From Neophaeotheca triangularis (lineage: Eukaryota): 64,000 nt of DNA. The DNA lies in the NCBI GenBank assembly GCA_054600435.1, contig BAAIJX010000011.1, positions 248,001 to 312,000 on the forward strand. Reading direction: 5' to 3'. Below the pieces are notes generated by a model. It saw only the letters and a program-made list of their open reading frames with translations, did not search any database and was not told where the DNA came from. Each line of letters opens with the position of its first letter. Position 1 is the stretch's first letter. The position numbers were made by a program, and so were the translations under genes. Of this stretch, positions 1 through 64,000 are shown piece by piece.

Positions 1-196
1 CTCGATGCACGCTCAATCTCTCCGCGGAAAAGGTCGCCTTTGTCGTCGGGGAAAGGCTCAAGGATAAAGATGGCTCCTACATTCCCGCCAGCCAGGCGGA
101 CCGAAAAGCACTCGCTGGCACCGTCTGTCTACCTTCCTCCCGGTTGCTGAGTTTTCGCAGTTCTTCTCTCCTCCCCAGTTCGTGAAGCGCGGCCGT

Positions 197-1025
<829 letters not shown>

Positions 1026-1591
1026 GGTGTCCGCTCGTGTGTGGTGGGGTTGGAGGAGTGGTTGGCAGCGCCCTCGCTTGTGGGTGATGCGGTGGACCGG
1101 TAACCGGCGTGAGTGAGAGTCGTGTTGTTTTGGAGAGGGTTGAGGTGTGGCGTGGTGTTTGGGTGGTGAAGTTGTGGTTGTTGGAAGGGTGGTGGTGTCG
1201 GAGATATGGGCGAGGTTGGATAGGAAGAGGCTCCGTTGGTGGGCTGTGGGCTGTGGGCTGTGAAAGAAGAGACCTCGTGCAAGGCGTCACTTCCAAACGC
1301 GGGTATTGCCGCTATCCGGCCGTGGGGGGGAGTCAAGAGTGATTACGAAAGACACAGTAGCATCTGGGCAGCTTCTGAGGCAGGAGCCAGCGCCTCACTT
1401 CGATCTTGGCTTAACTGTGGCGATTCGTAACAAGAGTAAGCGCGTTTTTATTTTCCCATTAAGGTTGCAGGTGTGTCGCCAACGACTGCCCTGACATAGA
1501 ACATGGAAGAAACGGTACCGTAAAGGCTTTTTGAGCTTCACGTCGGGTGTTACTTGACTTAGCCTTTCTCGAAATACCCATCTTGAACCCT

Positions 1592-1617
1592 GCATGCCAT
1601 GCCATGCCATGCCATGC
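1592..1617. repeat. (CATGC)n pentanucleotide microsatellite
   Basis: gcatgccatgccatgccatgccatgc read directly. Confidence 0.85.
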
Positions 1618-1861
1618 TGACTGAAGCCCAAAGGCGCTTAAGGTACCAGAGGTACAGCCTGCCTGCCTGTTCTGCCCTACTCTCGCTCAACAGTCGCCTC
1701 CCGAGGCAAAGGGTGAAGTAGCAGCTCGAGTGATAGAAGCAGCTCTCCCCACCACCGCCTCAAACTACAGTATGGTGTCAAATTGAGCAAAGCTACCTGG
1801 GAAAGCTTTTCGATTGATACATGCTGTCTGATCTGTACATAAGGATACCGGCGAGGGTGAT

Positions 1862-3268
1862 CTAAACAAAAGCCTGTATCCCTGTAACAGCACGCCCAAG
1901 TATCAAAGCTGAGAAAACCCAAAGTCAGCATCATTCCAACACCTTTGACAAGAACGGTCGTGTACTCACCGTGGATATCACTCTGCCCCTCATACGTCTG
2001 CGTCACAAACAGATTCGCCACATGCCTTCCAATATGGTACTCATCACTCACAGCATTACCACCAAAGACCTCCTGCAAGATCCTCGCATTCACAAGCGCG
2101 CGATCGCAGTTCTGCCTTTTGATCATACTGATCATCTCCGGCGCCGCCTTGCCCTCGTCCTTTAGCCTACCGACCTGCGTTGCAGCTAGAATGCCATAAG
2201 CGGCGTCTGTAGTGGCATCTGCAAGCTTCTTCTGCACCAGCTGGTACTTGGCAATGGGGTTGCCCTTGAACTGTTTACGCTCCAAAGCATACTCGCGCGC
2301 GCGAGCAAGGCAGTCTTCCAAAGCACCCATGGTGCCCCAGGCGATGCCGTAGCGAGCGCTGTTGAGGCAGGAGAAGGGCCCTCTAAGGCCCTCGACGTTC
2401 GGGAACATCATCTCCTTGGCGACCGGCACGTCGTCCATTTGGATCATGCCTGTAATGCTGGCGCGCAGCCCGTTCTTGTTGTCGAGTTTCGGCGTCACGA
2501 GGGTGCCGGGTGGGCACTTCTCACGCTCGATGAGAAACCCCCGGATCTTGCCTGTTTCTTGCAGCTTCGCCCAAACAAGCATGACGTCTGCGATTGGGGA
2601 GTTGGTGATCCATGTCTTGGAGCCGGAAAGCGAGTAGTAGCCCTCCTTGGTCGGGTGGGGTTTGGCTGTACTCTCCATGCTGCCAGGGTCGCTGCCGTGA
2701 TTGGGCTCGGTCAAACCAAAGCAACCCAGTATCTTGCCCTTCGCCATGCCGGGGAGGAATTTCTGCTTTTGCTCTTCCGTGCCGAACTCATCTATGCCGC
2801 CCATAACCAATGAAGACTGCACAGACATACCGGAACGGTACCCGCTGTCTACACGCTCGACGGCTCGGGTGATGAGGCCGCTGGCCACAGAGGAGACGCC
2901 AGCGCATTCGTAGCCTTGGATTGTCGCACCGAGAAGACCGAGCTCGCCCATCTCTTCGAGTATGAGCTTGTCATATTCCTCTTTCCTGTAGGCATCTGAA
3001 CATACAGGTTAGCAAAGCGTGGGAGTTAATCCGGAGAGAAGGCTCGCACACCAAGCACCCGTGGCAGCATCCGCTCTTGACAATACTGCTCAGCCGTCTC
3101 CGCTATCGCCAGTTCTTCCTCGGTGTACAAGTTCTTGTTAGCACCCAAAGGGTCTTTCCAATCGAAAGGTTCCGGGGCGTGAGCATATCGCCGGCCGATG
3201 CATGCTGCTTGAGCTGTCTGCGGTTTGAAGCATTGCCTTGCGGCGCGAGAAGTGATAGTTTTGAACAT
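1862..3268 (-). CDS. GCDH: Glutaryl-CoA dehydrogenase, mitochondrial (acyl-CoA dehydrogenase family), 3 exons
   Basis: Arg-rich presequence MFKTITSRAARQ, FDWKDPL, GCFGLTEPNHGSDPGSM, GSKTWITNSP, TYEGQSDIH|ALILGRAVTGIQAFV*. Introns at about 2996-3061 and about 1909-1969. Confidence 0.93.
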
Positions 3269-3680
3269 AACGAACGGGAATTCAAAGAGATTGCCAAGCA
3301 GTGCTAAATAGATTGCAGATCTGACTTGACTCGAGGGCGAACAACTAGGAAGAACGAATGCTGAAGTCTATCGTTTGGACTGTAGATTCGACTTGAAGCC
3401 GACCTCGGGAAGCACACAAAGGCCTCGGTACCAGCGTTGAGTGGATCTTGCTGACGACTGGAATGTTATATGTCCGAACAGCGTCGAGATTGGCTACAAC
3501 ATGTGTGCCGCCTTTACGTCGATAAAGCGGACTAGACAGGTAGATTTACTATTTACCAAGAGTTGCTGTCTAAGACCTCCAGTAGTTTTTACGTAGCATT
3601 AGGTTGGAAGGTTGAAACTTGCAGTTGGCCGTTTTGATGGTCGGCGGGGTCCATGTTGCGAATGCGAGCTGCACGTCATT

Positions 3681-3717
3681 GAAAACGCGGGTTAGGCTTT
3701 CGCGATTCGGCGCGTTC
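3681..3717. promoter_or_regulatory. Cluster of CGCG (MCB/SCB-like) G1/S elements upstream of FEN1
   Basis: AAAACGCG, TTTCGCG and GGCGCGTT within 40 bp, 150-180 bp upstream of a replication gene. Confidence 0.5.
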
Positions 3718-3863
3718 AATCTACACGTCTACCTACAGCTATCTACCTTGAGCTAGCAGTCTTTTCTTGACTACGCTCATATTCTCACGCCCTTCCCTGT
3801 CTGTACTGGTCCTCTCGGACAACCTTCAACACATCCACACATCTGCAGAGTCTTTAAATCAAG

Positions 3864-5102
3864 ATGGGTATCAAACAGCTCGCCCAAGTCCTCAAGGACA
3901 ATTGCCCGGATGCAATCAAAGAGGGCGAGATCAAGAACCACTTCGGCCGCAAAGTGAGCATTCAATTCCTCACCTAGGATGGGCAAACGCACCTGCTGAT
4001 TTCTCCGTAGGTCGCCATCGACGCCTCGATGTCTCTCTACTCTTTCCTCGTTGCCGTCCGCAGTGACGGTCAACAACTCATGAACGAAACCGGCGAAACG
4101 ACCTCCCATCTGATGGGTCTTTTCTACCGAACCCTCCGCATGGTCGACAACGGTATCAAACCTCTGTACGTCTTCGACGGTGCGCCTCCTAAACTCAAGT
4201 CTGGCGAGCTGGCCAAACGCGTGCAGCGCAAAGGCGAGGCCCAAGCTGCCGAGGAAGAAGCCAAGGAGACGGGCACAGCAGAGGATGTGGAGAAGTTCAG
4301 CCGCAGGACCGTCAGGGTGACTAGGGAGCAGAACCTCGAAGCTCAGAGGCTGCTGAAGCTCATGGGCATTCCATTCATCGTCGCTCCCACCGAAGCTGAG
4401 GCGCAGTGTGCAGTTCTCGCGCGCGCTGGCAAGGTTTACGCGGCTGCAAGCGAGGACATGGACACGCTGACTTTCGAGGCGCCGATTTTGCTGAGGAAGT
4501 TGACGTTCGCCGAGCAGCGCAAGGAGCCGATCCAGGAGATTCACCTCGATCGCGTGTTGGAGGGGTTGGACATGGACATGAAGCAGTTCATTGACCTGTG
4601 TATTCTGCTTGGGTGCGACTATGTGGATCCGGTCAAGGGAGTGGGGCCAAAGGTTGCGCTGAATTTGATCAAAGAGCACAAGTGTCTGGAGAAGGTGGTG
4701 GAGCACTTTGAGAAGCAAGGGAAGATAAAGCTGCCTGACGACTGGCCATACAAGGAGGCGCGCCTGCTGTTCCTCGAGCCCGACGTTCGTCCTGCCGATG
4801 ACCCGGAATGCGACTTCGAGTGGAGAGCGCCTGACGTTGAGGGGCTTGTCAAGTTCTTGGTCGAGGAAAAGGGGTTCTCGGACGACAGGGTGAGGTCTGC
4901 GGCTGCGCGTTTGACGAAGAATTTGAAGGGCGGGCAGCAAAGCAGGCTTGAGGGTTTCTTCAAGCCCAAGGAGAAGACGGACGAAGAGAAGGCGAGCTTG
5001 AAGCGCAAGAACGATGAGAAGCTCGAGGAGAAAAAGAAGAAGCAGAAGGCGGAGGCCAAGGCGAAGAAGGATGCGAAGAGTAAGCCGAAAATGAACTCGT
5101 GA
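3864..5102 (+). CDS. FEN1: Flap endonuclease 1 (Rad27), 2 exons
   Basis: [73 protein letters not shown] box QSRLEGFF, basic tail. Intron about 3954-4010. Confidence 0.97.
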
Positions 5103-5883
5103 GGTTGATAAGGTTTCAGATACGGTGAGGGAGGCTGGCCGCAGCACACGACAGAACGAGGAGCTCTATCGGCGTTTGCATTTTACGGACTGTTCACGAT
5201 ACCTGCCATGAGAGCACGGCAGGGTTAAGCGAGGCGCTGGAGGTGGGATTTGCTGAAAGTGCAGCTACTGTTGCTAGTTAATCGAGTCGACGACGCTCAC
5301 ATGTTAATAGTTCATATGGTCTCCTTTAAAAAGGTTGTTCGTCGTTGTTGCCATCCAGAGGCGTCAACCCTCTCAAAAGATCACCTCACGATCTCGAATT
5401 ATATCAGAACCCCCCCAAGCCCCCCTCTTATGTAGCAACGACGATACTGCGCACGCTCAAGTCTCAAATCCGAACAGATACGTACTCGAGCTTACGACTC
5501 GCCACCTTCAAGCTGCAGCACAGCGTGCAGGTGGCTGCGCAGACGTCGCGCCGAGATCGCCAAGCGGAGGCGGCTTGGATGTCAGATCTACATAACCTCT
5601 ACCCGCGGCAACTACATCAACCTACGCTTCTTCTTCTTCATCGGTACTACTTGTTAAGCTACTGTATTGTTCCGGCTGTTGTGATCAGTTGTTCCTGAAC
5701 ACCACAGGCGTACTTGGAGATCCACACATTTGCCGGCGCAACCGGGAGACAAGGCGACTCGAGAGCACCACCAGCCAGCTACCTCCTACATACATTACCT
5801 TCGGTGGACCAGGCAGCCCCTCGACAACCAAGCCAACACCACATCGCCCAGAGCCACCACCGACCCAAAAAAGCCCCAAAACC

Positions 5884-6388
5884 ATGTCCTACAAATACGT
5901 ACGTCCGCCCCTCGCCTCTCCTCCCTCCCAAAACAAAGAGCTCCACTAACACAAACCTCCAGGACGGCCCCCAAGGCCCACCCCCCTCCTACCCTCAAGC
6001 CCCGCCCCAAGCCCACTACGACGCCGGCCCCGCGGACCCACGCGGCGCCCCTGGCGGCGGCTACGGCAGCCCCGCGCCCCCTCAGCCCGGCTACGGCAGC
6101 CCGGCACCCTACCAACACGACCCGTATGCGCAAAACTACGGCCCCCCGATGGGCCAAGGAGGTTACGGGCCAGGACCCGGATATGGCGGTCCGCCGATGG
6201 GGGGTCCGGGGTATGGCGGGCCGCAGCCGATGATGTATCAGCAGCAGCCTATGTATCCGCCGCCTGGGGGGTATTATGAGGATGATAGAGGGAGAGGGGG
6301 TGGAGGGGCGGGGACGGCTGGGGGGATATGCGCGGGTATTGCGGGTGCGTTTGCTTGTTGTTGTTGTTTGGATTTGTGTTTGTTTTAG
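5884..6388 (+). CDS. Pro/Gly/Tyr-rich tail-anchored CYSTM-module protein, 2 exons
   Basis: ATG 5884 (MSYK), intron gtacgt...ctaac...cag, PYGQ-rich body, C-terminal GICAGIAGAFACCCCLDLCLF* typical of CYSTM. Confidence 0.85.
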
Positions 6389-6678
6389 AGGGTTTAGTGG
6401 GTTTGGGGGGATCGAGGGCGTGTGGAGGGATGGATGGGAGGGGTTGGGAAGACAGTGGTGCGTGGTGGAATGGCCGGAGCGGGGTTGGTGGTTGCTGGGG
6501 GCGTGGGCTACTTTTGGTAGGGGTTTTGTTGGTTTGTTTGGTCCTTGGGGGGGGGGCGTCCCCGGCGTTGTCTTCCATGGAAGAGGAAGTACCACGAAGG
6601 GGAAATCAAAACGGCGATCAAGCTTTTCCATATGTCTTACTTAATACCTATCCTACCGCCATCTCAGCCAGTCAGGCG

Positions 6679-7848
6679 TCACTTTGGAATCTCATATTCC
6701 CTGTTCCCTTCAGTACTGAACAGCACCACCACGGCCTCCGCCTTCTCCCCCTCACCCATCAAACCACTGGCACAGAACTTCCTCAGCGCTGCCAAATTCG
6801 CCGCACCACAGGGTCCAGCATCCACCCCTTGCCGCTGCAAAAACACCACATCCTCATGACTCTCGCGATCCGTCACCGTTGTCGCGGCAAAAACCCCGTC
6901 CCGCAAAACCGGCCACGCAATCGTGGAAGTCGTCCCGCAGTTCATGCCGCACATGATGGTGTCCCCCGTCTCGACAGGCGTAATTTGACCACAGTGCAAG
7001 CTCTCCTTGAAAGCGGCGGCAGAGTCGGGCTCGACGGTCACGATTCTGTTCCCAGCCGGATCGGCGGCTTTGTAGTGAGAAACGACCGAATGCGCCCAGG
7101 ACCCTACGCCGACTGAAGCGAAGAGCAGATTTGGTTTCGCCGCGTCTTGTGTGGCGAGTGCGACTTGCCGGTCCGTTTCCGCGAGCATCGTTTCGTAGCC
7201 GTCTGTCACCCATTGTGGGATTTCTTCGTAGCCGGGCCAGGAGGTGTCGAGGACCATTAGGGCGCCGGTGGCTGCTGCTTGCGAGCGCACGTGAGCGATG
7301 CAGTCGTCGTAGCTGCTGTTCGGGAGGACGTTGACGGTTGCTCCCTCGCTGCGGATGAGGTTTTGGGTGTACGGGGGCATGAAGGAGGGGACGTGTAGGG
7401 TTAGGGGGATAGAGAGGTGGGCGGCGGTGCGCGCGCAGGCGCGGCCCCAATTGCCGTCTGTGGTTGTCACGAGGGAGAGGGTGGCGCCTGGGCCGTGGAT
7501 GGCAGTTTTGAGGGCGTGGATCGGGGTGGAGGGGGGTAGGGAGAGATGTTGGCAGAGGGTCCGGTGGATTGCCCAGCTTGCCCCGAGGATTTTGAATGAG
7601 GGCAGGGCGAAGCGCGTGCTTTCGTCTTTCAAAAAGACGTGCTTGAGGCCGAGTTCGCTCGCTACGGTTGGGAGTGGGTGGAGCTTGGTCTCGCCATAGT
7701 CTGGGAGGGCTTTGTGGAAGGTTTCTACTTCGGGGTCAGGTTTTTGTTGTTGCCAGTCGGTTGTATTGGTGGCCGAGGGGTTGATTAGGGTTGCCGGCCG
7801 GGCGTGTATGGTCTTGTCTTGTAGATGCGTGACTTGATAGTCTGCCAT
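6679..7848 (-). CDS. PLP-dependent fold-type II enzyme, diaminopropionate ammonia-lyase family, intronless
   Basis: FHKALPDYGETKL, KDESTRFALPSFKILGASWA (PLP lysine), TTDGNWGRA, VGVGSWA, TIMCGMNCG, GPCGAA, LFSTEG. Confidence 0.85.
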   Translation of the reverse strand: MADYQVTHLQDKTIHARPATLINPSATNTTDWQQQKPDPEVETFHKALPDYGETKLHPLPTVASELGLKHVFLKDESTRFALPSFKILGASWAIHRTLCQHLSLPPSTPIHALKTAIHGPGATLSLVTTTDGNWGRACARTAAHLSIPLTLHVPSFMPPYTQNLIRSEGATVNVLPNSSYDDCIAHVRSQAAATGALMVLDTSWPGYEEIPQWVTDGYETMLAETDRQVALATQDAAKPNLLFASVGVGSWAHSVVSHYKAADPAGNRIVTVEPDSAAAFKESLHCGQITPVETGDTIMCGMNCGTTSTIAWPVLRDGVFAATTVTDRESHEDVVFLQRQGVDAGPCGAANLAALRKFCASGLMGEGEKAEAVVVLFSTEGNREYEIPK

Positions 7849-8520
7849 GATTGAACGTTTACCAGAGGCTTTTTGGGTGATGGAAGAAGAGATGAAGAAT
7901 ACGTTGACGGTAGTTGAGATGAAGTGTATGTAGCCTTGAGCTTGGCGAGTACGCCCTACCTACCTCTAAAGGACGACATGCTCTTCAAACTTGCCTTTGG
8001 AGTACATCACTTACGTTTCTCGGAGACTAGGACGTTGCTTGGGCTGCTTGTTATGGATATGGCAACCAGGCGGGGTGGACGTCGCTCGGCATAGGGGACT
8101 TGGTGGTGGTCAATGTAGAGTCCAAAGCAAGACTTGGTATATATACGTAGTACGTACAAGCTGTCTTATGGTGGGAAACCGACCATGGAAGTTTGAGTGG
8201 CATGAGGACGGAGGTCGTTCCTTCAAACACCCCCGGCCCCGCCCGTGAGATGAAGTGGGCAGCTTGCCGACATCGGCTTCTTAGAAACGCCGTCATTGTT
8301 TATCAGTGTTACCTACCTAGGTAGCTGGATGGTGGGGGTGAGGCAGAAGCATCAAAGAACCACAACGCTTTATTAGATGATATTATCAAGAGCCGGTGAG
8401 TCCCGATAGAACGGAGAAGATCACAGCTCTCTCCCAATCTTCCCTACTTCCGTTTACTCCACCCTCATAAACGTGGGAAGAGACCAGCCGATCGAGACCA
8501 CTCGACACCCTACATTCACC

Positions 8521-11500
8521 ATGGCGAGCCTACAAACGAGTGAAAGGGGTATCCGCATAGCAATCGACCGCGGCGGCACCTTCACCGACTGCGTGGGCAA
8601 TCCTGGCTCCGGCAAGATGGAAGATGACGTCCTCGTCAAGCTGCTATCTGTCGACCCCCAAAACTACGACGACGCCCCGTTGGAGGGCATACGACGGCTA
8701 CTGTCAAAATTCACCAGCAAGGACATCCCAAGGGGCGAGCCTTTGGACACCAGCAAGATCGAGTCGATACGCATGGGTACGACCGTGGCCACAAACGCCT
8801 TACTCGAGAGAAAGGGAGAGGACATTGCCATGGTGGTGACGAAAGGGTTCAAGGATTGCTTGGAGATTGGTAACCAATCACGGCCGAATATTTTCGATCT
8901 TGCGATTAGGAAGCCAGAGGTCTTGTACAAGCGGGTTGTGGAGATTGACGAGCGCGTGACGTTGGAGGATTACGCTGAGGACCCTGAGCGGCAGGAAACG
9001 AAGGCACAGTCTATGGATGAGGCGGGAGAGGATGCGGAGCTTGTCAAGGGCTTGAGCGGAGAGACTGTGAGGATACTGAAGCGGGCGGAGAGGGAGAGAA
9101 TCAGGGAACAGTTGCAAGAAGTGTACGATTCGGGTCTGAAGAGTATAGCGGTCTGCTTGATGCATGGTTACACTTTCCCGCGGCATGAGGCCATGGTTGG
9201 GCAGATTGCAAAGGAGATTGGTTTCACCCATGTATCCTTGAGTCACGAGCTCATGCCGATGATAAAATTGGTTCCACGAGCGACTTCGGCTTGCGCAGAT
9301 GCCTACCTGACACCAGCGATTCGGAAGTACATCGATGGCTTCTCGAAAGGCTTTGAGGGTGGTCTCGGTAGCGAGAGTGTTAAGAAAGAGAAGGGTGCCA
9401 AGGGTGCAAGATGCGAGTTTATGCAGTCAGACGGTGGGCTAGTTGATGTGGATATATTTTCTGGGCTGCGAGCCATCCTGTCTGGACCCGCTGGCGGCGT
9501 TGTAGGGTATGCATTGACAAGCTACGACCCAGCGACGAAGACACCCGTTATTGGGTTCGACATGGGCGGGACAAGTACCGATGTGAGCCGCTATGGCGCT
9601 GGACGTTACGATCACGTTTTTGAGACCACTACGGCTGGCGTTACGATTCAAAGTCCTCAATTGGATATCAACACAGTTGCCGCTGGCGGTGGCTCGAGGC
9701 TCTTCTTCCGCAACGGCCTTTTCGTTGTGGGCCCAGAAAGCGCAGGCGCTCACCCTGGACCGTCGTGCTATCGAAAAGGAGGCCCACTTACTATAACGGA
9801 CGCCAACCTATATCTAGGAAGGCTGCTACCAGACTTCTTCCCGAAGATATTCGGCAAGAACGAGGACGAAGGCTTGGACGAGGAAGCGAGCAAAGAGCAG
9901 TTCAAGGAACTGACGAAACAGATCAACGAAGAGGTGGCAGGTGGCAACAAGGAAAAAGAGATGACTGTGGATGAAGTCGCCTATGGTTTCGTCAAGATCG
10001 CCAACGAGACTATGACCAGACCCATTCGATCGCTGACGGAGGCAAGGGGTCACGATACCTCCAAACATCGCCTAGCGACCTTTGGTGGAGCTGGTGGTCA
10101 GCACGCTGTTGCTATTGCTCAAGCCCTGGGTATCGGACAGATACTCGTACACAGGTACTCTTCGGTACTCAGTGCGTACGGCATGGCTCTCGCAGATGTT
10201 GTGGATGAGAGGCAGGAGCCAGAGTCGAAAGTGTGGAGCGACGACGGCAATACAAGAAAGGAACTCAAGGAGAAGATGGAGGAGCTGAAGAGAAAGTCCA
10301 TAGCAACGCTCAAGGATCAAGGATTTGGGGAAGATCAGATCGCATTCGAGGAGTATCTAAATATGCGGTATCGAGGCACCGAGTCCGCTCTCATGGTGGT
10401 CAAGCCGACGAATGATGAAGCGACGAAGGAATACGACGGCGATGACTGGGCGTTCGGCAATTCTTTTGTCAAGCAACACGAGCAGGAATTCGGCTTCACG
10501 CTGCCAGATCGAGACATCATCGTGGACGATGTCAGAGCGAGAGGTATTGGCAAAACATTCGACGGACTCGAGAAGACAGTCGACCAGCAACTTCAAGAAA
10601 TCAAGCCTCGCGACATCGGCAAAGGCGAAAAGCAATACGGCTCGCGATCTGTTTATTTCGATGGTGGGAGGCAGGAGACAGTCATCTACAAACTTGAAGA
10701 TCTCTCGGTAGGAGACCGCATCAAGGGCCCTGCCATTATTGCAGACGGCACTCAGACAATCGTGGTGACGCCCGAGGCCACGGCGTTGCTCATCGACACT
10801 CATGTCGTAATCAACCTCGGCGAAAGCAACAACCAAGAACAGGAAGTCAACACTAAAGATGTCGATCCAATCATGCTCTCGATTTTCGCTCATCGCTTCA
10901 TGGCTATTGCTGAGCAAATGGGTCGAGCTCTGCAAAAGACTTCGGTTTCCACGAATGTCAAAGAGCGACTTGACTATTCTTGCGCGCTTTTTGATGCGGA
11001 TGGCGGACTTGTAGCGAACGCTCCACATCTACCTGTGCATCTAGGCAGCATGTCGACGTGTGTTCAGAAGCAGGCTGAGATCTGGAAAGGCAAATTGAAA
11101 CGCGGTGATGTACTCGTTTCGAACCATCCCATGTTTGGCGGCACCCACTTGCCTGACATTACCGTCATCACGCCGGCATTCAGCGGCGACAACATAGTCT
11201 TCTATGTTGCTTCGCGAGCCCATCATGCTGATATTGGAGGGATCTTGCCGGGATCCATGCCCCCCATGTCGCGAGAGCTTTGGCAAGAAGGCGCTTCGAT
11301 CAAGACGGAGAAGCTTGTCAGCCAAGGCCACTTCAACGAAGAACGCATTACAGACCTCTTACTCAATGAGCCCGCACAATGGCCTGGCTGCTCTGGCACT
11401 CGCTGCCTAGCAGACAATCTCAACGACCTGAAAGCCCAAATCGCTGCAAATCAAAAAGGAATTACTCTGATTTCGACGCTCATCGAAGACTACGGCGAAA

Positions 11501-12606
11501 ACGTGGTCCAGTTCTATATGCACAACATCCAGTCCAACGCAGAACTTTCGGTGCGAAATCTTCTCAAACAAGTCTCAGATCGCTTCTCTGGCCAAGACCT
11601 TCGTGCTGTAGACTACATGGACGACGGCAGCCCGATCAAACTCAAGATCACCATTGACGCTCACGCTGGCGAAGCCGTGTTCGACTTCACCGGCACTGGT
11701 CCCGAAGTCTACGGCAACACTAATGCCCCCGAGGCCGTCACCTACAGCGCCATCATCTACTGCCTGCGCTGTCTGATCAGCGAAGACATCCCACTGAACC
11801 AAGGCTGCCTGAAACCCATCCGCGTCATAATTCCCAAGAAATCCTTCCTCTCTCCCTCCGGCACCGCCGCCGTCGTCGGAGGCAACGTCCTAACTTCCCA
11901 ACGCGTCACCGACGTCGTCCTCAAAGCTTTTCAAGCCTGTGCCGCTTCCCAAGGCGATTGCAACAACCTAACCTTTGGCTTTGGCGGCAACGCCTCGGGC
12001 CAAAAAGCTGTCAAGGGCTTCGGCTACTACGAGACCATCGCGGGCGGCAGCGGCGCAGGGCCTAGCTGGGACGGCACTAGCGGCGTGCACACTCACATGA
12101 CCAACACGCGCATCACTGACAGCGAGGTCTTTGAGCGTAGGTACCCTGTGCTTTTGCGGGAATTCAGTTTGCGCGCTGGCAGCCATGGGGCGGGTCAGCA
12201 TAATGGCGGCGATGGCGTGGTGAGGGATATTGAGTTTAGAATCCCCGTGCAGGCGAGCATTTTGAGTGAGCGTAGGGTTTATCATCCGTATGGGTTGGAG
12301 GGCGGTGAGGAGGCCGAGTGTGGATTGAATGTTTGGGTCAGGCGCGTGCCAAAGTTGGATGGCAGTGACGCGGATGTAGATGGGGGTGAGCAGGAGATGG
12401 AGACTAGAGAGATCAACCTGGGAGGTAAGAATACCGCTAGCATGAGCGCGGGCGATCGGATTATTGTCATGACGCCCGGCGGCGGTGGATGGGGCGCACC
12501 TGGCAAGGAAAGCCAGTCGAAGCAGCATGAGCGAGCGGATCCCAAGGCTGGTTGGAGAGGCGGCAGTGTTGCGAGTCGGCAGGCCGAGGCTGAAGCTTCG
12601 GCATAG
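8521..12606 (+). CDS. OXP1: ATP-dependent 5-oxoprolinase (fused hydantoinase A/B), intronless
   Basis: IAIDRGGTFTD, MGTTVATNALLERKG, SGPAGGVVG, FDMGGTSTDVS, NVKERLDYSCA, GGTHLPD, YETIAGG, HMTNTRITD, TPGGGGWG. First true ATG at 8521. Confidence 0.96.
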   Translation: MASLQTSERGIRIAIDRGGTFTDCVGNPGSGKMEDDVLVKLLSVDPQNYDDAPLEGIRRLLSKFTSKDIPRGEPLDTSKIESIRMGTTVATNALLERKGEDIAMVVTKGFKDCLEIGNQSRPNIFDLAIRKPEVLYKRVVEIDERVTLEDYAEDPERQETKAQSMDEAGEDAELVKGLSGETVRILKRAERERIREQLQEVYDSGLKSIAVCLMHGYTFPRHEAMVGQIAKEIGFTHVSLSHELMPMIKLVPRATSACADAYLTPAIRKYIDGFSKGFEGGLGSESVKKEKGAKGARCEFMQSDGGLVDVDIFSGLRAILSGPAGGVVGYALTSYDPATKTPVIGFDMGGTSTDVSRYGAGRYDHVFETTTAGVTIQSPQLDINTVAAGGGSRLFFRNGLFVVGPESAGAHPGPSCYRKGGPLTITDANLYLGRLLPDFFPKIFGKNEDEGLDEEASKEQFKELTKQINEEVAGGNKEKEMTVDEVAYGFVKIANETMTRPIRSLTEARGHDTSKHRLATFGGAGGQHAVAIAQALGIGQILVHRYSSVLSAYGMALADVVDERQEPESKVWSDDGNTRKELKEKMEELKRKSIATLKDQGFGEDQIAFEEYLNMRYRGTESALMVVKPTNDEATKEYDGDDWAFGNSFVKQHEQEFGFTLPDRDIIVDDVRARGIGKTFDGLEKTVDQQLQEIKPRDIGKGEKQYGSRSVYFDGGRQETVIYKLEDLSVGDRIKGPAIIADGTQTIVVTPEATALLIDTHVVINLGESNNQEQEVNTKDVDPIMLSIFAHRFMAIAEQMGRALQKTSVSTNVKERLDYSCALFDADGGLVANAPHLPVHLGSMSTCVQKQAEIWKGKLKRGDVLVSNHPMFGGTHLPDITVITPAFSGDNIVFYVASRAHHADIGGILPGSMPPMSRELWQEGASIKTEKLVSQGHFNEERITDLLLNEPAQWPGCSGTRCLADNLNDLKAQIAANQKGITLISTLIEDYGENVVQFYMHNIQSNAELSVRNLLKQVSDRFSGQDLRAVDYMDDGSPIKLKITIDAHAGEAVFDFTGTGPEVYGNTNAPEAVTYSAIIYCLRCLISEDIPLNQGCLKPIRVIIPKKSFLSPSGTAAVVGGNVLTSQRVTDVVLKAFQACAASQGDCNNLTFGFGGNASGQKAVKGFGYYETIAGGSGAGPSWDGTSGVHTHMTNTRITDSEVFERRYPVLLREFSLRAGSHGAGQHNGGDGVVRDIEFRIPVQASILSERRVYHPYGLEGGEEAECGLNVWVRRVPKLDGSDADVDGGEQEMETREINLGGKNTASMSAGDRIIVMTPGGGGWGAPGKESQSKQHERADPKAGWRGGSVASRQAEAEASA

Positions 12607-12662
12607 TCGCAATCATTATCTTCATGAAATTTTAAATACCATCTTCATAGCATCATGCCAAA

Positions 12663-14344
12663 TCAATAATCAGGCCATTCCGGATCCACCTCTCTCCTCC
12701 ACGCTTCAAAACCACCCTCAACATGTTTCCATCCCGCAGTCGCCACAGCATGATCCCGCAAAGCCTTGGTTGCAAGCTGCGAATCATTGCCCAACCTACA
12801 CACCACAAAGCACCTCCCACCCTCAGCAACAGCACTACTCGCCTCCCTCGCCCTCTGAACCCAAGACCCCGCGTCCCCCTTCCACGGCACATTGACCGAG
12901 CCCTCGAGCGCGCAAATCCCAAACTGCGTCTCATCCCTCACATCCAGGACATTTTCGTACCAACGCTTCCGTCCTTCGCCACCCGCTCGCTCTCTCGCGA
13001 GCTGCGCAAGCTCCTTGACGCCGACCTTGCTCTCCGCCGGCAGCACGTCCACGACCCCCGCCGCACCGCAGAAAGCGACGTAGTCCAGCGACCCGCTCGT
13101 TAGGCTTTCGGTACTGATGGTCGCGGAAGCGGAACATGCCGCGCAGTTTTTTCTCCGGCCACGCATTCGGTAGGAGTTGAAGGGTTTGCCCTCCCAGGCG
13201 GAGAAGGCGAGTAAGCTTGGTCTAGGGGGGTCGGTTCCTCCTTCGGTAGCTTGAGCAGGGGTGGGTTTGGCGACGAGCACTTTGATTGCTTCGAGCGCTT
13301 GCAGAACTCCCATGATACCGACTACGGGGCCGAGAATGCCGCCCTCGCCGCAGCTGAGCACGGTTTCGGGCGGAGGGGGTTGCGGATAGATGCAGCGGTA
13401 GCAAGGGCCGCCGTGTGTTTCGCCGGGGGGGAGGGGTGGGTTGTTGAGGACGATGAGCTGGCCGTCCTTGCGTAGGGCTGAGGCTGAGACGAGTGGCTTG
13501 TGCGCTAGGACGCTCGCGTCGCTGATGAGGTAGCGTGACGTCGGGTGATCGGTGCAGTCGAGGATGAGGTCGTAGGAGGCGAAGAGGGCGAGGGCCGTTT
13601 GCGGGGTTAGGTGCGAGGGGTGCGGGTGGTAGTTTGTTAGGGGGTTGAGTCTGGAACCGCTGGATCAGCTTTTCATGGGGTTTTCTTTATCAATGTATTA
13701 GGGGTGGGTAGTGGAGGTTGGTTGGAGACGTACGAGCGGAGGTATTCAATTGCGCTGTCTACTTTCTTCGCACCAATTCGCGAGGTACTGTGGGCGATTT
13801 GACGGTGCAGATTGGACTCCTCGACTGTGTCGCCATCGACTAGGCCTAACGTGCCTATGCCTGCTCCAGCTAGATATGCCGCGGCTGGGCAGCCGAGCCC
13901 TCCGGCGCCGATGATCAGTACTTTTGCCTCTTTCAGCCTCAGTTGGCCTGGCAGGCCTATCTCTGGCATAATGAGCTGACGCCCATACCGCTTGTACTCT
14001 TGCGCCGAGAGTGGCCATTTCGCTGGGGGGCCTTCCACAGCTCCATCCCCATCCATGATGACATCCCCATCCTTACCCGCAGATGCTTCTGCACTCGGCG
14101 CGGGGCCACCAAACCCCTCCAAGCTCCCCGTCCAACTCGATTGCAACGCAGCGACAGTCTCCGTCATCCATTCCTGCGGGAAGCCCCCATCATGATGCTG
14201 GCGCAACTGCTGCTCGCGCTGCAGCTCCGCCTGCCTTTCCGCGTGCAAGAGCTGGTACCTCAGACGTCGCAGCTGGTTCTCAGCTCCCTTGACTTGCTGT
14301 CGCAGAGTTTCAACCCGGTAGTCGGTTCCCTGGAAGACCTGCAT
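12663..14344 (-). CDS. UBA4: Adenylyltransferase/sulfurtransferase Uba4/MOCS3 (CnxF), 2 exons
   Basis: [47 protein letters not shown]-terminal rhodanese [10 protein letters not shown] and ...DPEWPDY*. Intron about 13651-13732. Confidence 0.94.
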
Positions 14345-15199
14345 CTTGGCTGATACCTGTGGAAAGGTGAAGAGATTTGAGTTTGGCAGGGGTGAGGTGA
14401 GGTGAGGTAGGTCTGAGCCTATCAGCTGATTGCGGAATTAAGCCGGAAATGAGGAAATGTTTGATAATACGCGAGCTCGCAATGAATCTAGACTTCACTC
14501 TGTCGCGATGCACCTAGGGATAAATCTGGCCGTGATGTAGAAGGAGGGATGCAGAAGTTGTGACTTCTCTCACTGTCGTCTTCCACATACCAAGACGGCG
14601 AGGGTCGAGTAGTGGCACTTATGAGGAATCTGTACACACGGTTGGCACTTTGTTGCCCTCGGTTTTCCTATACACCAGGAAAGCGCAGAGACGTATTGTA
14701 CCCGGCTCTTCTGAGCGCTGAAAATCTCAGGTAGATCAGGTGTAGATTGGCAGGTAGCAAGGGGTACAAATCGATTGTACCATCGAGGTGGATGATGAGC
14801 GGCCGATATAGGGTTGCTCGAGAGGACTAGAGTCTGTTTGGTACCCATGCGTGCAACCTCTCACGCATAGCAGTTGACGAGCATAGCACTATAGCTACTG
14901 CGTGGTTGATGCCGTAGTATCTATCCGAAATGTTGTGCCGAGAATCAGGGCCTTCTAGCATGTACATCAATAATCATACGCTGCGTTACGACCTTCACCT
15001 TGGAGAAACGTGCACAGTCAAAGAGATAGGTACGTAACAAGCTCAGGTAACAGGCTCAGAGAAACTAAAACAGTCATTCATGGTATATCTAAACACCCCC
15101 GGCGCCAACGCTAAACATAGTCCCGATGACATCTTCCGGGAAATAGCTACAACCCCGATCCCACAGCTCCTCCACTACCCCCCTCCTCCCCGCTCCTCT

Positions 15200-16132
15200 C
15201 TACTTCTTCTTCATCGAGAGAGCTCTCTCCCTCTCCTCACAGGAGCGCTTTGCGGCGGGTGCCCCTTCAAGGCCAGCGCCCGAGGCCGAGCGCTTGCGGC
15301 TCTCTGGCGCCGCAGAGGCAGCAGGACGACGCACAGCGGGAGCAGCGGGGCCAGCGGCAGGGCGAGCGACGGTGCGGTTTGCGGCGGCCGCCGAGGAAGA
15401 AGACTTGGTGGTGGTGGTGGTGCGGGCGGAGCCAGCGGGCGCGGGCGGGGAGGTTTTCTTTTTGGCCAGGAAGGCCGCCCTCTCCTGCTCCGCCTTGAGC
15501 TTGTCGGCCTTGCGCTTGGCCAGGAAGGAGTTGGTCTCCGCTGGGCTGGGCTGCTGCTGGGAGGGAAGGAGTGAGGCGTTGGTAGCCGAGGCTTTGGGCA
15601 CGGTGCGGCGCTTGGATAGTCCCTCCGAGAAGGTACGGCGGACGGGAGGGGCGAACCAGCGGGGCTCAGCAGCAGGCACGCCGAGCTCGCTGTGCATAAA
15701 GGTAGACTCCGAGTATTTCTCGGCGCTCGCTCGGTTCATGGAAGCTTTCAGCGCTTCCTGCTGCTGCTTGATAGTGCGCTCTTGTTCTAGCAGCAGCTTG
15801 TCGTAGAGGGCCCTGATTGAGATGTTGTTGCGGGAGCCCTGAGGGAGATGACGGCTGAGCTTCTTGCTGGCATTTTCAATGTCGCGGTGAATGAAGCGTT
15901 TCCAGAGATTGCCGGTGCTTTCCTTGACCTGAGGGCATTGGTCCTCGATCTTTGCGAGCTGAGCGGGCACCGTGACCCAAGAGATGATGTTCTTGACGAG
16001 GCGCCAGGGCATGTCGCCAACATCTTCGAGATTGCTGATGTTGCGTTTGGTGGCTTTGAGTGCGAGGTACGTGAGGCTTGGTGCTCCGATAATCTCAGTC
16101 TCGTTGGTTTTGGCAGGAGGGGAAGAAGGCAT
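15200..16132 (-). CDS. ELA1: Elongin A (RNA Pol II factor SIII subunit A)-like protein
   Basis: BC-box-like APSLTYLALKATKRNISNLEDVGDMPWRLVKNII, QLAKIEDQCPQ...LWKRFIHRD, followed by a basic low-complexity tail. ATG 16132 chosen. Confidence 0.75.
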   Translation of the reverse strand: MPSSPPAKTNETEIIGAPSLTYLALKATKRNISNLEDVGDMPWRLVKNIISWVTVPAQLAKIEDQCPQVKESTGNLWKRFIHRDIENASKKLSRHLPQGSRNNISIRALYDKLLLEQERTIKQQQEALKASMNRASAEKYSESTFMHSELGVPAAEPRWFAPPVRRTFSEGLSKRRTVPKASATNASLLPSQQQPSPAETNSFLAKRKADKLKAEQERAAFLAKKKTSPPAPAGSARTTTTTKSSSSAAAANRTVARPAAGPAAPAVRRPAASAAPESRKRSASGAGLEGAPAAKRSCEERERALSMKKK

Positions 16133-16958
16133 TGTATTGGAGATGTTGAGGTGACTGGCGTGGCGAGAGTGTTGAAGAGCCTTGATGCGATGATGGTATG
16201 GGTGGTATGAGTATTTGTGTGAGCTGCGAAGAGAAGCTGGCAAGTTTGATGGTACTGCTGCTGCTGTCTTCGTGATGATCTGGAGGAGGAGGAGGAAAGG
16301 ACGAGGGAGAAGACGAAGGGCAGGCCGTACTTGTGTTTGTGAACTTCAGCACGGCCCCCTTGCGAGGACAATAGGTAAGCTCGACAATAGAGTCAAGAGT
16401 AGACACTTTCTCAGAATGAAGCTCCGAGTGAAGATGTCCTCAAGTGAAGGCGAGTCTAATTGATTCAGTGAAGCTTGCAGATGTCCTCAGTGAAGCGGCC
16501 GATCAGTGATCCTTCACCGAGTGCGTTCAGGGTGAGCTAACCTATTGAATTCAGCCAGGCTCATCTTTGTGTTGCTTGCTGCATCTTCCGTCGACTGTAA
16601 CAGTGTCTGAGAACATAGTAAAAGTTTTGTTTTGTGAGCTTTTGATGATAAGGTATTCAACTCGATGTGGTGAGGTTGAAGCTCGACTTGTCCTGGTGGT
16701 AATCTTTCCCGGCAGATCGGTCGAGGGATCGGCCCGTGTGAGCTTACTGCATCTAGCGCGCCGGAGCTGTCGTGACTAAGCCGACTCCGAGAGCCGCAGC
16801 TTCAATTGAAAGCGTTCACTTGCAGGTAGGCCGAATCTTTGACACCCTCACCCATTGGTGTTTGCCTGCGCTTATTGCTTCGGACCTTCACTCAACACAC
16901 AAAGATTCGCTACTGGAAGGTACAAAACAATACGGCTGATCCTTCGTACGTCACCAAA

Positions 16959-17933
16959 ATGCCACACAACTATGGCATACTCCCGGAGCAGGCACAAGAA
17001 GACGCCTTGCACGCAACACGCCTGCTCATGATTGAGGAGCGTCCATACAGACGCGTCAAGGATCGCCTCATCGATGCCTCGTCTCTCCTACGCGAGCGCC
17101 CAAGTGGTCTCGCATCTCCTCCACCCGAAGACCAGTCAGGCGAAGAGGCCACCGGCCAGGATGAGCAAAAATACCATAACTTTCGGGAAGACATACTCCT
17201 GGACATTGCGGCCTACGAGAACAGCCTCATCCGCATGCAGCTTGTGCAAAATCGCGAACAGCGTGAGCGCGACCATTACGCGACTGAGAAGCAGAAGATC
17301 CAGGACACCGCAAAGGCTGTCAAGGATAACACGACCGAACTGAAGGACGAGTTGGTCGAGGCGCAAAAGGTCATGGAGCAGAAGAAGAAGTACGATGCCC
17401 TTGCTATCAAAATTCTAGACGACAAGAAGCTGCCCGCGAGAGACGACAACCAAGAGGAGATCAGGAAACTGCAGAAGGAAATCGAAGACTTGGAGGCGGA
17501 GGATAGGGAGTTTGAGGAGATGTGGGCTAGCAGGAAGGTAGCGTTCGACAGGATTCAGGCCGAAGGTCAAGCCGCGCTTAACATGATTAAGGGTATCAAG
17601 GATGTCATGGAGGAAGACAAAGACGAGACCGGCGATGACGCTGAGGTCGAGGGCGAGGGCAATGATGCGAGCGTGACAGGCGACCGAAGCCGCATGGGTA
17701 CTCCGGGTCCAGAAGGCAGCACTCCACGACCCGACGTTGGCACGCCACTGCCAGATGCTGGTGACGACGACAACGATGACTCATCGGCACGCCCATCTAA
17801 TCGATTCCTTGAAGTTGACGACGCGACTCGTGCTAATAGTCGCAAACAGTCGTCTGCCATCAGCCCCGTGTCTACGATCGGCGAGCAACAGGACACCGAC
17901 ACCGAAATGGGTAACGCAAGTTCCACAGGCTGA
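16959..17933 (+). CDS. THOC7: THO complex subunit 7 / Mft1-like
   Basis: QEDALHATRLLMIEERPYRRV, FREDILLDIAAYENSLIRMQL...NREQRERDHY coiled coil, KKYDALA, acidic tail. Confidence 0.8.
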   Translation: MPHNYGILPEQAQEDALHATRLLMIEERPYRRVKDRLIDASSLLRERPSGLASPPPEDQSGEEATGQDEQKYHNFREDILLDIAAYENSLIRMQLVQNREQRERDHYATEKQKIQDTAKAVKDNTTELKDELVEAQKVMEQKKKYDALAIKILDDKKLPARDDNQEEIRKLQKEIEDLEAEDREFEEMWASRKVAFDRIQAEGQAALNMIKGIKDVMEEDKDETGDDAEVEGEGNDASVTGDRSRMGTPGPEGSTPRPDVGTPLPDAGDDDNDDSSARPSNRFLEVDDATRANSRKQSSAISPVSTIGEQQDTDTEMGNASSTG

Positions 17934-18858
17934 GGGCTGAGAGATCCTAACGAGTGCTTAGGCGAGCGTGGAAGTCAGAAATACTTCCATCTGGGGTTTA
18001 TGCGCTACGTATGATCAACCTTGAGACTCCACACAGGGCGAAGGCGGATCTATAATTTCTCGGGCTGGTGTCACGACGCTGGAATGAGGAGCCAAACGCA
18101 TGCATTGTGGGGGTCTGTAGTCCCCTAAAAGGCGGGCAGACTTGAGAAGGCATCGGACCGGCGTGTGACTCTATGCACGAGCCTTCCAAGTGGGAAAATG
18201 GGAGCAAATGCCCGTCGGGGCCATTAGTACTGCAATCTGCAGAGTAATCGGAGGTTCGTACGATCTGTGGTTCCAGCACTGACCGACTGATTTACTGACT
18301 TCATCTCGAAGGAATGCTGTTTAATTGTCCCTTTCGATATACCCCAAACGTGTTCTGCAATAACTAGGAGATTTCCCCATTCTTCATCTTTTCATGGTTC
18401 TCTGATCTGTCAGTCAAGCCGTTCCGATCCACGGTCGACACCAGTGATCCGCGTGCGGCAACACACAGCCGCTGCTGAAACTGTAGACGATCTAGATCTC
18501 ACTGGTAACATAATCCCAGCTCGTTGAACAACCGTGGCGTCGACGCCCAATCTCGATGGCCCGTTTGGCGAGCTGCACCATGCCAGTGAGACGATGGTTT
18601 TATCTTCGCGGCACATGTGGTGTCGACTCGAAAGCGAGGATGTCTAAAGAAGGGACTCGTGGAACTGCGCGTCATGTATTCATTGTGTATCTCGTAGCTA
18701 GTCATGGGTATCGCTTGCGCCGTACTTTCCTCTCCGTTCCCAAAAGGGAACCGCATACCAACCATCAAACGCCAACATTCACGGAATGGGAGCCAGTAAT
18801 AAAGCCGGCCGAAGCTTCGTTGCTAAGGCGCCGCAGCACTCAAAAGGCGGCCAGTCGA

Positions 18859-19614
18859 TCAAACCTCCTCCTTGCCCATTCTAGCCAGAACCCTCGCCTT
18901 CCGCCTCCTTGCCGCAAGCTGCGGCGTCCAAACGCCCAAAAACAGATCCTCGCACTCATCCTCATCTTGACTGTCCCACTCAACCAGCTCCTCTCTGCCC
19001 TGTCCAAGTGGCGCCCCGTTCCAAGCCTTGCCCTCCTCATCCCCCTCCAATCCATCCTCCTCCCACGCGCTAGCCTTCACCACTCGCCGCGTCTCAAGAA
19101 TGAATTTCCCAATCTTATACCTCTGCCCCTCCTCCTCAGCCGCCACGTACTTCCACCCCAGCACGCTCCCGCACTGTGCGCAGCTCACATCGCCCACGGT
19201 GTGGTTGCCCGTTACCAACTGCCTAGGCACAGGTTTGTGCACGTAAGTGTTGGGCAGATTTGGCAGGGCGTCGTTGATGCGGCGGATGGAGTTGCGGTTG
19301 AGGGGGTCTAGTTGGGGGTTTGTGTTGGAATGATGCGGCGGTTGGGCGGAGACGAGATACGCGCGGCCGTGTCGTCCCGTGAAGCCCTTGGAGATTATTT
19401 GCGAGGTAAGGCAGAGGTCTGTTGCGCAGCGGATGCAACGGAGGCGGGACGCGTGGGCTGTTAGATAGGAGTCATCATTTGGAGGAGAGGTGGAGGTGGT
19501 GGATGTGCTGGTGGAGTTGCTAGAGGTACTGGACTGGCGGCGTCGGAAGGGGAGGGAGGGGATTAGGTAGGTTGGGAACAGGGGTGGTGGGGAAGCTAGG
19601 GAGGGGAAGGGCAT
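18859..19614 (-). CDS. Yippee/Mis18 zinc-binding family protein
   Basis: LRCIRCATDL...IISKGFTGRHGRAYL...RQLVTGNHTVGDVSCAQCGSVLGWKY...YKIGKFILE with two CxxC motifs. ATG 19614. Confidence 0.9.
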   Translation of the reverse strand: MPFPSLASPPPLFPTYLIPSLPFRRRQSSTSSNSTSTSTTSTSPPNDDSYLTAHASRLRCIRCATDLCLTSQIISKGFTGRHGRAYLVSAQPPHHSNTNPQLDPLNRNSIRRINDALPNLPNTYVHKPVPRQLVTGNHTVGDVSCAQCGSVLGWKYVAAEEEGQRYKIGKFILETRRVVKASAWEEDGLEGDEEGKAWNGAPLGQGREELVEWDSQDEDECEDLFLGVWTPQLAARRRKARVLARMGKEEV

Positions 19615-21192
19615 CTTGGGGTATCTTCGTCTGGACTTGAGTGGTGTTGAGAGGGGGAAGAGAGCAGAGGATGATAAGGGAAGAATGGGAGCAAGTAGAG
19701 CAACGAGGTCAACCTCGGGGAGACATATCAGACTCCCGGACGAGCCGTCAGAAGAGCCACGGTTGGTCACGAGAGCTGTAAAGGTTGAGCTCAAGAGCTG
19801 TAGCTGTCTGTGTACCTTACCGCGTTCGAGCCGGCATCGGTGAGGGATCCTTCTGCATCGGGGTGAGATCTACGGGCGTTTACCTAGATAAGATCCTCTG
19901 GGGTGTTCTGAGAGTCCTAGTGAATCGCCTTGTTTATTCTCGAACGCTGTTCTCGGCAACAAGACGTCCGGAGTTGGAGTGAAGGCGGTGTTGTAGCAGA
20001 GCAGCAGCGGGGTTGAGGGGACGAGCGCTTGCGAGTCGAAACAAGCAACAGCCGAACCCGTCTTGCCGAGGACCCACCTCGACACAGACATCACCTCCTC
20101 ATCGTCCCAAACCGCTTCCTAGGGCGGGCGATACGTGTACTTTTCATCTCAACCCAAGTTTCGCCAGCGGCTGATGCGTCAACGGAGGTAACAAGGCTCT
20201 GGTTTCTCGCGGCTCCTTATACTTGGGAGTCTTTGTTCAGCTAAAGCAAGCTCTCGGCTTGTCGTTGGTACTCACATCCAGGATTCTCAGAAGACCGTCA
20301 TCTCAAGAGTTTCGGTATATTGCCCGGGGATGCCCGGAAACGAACATTCCTCAGAGATCTGAACGTTGAAGATCACCAATGGGAGGGTCACTCAAAGATT
20401 TACAATGCCTAAACGATACGTAGACGACCGGCTATGATGATTGCGATCATGAAAATGAAAGACGGTGCACAGTGAAGAAGAGCACCGAAGCCTGTTCGAA
20501 AGTTGTCGCTCACTGAATTTGGACCGGAGTCCGGGGTGGGATTATCTATAGTATAGATGATTCCGTTCCTCGTTGGAATGGGATGGCTGATTTGTTTGGC
20601 TGGGTGTGCACCATTTAGGATATTGACACGGGGTGAAGGACCTTCTTCCATCACGCAGAGCATGTAGAGCGATCGGTGAGTGTGCTGGAGCCGCTTTCAC
20701 CGGCTTACAGCAATGAAGTCCTGCTACGATGCTTGCCTGTAAGTCAGCCGCGAAGACTGTAATTGATATGGCAATATCCCTAGCTGGTACATGGCGCCAT
20801 GGAGACAGACGTCGAGACTGCGGAGAGGGTTGTTGATATAATGTGATGGGTATGGAAGCAGACAACCACGGGCACCATTTTTTGCGGGAAGCCTTGTGGT
20901 CGATACCACGGTCCAATTCGGGGGTTGTTCTCCTGGACGGCGCTAGATTCGCTCACTCGATGGTATTGAGAAGAGTGTCGGCAAGTGGCATGCATGAAGG
21001 CGTGTACATACCTACTGGTCACCACCCGGGCACACCAGCTTACCACCGACCGGATTATGACGTATCAACGATGTTCCCCTGAGACGGGAGGCTGGGCAGC
21101 GCAGCCAGAAAATCGCCATGTCACAGGTCATGTTCCTTAGCAAAATTATTCTGACTATATACGTTATTCGCGGCCAAACACTTTATGGGAAT

Positions 21193-21440
21193 GAGAACAA
21201 CCGAAAAACTCGAATTCACAAAAACAGTCTTAAGGATGGTAACCAAAGACTTCCTTCCTCTTCCACGAACTTACTCCAGGTTATCCACAAGGCAAAGACC
21301 GCGGTTCAATTCCCAGCTCTTGCACTTGTCAAAAGCAAACCAGCCTTCGGGTGCGGGTTCTGCTAAGTGGTTTCTTCTCCCATCGGGAGTTTCTTTTGGC
21401 CTTTCTGGTTTTGTTTTGGCTTCGAGGGTTATTTGTTATC
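21193..21440 (+). ncRNA. Candidate structured non-coding RNA or TFIIIC B-box element (unclassified)
   Basis: B-box GGTTCAATTCC at 21303-21313, several complementary stems and a cUUCGg hairpin. No recognised family. Confidence 0.3.
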
Positions 21441-21858
21441 GCAATTAATATCAAACAATGGGCTGTATGCTTAGTACCTAGGGGTTTTGTGAGTGGCCAC
21501 CTTAGAGATGGATGCCCTGTATTTTTTGACCTCTCAGGCAGCAGCTGTGGCCCTGACTAATGCGTTGTTAACTTAGATCGAGCACTCCGCCTTCCCACTG
21601 AGATTAGTTTACAACATTTCATCTCCTGCGAATGCTGGCATACAAGTGCTGATAGGCGCACACTACCACCGGAGTCGCCGCCCTTCACTGAAGGTAACGA
21701 CATGAGCCAGTAGCGCTGCCAGCACCTGAAACCGACACGACGATCCGTCAACTCCAACACCGGCAGTGAAGCTCCAGTGAAACCAACCAAGCCAACATCA
21801 CGTAAAACCACCAATAGCTGCCAATATCACAGCCCCTAGTCACTACTGCGGCTGCAAT

Positions 21859-22794
21859 ATGCAACCTCAAACTCTCCCGAAGCGATCGACACCCACCATG
21901 TCTCCAACTTCCGCCTCCAGCAGAACGTTCGCGATCCCCGAACTCCTCGAGCAAATCTTCCTTTGGCTGTCTACTCGTCAGCTTCTCATGACCGAGCGAG
22001 TCGATAGTAAATGTCTAGTCACGATCCACAGTTCTCCGACGCTACAAAACCAACCGATCCGCGAGGCTTTTGCGACAGGTGGGATACTGGAAAACGTGCA
22101 CTTTCGGCTGACCATGCGCGATGTCCTGATCTCGCAAAGGGTCTGCAAGGGATGGAGAGAGAAGGTCAGGGCGAGCGATGTGTTGATGGAGAAAACCCTA
22201 CTTAGGGGTTCAAAGCTGGGGTTCATGGGATTTGGTGACAAGTCTAGAAAGAGTTTCGCTCCTCTCTCTGAGACATTTCACACAAACTGGGGTTTTGCGG
22301 GCGACTGTGAGCCCACCGGCCCCAGAAGCGGCAGCAGCCTTTTAGAACTGCCTCAGGCTGGCCGTAAGACCCTGCTGTCTTACATAGGCTGGTATTACAC
22401 GTCCACTAGATGTGGCCGTCCGCGCCTACCAGTGAAACCCCCGGGAAACCCATTGATCGCTTTCGAACCGGATCCTTCCGACCATCTTGGCGAATTCCAG
22501 CCTCAATGGTGGTATACTAAAGTCGACTTTCACCACAACTTCAAAGTCGAGGGCGCCCTATCCGAGCAGACGGCTTCTTGGAGGAGCATGCTTGTCACGC
22601 AGCCGCCGGCGAAGGAGCTGTACTTTGCAGACACCTCTTGCCGCCACCATCACATCTTTAAAGCAAGCGATGCAGCGCACAGTGTCACGCTTGGTGATCT
22701 CAGCCGTGTGATCTGCGCTCGGTCTGTGACGCTGAGAGATATCATTGGAAGTGACTTGATGAGTTACGGGGGCTTCGTTCCTGGATTGGATTAG
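21859..22794 (+). CDS. Fungal F-box-like protein with two tandem F-box motifs
   Basis: RTFAIPELLEQIFLWL...SSPTLQ, then a second motif GILENVHFRLTMRDVLISQRVCKGWRE, and C-terminal ASWRSMLVTQPP...VTLGDL. Intronless. Confidence 0.7.
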   Translation: MQPQTLPKRSTPTMSPTSASSRTFAIPELLEQIFLWLSTRQLLMTERVDSKCLVTIHSSPTLQNQPIREAFATGGILENVHFRLTMRDVLISQRVCKGWREKVRASDVLMEKTLLRGSKLGFMGFGDKSRKSFAPLSETFHTNWGFAGDCEPTGPRSGSSLLELPQAGRKTLLSYIGWYYTSTRCGRPRLPVKPPGNPLIAFEPDPSDHLGEFQPQWWYTKVDFHHNFKVEGALSEQTASWRSMLVTQPPAKELYFADTSCRHHHIFKASDAAHSVTLGDLSRVICARSVTLRDIIGSDLMSYGGFVPGLD

Positions 22795-23143
22795 CATGAT
22801 TACGACTACTGGCCAGACGATGGATGAAGCATTAAATCACTTGCTAGCCAGATGACAAGTGGCATCAAGGAGTAAGGACGATGACAGGTGGTGCTCTCGA
22901 GGCGAAGCAGTGGGATAACAGAAGATCCTGCTCGAGCGCTCTCTCTGCCGCTACCATGAATCGAGTAGTATGTTGCTATAGCTATATTCGAAAAGGGATG
23001 GCAAGGCGTAGTAGTCTTGACTTGTCATGGCACTTGCGGAAGAGACATGCTATCCACAAGGGTTCACATAGTCATTGCTACAAAGCACTAGACTAGTTAA
23101 GCCGCAACGCCGTCGCTCCCAAGTAATCAAGCTCGTCGGACCA

Positions 23144-23614
23144 TCACGAGGTCTCCCGCATCGCAGTCATAGCGGCGGCCGCAGCTTCCTTTGCTTTGGT
23201 GATCTCCTCCGGAGAGTGTTCTTCGCCGCTGGCCTGGTAAAGAAGGCCAGTCAAAAATACCATACTTCCGTCGCCCTCCATGGAGATGGGGGAACTTACA
23301 AGCTGCTCGTCCAGCTTCTCCTTAGCCTCTGTGATTTTTGTCTTCATTTGCGGGAAAACGGCTTTGGTCTCCTCGGCCGCTTTTTTCTATCTCACCCGTT
23401 AGAGCCAGTGCTAGGAGACGATGCACATTGGAAATGTAGCTTCTACCTCTTGCCTCAACTCATACTCAGCATTCTCGTTCTCACTGTCGGGGTTGCTCTC
23501 GAGCTTGGCAATGCGAGATTGTTGCTGCTCGAGCTCTTTGTGGTAGCTGGCTTCCTCCTTGACGAGGCGGTTCAGCGATGATGTCGCAATAGCGAGCTGG
23601 GATGGTGGAGGCAT
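23144..23614 (-). CDS. TBCA: Tubulin-folding cofactor A (Rbl2), 3 exons
   Basis: MPPPSQLAIATSSLNRLVKEEASYHKELEQQ...NAEYELRQE|KKAAEETKAVFPQMKTKI...EQL|ASGEEHSPEEITKAKE. Confidence 0.9.
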
Positions 23615-23733
23615 AGTCGTGATGGCGCTTTCTATTGTTTTCAAGATGGCCTTGGATCCTGTTGGATAGATTGTTTGAAGGGTGGTAGTCAGGGCGCTTA
23701 TCTATCTTATCTATCTCATGCAGGCACTTTGGC

Positions 23734-23767
23734 ACGCGTTGCACGCGTTGCGACCGCGTTCTATAAA
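23734..23767 (+). promoter_or_regulatory. Tandem MCB boxes plus TATA upstream of MCM4 (divergent TBCA/MCM4 promoter)
   Basis: ACGCGT at 23734 and 23743, CCGCGT at about 23754, TATAAA at 23762, about 100 bp before the MCM4 ATG. Confidence 0.75.
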
Positions 23768-23862
23768 GGGTCCACTTCCCACTTTCTTCCCCTCGCTGTC
23801 GTCTAGCGACTGTCTGATAAACATACCGACATCACTTACTACCACTCCAAACACTACCGATA

Positions 23863-26800
23863 ATGTCGTCGCCGACTCAACGCCGCTCAGATCGCCCTTC
23901 CGCAAACAATACACCTCGTCGCGCCAGCCAGCGCAATTCTCAGGCTCCCCAATCAAGCCCAGCACAACAACAACAACAACAACAACAGCAAAACACAGAA
24001 GCGGACGGCGGCGCACAGCGCTCGTCTCCCGCACCAGCTCAAGACCAGACTACGCCTCGGGGCAATGCGAGATCTTCCCAAACCCAGGCTCCTCCGACTT
24101 CCTCGCCTCTTTTCTTCCGCTCTTCGCCCGCTCAATCAGAAAGCCAGAGTCAAAGCCAACAGCTAGGTGTACCCGTTGGTGCGAATGGTGCCGGTGCCAG
24201 CTCGCCGTTGAGACAGGAGGTCGGCGCTGGTCCTGGAGGGAGTAGCGAGGGCGGCCGGACGCCTAGAGCAAATGGCGGAATAGGAGGTGAGATAATGCTT
24301 GCCCTAAGCGCAGAAAGCAAGCGCTAATCTCATAATGCAGATTCTTCGCCGCTCCATTACGCTTCATCGTCAGACCCTGCTGGCCCAGCAGACCGCCTTC
24401 GCTCCGATGCCAGCAGATCGAGTGGCCTCTTTGTTCGGGGACCCGGCGGCAATGCTACAAGTTCGCGCAACAGGCGCCATGACATCCAATCTGATTTGCT
24501 AGATGGTGGAGGTGGAAGGCACAGACAGCTTCTGATCGACGAGAATGGCAATCCGGTGCCCGGCTCTGATGCACCAACGTATTCGAACCTCAATCCCGAC
24601 ACAGATGATGCCGAGCTCCTGGGTGGACAAGGAACTAGGAATGTTTTTGGTACAAATGTCAGCGTAAACGACTCCTTCAGTGCTGCTCGCGAGTGGCTTC
24701 GTGATTACCAGAGGAAATACCGACTTATGCAAGATGGCGAGCTTGCGGATGGAGAGCACTTGGAGGCAGGTCACCTTGGGCTTGAAAAGGAGAATGTCAC
24801 ACAGATGGAGAACATGCTGGATCTCGGAACAAAATGCTTCTATCTGGATTGCAGGAACCTCAAGGCTTACCCGCCTACGAAGAAGCTGTGGCATCAACTA
24901 CAAGCTTTCCCCGCCGAGATCATACCGCTCTTCGATGCGGCTGTCAAGGATGAGATTCTTGCGCTGGCCGATAAGAGAGCTGCAGGGCAACGTGCTAATG
25001 CGACACCAGCGCCGCAGTCAAGTGCTACCAACGGCAACAGGGCTGGCTCGATGAGTGATGCCCCTGCGCCGCCTAGCTCAGAGGCTGGTGCCAACATGGA
25101 TGCCCCCACCCCACGAGCTGCTCCAGTCCAGGCAGCAAACCAGGCGGCTCTGGACGAGATGGTCACAGATGCGGAGCAATCTACGTACCATGTCCGTCCG
25201 TTCGGACTAGACACCACCGTCAACCTTCGGGATCTGAACCCCAACGACATTGACAAGGTTGTTTGTATCAAAGGACTCGTCATTCGCACCACCCCCATTA
25301 TCCCAGACATGAAGGACGCCTTCTTCCGTTGCAGCGAGTGCCACCACACCATCAAAGTCGATCTTGATCGAGGTAAAATCACTGAGCCGACAAGGTGTCC
25401 CAGAGAAGCATGCCAAGCGAGCAATAGCATGCAAATTGTACACAACCGCTCAGGCTTTGCGGATAAGCAGGTCATTAAACTCCAGGAGACGCCGGACTCC
25501 GTGCCTGACGGGCAGACACCTCACTCGGTGTCACTTTGCGCTTACGACGAGTTAGTCGATGTTTGCAAGGCAGGTGACAGAGTAGAGATCACGGGCATCT
25601 TCAAAGCAAGCCAAGTCCGGATCAACCCACGTCAACGCACCGTTAAGAATGTTTTCAAGACTTACGTCGACTGCCTGCACATTCAGAAAGTCGACAAGCG
25701 TCGTATGGGCATTGATCCGTCCACTATCGAAGAGGAGCTTTCCGCTGAGGCTGCTGGTAACGTGGAAGAGACGCGAAAAGTCAGCGAAGAAGAGGAGGAG
25801 CGTATCCGCGCTACAGCAGCCAGGCCGGACGTCTACGATCTGCTTTCTCGCTCTCTAGCTCCAAGCATCTGGGAGATCGATGACGTGAAGAAGGGTATCC
25901 TGCTCCAACTCTTTGGTGGTACCAACAAATCGTTCGAAAAGGGTGGCAGTCCAAAATACAGAGGCGACATCAACGTCTTGCTCTGCGGTGACCCGTCGAC
26001 AGCTAAATCCAAGATGCTTGAGTACGTACACAAGATTGCTCCCCGTGGCGTCTACACTTCCGGCAAGGGTAGTAGTGCCGTCGGTCTTACAGCCTACGTT
26101 ACCCGCGATCCCGAGACTCGCAGCCTGGTCCTCGAGTCCGGTGCTCTTGTGCTCTCGGACGGTGGTGTCTGCTGTATCGATGAATTCGACAAGATGTCCG
26201 ATTCCACCCGCTCCGTGCTTCACGAAGTCATGGAGCAGCAGACCGTGTCCATTGCCAAAGCGGGTATCATCACTACGCTGAATGCACGAACCTCCATCTT
26301 GGCAAGCGCCAACCCTATTGGAAGCAAGTACAACCCGAATCTCCCAGTTCCACAGAACATCGACCTCCCCCCTACCTTGCTCTCGCGTTTCGATTTGGTC
26401 TACCTCGTCCTGGACCGCATAGACGAGAGCGCAGACCGCAAACTCGCAAGGCATTTAGTGGGCATGTACCTCGAAGACTCTCCCGAAAACGCCAATAAAG
26501 ACGAGATCCTCGTAAGTCTCCTGCATCTACCTTCCTTGCATCCTATTCAGACAGTATGCACTAACACCTCTTTTCTAGCCCATCGAATTCCTGACATCCT
26601 ACATCTCCTACGCCCGCGCAAACATCTCCCCTCAAATATCTCAATCCGCCGCCGACGCCCTCGTCAAAGCCTACGTCTCGATGCGCAAGCTGGGCGAGGA
26701 CATTCGCGCCTCCGAACGCCGCATCACAGCCACCACCAGACAACTCGAAAGCATGGTCCGTCTGTCGGAAGCCCACGCAAAAATGCGCCTAAGCGAAACC

Positions 26801-27166
26801 GTCACCGAAGACGACGTCAACGAAGCCGTACGCCTGATCCAGTCGGCTTTGAAACAAGCCGCCACGGATGCTCGCACGGGGTTGATCGATATGGGGCTCT
26901 TGACCGAAGGCACTTCCGCTGGTGAGAGGAAACGTAAGGAAGATCTGAAGTCTGGGATTTTGAATCTGGTGGATGAGATGTTGAGGGGTGGTGCGGCGAG
27001 TGCGAGGTATGGCGATGTTGTTAGGGGGCTTGGAGAGAGGAGCGGGGTTAGTGTTGAGGGACAGGAGTTTGCTGAGGCGGTCAGGGGGTTGGAGGCTGAG
27101 GGTAAGGTGCAGGTTGTGGGTGAGGGGGTGAGAAGGAGTATTAGGAGGGTCACTGGGGTGGCTTGA
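23863..27166 (+). CDS. MCM4: DNA replication licensing factor MCM4 (Cdc54), 3 exons
   Basis: Ser/Pro-rich N-tail with polyQ from (CAA)n, zinc finger CSEC...CPREAC, KLQETPD, Walker A GDPSTAKS, IDEFDKM, LSRFD, TTRQLESMVRLSEAHAKM. Introns about 24288-24340 and 26512-26578. Confidence 0.97.
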
Positions 27167-28264
27167 TGAGGATCACGAGGGCATGAGAGAAGTATGGGCA
27201 GGCGTTTCTCATGGGTTCGGGTAAGGTCCTCCCGCAGCACCACTGAATTGAGCGATTTCACGAAGTTTTTGCCAGTCCCGGCCCTTCCTAGATGAGCTCT
27301 GCTGGCAAGCAATACTCACAGTCTTTCATCAGTACACAGAGAATTGGGACGGCATGATCAAGCCGCAATTAGTCGACACTCGCTTCAGGTACTGTGTGCG
27401 GTCTTAACTGCTTGTTTGATCAAGTCTACTTCAGGGAAGAGGCGAACCGCTACCCAATCTCATATGGTGGTCTCGCGTTCGATACTCTGAACAGGTACTC
27501 TGTGGACAAGAAAACCTGCCCTACCCAGGAAGCAGGCTCTTGTAGGAATTGTTGACCTTATGAGGGCTGACCGACATGTTCTGTTCGGTTAAGCTCCCGG
27601 AGCTAAGGCACAAGTCTGGCCTGACCATGAGATAGGTGCAGACGTTTTCACTCTCCGTGGGCCACAATAGAGAGCTGGATGATGTACCTCAAAGTCGCAA
27701 GAGATAGTGAGAGCACCTTTTGTTCACTCTTGCAAATTCTTCTGGGACTTATGTCGTCCGTGGAGGCCTACTCGCCGGGTTAACTACCTCGGAAGCAAGG
27801 GCAACACATTGTATACCATATTTGTCCCAAAAGAAATCATCGTCCTATCTCCATTATCTTTGAGACTGGAGCTTTATTCCAAGCGTCCAAGAGTTCGCAA
27901 ACGATCGTCTCGTCTCTCTCGAAAGAAAGGTATATTGTGGACGAAGGGAACGTGAAACATCGGCATGATGGAAAGACAGGAGTGATGAAGTACACGAGAG
28001 GCTAGCGAATACTGAGGTTGGTAGCAACACGAGCTGGCAATCGTTTCATTCTGTCCTCCGGGCGTTCTTGCTGAGCGCGCATTCCGTTCGTCAGTGACCT
28101 CCAGCAGAAAGGCTCTTGCCCCATCCCCCATTATCAAGCTCCTCCAACATCTTCTTGGAATCTTCTGTCGTCGCCACGTTGTCGTCAGAAGCCAATTCGT
28201 AATTGCACATTCACTCGCCAGCAGTCGAGGTGGTCATGACGCTATCTTTTGCTAACGCAGTGCC

Positions 28265-31200
28265 CTACACAGCATCATCTGCGTTTTGCATACCGCGGCG
28301 CGCCATTTCCCAGCCGTTGGCGACGTTGATATTGTCACTCATGCTCGAGCCACCATCAGTGTGCGCGGTTGATGAGCGAGGCGACGTGCCTCTGGTGTCA
28401 GGAACCGAGACGTGGTTTTGCTGCGGGATTATGACAGTCGGAGAGTTAGGTCGGACGGTTGGTATTGATGTCTCTAGCTCCTCGTCGCTCTCGATGGCGC
28501 TGTCGGTAGAGGTGTCGCTCAGACTATCTTCGACCAAATCAGGGAAGCCTTTCGTGCCAATCGATGCGCTCATGCCCGTAGGTCTTAAAGGTTCCGTCTC
28601 CGTGGCATAATTAGCATTGGCAACCTCGCTGTCGACTTCTGAAACGGCGGCTTGAGGGCTCGGGCGAACAACATGCGCGCTCTTGAGCCACGACTCTCTG
28701 AGTGACTGGCCCAACGCAAAAGCGACACGCCTGTCAACACTGTTCCCAACAATGATCACTTGTTGGGCCGGAGTGCCAACGATGACTTCGTGGTTGAGGA
28801 AACCTTGAGCCCGTCTCAATTCCAGCACTGTACAGCAGCGATGCTGTTCCCAGTGGACTAGCTGGCCTCCGTGCGCACAGGCGACTCGCATAGCGGTTGT
28901 GACAGTGGGGAAAAGCCCCCCTGAATAAAGACGACTGTAGCTTTTGCTGCTTGTTGGATTTTGCTGCAATTTACTGAGAAAATTGTATCTGTTCTTGTGC
29001 CTTCCTTGCAGCCGGCCTTCGTTGTAGGCCTGGATGTAACCCATTCCACGAGGGAACGCTGGTATGGCCGTCAAGAGCGAGCGGATCTCAAGACTCATGT
29101 TCGTAGGGATGCGATGATCGGGCGCCTTTGGGACGACGCCGACCTGACCATCTGTGACATTTGGGAGGTCTTTCAGTGCTTCTTCGATCGTGATTGGCTG
29201 GTAAGGGGTATAAAAATTCTGCCTGATCCCAAAGGATAACCCATTGCTTGACTGTCCCAAGCTGTGGGCAAGCTTGTGATCCGGACGCGAATGAGTATGA
29301 GGAGGTGGCAGCAGCGGCTCGACACCCGGTGCTGTTGCCACGATGAAGATGCGGCTCCGGGATTGGCAGCTCCCGTAACTCCAACTGTCCATCAGAAATT
29401 GCTGGACTTGGTAGCCAAGACCGACCAAAGCAGCGATGATCGCGGAGAACACATTTTCGTCTTTGCCGGCACCCATGCCACCAGCGAGACGGGTCACATT
29501 CTCCAGTAAAAGATATTTTGGTGAGTACAGGTCTACGAACGCAACGACCGAGGCCACCATAGATGCGTTGCGTAGAGAGGAGTCTGACATCCTGTTGCTT
29601 TGCAATTGACTGAACCCAGGACATGGCGAGCCCGCCGATATGACCTCGATGCCAATTGCAGCTGCTTTCGGTGAGCCGCGCATCGCTAGGAGCAAGTAGT
29701 CGTTCACGGAGCCCAGAAAGAAGTTAACCTCCGAAGTATCATCCACATTAGCTCGATACGAGTGTAGAGCGTTCGTTGCCCAGTCTACGGTATGCTTGAA
29801 CTTCACCGCACCACCTTCCTCTAATCCTCGATCAAAGTTGCCACCGCCGCAGAAGATCCCTAGTCCGACCAGAGGCTTAGTTTGAGGTGGAGATGCTGGG
29901 TCTAAAGCCTGCTTGAGAAGTGGAGATGAGTCCGATACCTGATCAGGGGTGTCGACAATGTACCAGTAGTCACCAGAGCCTTGCCGATCGTAAGGACAGC
30001 AAACAGCTTCTGAAGACGGAAAAACCCTGATGTGGGAAGCCCGAATGACTGAACTCGAGTCAATGTCGACCTTGTCGTCGTCGGTGCCAAAGACAAGCTC
30101 ATTAGGGGCCGCACAGGGATCGCGTGTGCGCTTTCGGAGGAATGGCTGGACAATCACCCTTCGCTTTGGCTCGTCGTAGTCGCATATTTTAGCCGGCTCT
30201 AGATGTCCATCACGCAAATATAGTACTGCATCTCCTGGTTTGTGCCTGGAAAAGCACTCCTCGAAAGCCGTCAAGGTGTTTACGCAAGCGCAGGCAAAGT
30301 CTGAATCTTTCAAAGAGACAAAGTCGTATGTGTCATCTTCGTGAACAGTCCTAAATCTCTGGCGAACAAAAAGTACAGAGCCATTGCTGGGATCTGTCAC
30401 ACGCCATTCAACTTCCACTTTGCTGGTCACTTGCGCAGGGTCCAAGGCGTCGGAACCGCAAGAGCAGTTATCTGACAGGAACAGCTCGTTTTCGTACAAG
30501 TAGTTTGCTTTCCCGATGGTGGTATCAGACGGCTCATACATCCAAAGGACATCCAGTCTGCGGTCTTTCCCATCGTCTTGGACTGCCTGAACATAGGCAT
30601 ACCATTGTTTCGCGGAGCTCTTACGCCATCGGCCACTGTTGTCAGCAGGCAGGCAAATTACATCGCCTTGCCGTACCTGATCCGCTGGTATCGTATCCGG
30701 TCGAGCGATCACCTCCCATGATTTTCGCGCCAATTCCCTAGTAGATGTCTTGAATGGCGTGAGCCCTAGAGCTCTTTTTCGCTTTTGAACCTCTTGTAGG
30801 ACCTTGTCGCTTCGAGGTGCCGATGCTCTGAGGTGCTTTGCGAAATACATCCTTTTAAAGCATTCGAAAACATACGGTGTCACTACAGTCTTCTGCGCGA
30901 CTTCCCCATGCTCGGGTATTGCCTTCTTCGCTGCGTAGGGGTCAACTTCGCTCCAGACGGGCTGCGACATGAGGTCGCGGTCGTTCAAACTGTAGCACTC
31001 GCCAAATAAGAAGCCAACGTTTGCTGTCACCGTGGTACGGAAGTCTGTCAAGTTTGCCTTGTCCAACCAAGACTTCAAAGCAGGAGCGTTCGTATCTTCA
31101 CTCGCACTCAAAAGCCAACGGTAGAAACTCTTGCGGAAGTGGTGAATAGTGACGTCCGAGACATTCCAAAGGTATGCGATGAAGAATCTGGCGAATTGCG

Positions 31201-32089
31201 CGAGCCACTTGAAAGGCGAGTAGAATCGACGATATTCAGGTGCAGGAGACCCAAGACGATACCAAAAGCGACTGTCTTTGGTTTCATTTGATTGGAGACA
31301 TATGCTTTGAGCCAGGTCGGATGCGTCGACGTCTCCATAGCCATCAATAGACAGGACACTGAATGGTACGCCTTGCACAAACGCCTTCTTTTCGTCAAAA
31401 GACACCACTCCGTCGAATAGTAAAGTATCAATTCCGGATCGGTAGGACCGCAGTTTGTCGAGCGAGCATAGCTCGAGTGAGTGACGTGAAGGATGCTGAC
31501 CCGCGTCGCTCGTAGGACCAGTGGCGAAGGGTCTGTACACCGCAAACTGGTCGAGCTCCAGGTACGTATACTCCTCGCTCTTGGAAGCACGTGTTGCGTT
31601 CAAGATATTTCGTTCCGAAGATCTCTTTGAGGGAGGATGCCAGCCTATGTGTGCTGAACGGGCGATGTCGGGGCCCGGAACATAGACATGGCTCAGGTGT
31701 ACGGTCGAGCTCGGTCGTCCCGGAGAGTTCTCATTTTCGCTCAGTCTTGCTGCATCCTCTGGCCGTGGCCCTACGTTGGCTTTGAGCTCCTCACTCGAGT
31801 TGGGTGTACCCGCGTTGCCGTATCCATTTGACCAGGTAACCACCGATCTGTCCCTCTTCACCACGACCTGATCACCGCTAAGGGAGGGAGGAACAGGAAT
31901 ATCTACACGCTGCTCCCTCTCTAGTATCCGCTTCGATGGGAAGCGTTTCCTCTTGCCCCTCCCACTATCCATCTCATGTTCGTCCACGGCACTCGAGTGA
32001 CCCACATCTTCAATCACCTTTTGCCCGATCCATCGCTGTCCATTGCCGCTCAAAAAATCCTGGAAAGTCCGCTTTAGGGAGAAAGACAT
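28265..32089 (-). CDS. dim-2: DNA (cytosine-5)-methyltransferase DIM-2 (BAH domains plus C5-MTase), intact single ORF
   Basis: WYRLGSPAPEYRRFY, BAH NELFLSDNCSC, motif I FCGGGNFDRGLEEGG, IV GSPCPGFS, VI LLENV, VIII QSRSRIF, IX RRAQGF, X VGNSV. Start at 32089 or 32131. Confidence 0.9.
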   Translation of the reverse strand: MSFSLKRTFQDFLSGNGQRWIGQKVIEDVGHSSAVDEHEMDSGRGKRKRFPSKRILEREQRVDIPVPPSLSGDQVVVKRDRSVVTWSNGYGNAGTPNSSEELKANVGPRPEDAARLSENENSPGRPSSTVHLSHVYVPGPDIARSAHIGWHPPSKRSSERNILNATRASKSEEYTYLELDQFAVYRPFATGPTSDAGQHPSRHSLELCSLDKLRSYRSGIDTLLFDGVVSFDEKKAFVQGVPFSVLSIDGYGDVDASDLAQSICLQSNETKDSRFWYRLGSPAPEYRRFYSPFKWLAQFARFFIAYLWNVSDVTIHHFRKSFYRWLLSASEDTNAPALKSWLDKANLTDFRTTVTANVGFLFGECYSLNDRDLMSQPVWSEVDPYAAKKAIPEHGEVAQKTVVTPYVFECFKRMYFAKHLRASAPRSDKVLQEVQKRKRALGLTPFKTSTRELARKSWEVIARPDTIPADQVRQGDVICLPADNSGRWRKSSAKQWYAYVQAVQDDGKDRRLDVLWMYEPSDTTIGKANYLYENELFLSDNCSCGSDALDPAQVTSKVEVEWRVTDPSNGSVLFVRQRFRTVHEDDTYDFVSLKDSDFACACVNTLTAFEECFSRHKPGDAVLYLRDGHLEPAKICDYDEPKRRVIVQPFLRKRTRDPCAAPNELVFGTDDDKVDIDSSSVIRASHIRVFPSSEAVCCPYDRQGSGDYWYIVDTPDQVSDSSPLLKQALDPASPPQTKPLVGLGIFCGGGNFDRGLEEGGAVKFKHTVDWATNALHSYRANVDDTSEVNFFLGSVNDYLLLAMRGSPKAAAIGIEVISAGSPCPGFSQLQSNRMSDSSLRNASMVASVVAFVDLYSPKYLLLENVTRLAGGMGAGKDENVFSAIIAALVGLGYQVQQFLMDSWSYGSCQSRSRIFIVATAPGVEPLLPPPHTHSRPDHKLAHSLGQSSNGLSFGIRQNFYTPYQPITIEEALKDLPNVTDGQVGVVPKAPDHRIPTNMSLEIRSLLTAIPAFPRGMGYIQAYNEGRLQGRHKNRYNFLSKLQQNPTSSKSYSRLYSGGLFPTVTTAMRVACAHGGQLVHWEQHRCCTVLELRRAQGFLNHEVIVGTPAQQVIIVGNSVDRRVAFALGQSLRESWLKSAHVVRPSPQAAVSEVDSEVANANYATETEPLRPTGMSASIGTKGFPDLVEDSLSDTSTDSAIESDEELETSIPTVRPNSPTVIIPQQNHVSVPDTRGTSPRSSTAHTDGGSSMSDNINVANGWEMARRGMQNADDAV

Positions 32090-32326
32090 CGTTCGAATGC
32101 TGAGTATCCCGATAATTGTGCGATCGCTCATGCGGCGTGCTGCTGCTTGAGGGCGTGGTTGAAGGCGTAAGGGTGTTAGAGCCAAATCACGCCGGAAGCA
32201 AGAATAAACAGAGGACAGGAGGAGTATTCCTCCAAGTGAACTCGAGCCATTTCGCAAGGCAATGAAGTAAAGAGAAGCGAAGAATGTCGGTGCGTTGGTT
32301 AGATATGCAGGAACCTACCGCCTTGC

Positions 32327-32994
32327 CAGACTTGTCATCAATCAAATCAAGTCAAGACGGTAGGTAAATTGGTCTTGACTTGATAGGTCTATAGAGGTAG
32401 GTGAATTGATTTTGACTTGACAAGTCAAGTCAGTCAGTGAATTGATTTTAATTGTTAAGGCTTAATACCTGCTGGCATCACCGCATTAGGAAGGTGCTCT
32501 TAGGTGCGCATAGCGGCATAGTAGCTCTTAGGTACGTATAGTCGCTCGGAGGTGCGCATGGTGGCTCGGAAGTGCGTATAGTAGCTCTTAGATTCATATT
32601 AGTCGAATACTAAGGTGAATAGGTATAGTAGTAAAATGGTCCTATATAGCGCGACGCGGAGGTATATGCGGAGGTGTGTGTAAACCGCCCAAGGTTAGCC
32701 CGGCGGATCTCCGGTGAAATAGGAAACTAATAAGATAGCTACGATAAGCTCTAATAAGTAGGGTCAGAGTTTGGTTTGCAAACTAGCAACATTCACTTAT
32801 AAACATATTAGTCACATGACCCTCTATTATAACCCTATCAAGCCTTGACAAGGCTTGTTAATCAAGCCACCCCTTAATTTGATCTTGGTGGGTCTACGGT
32901 TTGATCAAATTGATCTTGATTTGATGCCAAGTTCAAGTCAAAACAGTAGGTGAATTGATTTTGACTTGATTCGGCTTGATTGATGACAAGTCTG
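32327..32994. mobile_element. Non-autonomous hAT-type DNA transposon (MITE), 668 bp
   Basis: Perfect 19-bp TIRs CAGACTTGTCATCAATCAA (32327-32345) and TTGATTGATGACAAGTCTG (32976-32994). Identical 8-bp TSD CGCCTTGC at 32319-32326 and 32995-33002. No ORF. Confidence 0.93.
32496..32603. repeat. Degenerate 20-bp tandem repeat inside the MITE
   Basis: Units start at 32496, 32524, 32544, 32564 and 32584 (consensus GCTCKKAGGTGCGCATAGTN). Confidence 0.8.
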
Positions 32995-33411
32995 CGCCTT
33001 GCTAGATGCACCTCCTACTGTCTTCAGTATTGTCGCGTGAGCCGGACATTCTTCCATCGTTTAGATAACCAAAGCCGCCTGAATCTCTCGCTGCACATCT
33101 CTATGATTGGCAAAGGCGTGAGTATTAATACCATATGGTGGTTGCGATGAAGCGGACGAGTGTTCATAACGCCAACCGACTGGCTTCAGGTCACGTGCGT
33201 TCGGAAGCAACTAAGTGCAACAGAAAAGGAGACCGACATTCTTTGATGTAGGTCAGAGGCAGTGTATAGCGCCTGATTTCATTGCTCTCGGTCCCTCTTA
33301 TTCTATCTGGATATCTTTCCATACCGAACAGGCGACATTTGAACAGCGCCTCGCTCCCTCAAAACACATCGCATTAAAGCCCGTAGTGAACTCCGCTTCC
33401 CTTCGCACAGC

Positions 33412-35190
33412 CTACCACCCGTTCGTACCCTTGCCATCGACCATCTGCTGCTTCATTGCCGCTTCCGTCTCAGCACTCATCTCGGCACTATTCTGGCCCT
33501 GATCAGGCATTCTCGCCAGCCACGCCGGCGGCTGCATGCCCGTCTGGTCCTGGATTGTCGACAGCAAAGGCGGCAAGCTCTGGAAGAGGTTGCGGATCGG
33601 CGCCGCAGAATCAGCGCCACCACCCTCTTGATTTCCAGTGTTCCAGACATTGATCTTTGGGTTAAGGCCATTGATAGCCTTTGCGTTGGCATTGGCGAGC
33701 CTTTCATAGGTGTTGTTCTGCAGCATCAGGTATTGCATCAAGCCTTGCGGACCGCCGAGGACTTCTGCCAGAGCTCCATAGGCCTTCGCCATCTCCGTGA
33801 GACCTTGGGCCTCCTTTTGCTGGGTGATGAAGTTGGCTTCGGCTTCGCGGGTGCGCATGAGGTAGTTGGCCTCGGCCTCCTTCTCTTTGGCCATGAGGTT
33901 TGCGTCGGCTTCTTTCTCGCGGCGGTAGAATTGCGCTTCGGCCTCGGCGCGTTGTTCGTATTGCTCGCCATCTGCACGCTTAGTGTGCGTGTAGAGGTCG
34001 GCATCAGCCTTTTCTTGTGCCGATTCCCTCGAGATCTTAGCTTGGGTTACTGTGCTGGCACGAAGACGTTCCAGTTCCATGAGCGCGCGGCTGGCTTCGA
34101 CTCCCTTTTGCAATTCTGCGTCCCTGGCTTCAGCGGCACGTGTGGCTTCGAGTTGCTGAATGTTGAGGTCTCGCGCGATCTCGATTTCGCGGTTCTTGAG
34201 AATCTGGTCTGCGTTGGCTCTACGTGATCATCAGCATACCATGATGGATTGGGAAAGGCGGAAGAATGGGAAGGCTTACTTCTCGACCTTGCGCTCGGTT
34301 TCTAGGACTGCTACATGAGCGTTGATCTTAGCAATGGCCTGCTTCGTCTCGCCGTCTTTCTCCGCTTCTCCGACACGTCCTTTCGCTCTGCAAGATTGTT
34401 AGCACCTCAGAACCATGTGCGACAACATCAGACATACCTTGCGCTGGCCACATCGATCTGTGCTTGGGATTGAGCGCCTTCATGTGCCTTCCTGCTCAGA
34501 CTTTCGAAGTACTTCGACTCTCCCATATCCTGGAGCTCTTTCACGTTAGCATTGTAAATGCGAAGACCCTGTCCATTGAATTAGCCCCGAACCTCTAAGA
34601 TAAAAAGAGGTTCAAATTAGCTCACAAACTGGTCGAGCTCCTTTTGCACGCATTCGATGACCTGCGCTTTGAACAATCGGCGGTTGTTGAAAAGCTCCTC
34701 CATCGTCATGTTGGAGACTATGCTACGAGTCTCGCCTTCGATGATGCCTTTGACAATGTCTTGGACATGGTTGCGGCCGGTGCCAACAACGCGAGAGTTG
34801 GAGCCATCGCTGCCGCCTGTGAGAAGAGTCGCATATTTGATCAAGCTCTCCATGGAATCGTGCGGGCCGATTGTAAAGACTGCCGGGAGCGCGAATTGCA
34901 GCTTCTCCGAGGTCATGGCCTGGAGACTAAGGCTGAAGTCACTGTCGTAGTTGTCAGATCTGGTCCAATCCAGAACGAGAGGGAATCGCGAGAGATGCTT
35001 ACAACGGCGAGATTGAGAGGTGCGTGACCTTCTGCAGCGGCAGGATGAAGCATTTCTTGCATATCTTGACGGAATCGATACCCGCGCCTGGAAATTGTTA
35101 GCGCTGTATCTGCCCAGTTTTCACATTACCTCGAGTTGACTTGCCTGTGACGGCCAGGTAGCTGTTGGGCTCGGAGACGTGATACCACAT
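33412..35190 (-). CDS. Flotillin / SPFH (band 7) domain protein, multi-exon
   Basis: MWYHVSEPNSYLAVTG|AGIDSV, QAMTSEKLQFALPAVFTIGP, VKGIIEGETRSIVSNMTMEELF, ELDQF|GLRIYNANVKELQD, EA-rich coiled coil, LMQYLML...PKINVWNTG...LPPLLSTIQDQTGM. Confidence 0.9.
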
Positions 35191-36002
35191 CTTGGCTGTA
35201 GATCACAAACGGCGAGGAACGATAGAACGGCCGTCAAAAAGTTGCGATGACTATACCGTTGAAGCCGGGGTATGTTGGATGGACAAATGCTAGCAAGGGT
35301 ACATTGTAAGATAGGGGCTTTACTTCTTATTATATGCCCCAGTGTAACAGCAGGGCACAGCATACGTGAACAGCATCTCACCGGTGAGGCTGCACAGCCC
35401 ACACTGCCGTCAACCATCGAAGACTGCTGTATCTTGGCACGCTCGTAAAGAGAATTGTGAGCAGAAGTAAAGGGTGAGGTCGGCAAGGCTGAGCCAAGTT
35501 CAAACTGTATCTCTTTGGCACACCCGTGGGAGCGGCCTCATTGCCATAGGATCTTAGAAATGCGAGCTATGTCATGGACAGCGGTCGCTAATAGCAGCGC
35601 ATACAATGGCAACGTGACATACACAGTGGCTCATGTGACGGGAGTCAATTCTGTTTACCCGACGTGATCTTCAAGCAATATTCGCAAGGCTGAGTAGGTA
35701 ATCCTATGGGTCCGTGCGCAAATGATTCGGCTGTCTTTCGAGGCGCAGCAAACCACACCTTTGGGAAGCTGGGCATGGAATACGGCATCTCTCCTACCAA
35801 CATTTAGCAATAGCTACAAGTCTGTGTGATCTTGATTGCCGCTTTCTTTGTTCCTGACTCGAATTGCCGGTCTCCGTATTCGCTGAGAGACAAAGTTCCA
35901 AGCCGATCCAGTCAACGTCTACCCAACGGTAGATGGTTATCATCGTGATCGTACAGGCCCATTCTCATCAACCAGGCTCATCTCTCCGAGGCTCTATCGA
36001 CG

Positions 36003-36711
36003 ATGTACAACGCGCCTTGGGCCGATCGCACCAAGATGCCTCCTCCTCCGCCCACCTACGAAGAAAGCGCATCAACGTACCGGGGGCTGGAAAACCATGA
36101 CAAGTCAGATGCCAGAGACAATGCATGGAGCATTCAGGAAGAGGTCGGCTTGTCGAGAACGCAACACGTTGCGTCAGTTGCAGCAGGCGTCGAATCTCGA
36201 GTTCGTGCTCGGGCGAGACAAGGGCTCTCGACAAGCAAAATCGCGCTTCTACCCTCAGGACAAAGTAAGCTATGGACGCCACTAACTCAACAGAGGTCGC
36301 TAACAAGCCACAGGCGCAGGCCGTGAGGGGCAGCTCGTTGGGTTTCCGGATGGTGAGACGCCGATCATCGTCCAGCTTGAAGGGCAACTCAATAGCGTCG
36401 AGTTCTGGTGGCAGGACGTAGCCGTGGAGGAACTACGTCGACAATTACGCACAGCAGTAGGCCACGAGGATTCGGGCCTTGACTACCAACCACCGATTGT
36501 CGACGTACGAGAGAAGCCTGCTGCCAAGAAAACGTCCTTTTTTAGTCGCAAAGAGTCGAAGATGATGGCGGCGAGGCTGACCGAGCCAGTCAAAGCAGTC
36601 ACAACGGTAGATGTTGCCCTCGAAGACTTGTTCTTCAGGACCGAGACAGACTTAGGGCTGTTTGAAACAGTAAGAGCGCAGGCGTTGATGGTGGCGATTG
36701 ACCTGCGATAG
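36003..36711 (+). CDS. Hypothetical fungal protein, 2 exons
   Basis: PPPTYEES motif, intron gtaagc...ctaac...cag at about 36264-36313 joining two ORFs, ends FRTETDLGLFETVRAQALMVAIDLR*. Confidence 0.7.
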
Positions 36712-36805
36712 TGCTCCGGAAAGAGAGACGTGGAGGAGAAGAGATATTCTGGAAGAAGCATATTGGTTGCCAAGCATCCGACATCGAGGGTTGAGTTGAG
36801 CCTGC

Positions 36806-37390
36806 TCAATTAGTTGCAGCGGCCTCAGTCTGTCTCTCGCCCTCGGTATTAAAGCCCAACTTCTCTAGTTGACCGGACAACTCGCTCATGTTCAGTACCT
36901 TCTGATACTGTTCCGGAAGCAACTTTTCGCCATTCTGCTTCTTCTCGCTCAATTCCTGTGCCTGCCTGAGTTTTTTCGCAAGCTTGCGTGCCTCCTTTGC
37001 TTTACTCTCTTCTGGGTCAACTGCCTTTGCTTGATTCTCCTCGCCCTTTTGGCCGGCACCAGCTTCGCCGTTGACTTTCGTCTCCCAACCTTCCGTGCCC
37101 TCAGGTTCCGCAATTTGAGCTTTGTTTGGTCTTTTTCTTCTAGTTGTAGCAGACTTGGGTTCCGGAGCGCGGGCAGGCTCTGCACCAGGCACTCCGCCCT
37201 TTCTGCGGTCTTTCCATGCCGCTGCCGTCCTATTACGATACACCTCTACCTCGTCCGGTGACTTGTAGCCTTTTTTGACACGAATCTCCTTTCTTACGCT
37301 GCCATCTGGGCGTACGGAAGCCGGGACAAATTGCTCGCCGTTAGCACGAGTTTTGACTTCGGATTTGATAGTGCCACTGCTGGAAGCCAT
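36806..37390 (-). CDS. Partner of Y14 and mago (PYM/WIBG) homologue
   Basis: Mago-binding motif FVPASVRPDGSVRKEIRVKKGY, and C-terminal KLAKKLRQAQEL...GEKLLPEQYQKV. Confidence 0.85.
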   Translation of the reverse strand: MASSSGTIKSEVKTRANGEQFVPASVRPDGSVRKEIRVKKGYKSPDEVEVYRNRTAAAWKDRRKGGVPGAEPARAPEPKSATTRRKRPNKAQIAEPEGTEGWETKVNGEAGAGQKGEENQAKAVDPEESKAKEARKLAKKLRQAQELSEKKQNGEKLLPEQYQKVLNMSELSGQLEKLGFNTEGERQTEAAATN

Positions 37391-37727
37391 GCCCGACACC
37401 TTTGTCAATGTTGTGAGGTCAGTGGAATTCCAGGCGCGGGGCGTATGCTGCGTTTGCTGTCTGTGATTGCGACTTCGTTAAGGTACGCTCGAGCTGTAGC
37501 TGCAAAACCTCGCTAGACCTTCCCACATCAGAGCAGTGCACGTGACAGTTCCAACCACTACCCTGCATCTAATTGGCCGGAAGCTGGAAGCGCCCGTTGG
37601 TCTTCGATCTCCCGGGCGCAGACCTTCAAACTACACAGTCGACCACCAGAAGCAGCCTTCAAACCCAACTCGCCGGATATCCTTCTCTCGCCTCTCTTGC
37701 ACAGTATTCACCCGTACAATCGCCACC

Positions 37728-38090
37728 ATGTCGGGCATCATGAGGGGTTTCTACGAGTACGCGACAAGCCAGTCATACGCAATTGGATCCTACTGACCAG
37801 CATGCAGCACCCTGATTCGCAAGAACACCGTCTTCCTGGGCACCATCTTCGTATCTGCCTTCGCGACCGAAATGTAAAGGAGCGCCGCTGGCACAATCGA
37901 CGAAAGCAGCCGCTAACTGCCGATTAGGATCTTCGATGTGGGATCGAACAAAATCTGGGACCAGGTCAATAAGGGCGTATGTAGCGGCCAGAGGGAGCCC
38001 AAACTGGGAAGCGTGCTAACAAATAGGCAGAGGCAATGGAAGGACATCAAGCAAAGATACATGGAGGCACAAGACGATGACGACGAGTGA
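37728..38090 (+). CDS. QCR9: Cytochrome b-c1 complex subunit 9, 4 exons
   Basis: Spliced MSGIMRGFYD|TLIRKNTVFLGTIFVSAFATEM|IFDVGSNKIWDQVNKG|RQWKDIKQRYMEAQDDDDE*. Not present as one ORF in the track. Confidence 0.92.
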
Positions 38091-38773
38091 TGCACGGCGC
38101 AAAGGAGACGGTCGCAGCGGCGGATGGATTTGCCTGATGGCAAAGAGGACAGGGGGTGGGGAATGGTGTCCACAGAAAGGTAGAAGATGGCGGATGCGAC
38201 GAACACGGTAGAGAGGGTACGTGTTTGAGGGAAGAAGCGCAGCAGTGCGCATAGGGCGTTGGGAGGGGTGTATGCTACTCGAGTACTCCAAGTCAGCCGT
38301 CATCACGGATACGACTACTGCAAACTATCCCATCTTGTCCCATGGGTACATGAATTGCCATTCACAGCCTACTGGGGTGGTTCAATCTACGCCTGTATTT
38401 CCATGTATATAAGGCAGCGATTGAGTGATGCCTAACTTTCTCGTTAGAGACGGGTTGGTACCTGCAGACAGTGGAGTCGGGCAAGCCCGCTCACTGACGT
38501 CGAAGCATGCCCGTCTTCACACCCGACTCGACCGTGACTGAAGAGCATTACATAGTACATACCGTGCTCCGCAACAACCACATTTCAACGACATTGACCC
38601 TCGCAAGTATAGGTCGGGGTTTTTTACAACTTTACGAATTGTTCGAGGCGCTCGCATGACTTCACTTCTTACTACGTTGGCCTACCTTTAAAAGGTTCAT
38701 TTAGCGCTGGTGTCTGGCGCACCATTCTCGCATACCTTTTCGAAAACGATACCCGCTCTTCCTTTGTACCGGT

Positions 38774-41700
38774 ATGAAGGACACGATGCACAAATCCATG
38801 CTCAACAAACACTTTTTGCATTTCCCTGCCGATTTTGACCATCGCTATACCCATGCCGCCGAGTGTGAGCTCCGCCGAGTTCTCTTCAAATCGCTGGCCA
38901 ACCAAAGCGACGAATACCTTCGATACTTCTTCCCACAAGGAACACCGCCCAATCAGTCGCAGCCGTGGAGTTTGAAAGAGGCACAAGGTGCTGTGGAGGG
39001 CGCAGAATACACAGAGGCGGCTAGAGGAACGGCATGTGGTCACATCTTCAAAAATGGCGAGGCAACCTACCACTGCTCTACGTGTGCTATCGATGACACA
39101 TGCGTGTTATGCGCCAAATGCTTTGAGTGCAGCGATCATGAAGGTCATCAAGTCTTCATCTCGTGTTCGCCTGGGAACTCCGGTTGCTGCGACTGCGGAG
39201 ACAAAGAGGCATGGAAGACGGATGTCAACTGCTCAATTCACACGGATGCGGCTACTTTGGCCGGCAACGACAAGGGCAAAGCCAAAGGTCCAGCCATACC
39301 TTCTGGTCAGGAGCTGCCTCAGGATCTTGTGGACGCCATTAGAACGACCATCTCAAGGACAGCCAACTTCCTAGTCGATGTGTTCTCTTGTTCCCCGGAA
39401 CAGCTTCGCCACAAGAAAGACGAGAAAAGCATCAAAGATAATGAGCGTATGTCACGCCTGCATGAGCCTTATGGGCAGGAAAGAGTCGAAGAGGAACCCG
39501 AATATGCGCTTGTGCTATGGAATGACGAGAAGCACACTGTTGAGGACGTGGAACAACAAGTCGCCAGAGCCTGCCGCGTCTCCAAAAGGGTGGGCTTTGA
39601 TAAAGCCATGGAAGTCAACGATATTGGGCGTAGCGTGGTTTCTTACTCGAGGGATATCCAGCACTTGCTCAGCCAAGCGACTATTCTTGAGCAGCTGAAG
39701 TTGACAGTTACCATCCGTTCATCTCGTGATACATTTAGAGAGCAAATGTGCTCCACTATCATTGACTGGATGGCCGACATCTCTGGGTGTTCTGTCGGCC
39801 ACGATGCCCACATGCTCCGGAACTCCATTTGCGAAGAGCTCCTTGGCCCGTGGCAGGCTGGTAGTCCTGCCAACAATAAGGAGATTGGATTGCAGGGCAT
39901 CGACGATCACGATTGGGACGATATCGAAAGGGCACGGCGTAGATATGCGACTTGGTTTCAACCTTTCCCAGCGGCACCCGCCGCGGAGGTGGTTAGAGTC
40001 CAGGTGGACGATCTTGAAGACGACGGAGAGGACGAAGACAACGGGGACGATGTCGGTGAAGACGACGAGTTTGATGGTATGGATGTAGACGAAGAGGATG
40101 TCGAACGTGAGCTGCTGGATATTCGGGCTGCAGCCGAAATGGCTGCTGATATGGAGGCTGAGACTACAAGGATGGAGGTGGATATCATGGATGATGAGAT
40201 GGATGCCGCCGAGAACCTAGAAGCAACGATCGCCGGATATCCACCACCCCCACCTCCTCCTGCTCGAGAAGAATCAGTTGATGAAGACGTCGACCCGGAT
40301 CGACCCAACTTCGCGGCGCCCTACAACAAAATCCCCAAGACACCGAGACGTAAGAATGTAGGCAAGCGCAAGGGCAAGCCGAGCAGGCACTGGTTAGAGA
40401 AACCCGAAGGTTTTCATCGTCCACCTTCAGGATGCGAACCAGCTGAGGATTTGTGGCAACGCGTGAGGCTTGACTACCTCATCCTCTACGACCTGCGCCT
40501 CTGGAAAACCCTCCGTATCAAGATGCGCCACCTCTATATCACTACTGTTGTCACTGTTGCAGATTTCAAGCGACTACTTGGTCTCAGGTTCGCCGGTCTC
40601 TACACTACCCTTGCGCAGCTCTACCTGATCGCAGACCGCGAGCCCGACCACAGCATCATAAATCTCAGTGTCCAGATGCTCACGACACCAAGCATTACCG
40701 AAGAGGTTTTGGAGCGTGGAAATTTCTTGACCAACCTCATGGCCATACTCTACACTTTCCTCACAACCAGGCAAGTTGGCTTTCCGGAGGATGTCAATCC
40801 TCAAGCGACATTGGCATTCGACGCTGGAGCGGTGACCAACAGGAGAATGTTCCATTTCTTCTGCGACATGCGCTGGCTCTCCGCCTCTGATTTTGTTCGC
40901 ACCAAATTCCGGACCGAACAGCGTTATCTCTTGCAATTCCTCGATCTGGTAAAGCTTCACCAAGGCGTTTGCCCCAATATCAGAGCAACGGGCGAGCACG
41001 TTGAATACGAGTCCGATGCCTGGATTAGCGCATCCATGATCATCAAGGAGATCAACAAGCTCTGCAAACAAGTCGCAACATCGTTTGGTCCTGCTTACGA
41101 CACTGGGGATGGCATGATGCATCTGCAGCGCGCAATAAGGACGACTGCTCAAGTGACCATGATCAATAGCTTTGGTTATGAATCAAAGCGCTTCCGTGGC
41201 CACGAGATCAGAGATGGCATGCCATGGCACTCGGTGGGCCCCTTCGAGAGCAGTGGCAAGATGTACAGCATCCCTAGACACGTCGTCCAGTCGGAGCCAA
41301 ACAGCTTCCATCATCCACTGCATTACATGCTTTCATGGCTTATTGAGGACGCCAACACCATGAGCAGAGAGGAGATGCGAGCACTGCTCGATTTTTCTCA
41401 TGCGGACCTCAAAGACCCCTGGAACCCGCGATCAAGAGGTGAGGCGGGCCCTAAAGAGCTTACCAACGACGAGCTACTGAGCTCTATCTTCGAGCATCCG
41501 CTTCGGCTATGTGTCTGGCTCGCACAGATGCGAGCAGGGATGTGGGTCCGAAACGGTATAACCCTTCGGCACCAAGCACACACCTATCGCAGCGTTGCCC
41601 TTCGGGATGTTGGTTACCAGCGCGACATCACCTTGTTGCAAACTGCTTTTGTCCTCTGTGGTACCGATGATGAGCCGGTTGGTGCTCGATTCCTGGCACA

Positions 41701-44700
41701 GATGGTTAATCGCTTCCAGCTCGACGGATGGGTCAAAGGAGTCTACTCGGTGATGCCTGGATTTGAAGAGTCGCAGCAACTGGATGTTATTGAAGACTTC
41801 TTCCACCTCCTAGTCGTATGCTTGAGCGAGCGGGGGAGCCTTGTCCCTGCCGGGCAAGGAAGCCGACATCAGGACAAGATCATCCAGCACGACATTGCGC
41901 ACGCGTTGTGCTTCAAGCCTCTGTCTTTCTCCGATCTCACTTTGCGTATCACCGAGAAAATTACGGATAGCGATGAGTTCGATCGCGTTCTCGAAGAGAT
42001 GACGAACTTCCGAGCGCCCGAGGGCCTCAGTGATACCGGGACGTTTGAGCTCAGACCTGAGTACTTTGAACTGATTGACCCCTACTTTGCGCATTACAGT
42101 CGTAATCACCGTGAGGAAGCCGAAAACATCTACAAGTCGCACATGGCTCGCAAGACCGGACAAAAGGCCGAAGACGTCGTCTACCAGCCGCATCTCGAAC
42201 CTCTCAAATCCGGTCTCTACGTTCATCTTGCTGCCTTTACACGGACAGATTTGTTTGTACAAATCGTTTGGTCCGCCCTGAATTACGCCGCCGACCGTAC
42301 ACAGTACACATCTTCAATATTGCCTACAAGAATCGAGACGTTCCTGCACATGGTACTGCACTTGATTGTGGTCGCATTTGTCGAAGACGTAAATGACCAA
42401 TTCGTCATGCTCGCGGCTTCCACGCCGCATCCGCCGCAGCAGTCTCTGGTGTCGCTGCTCGTGACTTTGTCTGGCATGGAGGAATACTCTTCCTGCCACG
42501 CGACCATAAAGCACATCTTGAGGCAAATGCAACTTCGCCAGCCGGAACCGCTCAGTCACGCTATGGGGCCGTTAGCTGCCACTCTTGATCGCGCAAACGC
42601 AGATTCACCTGCCTCGTTGTCGGCAGAAGACAAGCAGAAGAAGAAGCAAGAGTCACTTGCACGTCAAGCTCGTGTCATGGCGCAGATGAAACAGCAGCAA
42701 AACAGCTTCCTGCAAATGCAAGGCCTTGACGATATCGACGACGAAATTGATGACCTGGACGACGACATGTCAATGGTCGAACCGGACAGGATGGGCGAGA
42801 AGAGGAAGACTTGGGATTTTCCTGTTGGCACATGCATCCTTTGTCAAGAAGAGGCCGACGATCGCCGGCTCTATGGCACATTCGCGTTTCTTGGGGAGAG
42901 TAACCTCTTGCGCACGACGCCCTTGACCGACCCTGACTTTGTACAAGAAGTGGCGGACACGCCAGTGAGTCTTGATCGCTCCGCAGATAATGTTCGTCCG
43001 TTTGGAGTGGCCGGCCACAATAAACGTACAGTCGAAAAGGTCAGTTCAGAAGGCAAAACCGTTACATCTGAATACCAGGGTCTTTCGAAAGGTTTCCCTC
43101 ATCGCGGCAACAATGGCAACGCAAGAAAGGGGTCGGTTGCCACCAGCTGCGGGCACATCATGCACTTCAGTTGTTTCGAACAATACACTGTCGCAACTCG
43201 GCGCAGGCATACTCAGCAGATCGCGAGGAACCACCCGGAACGAACTGATTTGTACGAATTCATTTGTCCACTGTGCAAAGCGCTCGGCAACACGTTTGTG
43301 CCTATAGTTTGGAAACCCAAGGACTGCGCTCACGACAACGAGCTTCACGCGGCAGAACCACTCAGCGATTGGCTTCCCAAGGCGGATCGAGACTATCAAT
43401 CACAATTTGTATACTACCCAGAGTTCAGTCCTGATGAAGAGACGGAGACAGCCAAGGCATACCGCGAAGAGGCCAAGAGCGCAAGCGTAGAAGCCTCCCA
43501 GGAGTATGTGGCAAACGCATTTGTCGCTTCGCTAGCAGCTGGTATACAGGCTGCGACGCCAGTCCCTCGCGATACAGCGTTGGCCGATAGGGAGCAGTCG
43601 GCAGACCAACCATCGACTCCACGCCCGAGAGGGTACAGCGGGTTCACCTCGCTCTTTGGGATGCGTCGTGGGGGTAGCTCAGACGGCACCAACGCGGCGT
43701 CTTCTCTTCCGCAGGAGCCCCGCCTTGCAGCAGAGCTCAAGAAGGCTTACAAGCGTATGAACGATGCCATCATGGCCAACGAGCTGGGTTCTGGTCCTGG
43801 ACGCGGTGATACTGAGAACCCCTCTTCTGTCCTCGCCCGTGTCCTCGGGTACACGATTTCGACAAGTGAGATTGCAAACAGAGGCATGGGCCAGGATCCA
43901 TTCTCGAGAGCTTTGCATACAGAGCTTTCTGAGCAGAATCTGACACATTTGCGCATCTTGTCAGAGACTGCATCTTCGCATCAAGCTTCTGCGAACCTGA
44001 GCACTAGCCACGGCGAGCTTGACAGCCGCAGACGTGACATTCTGGTCACTAAGCTCTTCGGGACCAAGCCCCGTGACTCTGCTGGCTACCTGTTGCTCGA
44101 GGATGACAGCTTCCTCTTCCTGACCGAGTGGGTCTCGCACGTTGGCATGGCTAATACCCCCGCCAGCGCAATCAATGTATTGCAAACACTGTACTGGGCG
44201 GAAATCGTCAAGGCTGTACTGGTCTACAGTGGGCTGGTGCAGAATGCAGCCGACCAGCTGGATGAGTCCACCTCAATGAACGTCGAAGTTAGCGATGCAT
44301 TCCGCCAGACGGTCCAAACAATCTCGACATTGGGTCTCAGCAACGGTGTCTCCCAACAGATGTCAGAATCGATGATCCGCAAGATCCGCTTGTTCGTGGA
44401 CAAGTACGCCTTGGTATTTCTGCGCAAGTCGATCATCCTCATGCACGTTCGCTACGGTCTGGACTTTGCTTGCCCGTACGACCTCAACTTGGAATCTCCT
44501 GAGCTGCAACGGCTGTCCGCAATGCTTCACGTCTGGTCAATTGACGATTTGTGCGCCTTGCATACTTCCCAGACGCCAGGCGGGCAAACGCTACAACTCC
44601 TCACCAAACGCTGGTGTGAGCAAGCAAGCTCCATCCATCAACACGAAGGACCCAATGAAAGCATGCTCAGCCTCTCGCACCCCGCCATCTTCGAGCTCGT

Positions 44701-45151
44701 CGGCCTCCCCAAAAACTACGACACCCTTACCCAAGAAGCCATCCGCCGCAAATGCCCAACAACCGGGCGCGAAATCACCGATCCAGCCGTCTGCCTCTTC
44801 TGCGGCGCCATCTTCTGCTCGCAAGCCGTGTGCTGCATGAAAGACAAGAACAAAGGCGGCTGCCACCAACACATGTCGGCTTGCGGCGAGAAAATTGGCA
44901 TCTTCATCAACATCCGCAAGTGCATGGTGCTCTTTACGCACGGGCCGGGCAACGGCAGTTATGCGCATGCGCCGTATTTGGATAAGCATGGCGAGCCTGA
45001 CCCTACGCTTCGGAGGCATCATCAGCTGTTCTTGAACCAGAAGCGGTATGATAAGCTGTTGAGGGATGTGTGGCTTTCGCATGGCGTGCCGACTTTTATC
45101 TCGAGGAAGCTGGAGGGGGATATCAATCCCGGGGGTTTCGAGACTTTGTGA
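38774..45151 (+). CDS. UBR1: E3 ubiquitin ligase UBR1 (N-recognin)
   Basis: UBR box CGHIFKNGEATYHCSTC...GCCDCGD, ClpS-like LWNDEKHT, RING CILCQE...CGHIMHFSC...CPLCK, C-terminal CLFCG...PYLDKHGE. Exact start uncertain. Confidence 0.95.
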   Translation: MKDTMHKSMLNKHFLHFPADFDHRYTHAAECELRRVLFKSLANQSDEYLRYFFPQGTPPNQSQPWSLKEAQGAVEGAEYTEAARGTACGHIFKNGEATYHCSTCAIDDTCVLCAKCFECSDHEGHQVFISCSPGNSGCCDCGDKEAWKTDVNCSIHTDAATLAGNDKGKAKGPAIPSGQELPQDLVDAIRTTISRTANFLVDVFSCSPEQLRHKKDEKSIKDNERMSRLHEPYGQERVEEEPEYALVLWNDEKHTVEDVEQQVARACRVSKRVGFDKAMEVNDIGRSVVSYSRDIQHLLSQATILEQLKLTVTIRSSRDTFREQMCSTIIDWMADISGCSVGHDAHMLRNSICEELLGPWQAGSPANNKEIGLQGIDDHDWDDIERARRRYATWFQPFPAAPAAEVVRVQVDDLEDDGEDEDNGDDVGEDDEFDGMDVDEEDVERELLDIRAAAEMAADMEAETTRMEVDIMDDEMDAAENLEATIAGYPPPPPPPAREESVDEDVDPDRPNFAAPYNKIPKTPRRKNVGKRKGKPSRHWLEKPEGFHRPPSGCEPAEDLWQRVRLDYLILYDLRLWKTLRIKMRHLYITTVVTVADFKRLLGLRFAGLYTTLAQLYLIADREPDHSIINLSVQMLTTPSITEEVLERGNFLTNLMAILYTFLTTRQVGFPEDVNPQATLAFDAGAVTNRRMFHFFCDMRWLSASDFVRTKFRTEQRYLLQFLDLVKLHQGVCPNIRATGEHVEYESDAWISASMIIKEINKLCKQVATSFGPAYDTGDGMMHLQRAIRTTAQVTMINSFGYESKRFRGHEIRDGMPWHSVGPFESSGKMYSIPRHVVQSEPNSFHHPLHYMLSWLIEDANTMSREEMRALLDFSHADLKDPWNPRSRGEAGPKELTNDELLSSIFEHPLRLCVWLAQMRAGMWVRNGITLRHQAHTYRSVALRDVGYQRDITLLQTAFVLCGTDDEPVGARFLAQMVNRFQLDGWVKGVYSVMPGFEESQQLDVIEDFFHLLVVCLSERGSLVPAGQGSRHQDKIIQHDIAHALCFKPLSFSDLTLRITEKITDSDEFDRVLEEMTNFRAPEGLSDTGTFELRPEYFELIDPYFAHYSRNHREEAENIYKSHMARKTGQKAEDVVYQPHLEPLKSGLYVHLAAFTRTDLFVQIVWSALNYAADRTQYTSSILPTRIETFLHMVLHLIVVAFVEDVNDQFVMLAASTPHPPQQSLVSLLVTLSGMEEYSSCHATIKHILRQMQLRQPEPLSHAMGPLAATLDRANADSPASLSAEDKQKKKQESLARQARVMAQMKQQQNSFLQMQGLDDIDDEIDDLDDDMSMVEPDRMGEKRKTWDFPVGTCILCQEEADDRRLYGTFAFLGESNLLRTTPLTDPDFVQEVADTPVSLDRSADNVRPFGVAGHNKRTVEKVSSEGKTVTSEYQGLSKGFPHRGNNGNARKGSVATSCGHIMHFSCFEQYTVATRRRHTQQIARNHPERTDLYEFICPLCKALGNTFVPIVWKPKDCAHDNELHAAEPLSDWLPKADRDYQSQFVYYPEFSPDEETETAKAYREEAKSASVEASQEYVANAFVASLAAGIQAATPVPRDTALADREQSADQPSTPRPRGYSGFTSLFGMRRGGSSDGTNAASSLPQEPRLAAELKKAYKRMNDAIMANELGSGPGRGDTENPSSVLARVLGYTISTSEIANRGMGQDPFSRALHTELSEQNLTHLRILSETASSHQASANLSTSHGELDSRRRDILVTKLFGTKPRDSAGYLLLEDDSFLFLTEWVSHVGMANTPASAINVLQTLYWAEIVKAVLVYSGLVQNAADQLDESTSMNVEVSDAFRQTVQTISTLGLSNGVSQQMSESMIRKIRLFVDKYALVFLRKSIILMHVRYGLDFACPYDLNLESPELQRLSAMLHVWSIDDLCALHTSQTPGGQTLQLLTKRWCEQASSIHQHEGPNESMLSLSHPAIFELVGLPKNYDTLTQEAIRRKCPTTGREITDPAVCLFCGAIFCSQAVCCMKDKNKGGCHQHMSACGEKIGIFINIRKCMVLFTHGPGNGSYAHAPYLDKHGEPDPTLRRHHQLFLNQKRYDKLLRDVWLSHGVPTFISRKLEGDINPGGFETL

Positions 45152-46796
45152 GGGTTGGAGGCATGTCGATTGCGGTTTTGGGGGAGGTCAAGGCGTTTGT
45201 TGTTTTTGTTTCTTTGGGCAGGATGGTCTGTTTTGGAGGAGGCATAGTCATCGGACTGGATTGCATAGAAAGCGGGAAACGAGGGTGATGCTAATGATAC
45301 TGCATTTCTTCTACGGTGCTGGCATAGCTGAGCACACGCAGTGTATATGACTTCTAGTACCTATTGTAAAGGGCTTCTGTGTCGCTCTCCGACCTGCTCG
45401 TTATTCGTCTCAATCTGCATGCATCGTGTCACACCGCTAGTGATTTGCAGCAAGCACTTCTGCAGCCGCAGTATCGTTCTAGCCAAAAACAATGAGAATC
45501 GGCACAGAGCCTCTACGGTAGTGAAATAGTGCTTGGATTAATCCTTGCAGTTGTGCGTGCAGGAGATAGAGATTATTGTCATGTTGTTGTTATATTTCAT
45601 CGGCCATCTTCAGGGGCTTGGAAACGGTTATGTGTTGCTTGATTGAACGATTCACTCCACCACCGTTGATGGCCCGGACCTGCCGGCTATGTAGTGTAGT
45701 ATAGTACAGTAGGTAACCTTGGTTTTGGCTTCAACTCTGAAAATTGGGCATACCATAAGGTACCGTTACCTTAGGAGGTGAAGAGAAGGTTGTTGATGAA
45801 GAATGGCGATTGATCTCTCGTGTTTGCCCGATACGTGACTTACGTCTGTTCTACTGTATTAGGTATTTAATTACTCGAGAGATCAATGATACTTTTCCAG
45901 TTATGCATCTTCACAACAAGTCGCGCTAGCACAACGTCCGTCACGTCACGGCCCTCCGTCTGCCCCCCTGGCCCACCTCCATGCACCGAGCTACTAGTAG
46001 TATATAGCCCCCTTCTGCGCACGGCGACGAACCCTGAAGAGAAGGTGGGCCTGCCTCGTAGAACACCCAAAGAACACCCAATTCCATTCATTACTATTAC
46101 CGCGACCGACCGACCCTTCTCTTCACGACCTCAACGAACAAGGCCTTGCGTCGACGCAAAGTACACGCCGACGTCCACTCTCCCACCCATTGACAGCCAT
46201 CCGACTTCTCCCCGCAAGGACCGCCTCCGAACGAAACAGCACCGCTATTAATCTGCTTCATTCTTCCGTGGACACTCACAGCATCACTTCTTCCGCTGCC
46301 TCGAGATTGACAGGACTGCCCACGGCCAGACGTGTCTCGGGTTGCCACATCGCACGTAGATTGGGAGGTCGAGGAAAGGGGACGCGCCGAGGACAACACA
46401 ACCACAGCCAATGCCGAACGAAGGTATGAGGCAATAATTCTGCCCACTTCACCGATAAGCTTCCTACGCCTCGTTGCACTACTGCGGTATCGTACTGCGC
46501 ATCAGTCAACTCACGGAACGCCGCAGGCGCACGCTTTCTGGCGGCGGTGTCCACCCTCCCGCCGTCGCACAACATCCCGCGCATCAGGCACCGTACTTCC
46601 TAACTCTGCGCGTCCATAGCCACGTTCGAACCCCGGCTACCCTTCGCGTTTCGGCCCGGCCGCAGGTCACTCTCTCCCGATAAGCACTGGCGCATGCGAC
46701 GGCAACAGTGTCAACGTGCTGTGGCGCACACGGCGCGTATGTAGGGCCGGGGCCGATTGCAAGTAGACGCGAAGTGGCAGATTCGTTTACAGATTC

Positions 46797-49700
46797 ATGA
46801 TGCATAGCAACAGCGCCTCTGTCTCAGCCGCCTCAACTGGTAGCGGCGGACCACCTCCGCTCAATAAACAGCAGAGCCATGCTTCGCGACCCAGTTCCAT
46901 GTCGTCTGCTTCCGTGGTGACCATTCGGCGCACTGCATCCCTCAGCTCCTCGAGTACTGGCCCTCAAAATTCGCCCGGACCACTGAGATCGCAAAGCCCC
47001 AGTGATACTTCGCTTCGACCTCTTCGGCCCGTTCGTGAACAGCATGGGATGGAATACGAGAGGAGAAACGTAGCGGGGGAGCCGCAGGATACTGTCAACG
47101 TGGAAGGATTGGGTAATCTCAACCGGTGGTCTCAGTCCACAGACTCGAGCATGGCATCCGGGCACGGGAGGAAGATGAGCAGTCCAAGTGGTGGACATGC
47201 GCTGTCGAGCATAACTACGCAGCAGCTCTCACCACCGCCAAGGATACGAACGGGCTCTGCTCGCTCGCCGGGATCAAGTCCTCAAATGGGCCCGGCCTCT
47301 GCACGATACAATCCCCAGCGGAGACCGAGCTCGCCGACCTCTAGCCCACAAAAGGAAAACAAATACCAGCGAGGGAACTGGCAGCAGGCTCCACCAACTG
47401 CTCTCCCTCCGCTTCACACTTCTCGGGCGCAAGGCGATCCTTTCGAAACTGCGTCACCATCCACAGTACAAACCAATACGCCATCTACTACAGGATTGGG
47501 CACTCCCTCGACTATTTCTTCCTATGCCAACGATTACTTTGGCGCCGAGAGTGTGTCGCCCAGGACGACGGTAAATAGCAAGAGACCGATGACCACACGC
47601 AACAACACAGCACCTTTACATACCCTGAACCATTCACGAACTCAAGGTTCCGACGCCTCGCACATCTCGTACCGCAGTTCTACGCATCTCGATGAGACAT
47701 CAAGATTCGGCACAAAAGTAGAGGACAAGAGTGAGGGAAAGAGTGAAGGCAAGAGTGGCCACGGTCGATCGCGTACAAGGGAGAAAGGTGAAAGGGACAA
47801 GAAGAGCATGCTTTCCAAAGCTTTGCAAAAGGCTAATACGGCGGTGTTGCTCGACAAGGCTCAGAATTTCGATGGAGCTCTCGAGGCGTACGGAGATGCG
47901 TGCGCGCTGCTTCAGCAAGTCATGGATCGCAGTTCAGGGGCGGACGACAAACGGAAGCTCGAAGCGATTCGCATCACGTACACGAATCGCATCGATGAGC
48001 TGAAGCAGTTGGCCGGGAGCAGGCCTACTACGTCGGATGACAAGGATTTGCCTGCAAGACCTATGAGCGATGACAGTGCGACATTCAGTCCAAGCTCTGC
48101 TAACTTTAGTCCAGTCGATGAAGGCTTCAGTCGGGAATCGGCTGCTGTCATAGAGACAGCGAGAGCTACAAAGATACTTGATATACCGCAACCAGAGCAC
48201 CTACGAGAGAAGAAGAGTGGCTCTAATCTTTCCTCGGGAACCATCGATACCGTGGAGGGTCCAGGGCAGTATGGCAAGGGCACCGGCACAGTCAGGGATG
48301 AAGCAGCGCCTCCTCCAAACTCGGCGAATGGAGGCGAAGTAAAAACTGAGTCGGCCGACCTAGGCTACCAACGTAAATCTGAAACCGATTCTCTCAGGCC
48401 GCGAGAATTAAAACTACCGCCAGCAGCAAGTCGATTCACGCCAGCTCCTCTTTCTCCGCGAAGACCGCTATCTCCCTATTTACAACCGGAAGCCGAAAAG
48501 GCTTGGCAGGAGGGCCCTGAGAAGCCGGCCCCTGGGCCTGCGCCAGGAAACACAACCCGCAGTCGAGGTAATAGTAATGCTTCGGTATCCTGGTTGGACA
48601 CTATCGATGAGTCCGCTTCTTCGTGTTCCTCTTCTGTCCATTCACGGGCGTCCGGCAGTGGCATGCGTAGGAAGCACATTCGAAACACGAGTCAGGGCAC
48701 AAATCCGGAGTTTGATGCTGCTTTCGATGCCGCCGTCGAGGCCGCTTATGATGATGGGTACGAGCCTGACTATGACGGGAGACGGAAGTGTGAGAATGTC
48801 CAGGCAACGGAAGGATCAGGAGACATACCTCAATCGAATGGAGATAGACCGAACGACTACTTTCCAGATCAAGACGACGGTGACGAGCTCGACGACGAGG
48901 AAGAAGAGAGGCTCCTCGATGAAATAACATCGGATTACGTTGGTGGCTTTTCCTTTGATCTCGGCTCCAAGTCTGCTTTACCCAGACAATCCGATTCCAG
49001 TGCCTATTCCAGAAGCACATGGCAGAGCTCTCACACGTCTGATCGGGATCGATCGACAGCTGGAACTTCCCTCTCCACCGTCGCGGAGCACGCTTTGTCA
49101 GGGCGTTTATCACAGGTACCAGAGGCTTCACCAGGCTCGGTGGACTCGTCACGAACACCGCAACCCCCGCCTCTGGCACCACCACCAATGACTGCCCTCC
49201 CCAGACCACCGAGTGGCTCCCATAGCGCAAAGGCGAGTCTTGACTCTCAGCGCATGTCTGTTAGAAGTAGACGATTATCCGGTCGAGACGCGATGCAGCT
49301 AAGGATAGAGACTTCTGCCAGTCCGGAACGTAAAAGAAAAGGAAACTCATTGCTGGGGAGTACAAAGGGCGCGTTTCCAGCTGGCCTCGAGGAAAAGACG
49401 CCCGGAGAAGAAAAGGACGCCGAGCTAGGGGCTGATTTGAAGAAGACGCAAACAGAAGTTCGGCATCAGCAAATGCTTCAATCCCCTCCCACCAAAGACC
49501 TCAGATCTGCAGTCTCGCAAGGCAGTTTGCCAAATACAGCGTCTACTTCGGCGACTACGCACCAGCGGACCAGCCTCGACGATGAGGTTCTCGGCGAGAT
49601 GCATTCTGCCAAACCGAGAATGTTTCGCAAAAACAAATCCTCGCTTAGTCTGCGTGATACTCTTGCGCACGAAGATGGCACGCCTGCTTCACACACCCCG

Positions 49701-51446
49701 ATGAGCTCTCATTTTATGTCATTCGCAAGAAAGGCTTCCAACGACCCGGGCATTGCGCAGCGTTCCAACTTTCACTTTCACTCTTCAAACGCAGATGGTC
49801 AACCATCGGGCGGGGCATACTTGTTCGATACAAGTCTTTCGTCTGCCGCTGAGCCCATGTCACCACGTTCGCCGACGTCCATCAGCCGTCCTGTCGCGCT
49901 CGAGCCGTGTCCCGAATCGTTCCTACTACGACCTTTTTGGCTTATGCGAGCCATGGGCAATACTCTGACACATCAAAAAGGTGGCTTCTTAACTAACCGG
50001 CTGTTCGTCCCGCACGAGGTATGGAAAACAAAAGGTGTCAAGCTGAAGTCCATAGAGGAGAAGATTGCCAATTGTGACCTTCTCACCGCCGCTCTCGGTC
50101 GGCTAGCAGGCGTCGACACCTTCGACGCAGACGCCGTCATGGAAGAGCTGCAAAACTTTGAAGAAGTCATGGAACGCGTACAAGCGGCCCTGGTCAAGAA
50201 GCTTGGCAGCGAAGTCGGCGTCCAGGGCATAAATGGCCTCTTCCGGGATGCCCCTGCGAATGCCGCTTCGGCTACAGCAAACACCTCCGAAGCGACTGCC
50301 GGCGGTGTAGACGGTGGCAAAGCGAGCAAAAGTAAAGAAGGCAAAAGCTACCTCGCTTCGTGGCGTAAGCTGCGCAGTAAGAGCTCTGGCACTCCGCTAG
50401 CGAGCGGCTCCGTTGGTATGAGCGCCAAAAACGCTGCGGCGGTTGGCGGCAGCGCTGTCGGTGAGAAGGAGCTCTCCAATATGCCTTCGGTCCCCATGAC
50501 GAGCTTCGTGCCGGTGCAGCGCAGAGGTCAGAGCAAGCCCGCCAAAAGTCTCGCGTTCGATGGGCCCAATAGGGAATACATGAGCTCGCTTGCGAGACTC
50601 TTCGAGGCGGCGCAGGTACTCGGTAAGTTGAACTCCTCTCCATATCTACCTCATTCGTTTCTCCCCACCCCAATCAGCTCCGTCTCCCCACTCAACAGCA
50701 GCATCGCTTGCACGTCGTGTCACGCGGAGCAAGCAGGCTTTCCCACACATGCACACGCCCTCCCCTCAAAAAAGCAATCGGCTCGGCACGGCAAAACGTG
50801 TTCGCTGCGCGAGCCCATGTCTCGCATATCCGGCTGAAATAGAGTGGGCCGCCGCGTGCGTGTCATGCGTGGCAAGCGTGGACAGGGCAACCTGGCAAGG
50901 CAAGCCGCGATCTCCCGCCGCTCGCTGCACTGTCAAAACGTCGCGTGCAGCTCGCTTAAAGCCACGAACGCCCCCCACACACTTATACACACACACACAC
51001 ACACACGCACGCAGTTGCAAGCGTGACCCTGGTCTCGCTTAACCGCTTGCCAGCTTGTCATTCACAGCGCGACTCGCGCGACTTCACCGCATCGCGTTGC
51101 TGCGCAGCGCACTGCACTGCACTGAACAGCACAACACAGCACAGCACGCAAGTCGAATACACATATCCTACCACCACACTCACCGCCACCGACCCCTCGC
51201 CCTCCCAACCCAACCCCCCAGAAAAAAAACCCCCCCACTAACCAAAAACCGGGCACAGACCAAATCGCCCGCCAAGTCGAAGACCCAGGCCTCAAGCACT
51301 CGTCACCCACGCACGTCGGTTTGGAACTGAGTATGCGGCACGCGGCGGAATTCTTCGGCTTCTACATTTGTCGCTTTGCCTTTGCCGATTTGGGCACGTT
51401 GACGGATAAGTTTGTCAAGAGGGGGTCTGAGTGGGCTTTGCTGTGA
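46797..51446 (+). CDS. MIT-domain protein with conserved fungal C-terminal domain, at least 2 exons
   Basis: MIT motif MLSKALQKANTAVLLDKAQNFDGALEAYGDACALL...YTNRIDEL, PEPCPESFLLRPFWLMR-type motif, intron 50623-51258, last exon DQIARQVEDPGLKHSSPTHVGLELS...KFVKRGSEWALL*. Confidence 0.85.
50987..51006. repeat. (AC)n microsatellite in the MIT-gene intron
   Basis: About 10 uninterrupted AC units. Confidence 0.85.
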
Positions 51447-51924
51447 GTAGTAGTTTTCTGAGGAGAGGGGAAGAAGGAAAGGGGGGTTTTTTTTAGCGAT
51501 GAGGCGTGAGATCTTCGGCGTTGGTGGGTTTTATTGTTTGTCTTTTGAGCTGTGGGGGGTCGGGTTTTGCGAATTGCAGATGAAAGAGAGAAAGAGTCGC
51601 CGGAGTGCTTGCTGCTATTCGTTAGATCGCGATGATATCCAGAGAAAGCTTTTTTTGTTAGAATTCAAAAGACTGCGTTCTTATCAATCAATCAATCAAT
51701 CAATCACAGGCAATCAATGACAGCAGACACTTGGAGGAAAATTATAGGGCAGACGTCCAGACGATGGCGCCAAGCCAGCTCCGCCGAAAGGGACACCAAA
51801 AGCTAAACACTCCCTCAACATCCATTCCCTGATACCGACCAACCAGCCAACCAGCCCACCAGCCAACCAACCAACCAACCACCACAACAACACAGACCTC
51901 CAAAAAAAAACTCACTTTACACAC

Positions 51925-52802
51925 CTACCCAACAACCTCCCCCCACCCGCCATCCCACATACCCAAAGCACTAGCAATCCTGCCGCCGGCCGTGTGCGAG
52001 CGAATTTCCGAACGCGTCGAAATGAGCCCGGCTTCCGAGTTGGCGACGCTGTAGGCGTGCACCGCCATTGCTAGGGCGTTGAGGGCGCGGTAGACGGGGA
52101 GGTTGGGTTCCGAGTGCGGGGAGCGGCCGCGGAGGAGGGCGGATTCGGCCAGGGTGAGGAGGGCGTTGGAGTACTTTTTGGGTTTTGGGGGTTAGCTTTT
52201 GTTAAGGGGGGTGGGTTGTTTTGGTTGGGGGACGGGTTGGTGGGTTTGGGGGAAGGGGATGGCTTACTTCGAAGTAGGCTTTGTCGAAGTTTGAGGAGGT
52301 GGTTGAGGAGGTTGGGGTCGAGGGGAGGAGGGTGCTGTTGTTGCTGCTGGCGGTTGTTGTGTTGCTGTATGGGCTGCTGTAGATGCTGCTGCTGTTGTAT
52401 GATTGCCTGATTGAAAGGGTGTTGGTGCTGTTGGTGCTGTTTGTGATGGGGTAGTAGGCCCCCGTGGCGTTGGCGTTGGCGTTGGGGCTGTTGAGGTTGG
52501 TTTGCTTTGAGACAGTGTTAGTGGTTGGAGAGGGAAAAGAGGGATCGTTGGGATATGTAACTCACATTGTTGAGATTGCTCGAGCTACTTCCAACTTGGT
52601 AAACGACGGCCATGATGATGTCGGAGGTGTTGAGCGTCGTTGCTTCAGGACTCAGAGCTGCATCGATGCTTTCCGCCGCGGCGTTGACGTTGGCCAGGAG
52701 GCTTTGGACGTCATCCAGCGGACTGGCGAGAGTCGGAGTGGTTAGGGAGAGGAGTAGTAGGCTTGCGGTGGTGAGGAAACGAGCGGTGTTGAGGTAGTGC
52801 AT
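51925..52802 (-). CDS. Putative secreted glycoprotein, 240 aa, 3 exons
   Basis: Signal peptide MHYLNTARFLTTASLLLLSLTTPTLA-SP. Exons 52802-52566, 52504-52268 and 52173-51925 are joined in frame by phase-0 GT-AG introns with CTAAC branch points. Confidence 0.72.
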
Positions 52803-55391
52803 CTTGTTGTTGTTCGAGGTGGAGTTGATATTGCAGGATAGATGTCGAGATGGACTGCAGGAAGGATTCGTAAAAGAGGTGATCGGAGGGACGGAAATCT
52901 GTGGTGAGTTTGGAGGGATTGTCGATGTAGAGGGCGTGGATGAAGTCCATTTTGAAGGCCGATGGTCGTTGTAACGTTTAGCAGGTCCAGAGAAGACGGG
53001 AAGGCGTGGTGTCGGATTAGTGAAGAAGGTGAGAAGGTGTAGGGAAGAAGGCGAGAAGGTGCTGCTTCAGAAGAGGGCAGCAAGTACAGTAGGTACAGTA
53101 GGTACAGTAGGTAGTACTTTAGTTGATTGATGCCTGAGGGAAGGTGAGCCTGATGGAAGGATGCCCCGTCGTTGTTGTATGTGAAACTGTAATGAAATTG
53201 GGAAGTGGCTACGAGGAGTATTGCCAACCTTTGAACGACAAGGCATGCATAGGTGGGTGAAGGGATCAGGCCTGAGTTATATGTACATTGGATGTACCCG
53301 GCGTACTCAGACCCAACAACACATTACTGTATATATCCGATATATATAGACGAAATAGACATATGCATGGATGTGTTACTGAGCCTTGCCATTTGTTTGG
53401 ACCAATCGGCGCAAGCGTCTTCGCGAACGATGATCCGCCGTGAAGAAGAATTAGGAATTACCTTAAGCATCTGGTTGGCCCTGCCCAAGGCCTCCCGTTG
53501 GTCATACTCTTAGCAGTAGTGTCCACCTTACTACCTCACTATATCCGCAACGGCTAACTTGACGTTACTGTAGGCACAGTAGGTTCTACAGTAGTGGGGA
53601 ACCAGTAGAGATCTGAGGCAGGGTCCAACATTCATTCCATTGTGCCTCGGCCTCGCTTGTCGTTTAAATCAAATCAAATCAATCGAATCGGTGAATGCAA
53701 CCAAGTGTCAACAGTCGGCTTGTAATCCACATCATCTTGATTCTGTAGCAAGCACGCCAAGCGACGAGGATGATCTGCTTGCGGGCTATAGACGAGGCGC
53801 CGATCGCTTCTAGGCCATGTACGCGGTATGGGCTGTGTGAATACGTACATAGAAGAGAGAAAAGATGAGGCTTGGAAAGGCCAGTGTGACCTCAGACCTA
53901 TCATCACCGACCGGCGCCAAATGTCGGCGACTTAGCGTACTGTAGGTAAGATATTAGTTGGTTGGCGGGGGGCGGTAGACTTGGTATGCGGGTGAACGGT
54001 AGCAGTGGGTAGCGGGTAGTGGGTAGAGGTAGCGGGAAGTAGTGGCAGTGCTCGTGGCAGTGGCAGTGGCATCGGCATGTAGTCACTTAGGGTCCATCAG
54101 ATAAACAATAATAATAATACAAGTAGTCGGGTACCACTATTGTCAAGCAGTTTAGTCTTGCTGCCTTGCATAGACGAGCCTGTGCTGTTGTCGGTAGCGA
54201 GCGCTATCGACCCTTACCATTGGCCAAGTCGTGCGTCGAAAGTGAGCTCGGGATGCTGTGGCTGTCCAGTGCCCGCCCGACGAACACTCGAAGCGACATG
54301 ACTACACTATACATACTGTAGGTACATAACTTAGTAGGGATCCATGTGTGTGTACGGGCTACGTAGGTAAGGTGGTATACTGCAAGCGATGCCGCCGATG
54401 GGTGCTCGCCGCAATGCCGTAGAACCGAGTGCTTAATAAGTAGTGTAGTATTCTTGCCATTGATGGGAGGGTCACGGTGATTGAACGCAACGTTGCCAAG
54501 CGAGCCGAACCCGTACCGCAGTGACCCTCCCTGCCTGCTAGGTACTAGTACTACCTTACCCAATCGCTGGTGCTACTCGATATGAGGCAGGGTTCACGGT
54601 TCATGAGAAGACAGTACCGGTAAAGACTAATTCCAAAAGGATAGGTAGTCTTTTGTTCTACGTTGCTTCGACAAAACGCAATGATCTGCAAGTAGCTAGC
54701 TGCAACGTCTGCTAAGCGAGCTCGCTTAGAAGACTGCGTAGAAGTGAGGTAGGTACATAGTAGGTAGGTAGTAGTTTGTTGGTTTTCTTGTTTCCGATCC
54801 GATCCTCCGCACTCGCTACAGTACTCGAGAAATATACACATTTTACAATTATATCATGTGTCACAGGCAATCTCGTTGCCGAGCGAGCCTAGCGCGTAGG
54901 ATGGTAGCGAAGAGTGCACATGCAACACGTAAGCGACGAGGGCTAGTTATAAGAGCGAGCTCGTTTGTCGGAAAGAAACCGTCGTTTAGAGTTCCCACTC
55001 ATGGCAAGCAACTCCTAGCGAGTGTCGAGTTCTGTCACGTCTCGACGACTCACGTGGTCTAGAGCATGTAGACAGTAAGTACCCCACGATCAAAAATCTT
55101 TTCATATCGTCTCGAAGCCGTCGCTACAGCGGTTCATCCCCCGAAGACGGTTGAGGGGAAGAGGGTATGAAGATGCAGTCAGTAGTAGTATGTACTAGTA
55201 GGTACTTGTAGGTAGGTAGGGTAGTATCATGACTGATTACTCATTATCTTCACACTAAGTAAGGTTCTCTCTCCTCTGTTCGTACCGACCAAGAAGAAAA
55301 AAGTTCCCCAAACAAGATGATAAGGAGAGGCCGGGACAAATAAAGTCTCGCTAAGAACGTTCAGTCGCGCATGTTTGAATTCGACTCCATC

Positions 55392-55393
55392 TA

Positions 55394-55418
<25 letters not shown>
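55392..55418. repeat. (TAG)9 microsatellite
   Basis: Read directly. Confidence 0.9.
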
Positions 55419-55429
<11 letters not shown>

Positions 55430-56008
55430 CTGTCGCGTTGTTGTTTCTGTTGTCGTTGACATCTAAACGATCCGAATTTTGATCATGATAACCAGCTTGG
55501 AGTGCCCAGTGGATGTGTCTAGGTGTGGCTTTCTTGACTCGACTCGACTTTCGGAAGGCGCCACTTCCGAGTCCAGCCAGGTACCGGGTACCACACAATG
55601 ACGGCCACTACTACCTACTACTCCACCACGGGCCTACCCTACCTAAGGTACATGGTAGATATGTATGCATCGACGAAGAATACACACGTTTTCCATCTTT
55701 TGGAAATCATCTTGAACTTGGTTTGATCGATCCGCCTTGACCGAGTCGTGATTGCTCTTGTTTCAGATCGACCTTCACCTCAATCTGGAACGCACGGCAT
55801 CTCGCCTCCATTTCGCCACAAATCCATCGTTACATTGTTGAAAAAACACTCTGTGCCCTTGTGATTGGAACCTGACCTCGTCTTGGACCCTTCATTATCC
55901 ATGTCAAGAACTCAACACAAACAGATTGAATAGAGACAGACGTCCTCAAGTCTACTGGTAACACGTCCAGGAACTCCACGGGCTCCCAAACACTCACCCA
56001 ACCCAGCA

Positions 56009-57901
56009 ATGTTCTCCCACGTGACATTGGCCATAGCCGGCCTCACCATAACCTACGGCCTCCTCACCTACCGAGCCTTCCAACGCAACCTCGCCGAAGC
56101 CAAAAAGTCCGGCGTGCCCTACATCTGCATGCCCTTTTACAACTTCAACCCCTTCTGGCTCGTTACCCACCGACTATGGCTACCAATCCTCAGCAAACTG
56201 CCGGCGAGCTGGATCCAGCCCTGGATCAACTACACCGAACCCGACTGGCTCTGGCTGGACCAGTACAAAACTTTTGCAGACCACGACTCGGATCTGGTAA
56301 TGCTCGTGTCACCCGGGAAAAACACCCTCTACGTCGCGGATCCGCAAGCGTGCTCGCAAATCACCACCCGCAGGAACGATTTCCCGAAACCCATTGAGAT
56401 GTACAAGTCTGTCGATTTGTTTGGCAAAAATGTCGTTTCCACTGAGGGTTCCGTTTGGCGGCACCATCGGAAAATCACTAGCCCGCCTTTTACGGAGAAG
56501 AGCAATCAGGTGGTGTGGCGGGAGTCGCTGCACCAGGCGCAGGTTATGGTTGAGGGCTGGATGCCCAAGGGCGTGGCAGACAGTGGTCCGGTCTGGGATG
56601 TGGCTTCGCAAGCTATGCGCTTGAGTCTGCATGTCATCAGCCGGGCTGGTTTTGGGGTTAGGTTGACGTGGCCGCATGAAGTCGATTCCGATCAGAAGGT
56701 TCCCGAGGGCCATACGCTGACTTACAAGGACGCGTTGAGCTTGCTGCTCGAGAACATTATTGTCGTCATGTTGACGCCGCACTGGCTGTTGAAGCGTTCG
56801 CCGCTCAAATTCCACCAAGTCGCGTGGGAGTCGTTTGTGGAGTGGGGCAAGTACATGCAGGAAATGTACCGGGACAAGCGCGAGGAGGTCAGGAAGGGTG
56901 AGTCCCGCGAGGGGCTTGATCTCATGGGCGCGTTGGTCAAGGGCGCGGGCATCACGAGCGAGACTCTAAACTCCAGCGACGGAACCGATGCCGAAAAGGG
57001 CAACGGCCAGCTCCTCACCGACGACGAGATCTTGGGCAACGCTTTCGTCTTCATCCTCGCCGGCCACGAAACAGCAGCCAACACGATCCACTTCTCCCTG
57101 CTCTTCCTCGCCATGCACTGGAGCTCGCAAGAGCACCTACAAAACGACCTCGACGCCATCCTCGGCGACAAACCCGTCTCCGACTGGGACTACGACGAAG
57201 ACGTCCCCAAGCTCTTCGGCAGCATGTGCGGCGCCGTCATGAACGAAGAACTCCGCCTCATCCCCCCGGTCATCGGGATCCCGAAATCCACTCCCCCGGG
57301 CCGCCCACAAGGCTTGCAATCCCAAAACAAACAAGTCACCATCCCCGGCGGCTGCTTCATCTACCTCGCAAGCGCCGCGCTACACCGCAACCCCAAATTC
57401 TGGCCGCACACTGACGAGCGCGACTTGCGAGCTTTCCGGCCCGAGCGCTGGCTCCTCGACACCACCTCCTCGTCCGGCTCCAAACCCACCGACTCTGACA
57501 ACGCCTACGCCGAGGAAGAAGGCCTCGACTTCGACGGCCCGGACAAGCGCGCCGACACTGCCGCCTCCCTCTTCCGGCCGGAAAAGGGCTCGTACGTCCC
57601 CTTCAGCGAAGGCTACCGCTCCTGCCTGGGCCGGCGGTTCGCGCAGGTGGAGATTCTGGCCGTGTTGGCCGTCATCTTTAAGCGGTACTCGGTGGAGCTG
57701 GACGTGCGGGCTTTTATGACGGATGAGGAGCTCGAGGTTGCCGATGAGGGGGCCAAGCGGGTCGTGTGGGAGAAGGCGAGGGCGAGGGCGACTGAGTTGT
57801 TGAGGGATGGGATGATGACTGTTATTACCATTCAGATGAGGAAGGGCAAGGTGCCTTTGAGGTTTGTGAAGAGGGGGGAGGAGAGGTTTAAGTTTGGGTG
57901 A
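56009..57901 (+). CDS. Cytochrome P450 monooxygenase, intronless
   Basis: N-terminal TM anchor, WRHHRK, I-helix AGHETAA, K-helix EELR, PERW, heme motif FSEGYRSCLG. Confidence 0.95.
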   Translation: MFSHVTLAIAGLTITYGLLTYRAFQRNLAEAKKSGVPYICMPFYNFNPFWLVTHRLWLPILSKLPASWIQPWINYTEPDWLWLDQYKTFADHDSDLVMLVSPGKNTLYVADPQACSQITTRRNDFPKPIEMYKSVDLFGKNVVSTEGSVWRHHRKITSPPFTEKSNQVVWRESLHQAQVMVEGWMPKGVADSGPVWDVASQAMRLSLHVISRAGFGVRLTWPHEVDSDQKVPEGHTLTYKDALSLLLENIIVVMLTPHWLLKRSPLKFHQVAWESFVEWGKYMQEMYRDKREEVRKGESREGLDLMGALVKGAGITSETLNSSDGTDAEKGNGQLLTDDEILGNAFVFILAGHETAANTIHFSLLFLAMHWSSQEHLQNDLDAILGDKPVSDWDYDEDVPKLFGSMCGAVMNEELRLIPPVIGIPKSTPPGRPQGLQSQNKQVTIPGGCFIYLASAALHRNPKFWPHTDERDLRAFRPERWLLDTTSSSGSKPTDSDNAYAEEEGLDFDGPDKRADTAASLFRPEKGSYVPFSEGYRSCLGRRFAQVEILAVLAVIFKRYSVELDVRAFMTDEELEVADEGAKRVVWEKARARATELLRDGMMTVITIQMRKGKVPLRFVKRGEERFKFG

Positions 57902-58081
57902 GTTGAGGGGGTGGTGGTGGTGGTGGATTTTTGGGCTTTGGTCTGTAGCGCGGGGAGAGGATGGAACAAGGCTCTTTTCTTTTTTTCTTCTTTTTTCCTT
58001 TTCTTCTTTCTTTTTTGTAAGGCATGGGAGGAGCACGGGCTGTGTGACGATCACGATGATGCATGAAGGTTTTTCTCGTTC

Positions 58082-59554
58082 TCAGCTACTGTTGGTAAAG
58101 TACGGGTGTTGCAATGCCTAGAGACGATGAATCGTTGTCAGCATGTCTATTGCGTCGAAAAAGACGAGCGATCCAATTCACCTCTTCTGCACTCAGCCGC
58201 TTGCCGCTTTCATACACGACGAGCTTGGCCACCAGATCCCTAGCCTCGGCGCGAGTCCCGGGCAGTATCTGTTCCCATGTTTTGGCAGGGTATTGTTTGA
58301 AATTCATCTTGCCCCAGTCAGGGTAAGTGGCGGCTTCCTGTGTCACGTGAAATTTTTATCCCAATCATTAGCGGATCCATGCTTTCTGTAACACGTGCAG
58401 GAGGGAAGTGGATGGCTCTCACCGGCCAGACGTCGAGATCCGGCGTCCCGAGAGTGGAGAAGACGCTTCGAATCAACGCGAGCTCGCTGCCGAGGTCGCC
58501 GGCATCGAAGAGCGGCTCGAGCCCGAGAGAGAGAATCTGCGCCGCCGTGCACCCGGCCGCCCACATGTCGAGTTTGGTGCCGTACGCGGTGTTTCCGAAG
58601 AGCAGCTCTGGGGGGCGGTAGCTTGTCGTTCCCACGTCGGTGATTTTGCGGTCGGCCGGCTCGGAAGACGAGGAGGCTGTGGGGGTGGGTGACCAGGCGA
58701 TGCCGAAGTCTGCGAGGTAGGCGGGACCTTGCGGGGTGGAGAGGAGGATGTTGGCGGGTTTGAGGTCGCGGTGGATGATTCCTCGAGCGTGGATGTGGGC
58801 TAGGGCTGTCAAGATGTCGTGGAGGATTGGGAGGCGGTTGGAGGGGGTGAGTTTGTTTTCTCGCATCAGGCGGACGAGGTCCCATTGTTTGAAGGGGAAG
58901 ACGAGGACTAGACGGCCGCCGGAGAGTTGGAAGGTTTCGACGAGGGTGATGACGTTGCGGCTTTGGGCTTCTGTGAGGATGCGTGCTTCGCGTGCAGAGT
59001 CGTGGGGTGGTGTCATCATGGAGGGATTCGTCACTTTCAGGGCAACTACTGGATGTTGGCCTCGCTCGTCTTTGTCGGGGCTGGCTGCTTTGAAGACTTC
59101 GGAGTAGATGCCGTCTTCGAAATGATGTGCGTTGGTGTAGCGGCCAAGTCGGGCCCCGTGTTCAGGTAGGTTCGGGGAGACATGTTCGTCTGCGTGATGG
59201 TCCTCTGGGGTCTCGAGAGGAGCCTCGCTAAGAAGGGTTAAGGCTTTCTTGGAGCACAATGCGTGGTACTCATCCTGGGAGGCACGTAGCGTGAGCTACT
59301 GGCGAGGCTCAGGGGTTAAGATGGCCGTACCAGGGAGAGTGCATCTTTCCTCGCCTGATCCTCATCGACCTTTGCGAGGGTTTTGGCTTCTGTTTGGGAA
59401 AGACTGGGATCAGAAGATTGATAGGCGGAAGTACTGGTTATGGGTCAGGTAAATGTGCTCGGAGATGTTGATATCGTAAGATATTTGCCTACATTTCAGT
59501 AATGACACCTAATCTTTCCGAGAAGCGAAGAGACTGTCTCCAATCATCTACCAT
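58082..59554 (-). CDS. CMGC Ser/Thr kinase, monomeric CDK-activating kinase (Csk1/Cak1)-like, 5 exons
   Basis: MVDDWRQSLRFSERL...|...|DEYHALCSKK, degenerate Gly loop EDGIYSEVFKA, VALK, HRDLKPAN, ADFG, DVGTTSYRPPELLFG, DMWAAG, ...|ALQHPYFTNSS*. Confidence 0.8.
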
Positions 59555-59695
59555 GATTAACTTGAAGCTCGATTGAGACCTCTAGACTACGAGGTGTTTG
59601 TATGTCGAAGGAGTACCTACTAGTAGTCAGCCCCAACCCGGGCCCTGGAGTGATGTGAACATGACTAAGCAAGGCAGCCGATGAACGACGCGGAC

Positions 59696-59701
59696 AGCTC
59701 C
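59696..59701 (-). promoter_or_regulatory. Possible Rpn4-type proteasome element (GGAGCT)
   Basis: AGCTCC 180 bp upstream of PRE2. I recall GGAGCT as enriched at filamentous-ascomycete proteasome genes. It is only 6 bp, so the evidence is weak. Confidence 0.3.
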
Positions 59702-59881
59702 AGGCAGTTGAAGCTCGCCTGCACCGCAAGATAGCAAGCTATCCATCATCAAACGAAACACTGCAACCATCTGTCCTCTGCCCACGGCTACGACTCACTC
59801 CTTCATCGTATACGCCAGCTCGAATATCTCCCGAGAAACGCACCGACTCTCAAAGGACCATCTCCTGATAAGCCACTCACC

Positions 59882-60801
59882 ATGGACGCCCTCGTAGCGC
59901 AGCACTCGCGCCCAGCATACCAACACGAAGCCTACGACAGCACCGACGAGCAAGAAGAACTCGCCCTCTCCGCCGCGCCACCACTGAATCTCAAATTCGC
60001 CCTCCCTCCCGTAACCTCACAAGCATCATGGCTGCGCGCCATGACCGACGACCACTCCAACCCGAATTGCCCCATCAAGATCGCCCACGGCACCACCACA
60101 CTTGCCTTCCGCTTCCAGGGAGGTATCATCGTGGCAACAGACTCAAGAGCATCTGCGGGTGACTGGATTGCAAGCCAGACAGTGAAGAAGGTCATCGAGA
60201 TCAACAGCTGCTTGCTCGGGACCATGGCTGGAGGTGCTGCTGTGAGTTCAAAGCTATATCGGAAATGGTATAGGGGACAAAGACTAATACTGGAAAACTA
60301 TAGGACTGTCAATACTGGCTGGCATACCTGGGCATGCAGTGTCGTCTCCACGAGCTTCGCCACAAGCGCCGCATCAGTGTCGCCGCCGCCTCCAAGATCC
60401 TCGCCAACCTCGTCTACAGCTACAAGGGCATGGGCTTGAGCATGGGTACGATGTGTGCCGGCGTGACGGCTGAGGAGGGCCCTGCGCTATACTACATCGA
60501 CAGCGACGGCACGAGATTATCCGGCAACCTATTCTGTGTTGGGTCAGGTCAGACGTTCGCGTACGGTGTATTAGATGCCGAGTACAACTACGACATGAGC
60601 GAGGAGCAGGCTTTGGAGTTGGGAAGTCGGTCGATTCTTGCGGCTACTCACAGAGATGCCTTCTCCGGTGGCTTCATCAACTTGTACCACGTCAAGGAAA
60701 GCGGATGGGTCAAGCACGGATTCACAGATGTCGGGCAGAAGTTCTGGGAGTACAAGCTCAAGAGTGGGGAGTTCAGCAACGTCACCTCTAAGCTGAATTG
60801 A
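59882..60801 (+). CDS. PRE2: 20S proteasome subunit beta-5, 2 exons
   Basis: Propeptide, then [64 protein letters not shown]. Intron about 60242-60303. Confidence 0.97.
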
Positions 60802-61850
60802 GCGGAGGTGTTGGGAGATGGGCATAGTACCTTCGCATTGAGCATGGGGGCTGGCTGGGCAAGGGCGTAAAGAGCATACAGATGAGTGTGCCACTGTAGT
60901 TTTACTAGAGATGTATTACCCGACCACCGAGCTTGCAGCGTGGCCACCTGGAAGAGGAACAGAGTCACAGAGACTACGGTGCTACGATGCCTCCAAGTAC
61001 AATGATAAGCAATCCTGAGAGTACTCAGGCAGCACATAAAACGCGGTTGCCAAATGAGCTCTGGTAGACGGATTCGGGGCATCATTGCTGTTGCTTCTGT
61101 TGATCCGCAGACCCTTGTGCCACTGCCTTTCTCTCCTCGGCAAGCTTCTGCATGTTGTATAGTATATTGTTTGCAGATCAGTATCTCAAAAGTCGAGAGG
61201 AGCAGACAACGTGGAACGACAGCCAAAACGCGTCACCTGAAGAAGCACACGCCCAGTCTTCCCGTCTCTGCCAACTTTGGAGCTGACCATCCAAACATGG
61301 AATTGTGGCCGAAGTGGAGCGGACGTGATTGGGTTCGCTTATATACCAATTCATTGCCACTGAGTTTAGCCTCGTTCTCGCCCAATAGCGCTGCCACCCT
61401 GCTCTGATATGAAGATCAATGGAAGATTGCCCTGCTAATTTCTGCACGGAGCGTGCATTCTGGCGCTGAGTTGCATCACTGTCAAACTGGCTTGAGCATG
61501 AGGACGAGTCTGAACTAGGTGACCACTGTTTGCACACGGCTAAGTACAACGTCTCTCAGTACTAGTGCTCTCTACTGCTCTCTTTACCTCTGTGTCTGGC
61601 CGTCTGCTGCAGCACACCCTCCTGCCCGTACTACTGCATTGTTGTGCTATTCCCGTACCTGCATAGCGGCGCCACTGGGAAGCTGCATACATTGTGGACC
61701 AATCTCGCCCTTAAGACTTGGGCCTACACCCCGGACCTATACCAGGGCAGAGACCAAACGCTTCTGCCGTCGTAGCTGAGCTCGACACGAGGCGACCGCG
61801 AGACTTGACTTTGCCAACAACACCTCGCTCCGATGCTACCGGCGTGAGGC

Positions 61851-64000
61851 ATGAACGGCCCCCTAGAGTGTCGGACGTCCGATATCCAGGAAGCCGAGCT
61901 CGCAGCTACTTCACCTTGCGCAAAGACATCCCCGCTGCGCAAGCAGGAACGACCGGTGCAGAGCGTGCGTTTTAGCAGCCAGGACGACGTTGTCGAGTTT
62001 GAGCGGTATCACTACGCCGACGCGGACTCCAGAAGCAGAAACGACGTCTCCCGCTTCAGAGCTACTCGTATCACGTCCACCGTCCCCACGTTGACTCAAA
62101 TGCCGTCGCCAATACCGCCGCAAGTCAGCTCCATGGCGTACCGACTATGGGCGCTCGCCTTAATACTCGCCGCTACCATGCCGCTACTCCAAGTCTCTTC
62201 TTTCTTCGCATACGGTGGCCCGGTAAAAGGTGTCAATGCACGAGTGGTGCCGGATCGTGCTACCAGAACAGCGGGGCTCAGTAAGAGACAGGACTCTTCC
62301 ACAGACGTCTGCTTCCGATGGGCGCAACAATGTAGGTCACCGTAAACACAGCAAAGACGGACAACAACTAATCGTAACCACAGCCGCCCTCGTGAACGGG
62401 ACGCTATATCTCTACGGCGGCGAAGCCATGACCGAATCGGGACAGGAGCAGAACACTTGGAACAACAACTTCCTGACTCTAGACCTGACCAGGACATGGC
62501 AAATCTCGACACCTGCACTAGAAGGCCTACCACAGCCCTCTGGGCCTCCGGCTGTCGCTTTGGGGTACTTGTGGAACTCGCGCGACTCTCTCTACCTCTA
62601 CGGTGGACAATTCTCATGGCAACCGCCTCGATCTCCCACCCCTTTCTCACTGTGGGAGTACAGTATCCCAAACGAAGAATGGATCGAGCACAGCGACCCC
62701 ACGACTTCCGAAGGCGAGAGCGCCCCCAGCGGCGGCGACGATGTGCAGAGGTCGGCTGAAGGCGCTGGCGTGACTGTGTCAGCGCTCGGCCGGGGTTTCT
62801 ATTTTGGAGGTCATCTGGATGGCTACACTACTGATGGGTGGTCACAATCGATACCTCGGATCTACTTGCAATCGCTGCTGGAATTTACCTTTCCCGGGTA
62901 CGGTAACGAGCAAGTTGATGCTTTAAGCGATGGCCAGACTGCTGGCTCTGATGGCATTTACCGTAACATCACAGAGGGTGGTCTCCAGTCGGAGTCTGGT
63001 TTCACAAAGCGTGCAGATGGCTTGCTGCTTTATGTGCCTGGTTTTGGGGACCAGGGGATTCTATTAGCACTCGCTGGCGGTACTAACGAGACTTTCACGC
63101 AAATGAATAGTATTGATGTCTACGATATTGCCACGAGCGCTTGGTACAAGCAATCTACTTCCGGCCCGACGCCTAGGATCCGGGTCAACCCATGCGCCGT
63201 AGTGGCAGCGGCTCCAGACGGCAGCTCGTACAACGTATACATGTTCGGCGGCCAAAACCTCAGACCTTTTAGAGAACAGATCCAGTACGACGACATGTGG
63301 ATACTGTCCATTCCATCTTTCACCTGGATTGAGGTTGATCAAAGCGATCAATCAGTGCCCTACGGTCGGAGCGGGCATACTTGCAACGTTTGGGACGGGC
63401 AGATGATCATGGTTGGTGGCCACGTCGAGGAGGACCTCAGCTGCGAGAGTCCGGGGATCTACGTTTTCGATCTGAGCAGCCTTCAATGGCAGCAGCGGTT
63501 TACTGCGCGCAATCCTGGTTCCGTCGAGTCGGGCTCTGGCTCCTCCGGTACCGCCAGTGCGTCAGCAGCTTCTGCTTCTGCTTCTGCCAGCTCCGGTTCC
63601 GGGGTAGAAAGCAATCCCTTCAACCAACAGCCTGCGCAACTTGCAGCTGATTCGGACGACCATGGAGGTTTAGAGGGCTCGTATGGATACGAAGTACCGG
63701 AGGCTGTCATCTCAGTTATTGGTGGCAACAAGCGAGGAGGCGCGACAGTCACGGAGCCAGTGCAGACAGCGTCGGATGGTCCATTGGCAACAGGCTCACC
63801 GAAGACCTACACTGTGACGGACTCGGCCGGGGCAGTAGTTACTCAGACATCTTCACCAGACTCCTCCCAAGACAACAACGCCAGCTCAGAAGACGGGTCC
63901 AATTCCAGCACCTCCGGATCCACCGGCCCAAACGTCGGCGCAATCATCGCGGGTGTCATCGCCGGCGTCTGCTTCTTGGCAGCCTGCTACCTCGCCTTCT
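61851..64000 (+). CDS. Kelch/galactose-oxidase-type beta-propeller single-pass membrane protein (3' end beyond window)
   Basis: Hydrophobic LWALALILAATMPLL, CFRWAQQ|SALVNGTLYLYGG, LYLYGGQF, FYFGGHLD, VYMFGGQ, GRSGHTC, TM NVGAIIAGVIAGVCFLAACYLAF at the window edge. Start may be 61851, 62100 or 62133. Confidence 0.85.

Follow-up and report, generated by a model that had tools for sequence, protein, structure and literature searches.

A polymorphic, putatively hAT-like MITE in the spacer upstream of an intact dim-2 gene of a dothideomycete-related fungus

What does it mean when a small transposable element sits directly upstream of dim-2, the gene of a repeat-methylating enzyme? Such an element could be part of an evolved methylation sensor, a lesion in the control region of the gene, a disturbance of the neighbouring gene or an ordinary insertion. 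The locus belongs to a dothideomycete-related fungus and was analysed within a stretch of 64 kb (64,000 nucleotides, here called the window) that consists of gene-dense housekeeping DNA. We propose that the element is a hAT-like MITE which has recently entered the spacer between a flotillin-like gene and dim-2, is still polymorphic there and has no or only a modest effect in cis, and we give this reading a probability of about 0.68.

The gene in question occupies the following positions:

28265..32089, minus strand: DIM-2-type DNA (cytosine-5) methyltransferase gene, a single ORF of 1274 aa, assigned by Pfam and alignment.

The ORF is uninterrupted. Its product carries DNA_methylase (PF00145, residues 745–1130, E 7.7e-29) and DUF7893 (E 3e-23). 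The only other Pfam match at E ≤ 1 is a weak BAH score (PF01426, residues 505–561, E 0.017, 15.5 bits against a cutoff of 30.8), and at this threshold Pfam found neither the replication-focus domain of DNMT1 nor the SNF2/RING domains of Dnmt5. PF01426 is carried by most homologues, and the weak score lies at the place that matches the BAH domain given for Zymoseptoria tritici Dim2 (aa 494–601; PMC8016269). In an alignment of nine sequences all invariant catalytic columns are kept, namely FCGGG (746–750), SPC (821–823), ENV (863–865), RRAQG (1092–1096) and GNSV (1115–1118); motifs I, IV, VI, IX and X of C5-DNA methyltransferases are intact. The product is longer than RID, and the nearest Atlas clusters are ascomycete proteins combining DNA_methylase, DUF7893 and BAH, with the DNMT1-RFD clusters ranking lower. 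The 1274-aa protein is identical to database entry P0002, and its best matches come from Mycosphaerellales/Capnodiales with 40–47% identity. A 1281-aa protein of Zymoseptoria brevis (P0048) has the same domains at 40% identity and 91% coverage, and for this species a single dim2 is described besides dnmt5 and rid (PMC8016269). Domain content and alignment thus mark the gene as an intact methyltransferase gene of the DIM-2 type, as the original prediction had held when it described an intact ORF with all catalytic motifs. Candidate starts are ATG 32089 and an in-frame upstream ATG at 32131; the first ~100 residues are unalignable among relatives.

Upstream of this gene, a repeat search of the window delimits a non-coding element of 668 bp (32327–32994) that is flanked by terminal inverted repeats (TIRs) and a target-site duplication (TSD). 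Its parts are:

32327..32356, plus strand: left terminal inverted repeat from the inverted-repeat search; its first 19 nt are the perfect complement of the right end.
32965..32994, minus strand: right terminal inverted repeat from the inverted-repeat search.
32319..32326, no strand: target-site duplication copy 1 (CGCCTTGC) from the direct-repeat search, family D9; single copy at the empty site of sequencing run X2.
32995..33002, no strand: target-site duplication copy 2 (CGCCTTGC) from the direct-repeat search, family D9.
32347..32457, no strand: left subterminal repeats, units of ~37 nt on TCAAGTCAA / AATTGATTTTGACTTGA (families D2, D3 and D5; palindromes I4 and I10).
32933–32970, no strand: fourth subterminal unit, near the right end, of the same repeat families as 32347..32457.
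32518..32587, no strand: internal tandem repeat, 20-bp unit × 3.5 (TRF score 84; family D1).

The TIR arms are 30 nt long and 87% complementary, with the outermost 19 nt perfect, and the 8-bp TSD is perfect on both flanks. Within the window the 19-nt terminus has exactly two occurrences, one at each element end and in opposite orientation, while none of 100 dinucleotide-preserving shuffles contained any match to it (mean 0.00). The subterminal repeats are candidate transposase-binding sites. Three ATG-ORFs of at least 30 aa (39, 39 and 55 aa) overlap the element; a single one (39 aa) is contained in it completely, and the other two (39 and 55 aa) start inside and exit past the right end. Folded as single-stranded DNA, the element reaches −111.9 kcal/mol (z = −11 against 20 shuffles). 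No Rfam match at E ≤ 1 was found over 31900–33500, and blastn detected no second copy of the element within the window.

Contigs of public sequencing runs (X1, X2, X3 and X5) aligned to the window reveal two alleles of this site; X6, a run of the same organism label with a share of 0.00, was left aside. Contig 8 of X2 (3921 nt, depth 99.6), a run with the same organism label, joins 32318 to 32995 and skips the 676 nt in between (32319–32994); at this joint eight letters fit either side, and CGCCTTGC is single there. In the flanks of X2, 21 of 2700 aligned positions deviate from the window (about 0.8%). The insertion at dim-2 is polymorphic within the organism label and, as the empty site is clean, probably young. 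In principle, the empty site of X2 could also go back to a footprint-free excision instead of being the ancestral state. The occupied allele is found in X1, whose flank contigs show 0 differences and which may be the window's own source, and in a separate study, where record 18 of X5 bridges the right junction over 253 nt (32959–33211; 36 nt inside the element and 217 nt outside) with 0 differences at a depth of 2.2. Contig 1 of X1 ends at 32356 and contig 7 starts at 32965, exactly the inner TIR edges, in the manner of assembly graphs that break at repeats. Deletion-derivative copies in X2 were considered on account of a joint 32467>32760 and set aside, as its shorter side of 28 letters is too weak a basis; X2 cover is absent over 32521–32754.

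The precise skip in X2 directly demonstrates a true insertion as opposed to a chance symmetry. One might still suppose that the element is not mobile at all but a fortuitous arrangement of inverted repeats or an assembly error, and the probability of this is negligible: the 19-nt terminus stands exactly at both ends and is matched in none of the shuffles, the 8-bp TSD is free of mismatches, the empty allele lacks the element precisely, and the same termini recur in independent contigs from other loci and from another study. The claim of a 668-bp element bounded by TIRs and a TSD is therefore confirmed by repeat search, shuffles and empty site.

The element is also not a single copy. Partial matches that run into unlike sequence were found in X1 (records 4, 5 and 6) and in X2 (records 9, 10 and 11); these contigs carry 5–33 differences from the element, with loose ends at 32994, 32968, 32333 and elsewhere. 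Diverged copies with unrelated flanks place the element in a small repeat family. With further copies on at least three contigs per sample (X1, X2), a rough estimate from contigs that give no true copy number, the family appears to be small and to occupy few loci per sample. The summed contig depth of X1, 183–542 over the element against 129–130 in the flanks, hints at a few copies, a depth sum not being a copy number. Four metagenome loci with the 19-nt terminus were rejected as family members: they match over 19–30 nt only, none has a second inverted terminus, one lies inside an apparent coding region, and all four are chance matches.

The copies of the family differ in a directional manner. 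X1 has 32 difference places, all within the element and none in the flank contigs. Relative to the window copy 24 changes run C>T or G>A and 7 run the other way, so that the window copy is the less mutated one, in line with a young insertion. Among the 21 listed variant sites within the element 20 are transitions, and 15 of these 20 are CpA/TpG<->TpA where 29.7% is expected (p = 3.8e-5, calculated on a selected and non-independent subset, the listing giving 40 of 86 variant sites). The listed differences look RIP-like, being mostly CpA/TpG to TpA transitions, and the family has probably met RIP or 5mC-linked mutation. The window copy itself is only mildly AT-rich and has no RIP composition (41.8% GC, TpA/ApT 1.07, (CpA+TpG)/(ApC+GpT) 1.08, composite RIP index −0.008). 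Besides being the mark of RIP, CpA>TpA is described as the signature of a Dim2-dependent mutator in Zymoseptoria (PMC8016269). Elsewhere in the window, at 53751–55750, lies a RIP-like patch with no long repeats, in which 7 ORFs are without a Pfam family at E ≤ 0.1.

To which superfamily might the element belong? It is small, non-coding, bounded by TIRs and a TSD and present in several copies in one genome, as is characteristic of MITEs, although unlike typical MITEs it is, with 668 bp, at the upper end of their size. The 8-bp TSD and the short TIRs, which fall in the range of about 10–30 nt, suggest a hAT-like MITE, an assignment drawn from TSD length and TIR size alone. Elements of the hAT superfamily have the terminal consensus YARNG and a weak target preference for nTnnnnAn. 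The terminus CAGAC agrees with YARNG at four of five positions, and the TSD CGCCTTGC, with G at both position 2 and position 7, does not fit the target preference. A scan of 18 of the 31 large ORFs in the window yielded no transposase.

Named comparisons are the ascomycete hAT MITE EFT-11m of Epichloe festucae and, among dothideomycetes, the histone-H3-carrying hAT elements of Pseudocercospora fijiensis and Cercospora zeae-maydis. Ascomycete hAT elements share the 8-bp TSD and the short TIRs, and for those of Dothideomycetes TIRs of 18–20 bp, TSDs of 8 bp and, as here, a CA<->TA RIP bias between copies are reported (PMC6710886). Like fungal hAT MITEs, the element is a small non-coding derivative near the 5' end of a gene; fungal MITEs, among them a hAT family with 8-bp TSDs, are over-represented in the 500 bp upstream of ORFs (PMC3227409). 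The likeness to these ascomycete hAT and MITE families is one of TSD and TIR lengths, of position and of RIP bias.

We hypothesize that a transposase encoded elsewhere in the genome recognises the 19–30-nt TIRs together with the reiterated subterminal motifs, excises the element from another site and pastes it into open promoter DNA, by which the 8 bp CGCCTTGC would be duplicated. The native DNA with its pyrimidine tracts next to dim-2 would stay in place before the ATG, and the remaining upstream DNA would be shifted away. For dim-2 transcription the consequence would most likely be none or a modest cis effect. The insertion at dim-2 would then be a by-product of the known bias of fungal MITEs towards the 5' flanks of genes and not an evolved methylation sensor.

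How the insertion divides the upstream region can be seen from its neighbours:

32090..32326, minus strand: native stretch between the element and the dim-2 ATG, with two short pyrimidine tracts, an out-of-frame uATG at 32250 and the in-frame ATG at 32131.
32995..33411, minus strand: spacer of 417 nt from the flotillin-like stop codon to the insertion site, according to the sequence layout.
33412..35120, minus strand: flotillin-like (SPFH/Band 7) gene of at least 2 exons (Band_7, E 1.8e-10 on 34617–35120).

Between the dim-2 ATG (32089) and the stop codon of the flotillin-like gene (33412) there are 1322 nt, of which the 668 nt of the element make up 50.5%; the coordinates thus bear out the statement of the original prediction that about half of the gap is filled. 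Its placement of the element relative to the ATG holds as well, only the distance of 238 bp becomes 237 nt between the two on recounting (32090–32326), or 195 nt if the in-frame ATG 32131 is taken. The stretch 32090..32326 is probably the core promoter and 5' leader of dim-2; if transcription began within or beyond the element instead, the leader would gain 10 further ATGs, from which poor translation is predicted. The 417 nt at 32995..33411 would comprise the flotillin 3' region and any upstream control DNA of dim-2, displaced by 676 nt through the insertion.

This geometry bears on the effect of the insertion in cis, which we assume to be nearly neutral. Insertions 237 nt from a start codon often alter expression, and this counts against near-neutrality. 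In the stronger case, close to the alternative named in the original prediction, the insertion would be a cis-regulatory lesion that cuts dim-2 off from activating DNA further upstream or introduces repressive chromatin. Carriers would then produce DIM-2 in smaller amounts or at other times, with reduced 5mC and an altered repeat mutation rate, as a milder counterpart of the dim2 presence/absence polymorphism of Z. tritici. We regard such a lesion as unlikely, although several observations would suit it: the element lies within 237 nt of the ATG, 417 nt of upstream DNA have been moved by 676 nt, and occupied and empty alleles both occur naturally. In addition, a polymorphism of functional and non-functional dim2 in Z. 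tritici is reported to affect 5mC as well as the C>T mutation of CpA sites (PMC8016269), and fungal promoters whose activity is altered by TE insertions have been recorded (PMC7174668, PMC3599309). On the other hand, the proximal 237 nt with the pyrimidine tracts are undisturbed, and the complete core promoter may lie within them. The dim-2 ORF is without decay too, an argument of little weight in view of the young age of the insertion.

The original prediction interpreted the same geometry as a feedback: DIM-2 would methylate the adjoining MITE, dim-2 transcription would fall, and an activity set point would result, by analogy with ROS1 of Arabidopsis. In this model, a RIP-scarred MITE methylated by DIM-2 would damp dim-2 in a self-limiting way, and the allele polymorphism might then lead to heritable differences in 5mC and repeat mutation. 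We consider this very improbable. The geometry is indeed right, with the element directly upstream of dim-2 and TE-derived promoter sequence at a gene of the methylation pathway, and the spectrum of the family copies (the 15 of 20 transitions between CpA/TpG and TpA) leans mildly towards the premise of the feedback. Moreover, 5mC in Z. tritici sits on TEs and adjacent non-coding DNA (PMC8016269), and the ROS1 rheostat is established (PMC4380477). However, an insertion that is polymorphic and young, with an empty site in X2, is not a stable shared part of the promoter. With 41.8% GC and a RIP index of −0.008 the element is also far from the AT-rich, H3K9me3-recruiting relics of Neurospora. In Neurospora, H3K9me3 and HP1 direct DIM-2, not the reverse. 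Since H3K9me3 and HP1 act upstream of DIM-2 there, the element could be silenced independently of DIM-2 dosage, and its silencing would not report DIM-2 activity. Furthermore, PMC8016269 reports no methylation at the promoters of ordinary genes in Z. tritici. The sequence evidence as a whole leans mildly against an evolved methylation sensor. Among the papers listed, literature searches found no fungal precedent for a methylation-sensing promoter element, which is weak evidence of absence. That the adjoining gene is a repeat-methylating one and that the family has a RIP-like spectrum leaves room for some functional link.

Three known systems can be set beside the locus. As in the Arabidopsis ROS1 promoter, a gene of the methylation machinery is immediately preceded by TE-derived DNA (PMC4380477). 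ROS1, however, encodes a demethylase and is switched on when its fixed promoter element is methylated, whereas here a methyltransferase gene is combined with a presence/absence element known from sequence alone. The ROS1 element is a target of RNA-directed DNA methylation, a pathway not known to occur in these fungi. The dim2 polymorphism of Z. tritici likewise represents within-species variation at dim2 through repeat biology, in the same broad fungal group, and the presence of Dim2 is reported to alter 5mC on TEs and CpA>TpA mutation (PMC8016269). The gene itself underwent amplification and destruction by RIP in Z. tritici; at the present locus the alteration is confined to the upstream spacer and leaves the coding sequence intact. 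Finally, the promoter inserts of MFS1 in Z. tritici and the mimp MITEs in Fusarium effector promoters are, as in our case, polymorphic TEs a few hundred nt upstream of genes (PMC7174668, PMC3599309). For these a link to expression or phenotype is demonstrated, whereas the evidence at dim-2 is of sequence.

The event itself, a small DNA transposon in a promoter, is ordinary. Yet occupied and clean empty dim-2 alleles with flanks less than 1% diverged under one organism label are a natural experiment, which asks whether a TE can modulate the machinery that marks TEs. If the output of dim-2 differs between the alleles, a link would follow between the activity of TEs, the level of 5mC and the mutation rate that depends on Dim2 in Zymoseptoria. 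If it does not differ, the locus would be a cautionary case, in which the closeness of a TE and a silencing gene results from the general promoter preference of MITEs. The feedback, were it true, would give fungi a first equivalent of the ROS1 rheostat of plants, observed just as it arises.

The insertion might also concern the gene on its other side. Here the 3' UTR of the flotillin-like gene, and not dim-2, would be affected by being extended, truncated or destabilised, or termination would be altered, including read-through towards dim-2. The flotillin gene of the original prediction is present upstream, but it lies on the same (minus) strand as dim-2, so that its 3' end and not its promoter faces dim-2; this end meets the element 417 nt past the stop codon. 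A contig of the polyA metatranscriptome X5 spans 201–453 nt past the stop and enters the right TIR with 0 differences. However, the contigs reveal neither strand nor RNA origin, the bridging contig has a depth of 2.2, and the depth of X5 over the flotillin coding bins is 0, which proves nothing. An effect on the flotillin-like gene is in our view improbable. X5, a polyA metatranscriptome, contributes this one junction-bridging piece and one piece of a diverged copy; X3, which is RNA by guess only, contributes two short identical pieces, 31829–31997 in dim-2 and 32513–32705 in the element. With depths of 2–3, strandless contigs and possible DNA carry-over, these pieces were not accepted as evidence of transcription. 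As to the identity of the flotillin-like gene, a PDB search with its C-terminal ORF gave nothing at E ≤ 0.01, the matches to flotillin-1/2 being weak (E 0.047–0.9), and for 33412–34227 29 of 30 Atlas matches belong to the Flot set.

The spacer upstream of the minus-strand methyltransferase gene dim-2 holds the 668-bp element, bounded by terminal inverted repeats (TIRs) and a target-site duplication (TSD), that the original prediction had placed there. Its features are as follows.

32327-32994, element, 668 bp, with inverted arms and a flanking direct repeat
32327-32356, left inverted arm, 30 nt, 87% complementary to the right arm
32965-32994, right inverted arm, 30 nt, 87% complementary to the left arm
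32319-32326 and 32995-33002, target-site direct repeat CGCCTTGC, flanking the element on both sides
32518-32587, 20-bp tandem repeat of 3.5 units, inside the element
close to both element ends, reiterated subterminal motifs (repeat families D2, D3, D5)
inside the element, small palindromes I4 and I10

Over their outermost 19 nt the two arms are perfectly complementary. With up to three mismatches allowed, this 19-mer occurs at just two sites in the 64-kb window, one per element end, compared with a mean of 0.00 matches in 100 dinucleotide-preserving shuffles (0/100 with any); blastn found no second copy of the element in the window. The single-stranded element folds at -111.9 kcal/mol versus -67.3 ± 4.1 kcal/mol for shuffled sequence (z = -11, 20 shuffles), in keeping with a MITE-like inverted-repeat element. 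Three ATG-initiated ORFs of at least 30 aa overlap it (39, 39 and 55 aa), of which just one of 39 aa lies fully within and the other two exit past the right end, and the region matched no Rfam family at E ≤ 1. The terminal pentamer fits the hAT consensus at only four of five positions, and a scan of 18 of the 31 large ORFs in the window revealed no transposase partner. Because hAT elements characteristically combine an 8-bp TSD with short TIRs, we infer a hAT-like MITE in the promoter. The 8-bp TSD is shared with dothideomycete hAT elements, described with 18-20-bp TIRs (PMC6710886), and with a fungal hAT MITE family (PMC3227409). Fungal MITEs are overrepresented in the 500 bp upstream of ORFs (PMC3227409), so that a copy in the dim-2 spacer needs no special explanation.

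The dim-2 frame runs without interruption from 32257 down to the stop at 28265, and starting at the ATG at 32089 it encodes 1274 aa, identical to a protein already on record (P0002). Pfam assigns DNA_methylase (E 7.7e-29, residues 745-1130) and DUF7893 (E 3e-23), and residues 505-561 give a BAH match below threshold (E 0.017). In an alignment with eight relatives every invariant column is retained, including FCGGG, SPC, ENV, RRAQG and GNSV, which bears out the predicted intact ORF with its catalytic motifs. The best relatives (40-47% identity, same domain set) belong to Mycosphaerellales/Capnodiales-type dothideomycetes, namely Zasmidium, Hortaea, Dothistroma, Fulvia and Zymoseptoria brevis. 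The nearest clusters in the Atlas protein resource are ascomycete proteins with DNA_methylase, DUF7893 and BAH, and DNMT1-RFD clusters rank below them. The domain layout appears to be that of Z. tritici Dim2, whose catalytic domain occupies aa 694-1171 and whose BAH domains lie at 494-601 and 637-748; Z. brevis is reported to have a single dim2 plus dnmt5 and rid (PMC8016269). On domains, relatives and layout, we accept the enzyme as putatively DIM-2-type.

Public sequencing runs were searched with 31000-34500, and four were compared, all as contigs. Of the sampled words in this interval, X1 holds 0.93 and X2 0.60, with small shares in three other runs. In X2, a single 3921-nt contig (depth 99.6) passes from 31000-32318 directly to 32995, omitting 676 nt, and at the joint 8 letters fit either side, leaving a single CGCCTTGC. 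X2 thus carries a clean empty site, which is direct proof that the element is mobile and polymorphic. Over the 2700 flank positions compared, X2 shows 21 differences to the window (12/1319, 2/218, 7/1163), so it is a different strain or a very closely related sister. Both X1 flanks are free of differences to the window, and its flank contigs end exactly at the inner TIR edges, 32356 and 32965, the pattern of an assembly-graph break at a repeat. The window itself may derive from X1, which was not counted as independent. Independent support for the occupied junction comes from a third study, X5, a polyA metatranscriptome labelled aquatic: a 253-nt contig spans 32959-33211 with no differences, bridging the right junction with 36 nt within the element and 217 nt beyond. 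A second X5 contig (32367-32474, 10 differences) comes from another element copy. If these contigs, which give neither strand nor RNA origin, derive from RNA, family copies and the dim-2 spacer would be transcribed. X6 shares its study and organism label with X1 and X2 but contains almost none of the sampled words, so this label may span lineages that differ by more than a few percent.

Nine differences between X2 and the window, among the 40 listed of 86 variant sites, lie within the first 363 dim-2 codons; two are synonymous and seven residue-changing, two of the latter in codon 84. The N-terminal part gave no alignment among the relatives, and both observations indicate that this region is fast-evolving.

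In X1 and X2, extra contigs carry partial matches to the element (5-33 differences) before continuing into sequence unlike the window (X1 records 4, 5 and 6, of 319, 7856 and 13,995 nt; X2 records 9, 10 and 11; further loose contig ends). Both samples therefore have copies at other loci, and this includes X2, whose dim-2 site is empty. All 32 X1 difference places lie inside the element, as the flank contigs have none. Relative to the window copy, 24 of the 32 are C>T or G>A changes, against 7 in the opposite direction, so the dim-2 copy is the less mutated one. That copy has a GC content of 41.8% (window 54.2%), a TpA/ApT of 1.07, a (CpA+TpG)/(ApC+GpT) of 1.08 and a composite RIP index of -0.008. 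Among the 40 listed variant sites, 21 are in the element and 20 of these are transitions; 15 of the 20 are CpA/TpG<->TpA, while 29.7% of element C+G lies in CpA/TpG (binomial p = 3.8e-5, on a selected, non-independent subset of sites). This is an indication only of a RIP-like bias among family copies. Such CA<->TA bias marks RIP in dothideomycete hAT families (PMC6710886) and the Dim2-dependent mutator in Z. tritici (PMC8016269).

We consider the insertion to be most probably (about 0.68) a young polymorphism, near-neutral or mildly cis-acting. The element lies 237 nt from the ATG at 32089, within one base of the 238 bp predicted, and the core promoter and leader probably sit in these 237 nt and survive insertion. 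The retained segment contains two short features.

32277-32269, minus strand, pyrimidine tract
32224-32217, minus strand, pyrimidine tract

By reading the sequence, a 24-codon uORF begins at an out-of-frame ATG at 32250 and ends before 32131. At 32131 itself lies an in-frame ATG, 42 nt ahead of the annotated start, whose use would lengthen the protein by 14 residues. Either could affect dim-2 translation, depending on the transcription start. The remaining 417 nt of native spacer, including TATTAA at 33130, are displaced by 676 nt. Transcription starting within the element or further upstream would put 10 additional ATGs into the leader. The main rival reading, in which dim-2 output truly changes and the whole genome is affected, is unlikely. 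The natural pair of occupied and empty alleles makes a clean experiment possible and is the main source of interest here.

That DIM-2 silences the element in its own promoter, giving negative feedback, strikes us as very improbable, although the idea has its appeal: silencing of the usual kind, by an enzyme acting on a transposon in the promoter of its own gene, would suffice, without the unusual step in Arabidopsis ROS1 by which methylation activates (PMC4380477). Against it, the empty site in X2 shows that the element is not fixed in this promoter. Strongly AT-rich DNA nucleates H3K9me3 in Neurospora, and the element, at 41.8% GC, is unlike such DNA. Tamaru and Selker in 2001 and Honda and Selker in 2008 are said to have placed the histone mark and HP1 as recruiting DIM-2 in Neurospora, not the reverse. 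Repression would then be blind to DIM-2 activity unless 5mC contributes to silencing in its own right. Ordinary Z. tritici genes showed no methylation at their promoters (PMC8016269). Literature searches over titles and abstract openings yielded no fungal precedent for a methylation-sensing promoter element.

The upstream neighbour, also on the minus strand, is flotillin-like, with Band_7 at 34617-35120 (E 1.8e-10), weak matches to human flotillin-1/2 chains and a last exon (33412-34227) for which 29 of 30 Atlas matches fall in the Flot set. With the stop codon at 33412, it is the 3' end of this gene that faces dim-2, across a spacer of 1322 nt, of which the element takes 668 nt, about half, as predicted. 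An effect of the insertion on this 3' end is improbable in our judgement, less so than feedback. The window as a whole is gene-dense housekeeping DNA, and the dim-2 context is ordinary and euchromatin-like.

24328-26925, MCM protein gene, tail-to-tail with dim-2
elsewhere in the window: acyl-CoA dehydrogenase, PLP enzyme, oxoprolinase, ThiF/rhodanese protein, P450
elsewhere in the window: Elongin A, THOC7, Yippee/Mis18, Mago-binding protein, UBR1-type ligase
elsewhere in the window: MIT-domain protein, kinase, proteasome subunit, Kelch protein

About 2 kb at 53751-55750 is RIP-like (composite index 0.47-1.2, TpA/ApT up to 1.91, GC 45-53%); composite indices elsewhere in the window are negative. 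Its reading frames are all short and broken, seven ORFs matched no Pfam family at E ≤ 0.1, and long repeats are absent. The stretch, which adjoins a cytochrome P450 gene (55934-57901), may be a relic mutated by RIP, and would in that case show that this genome has been subject to RIP.
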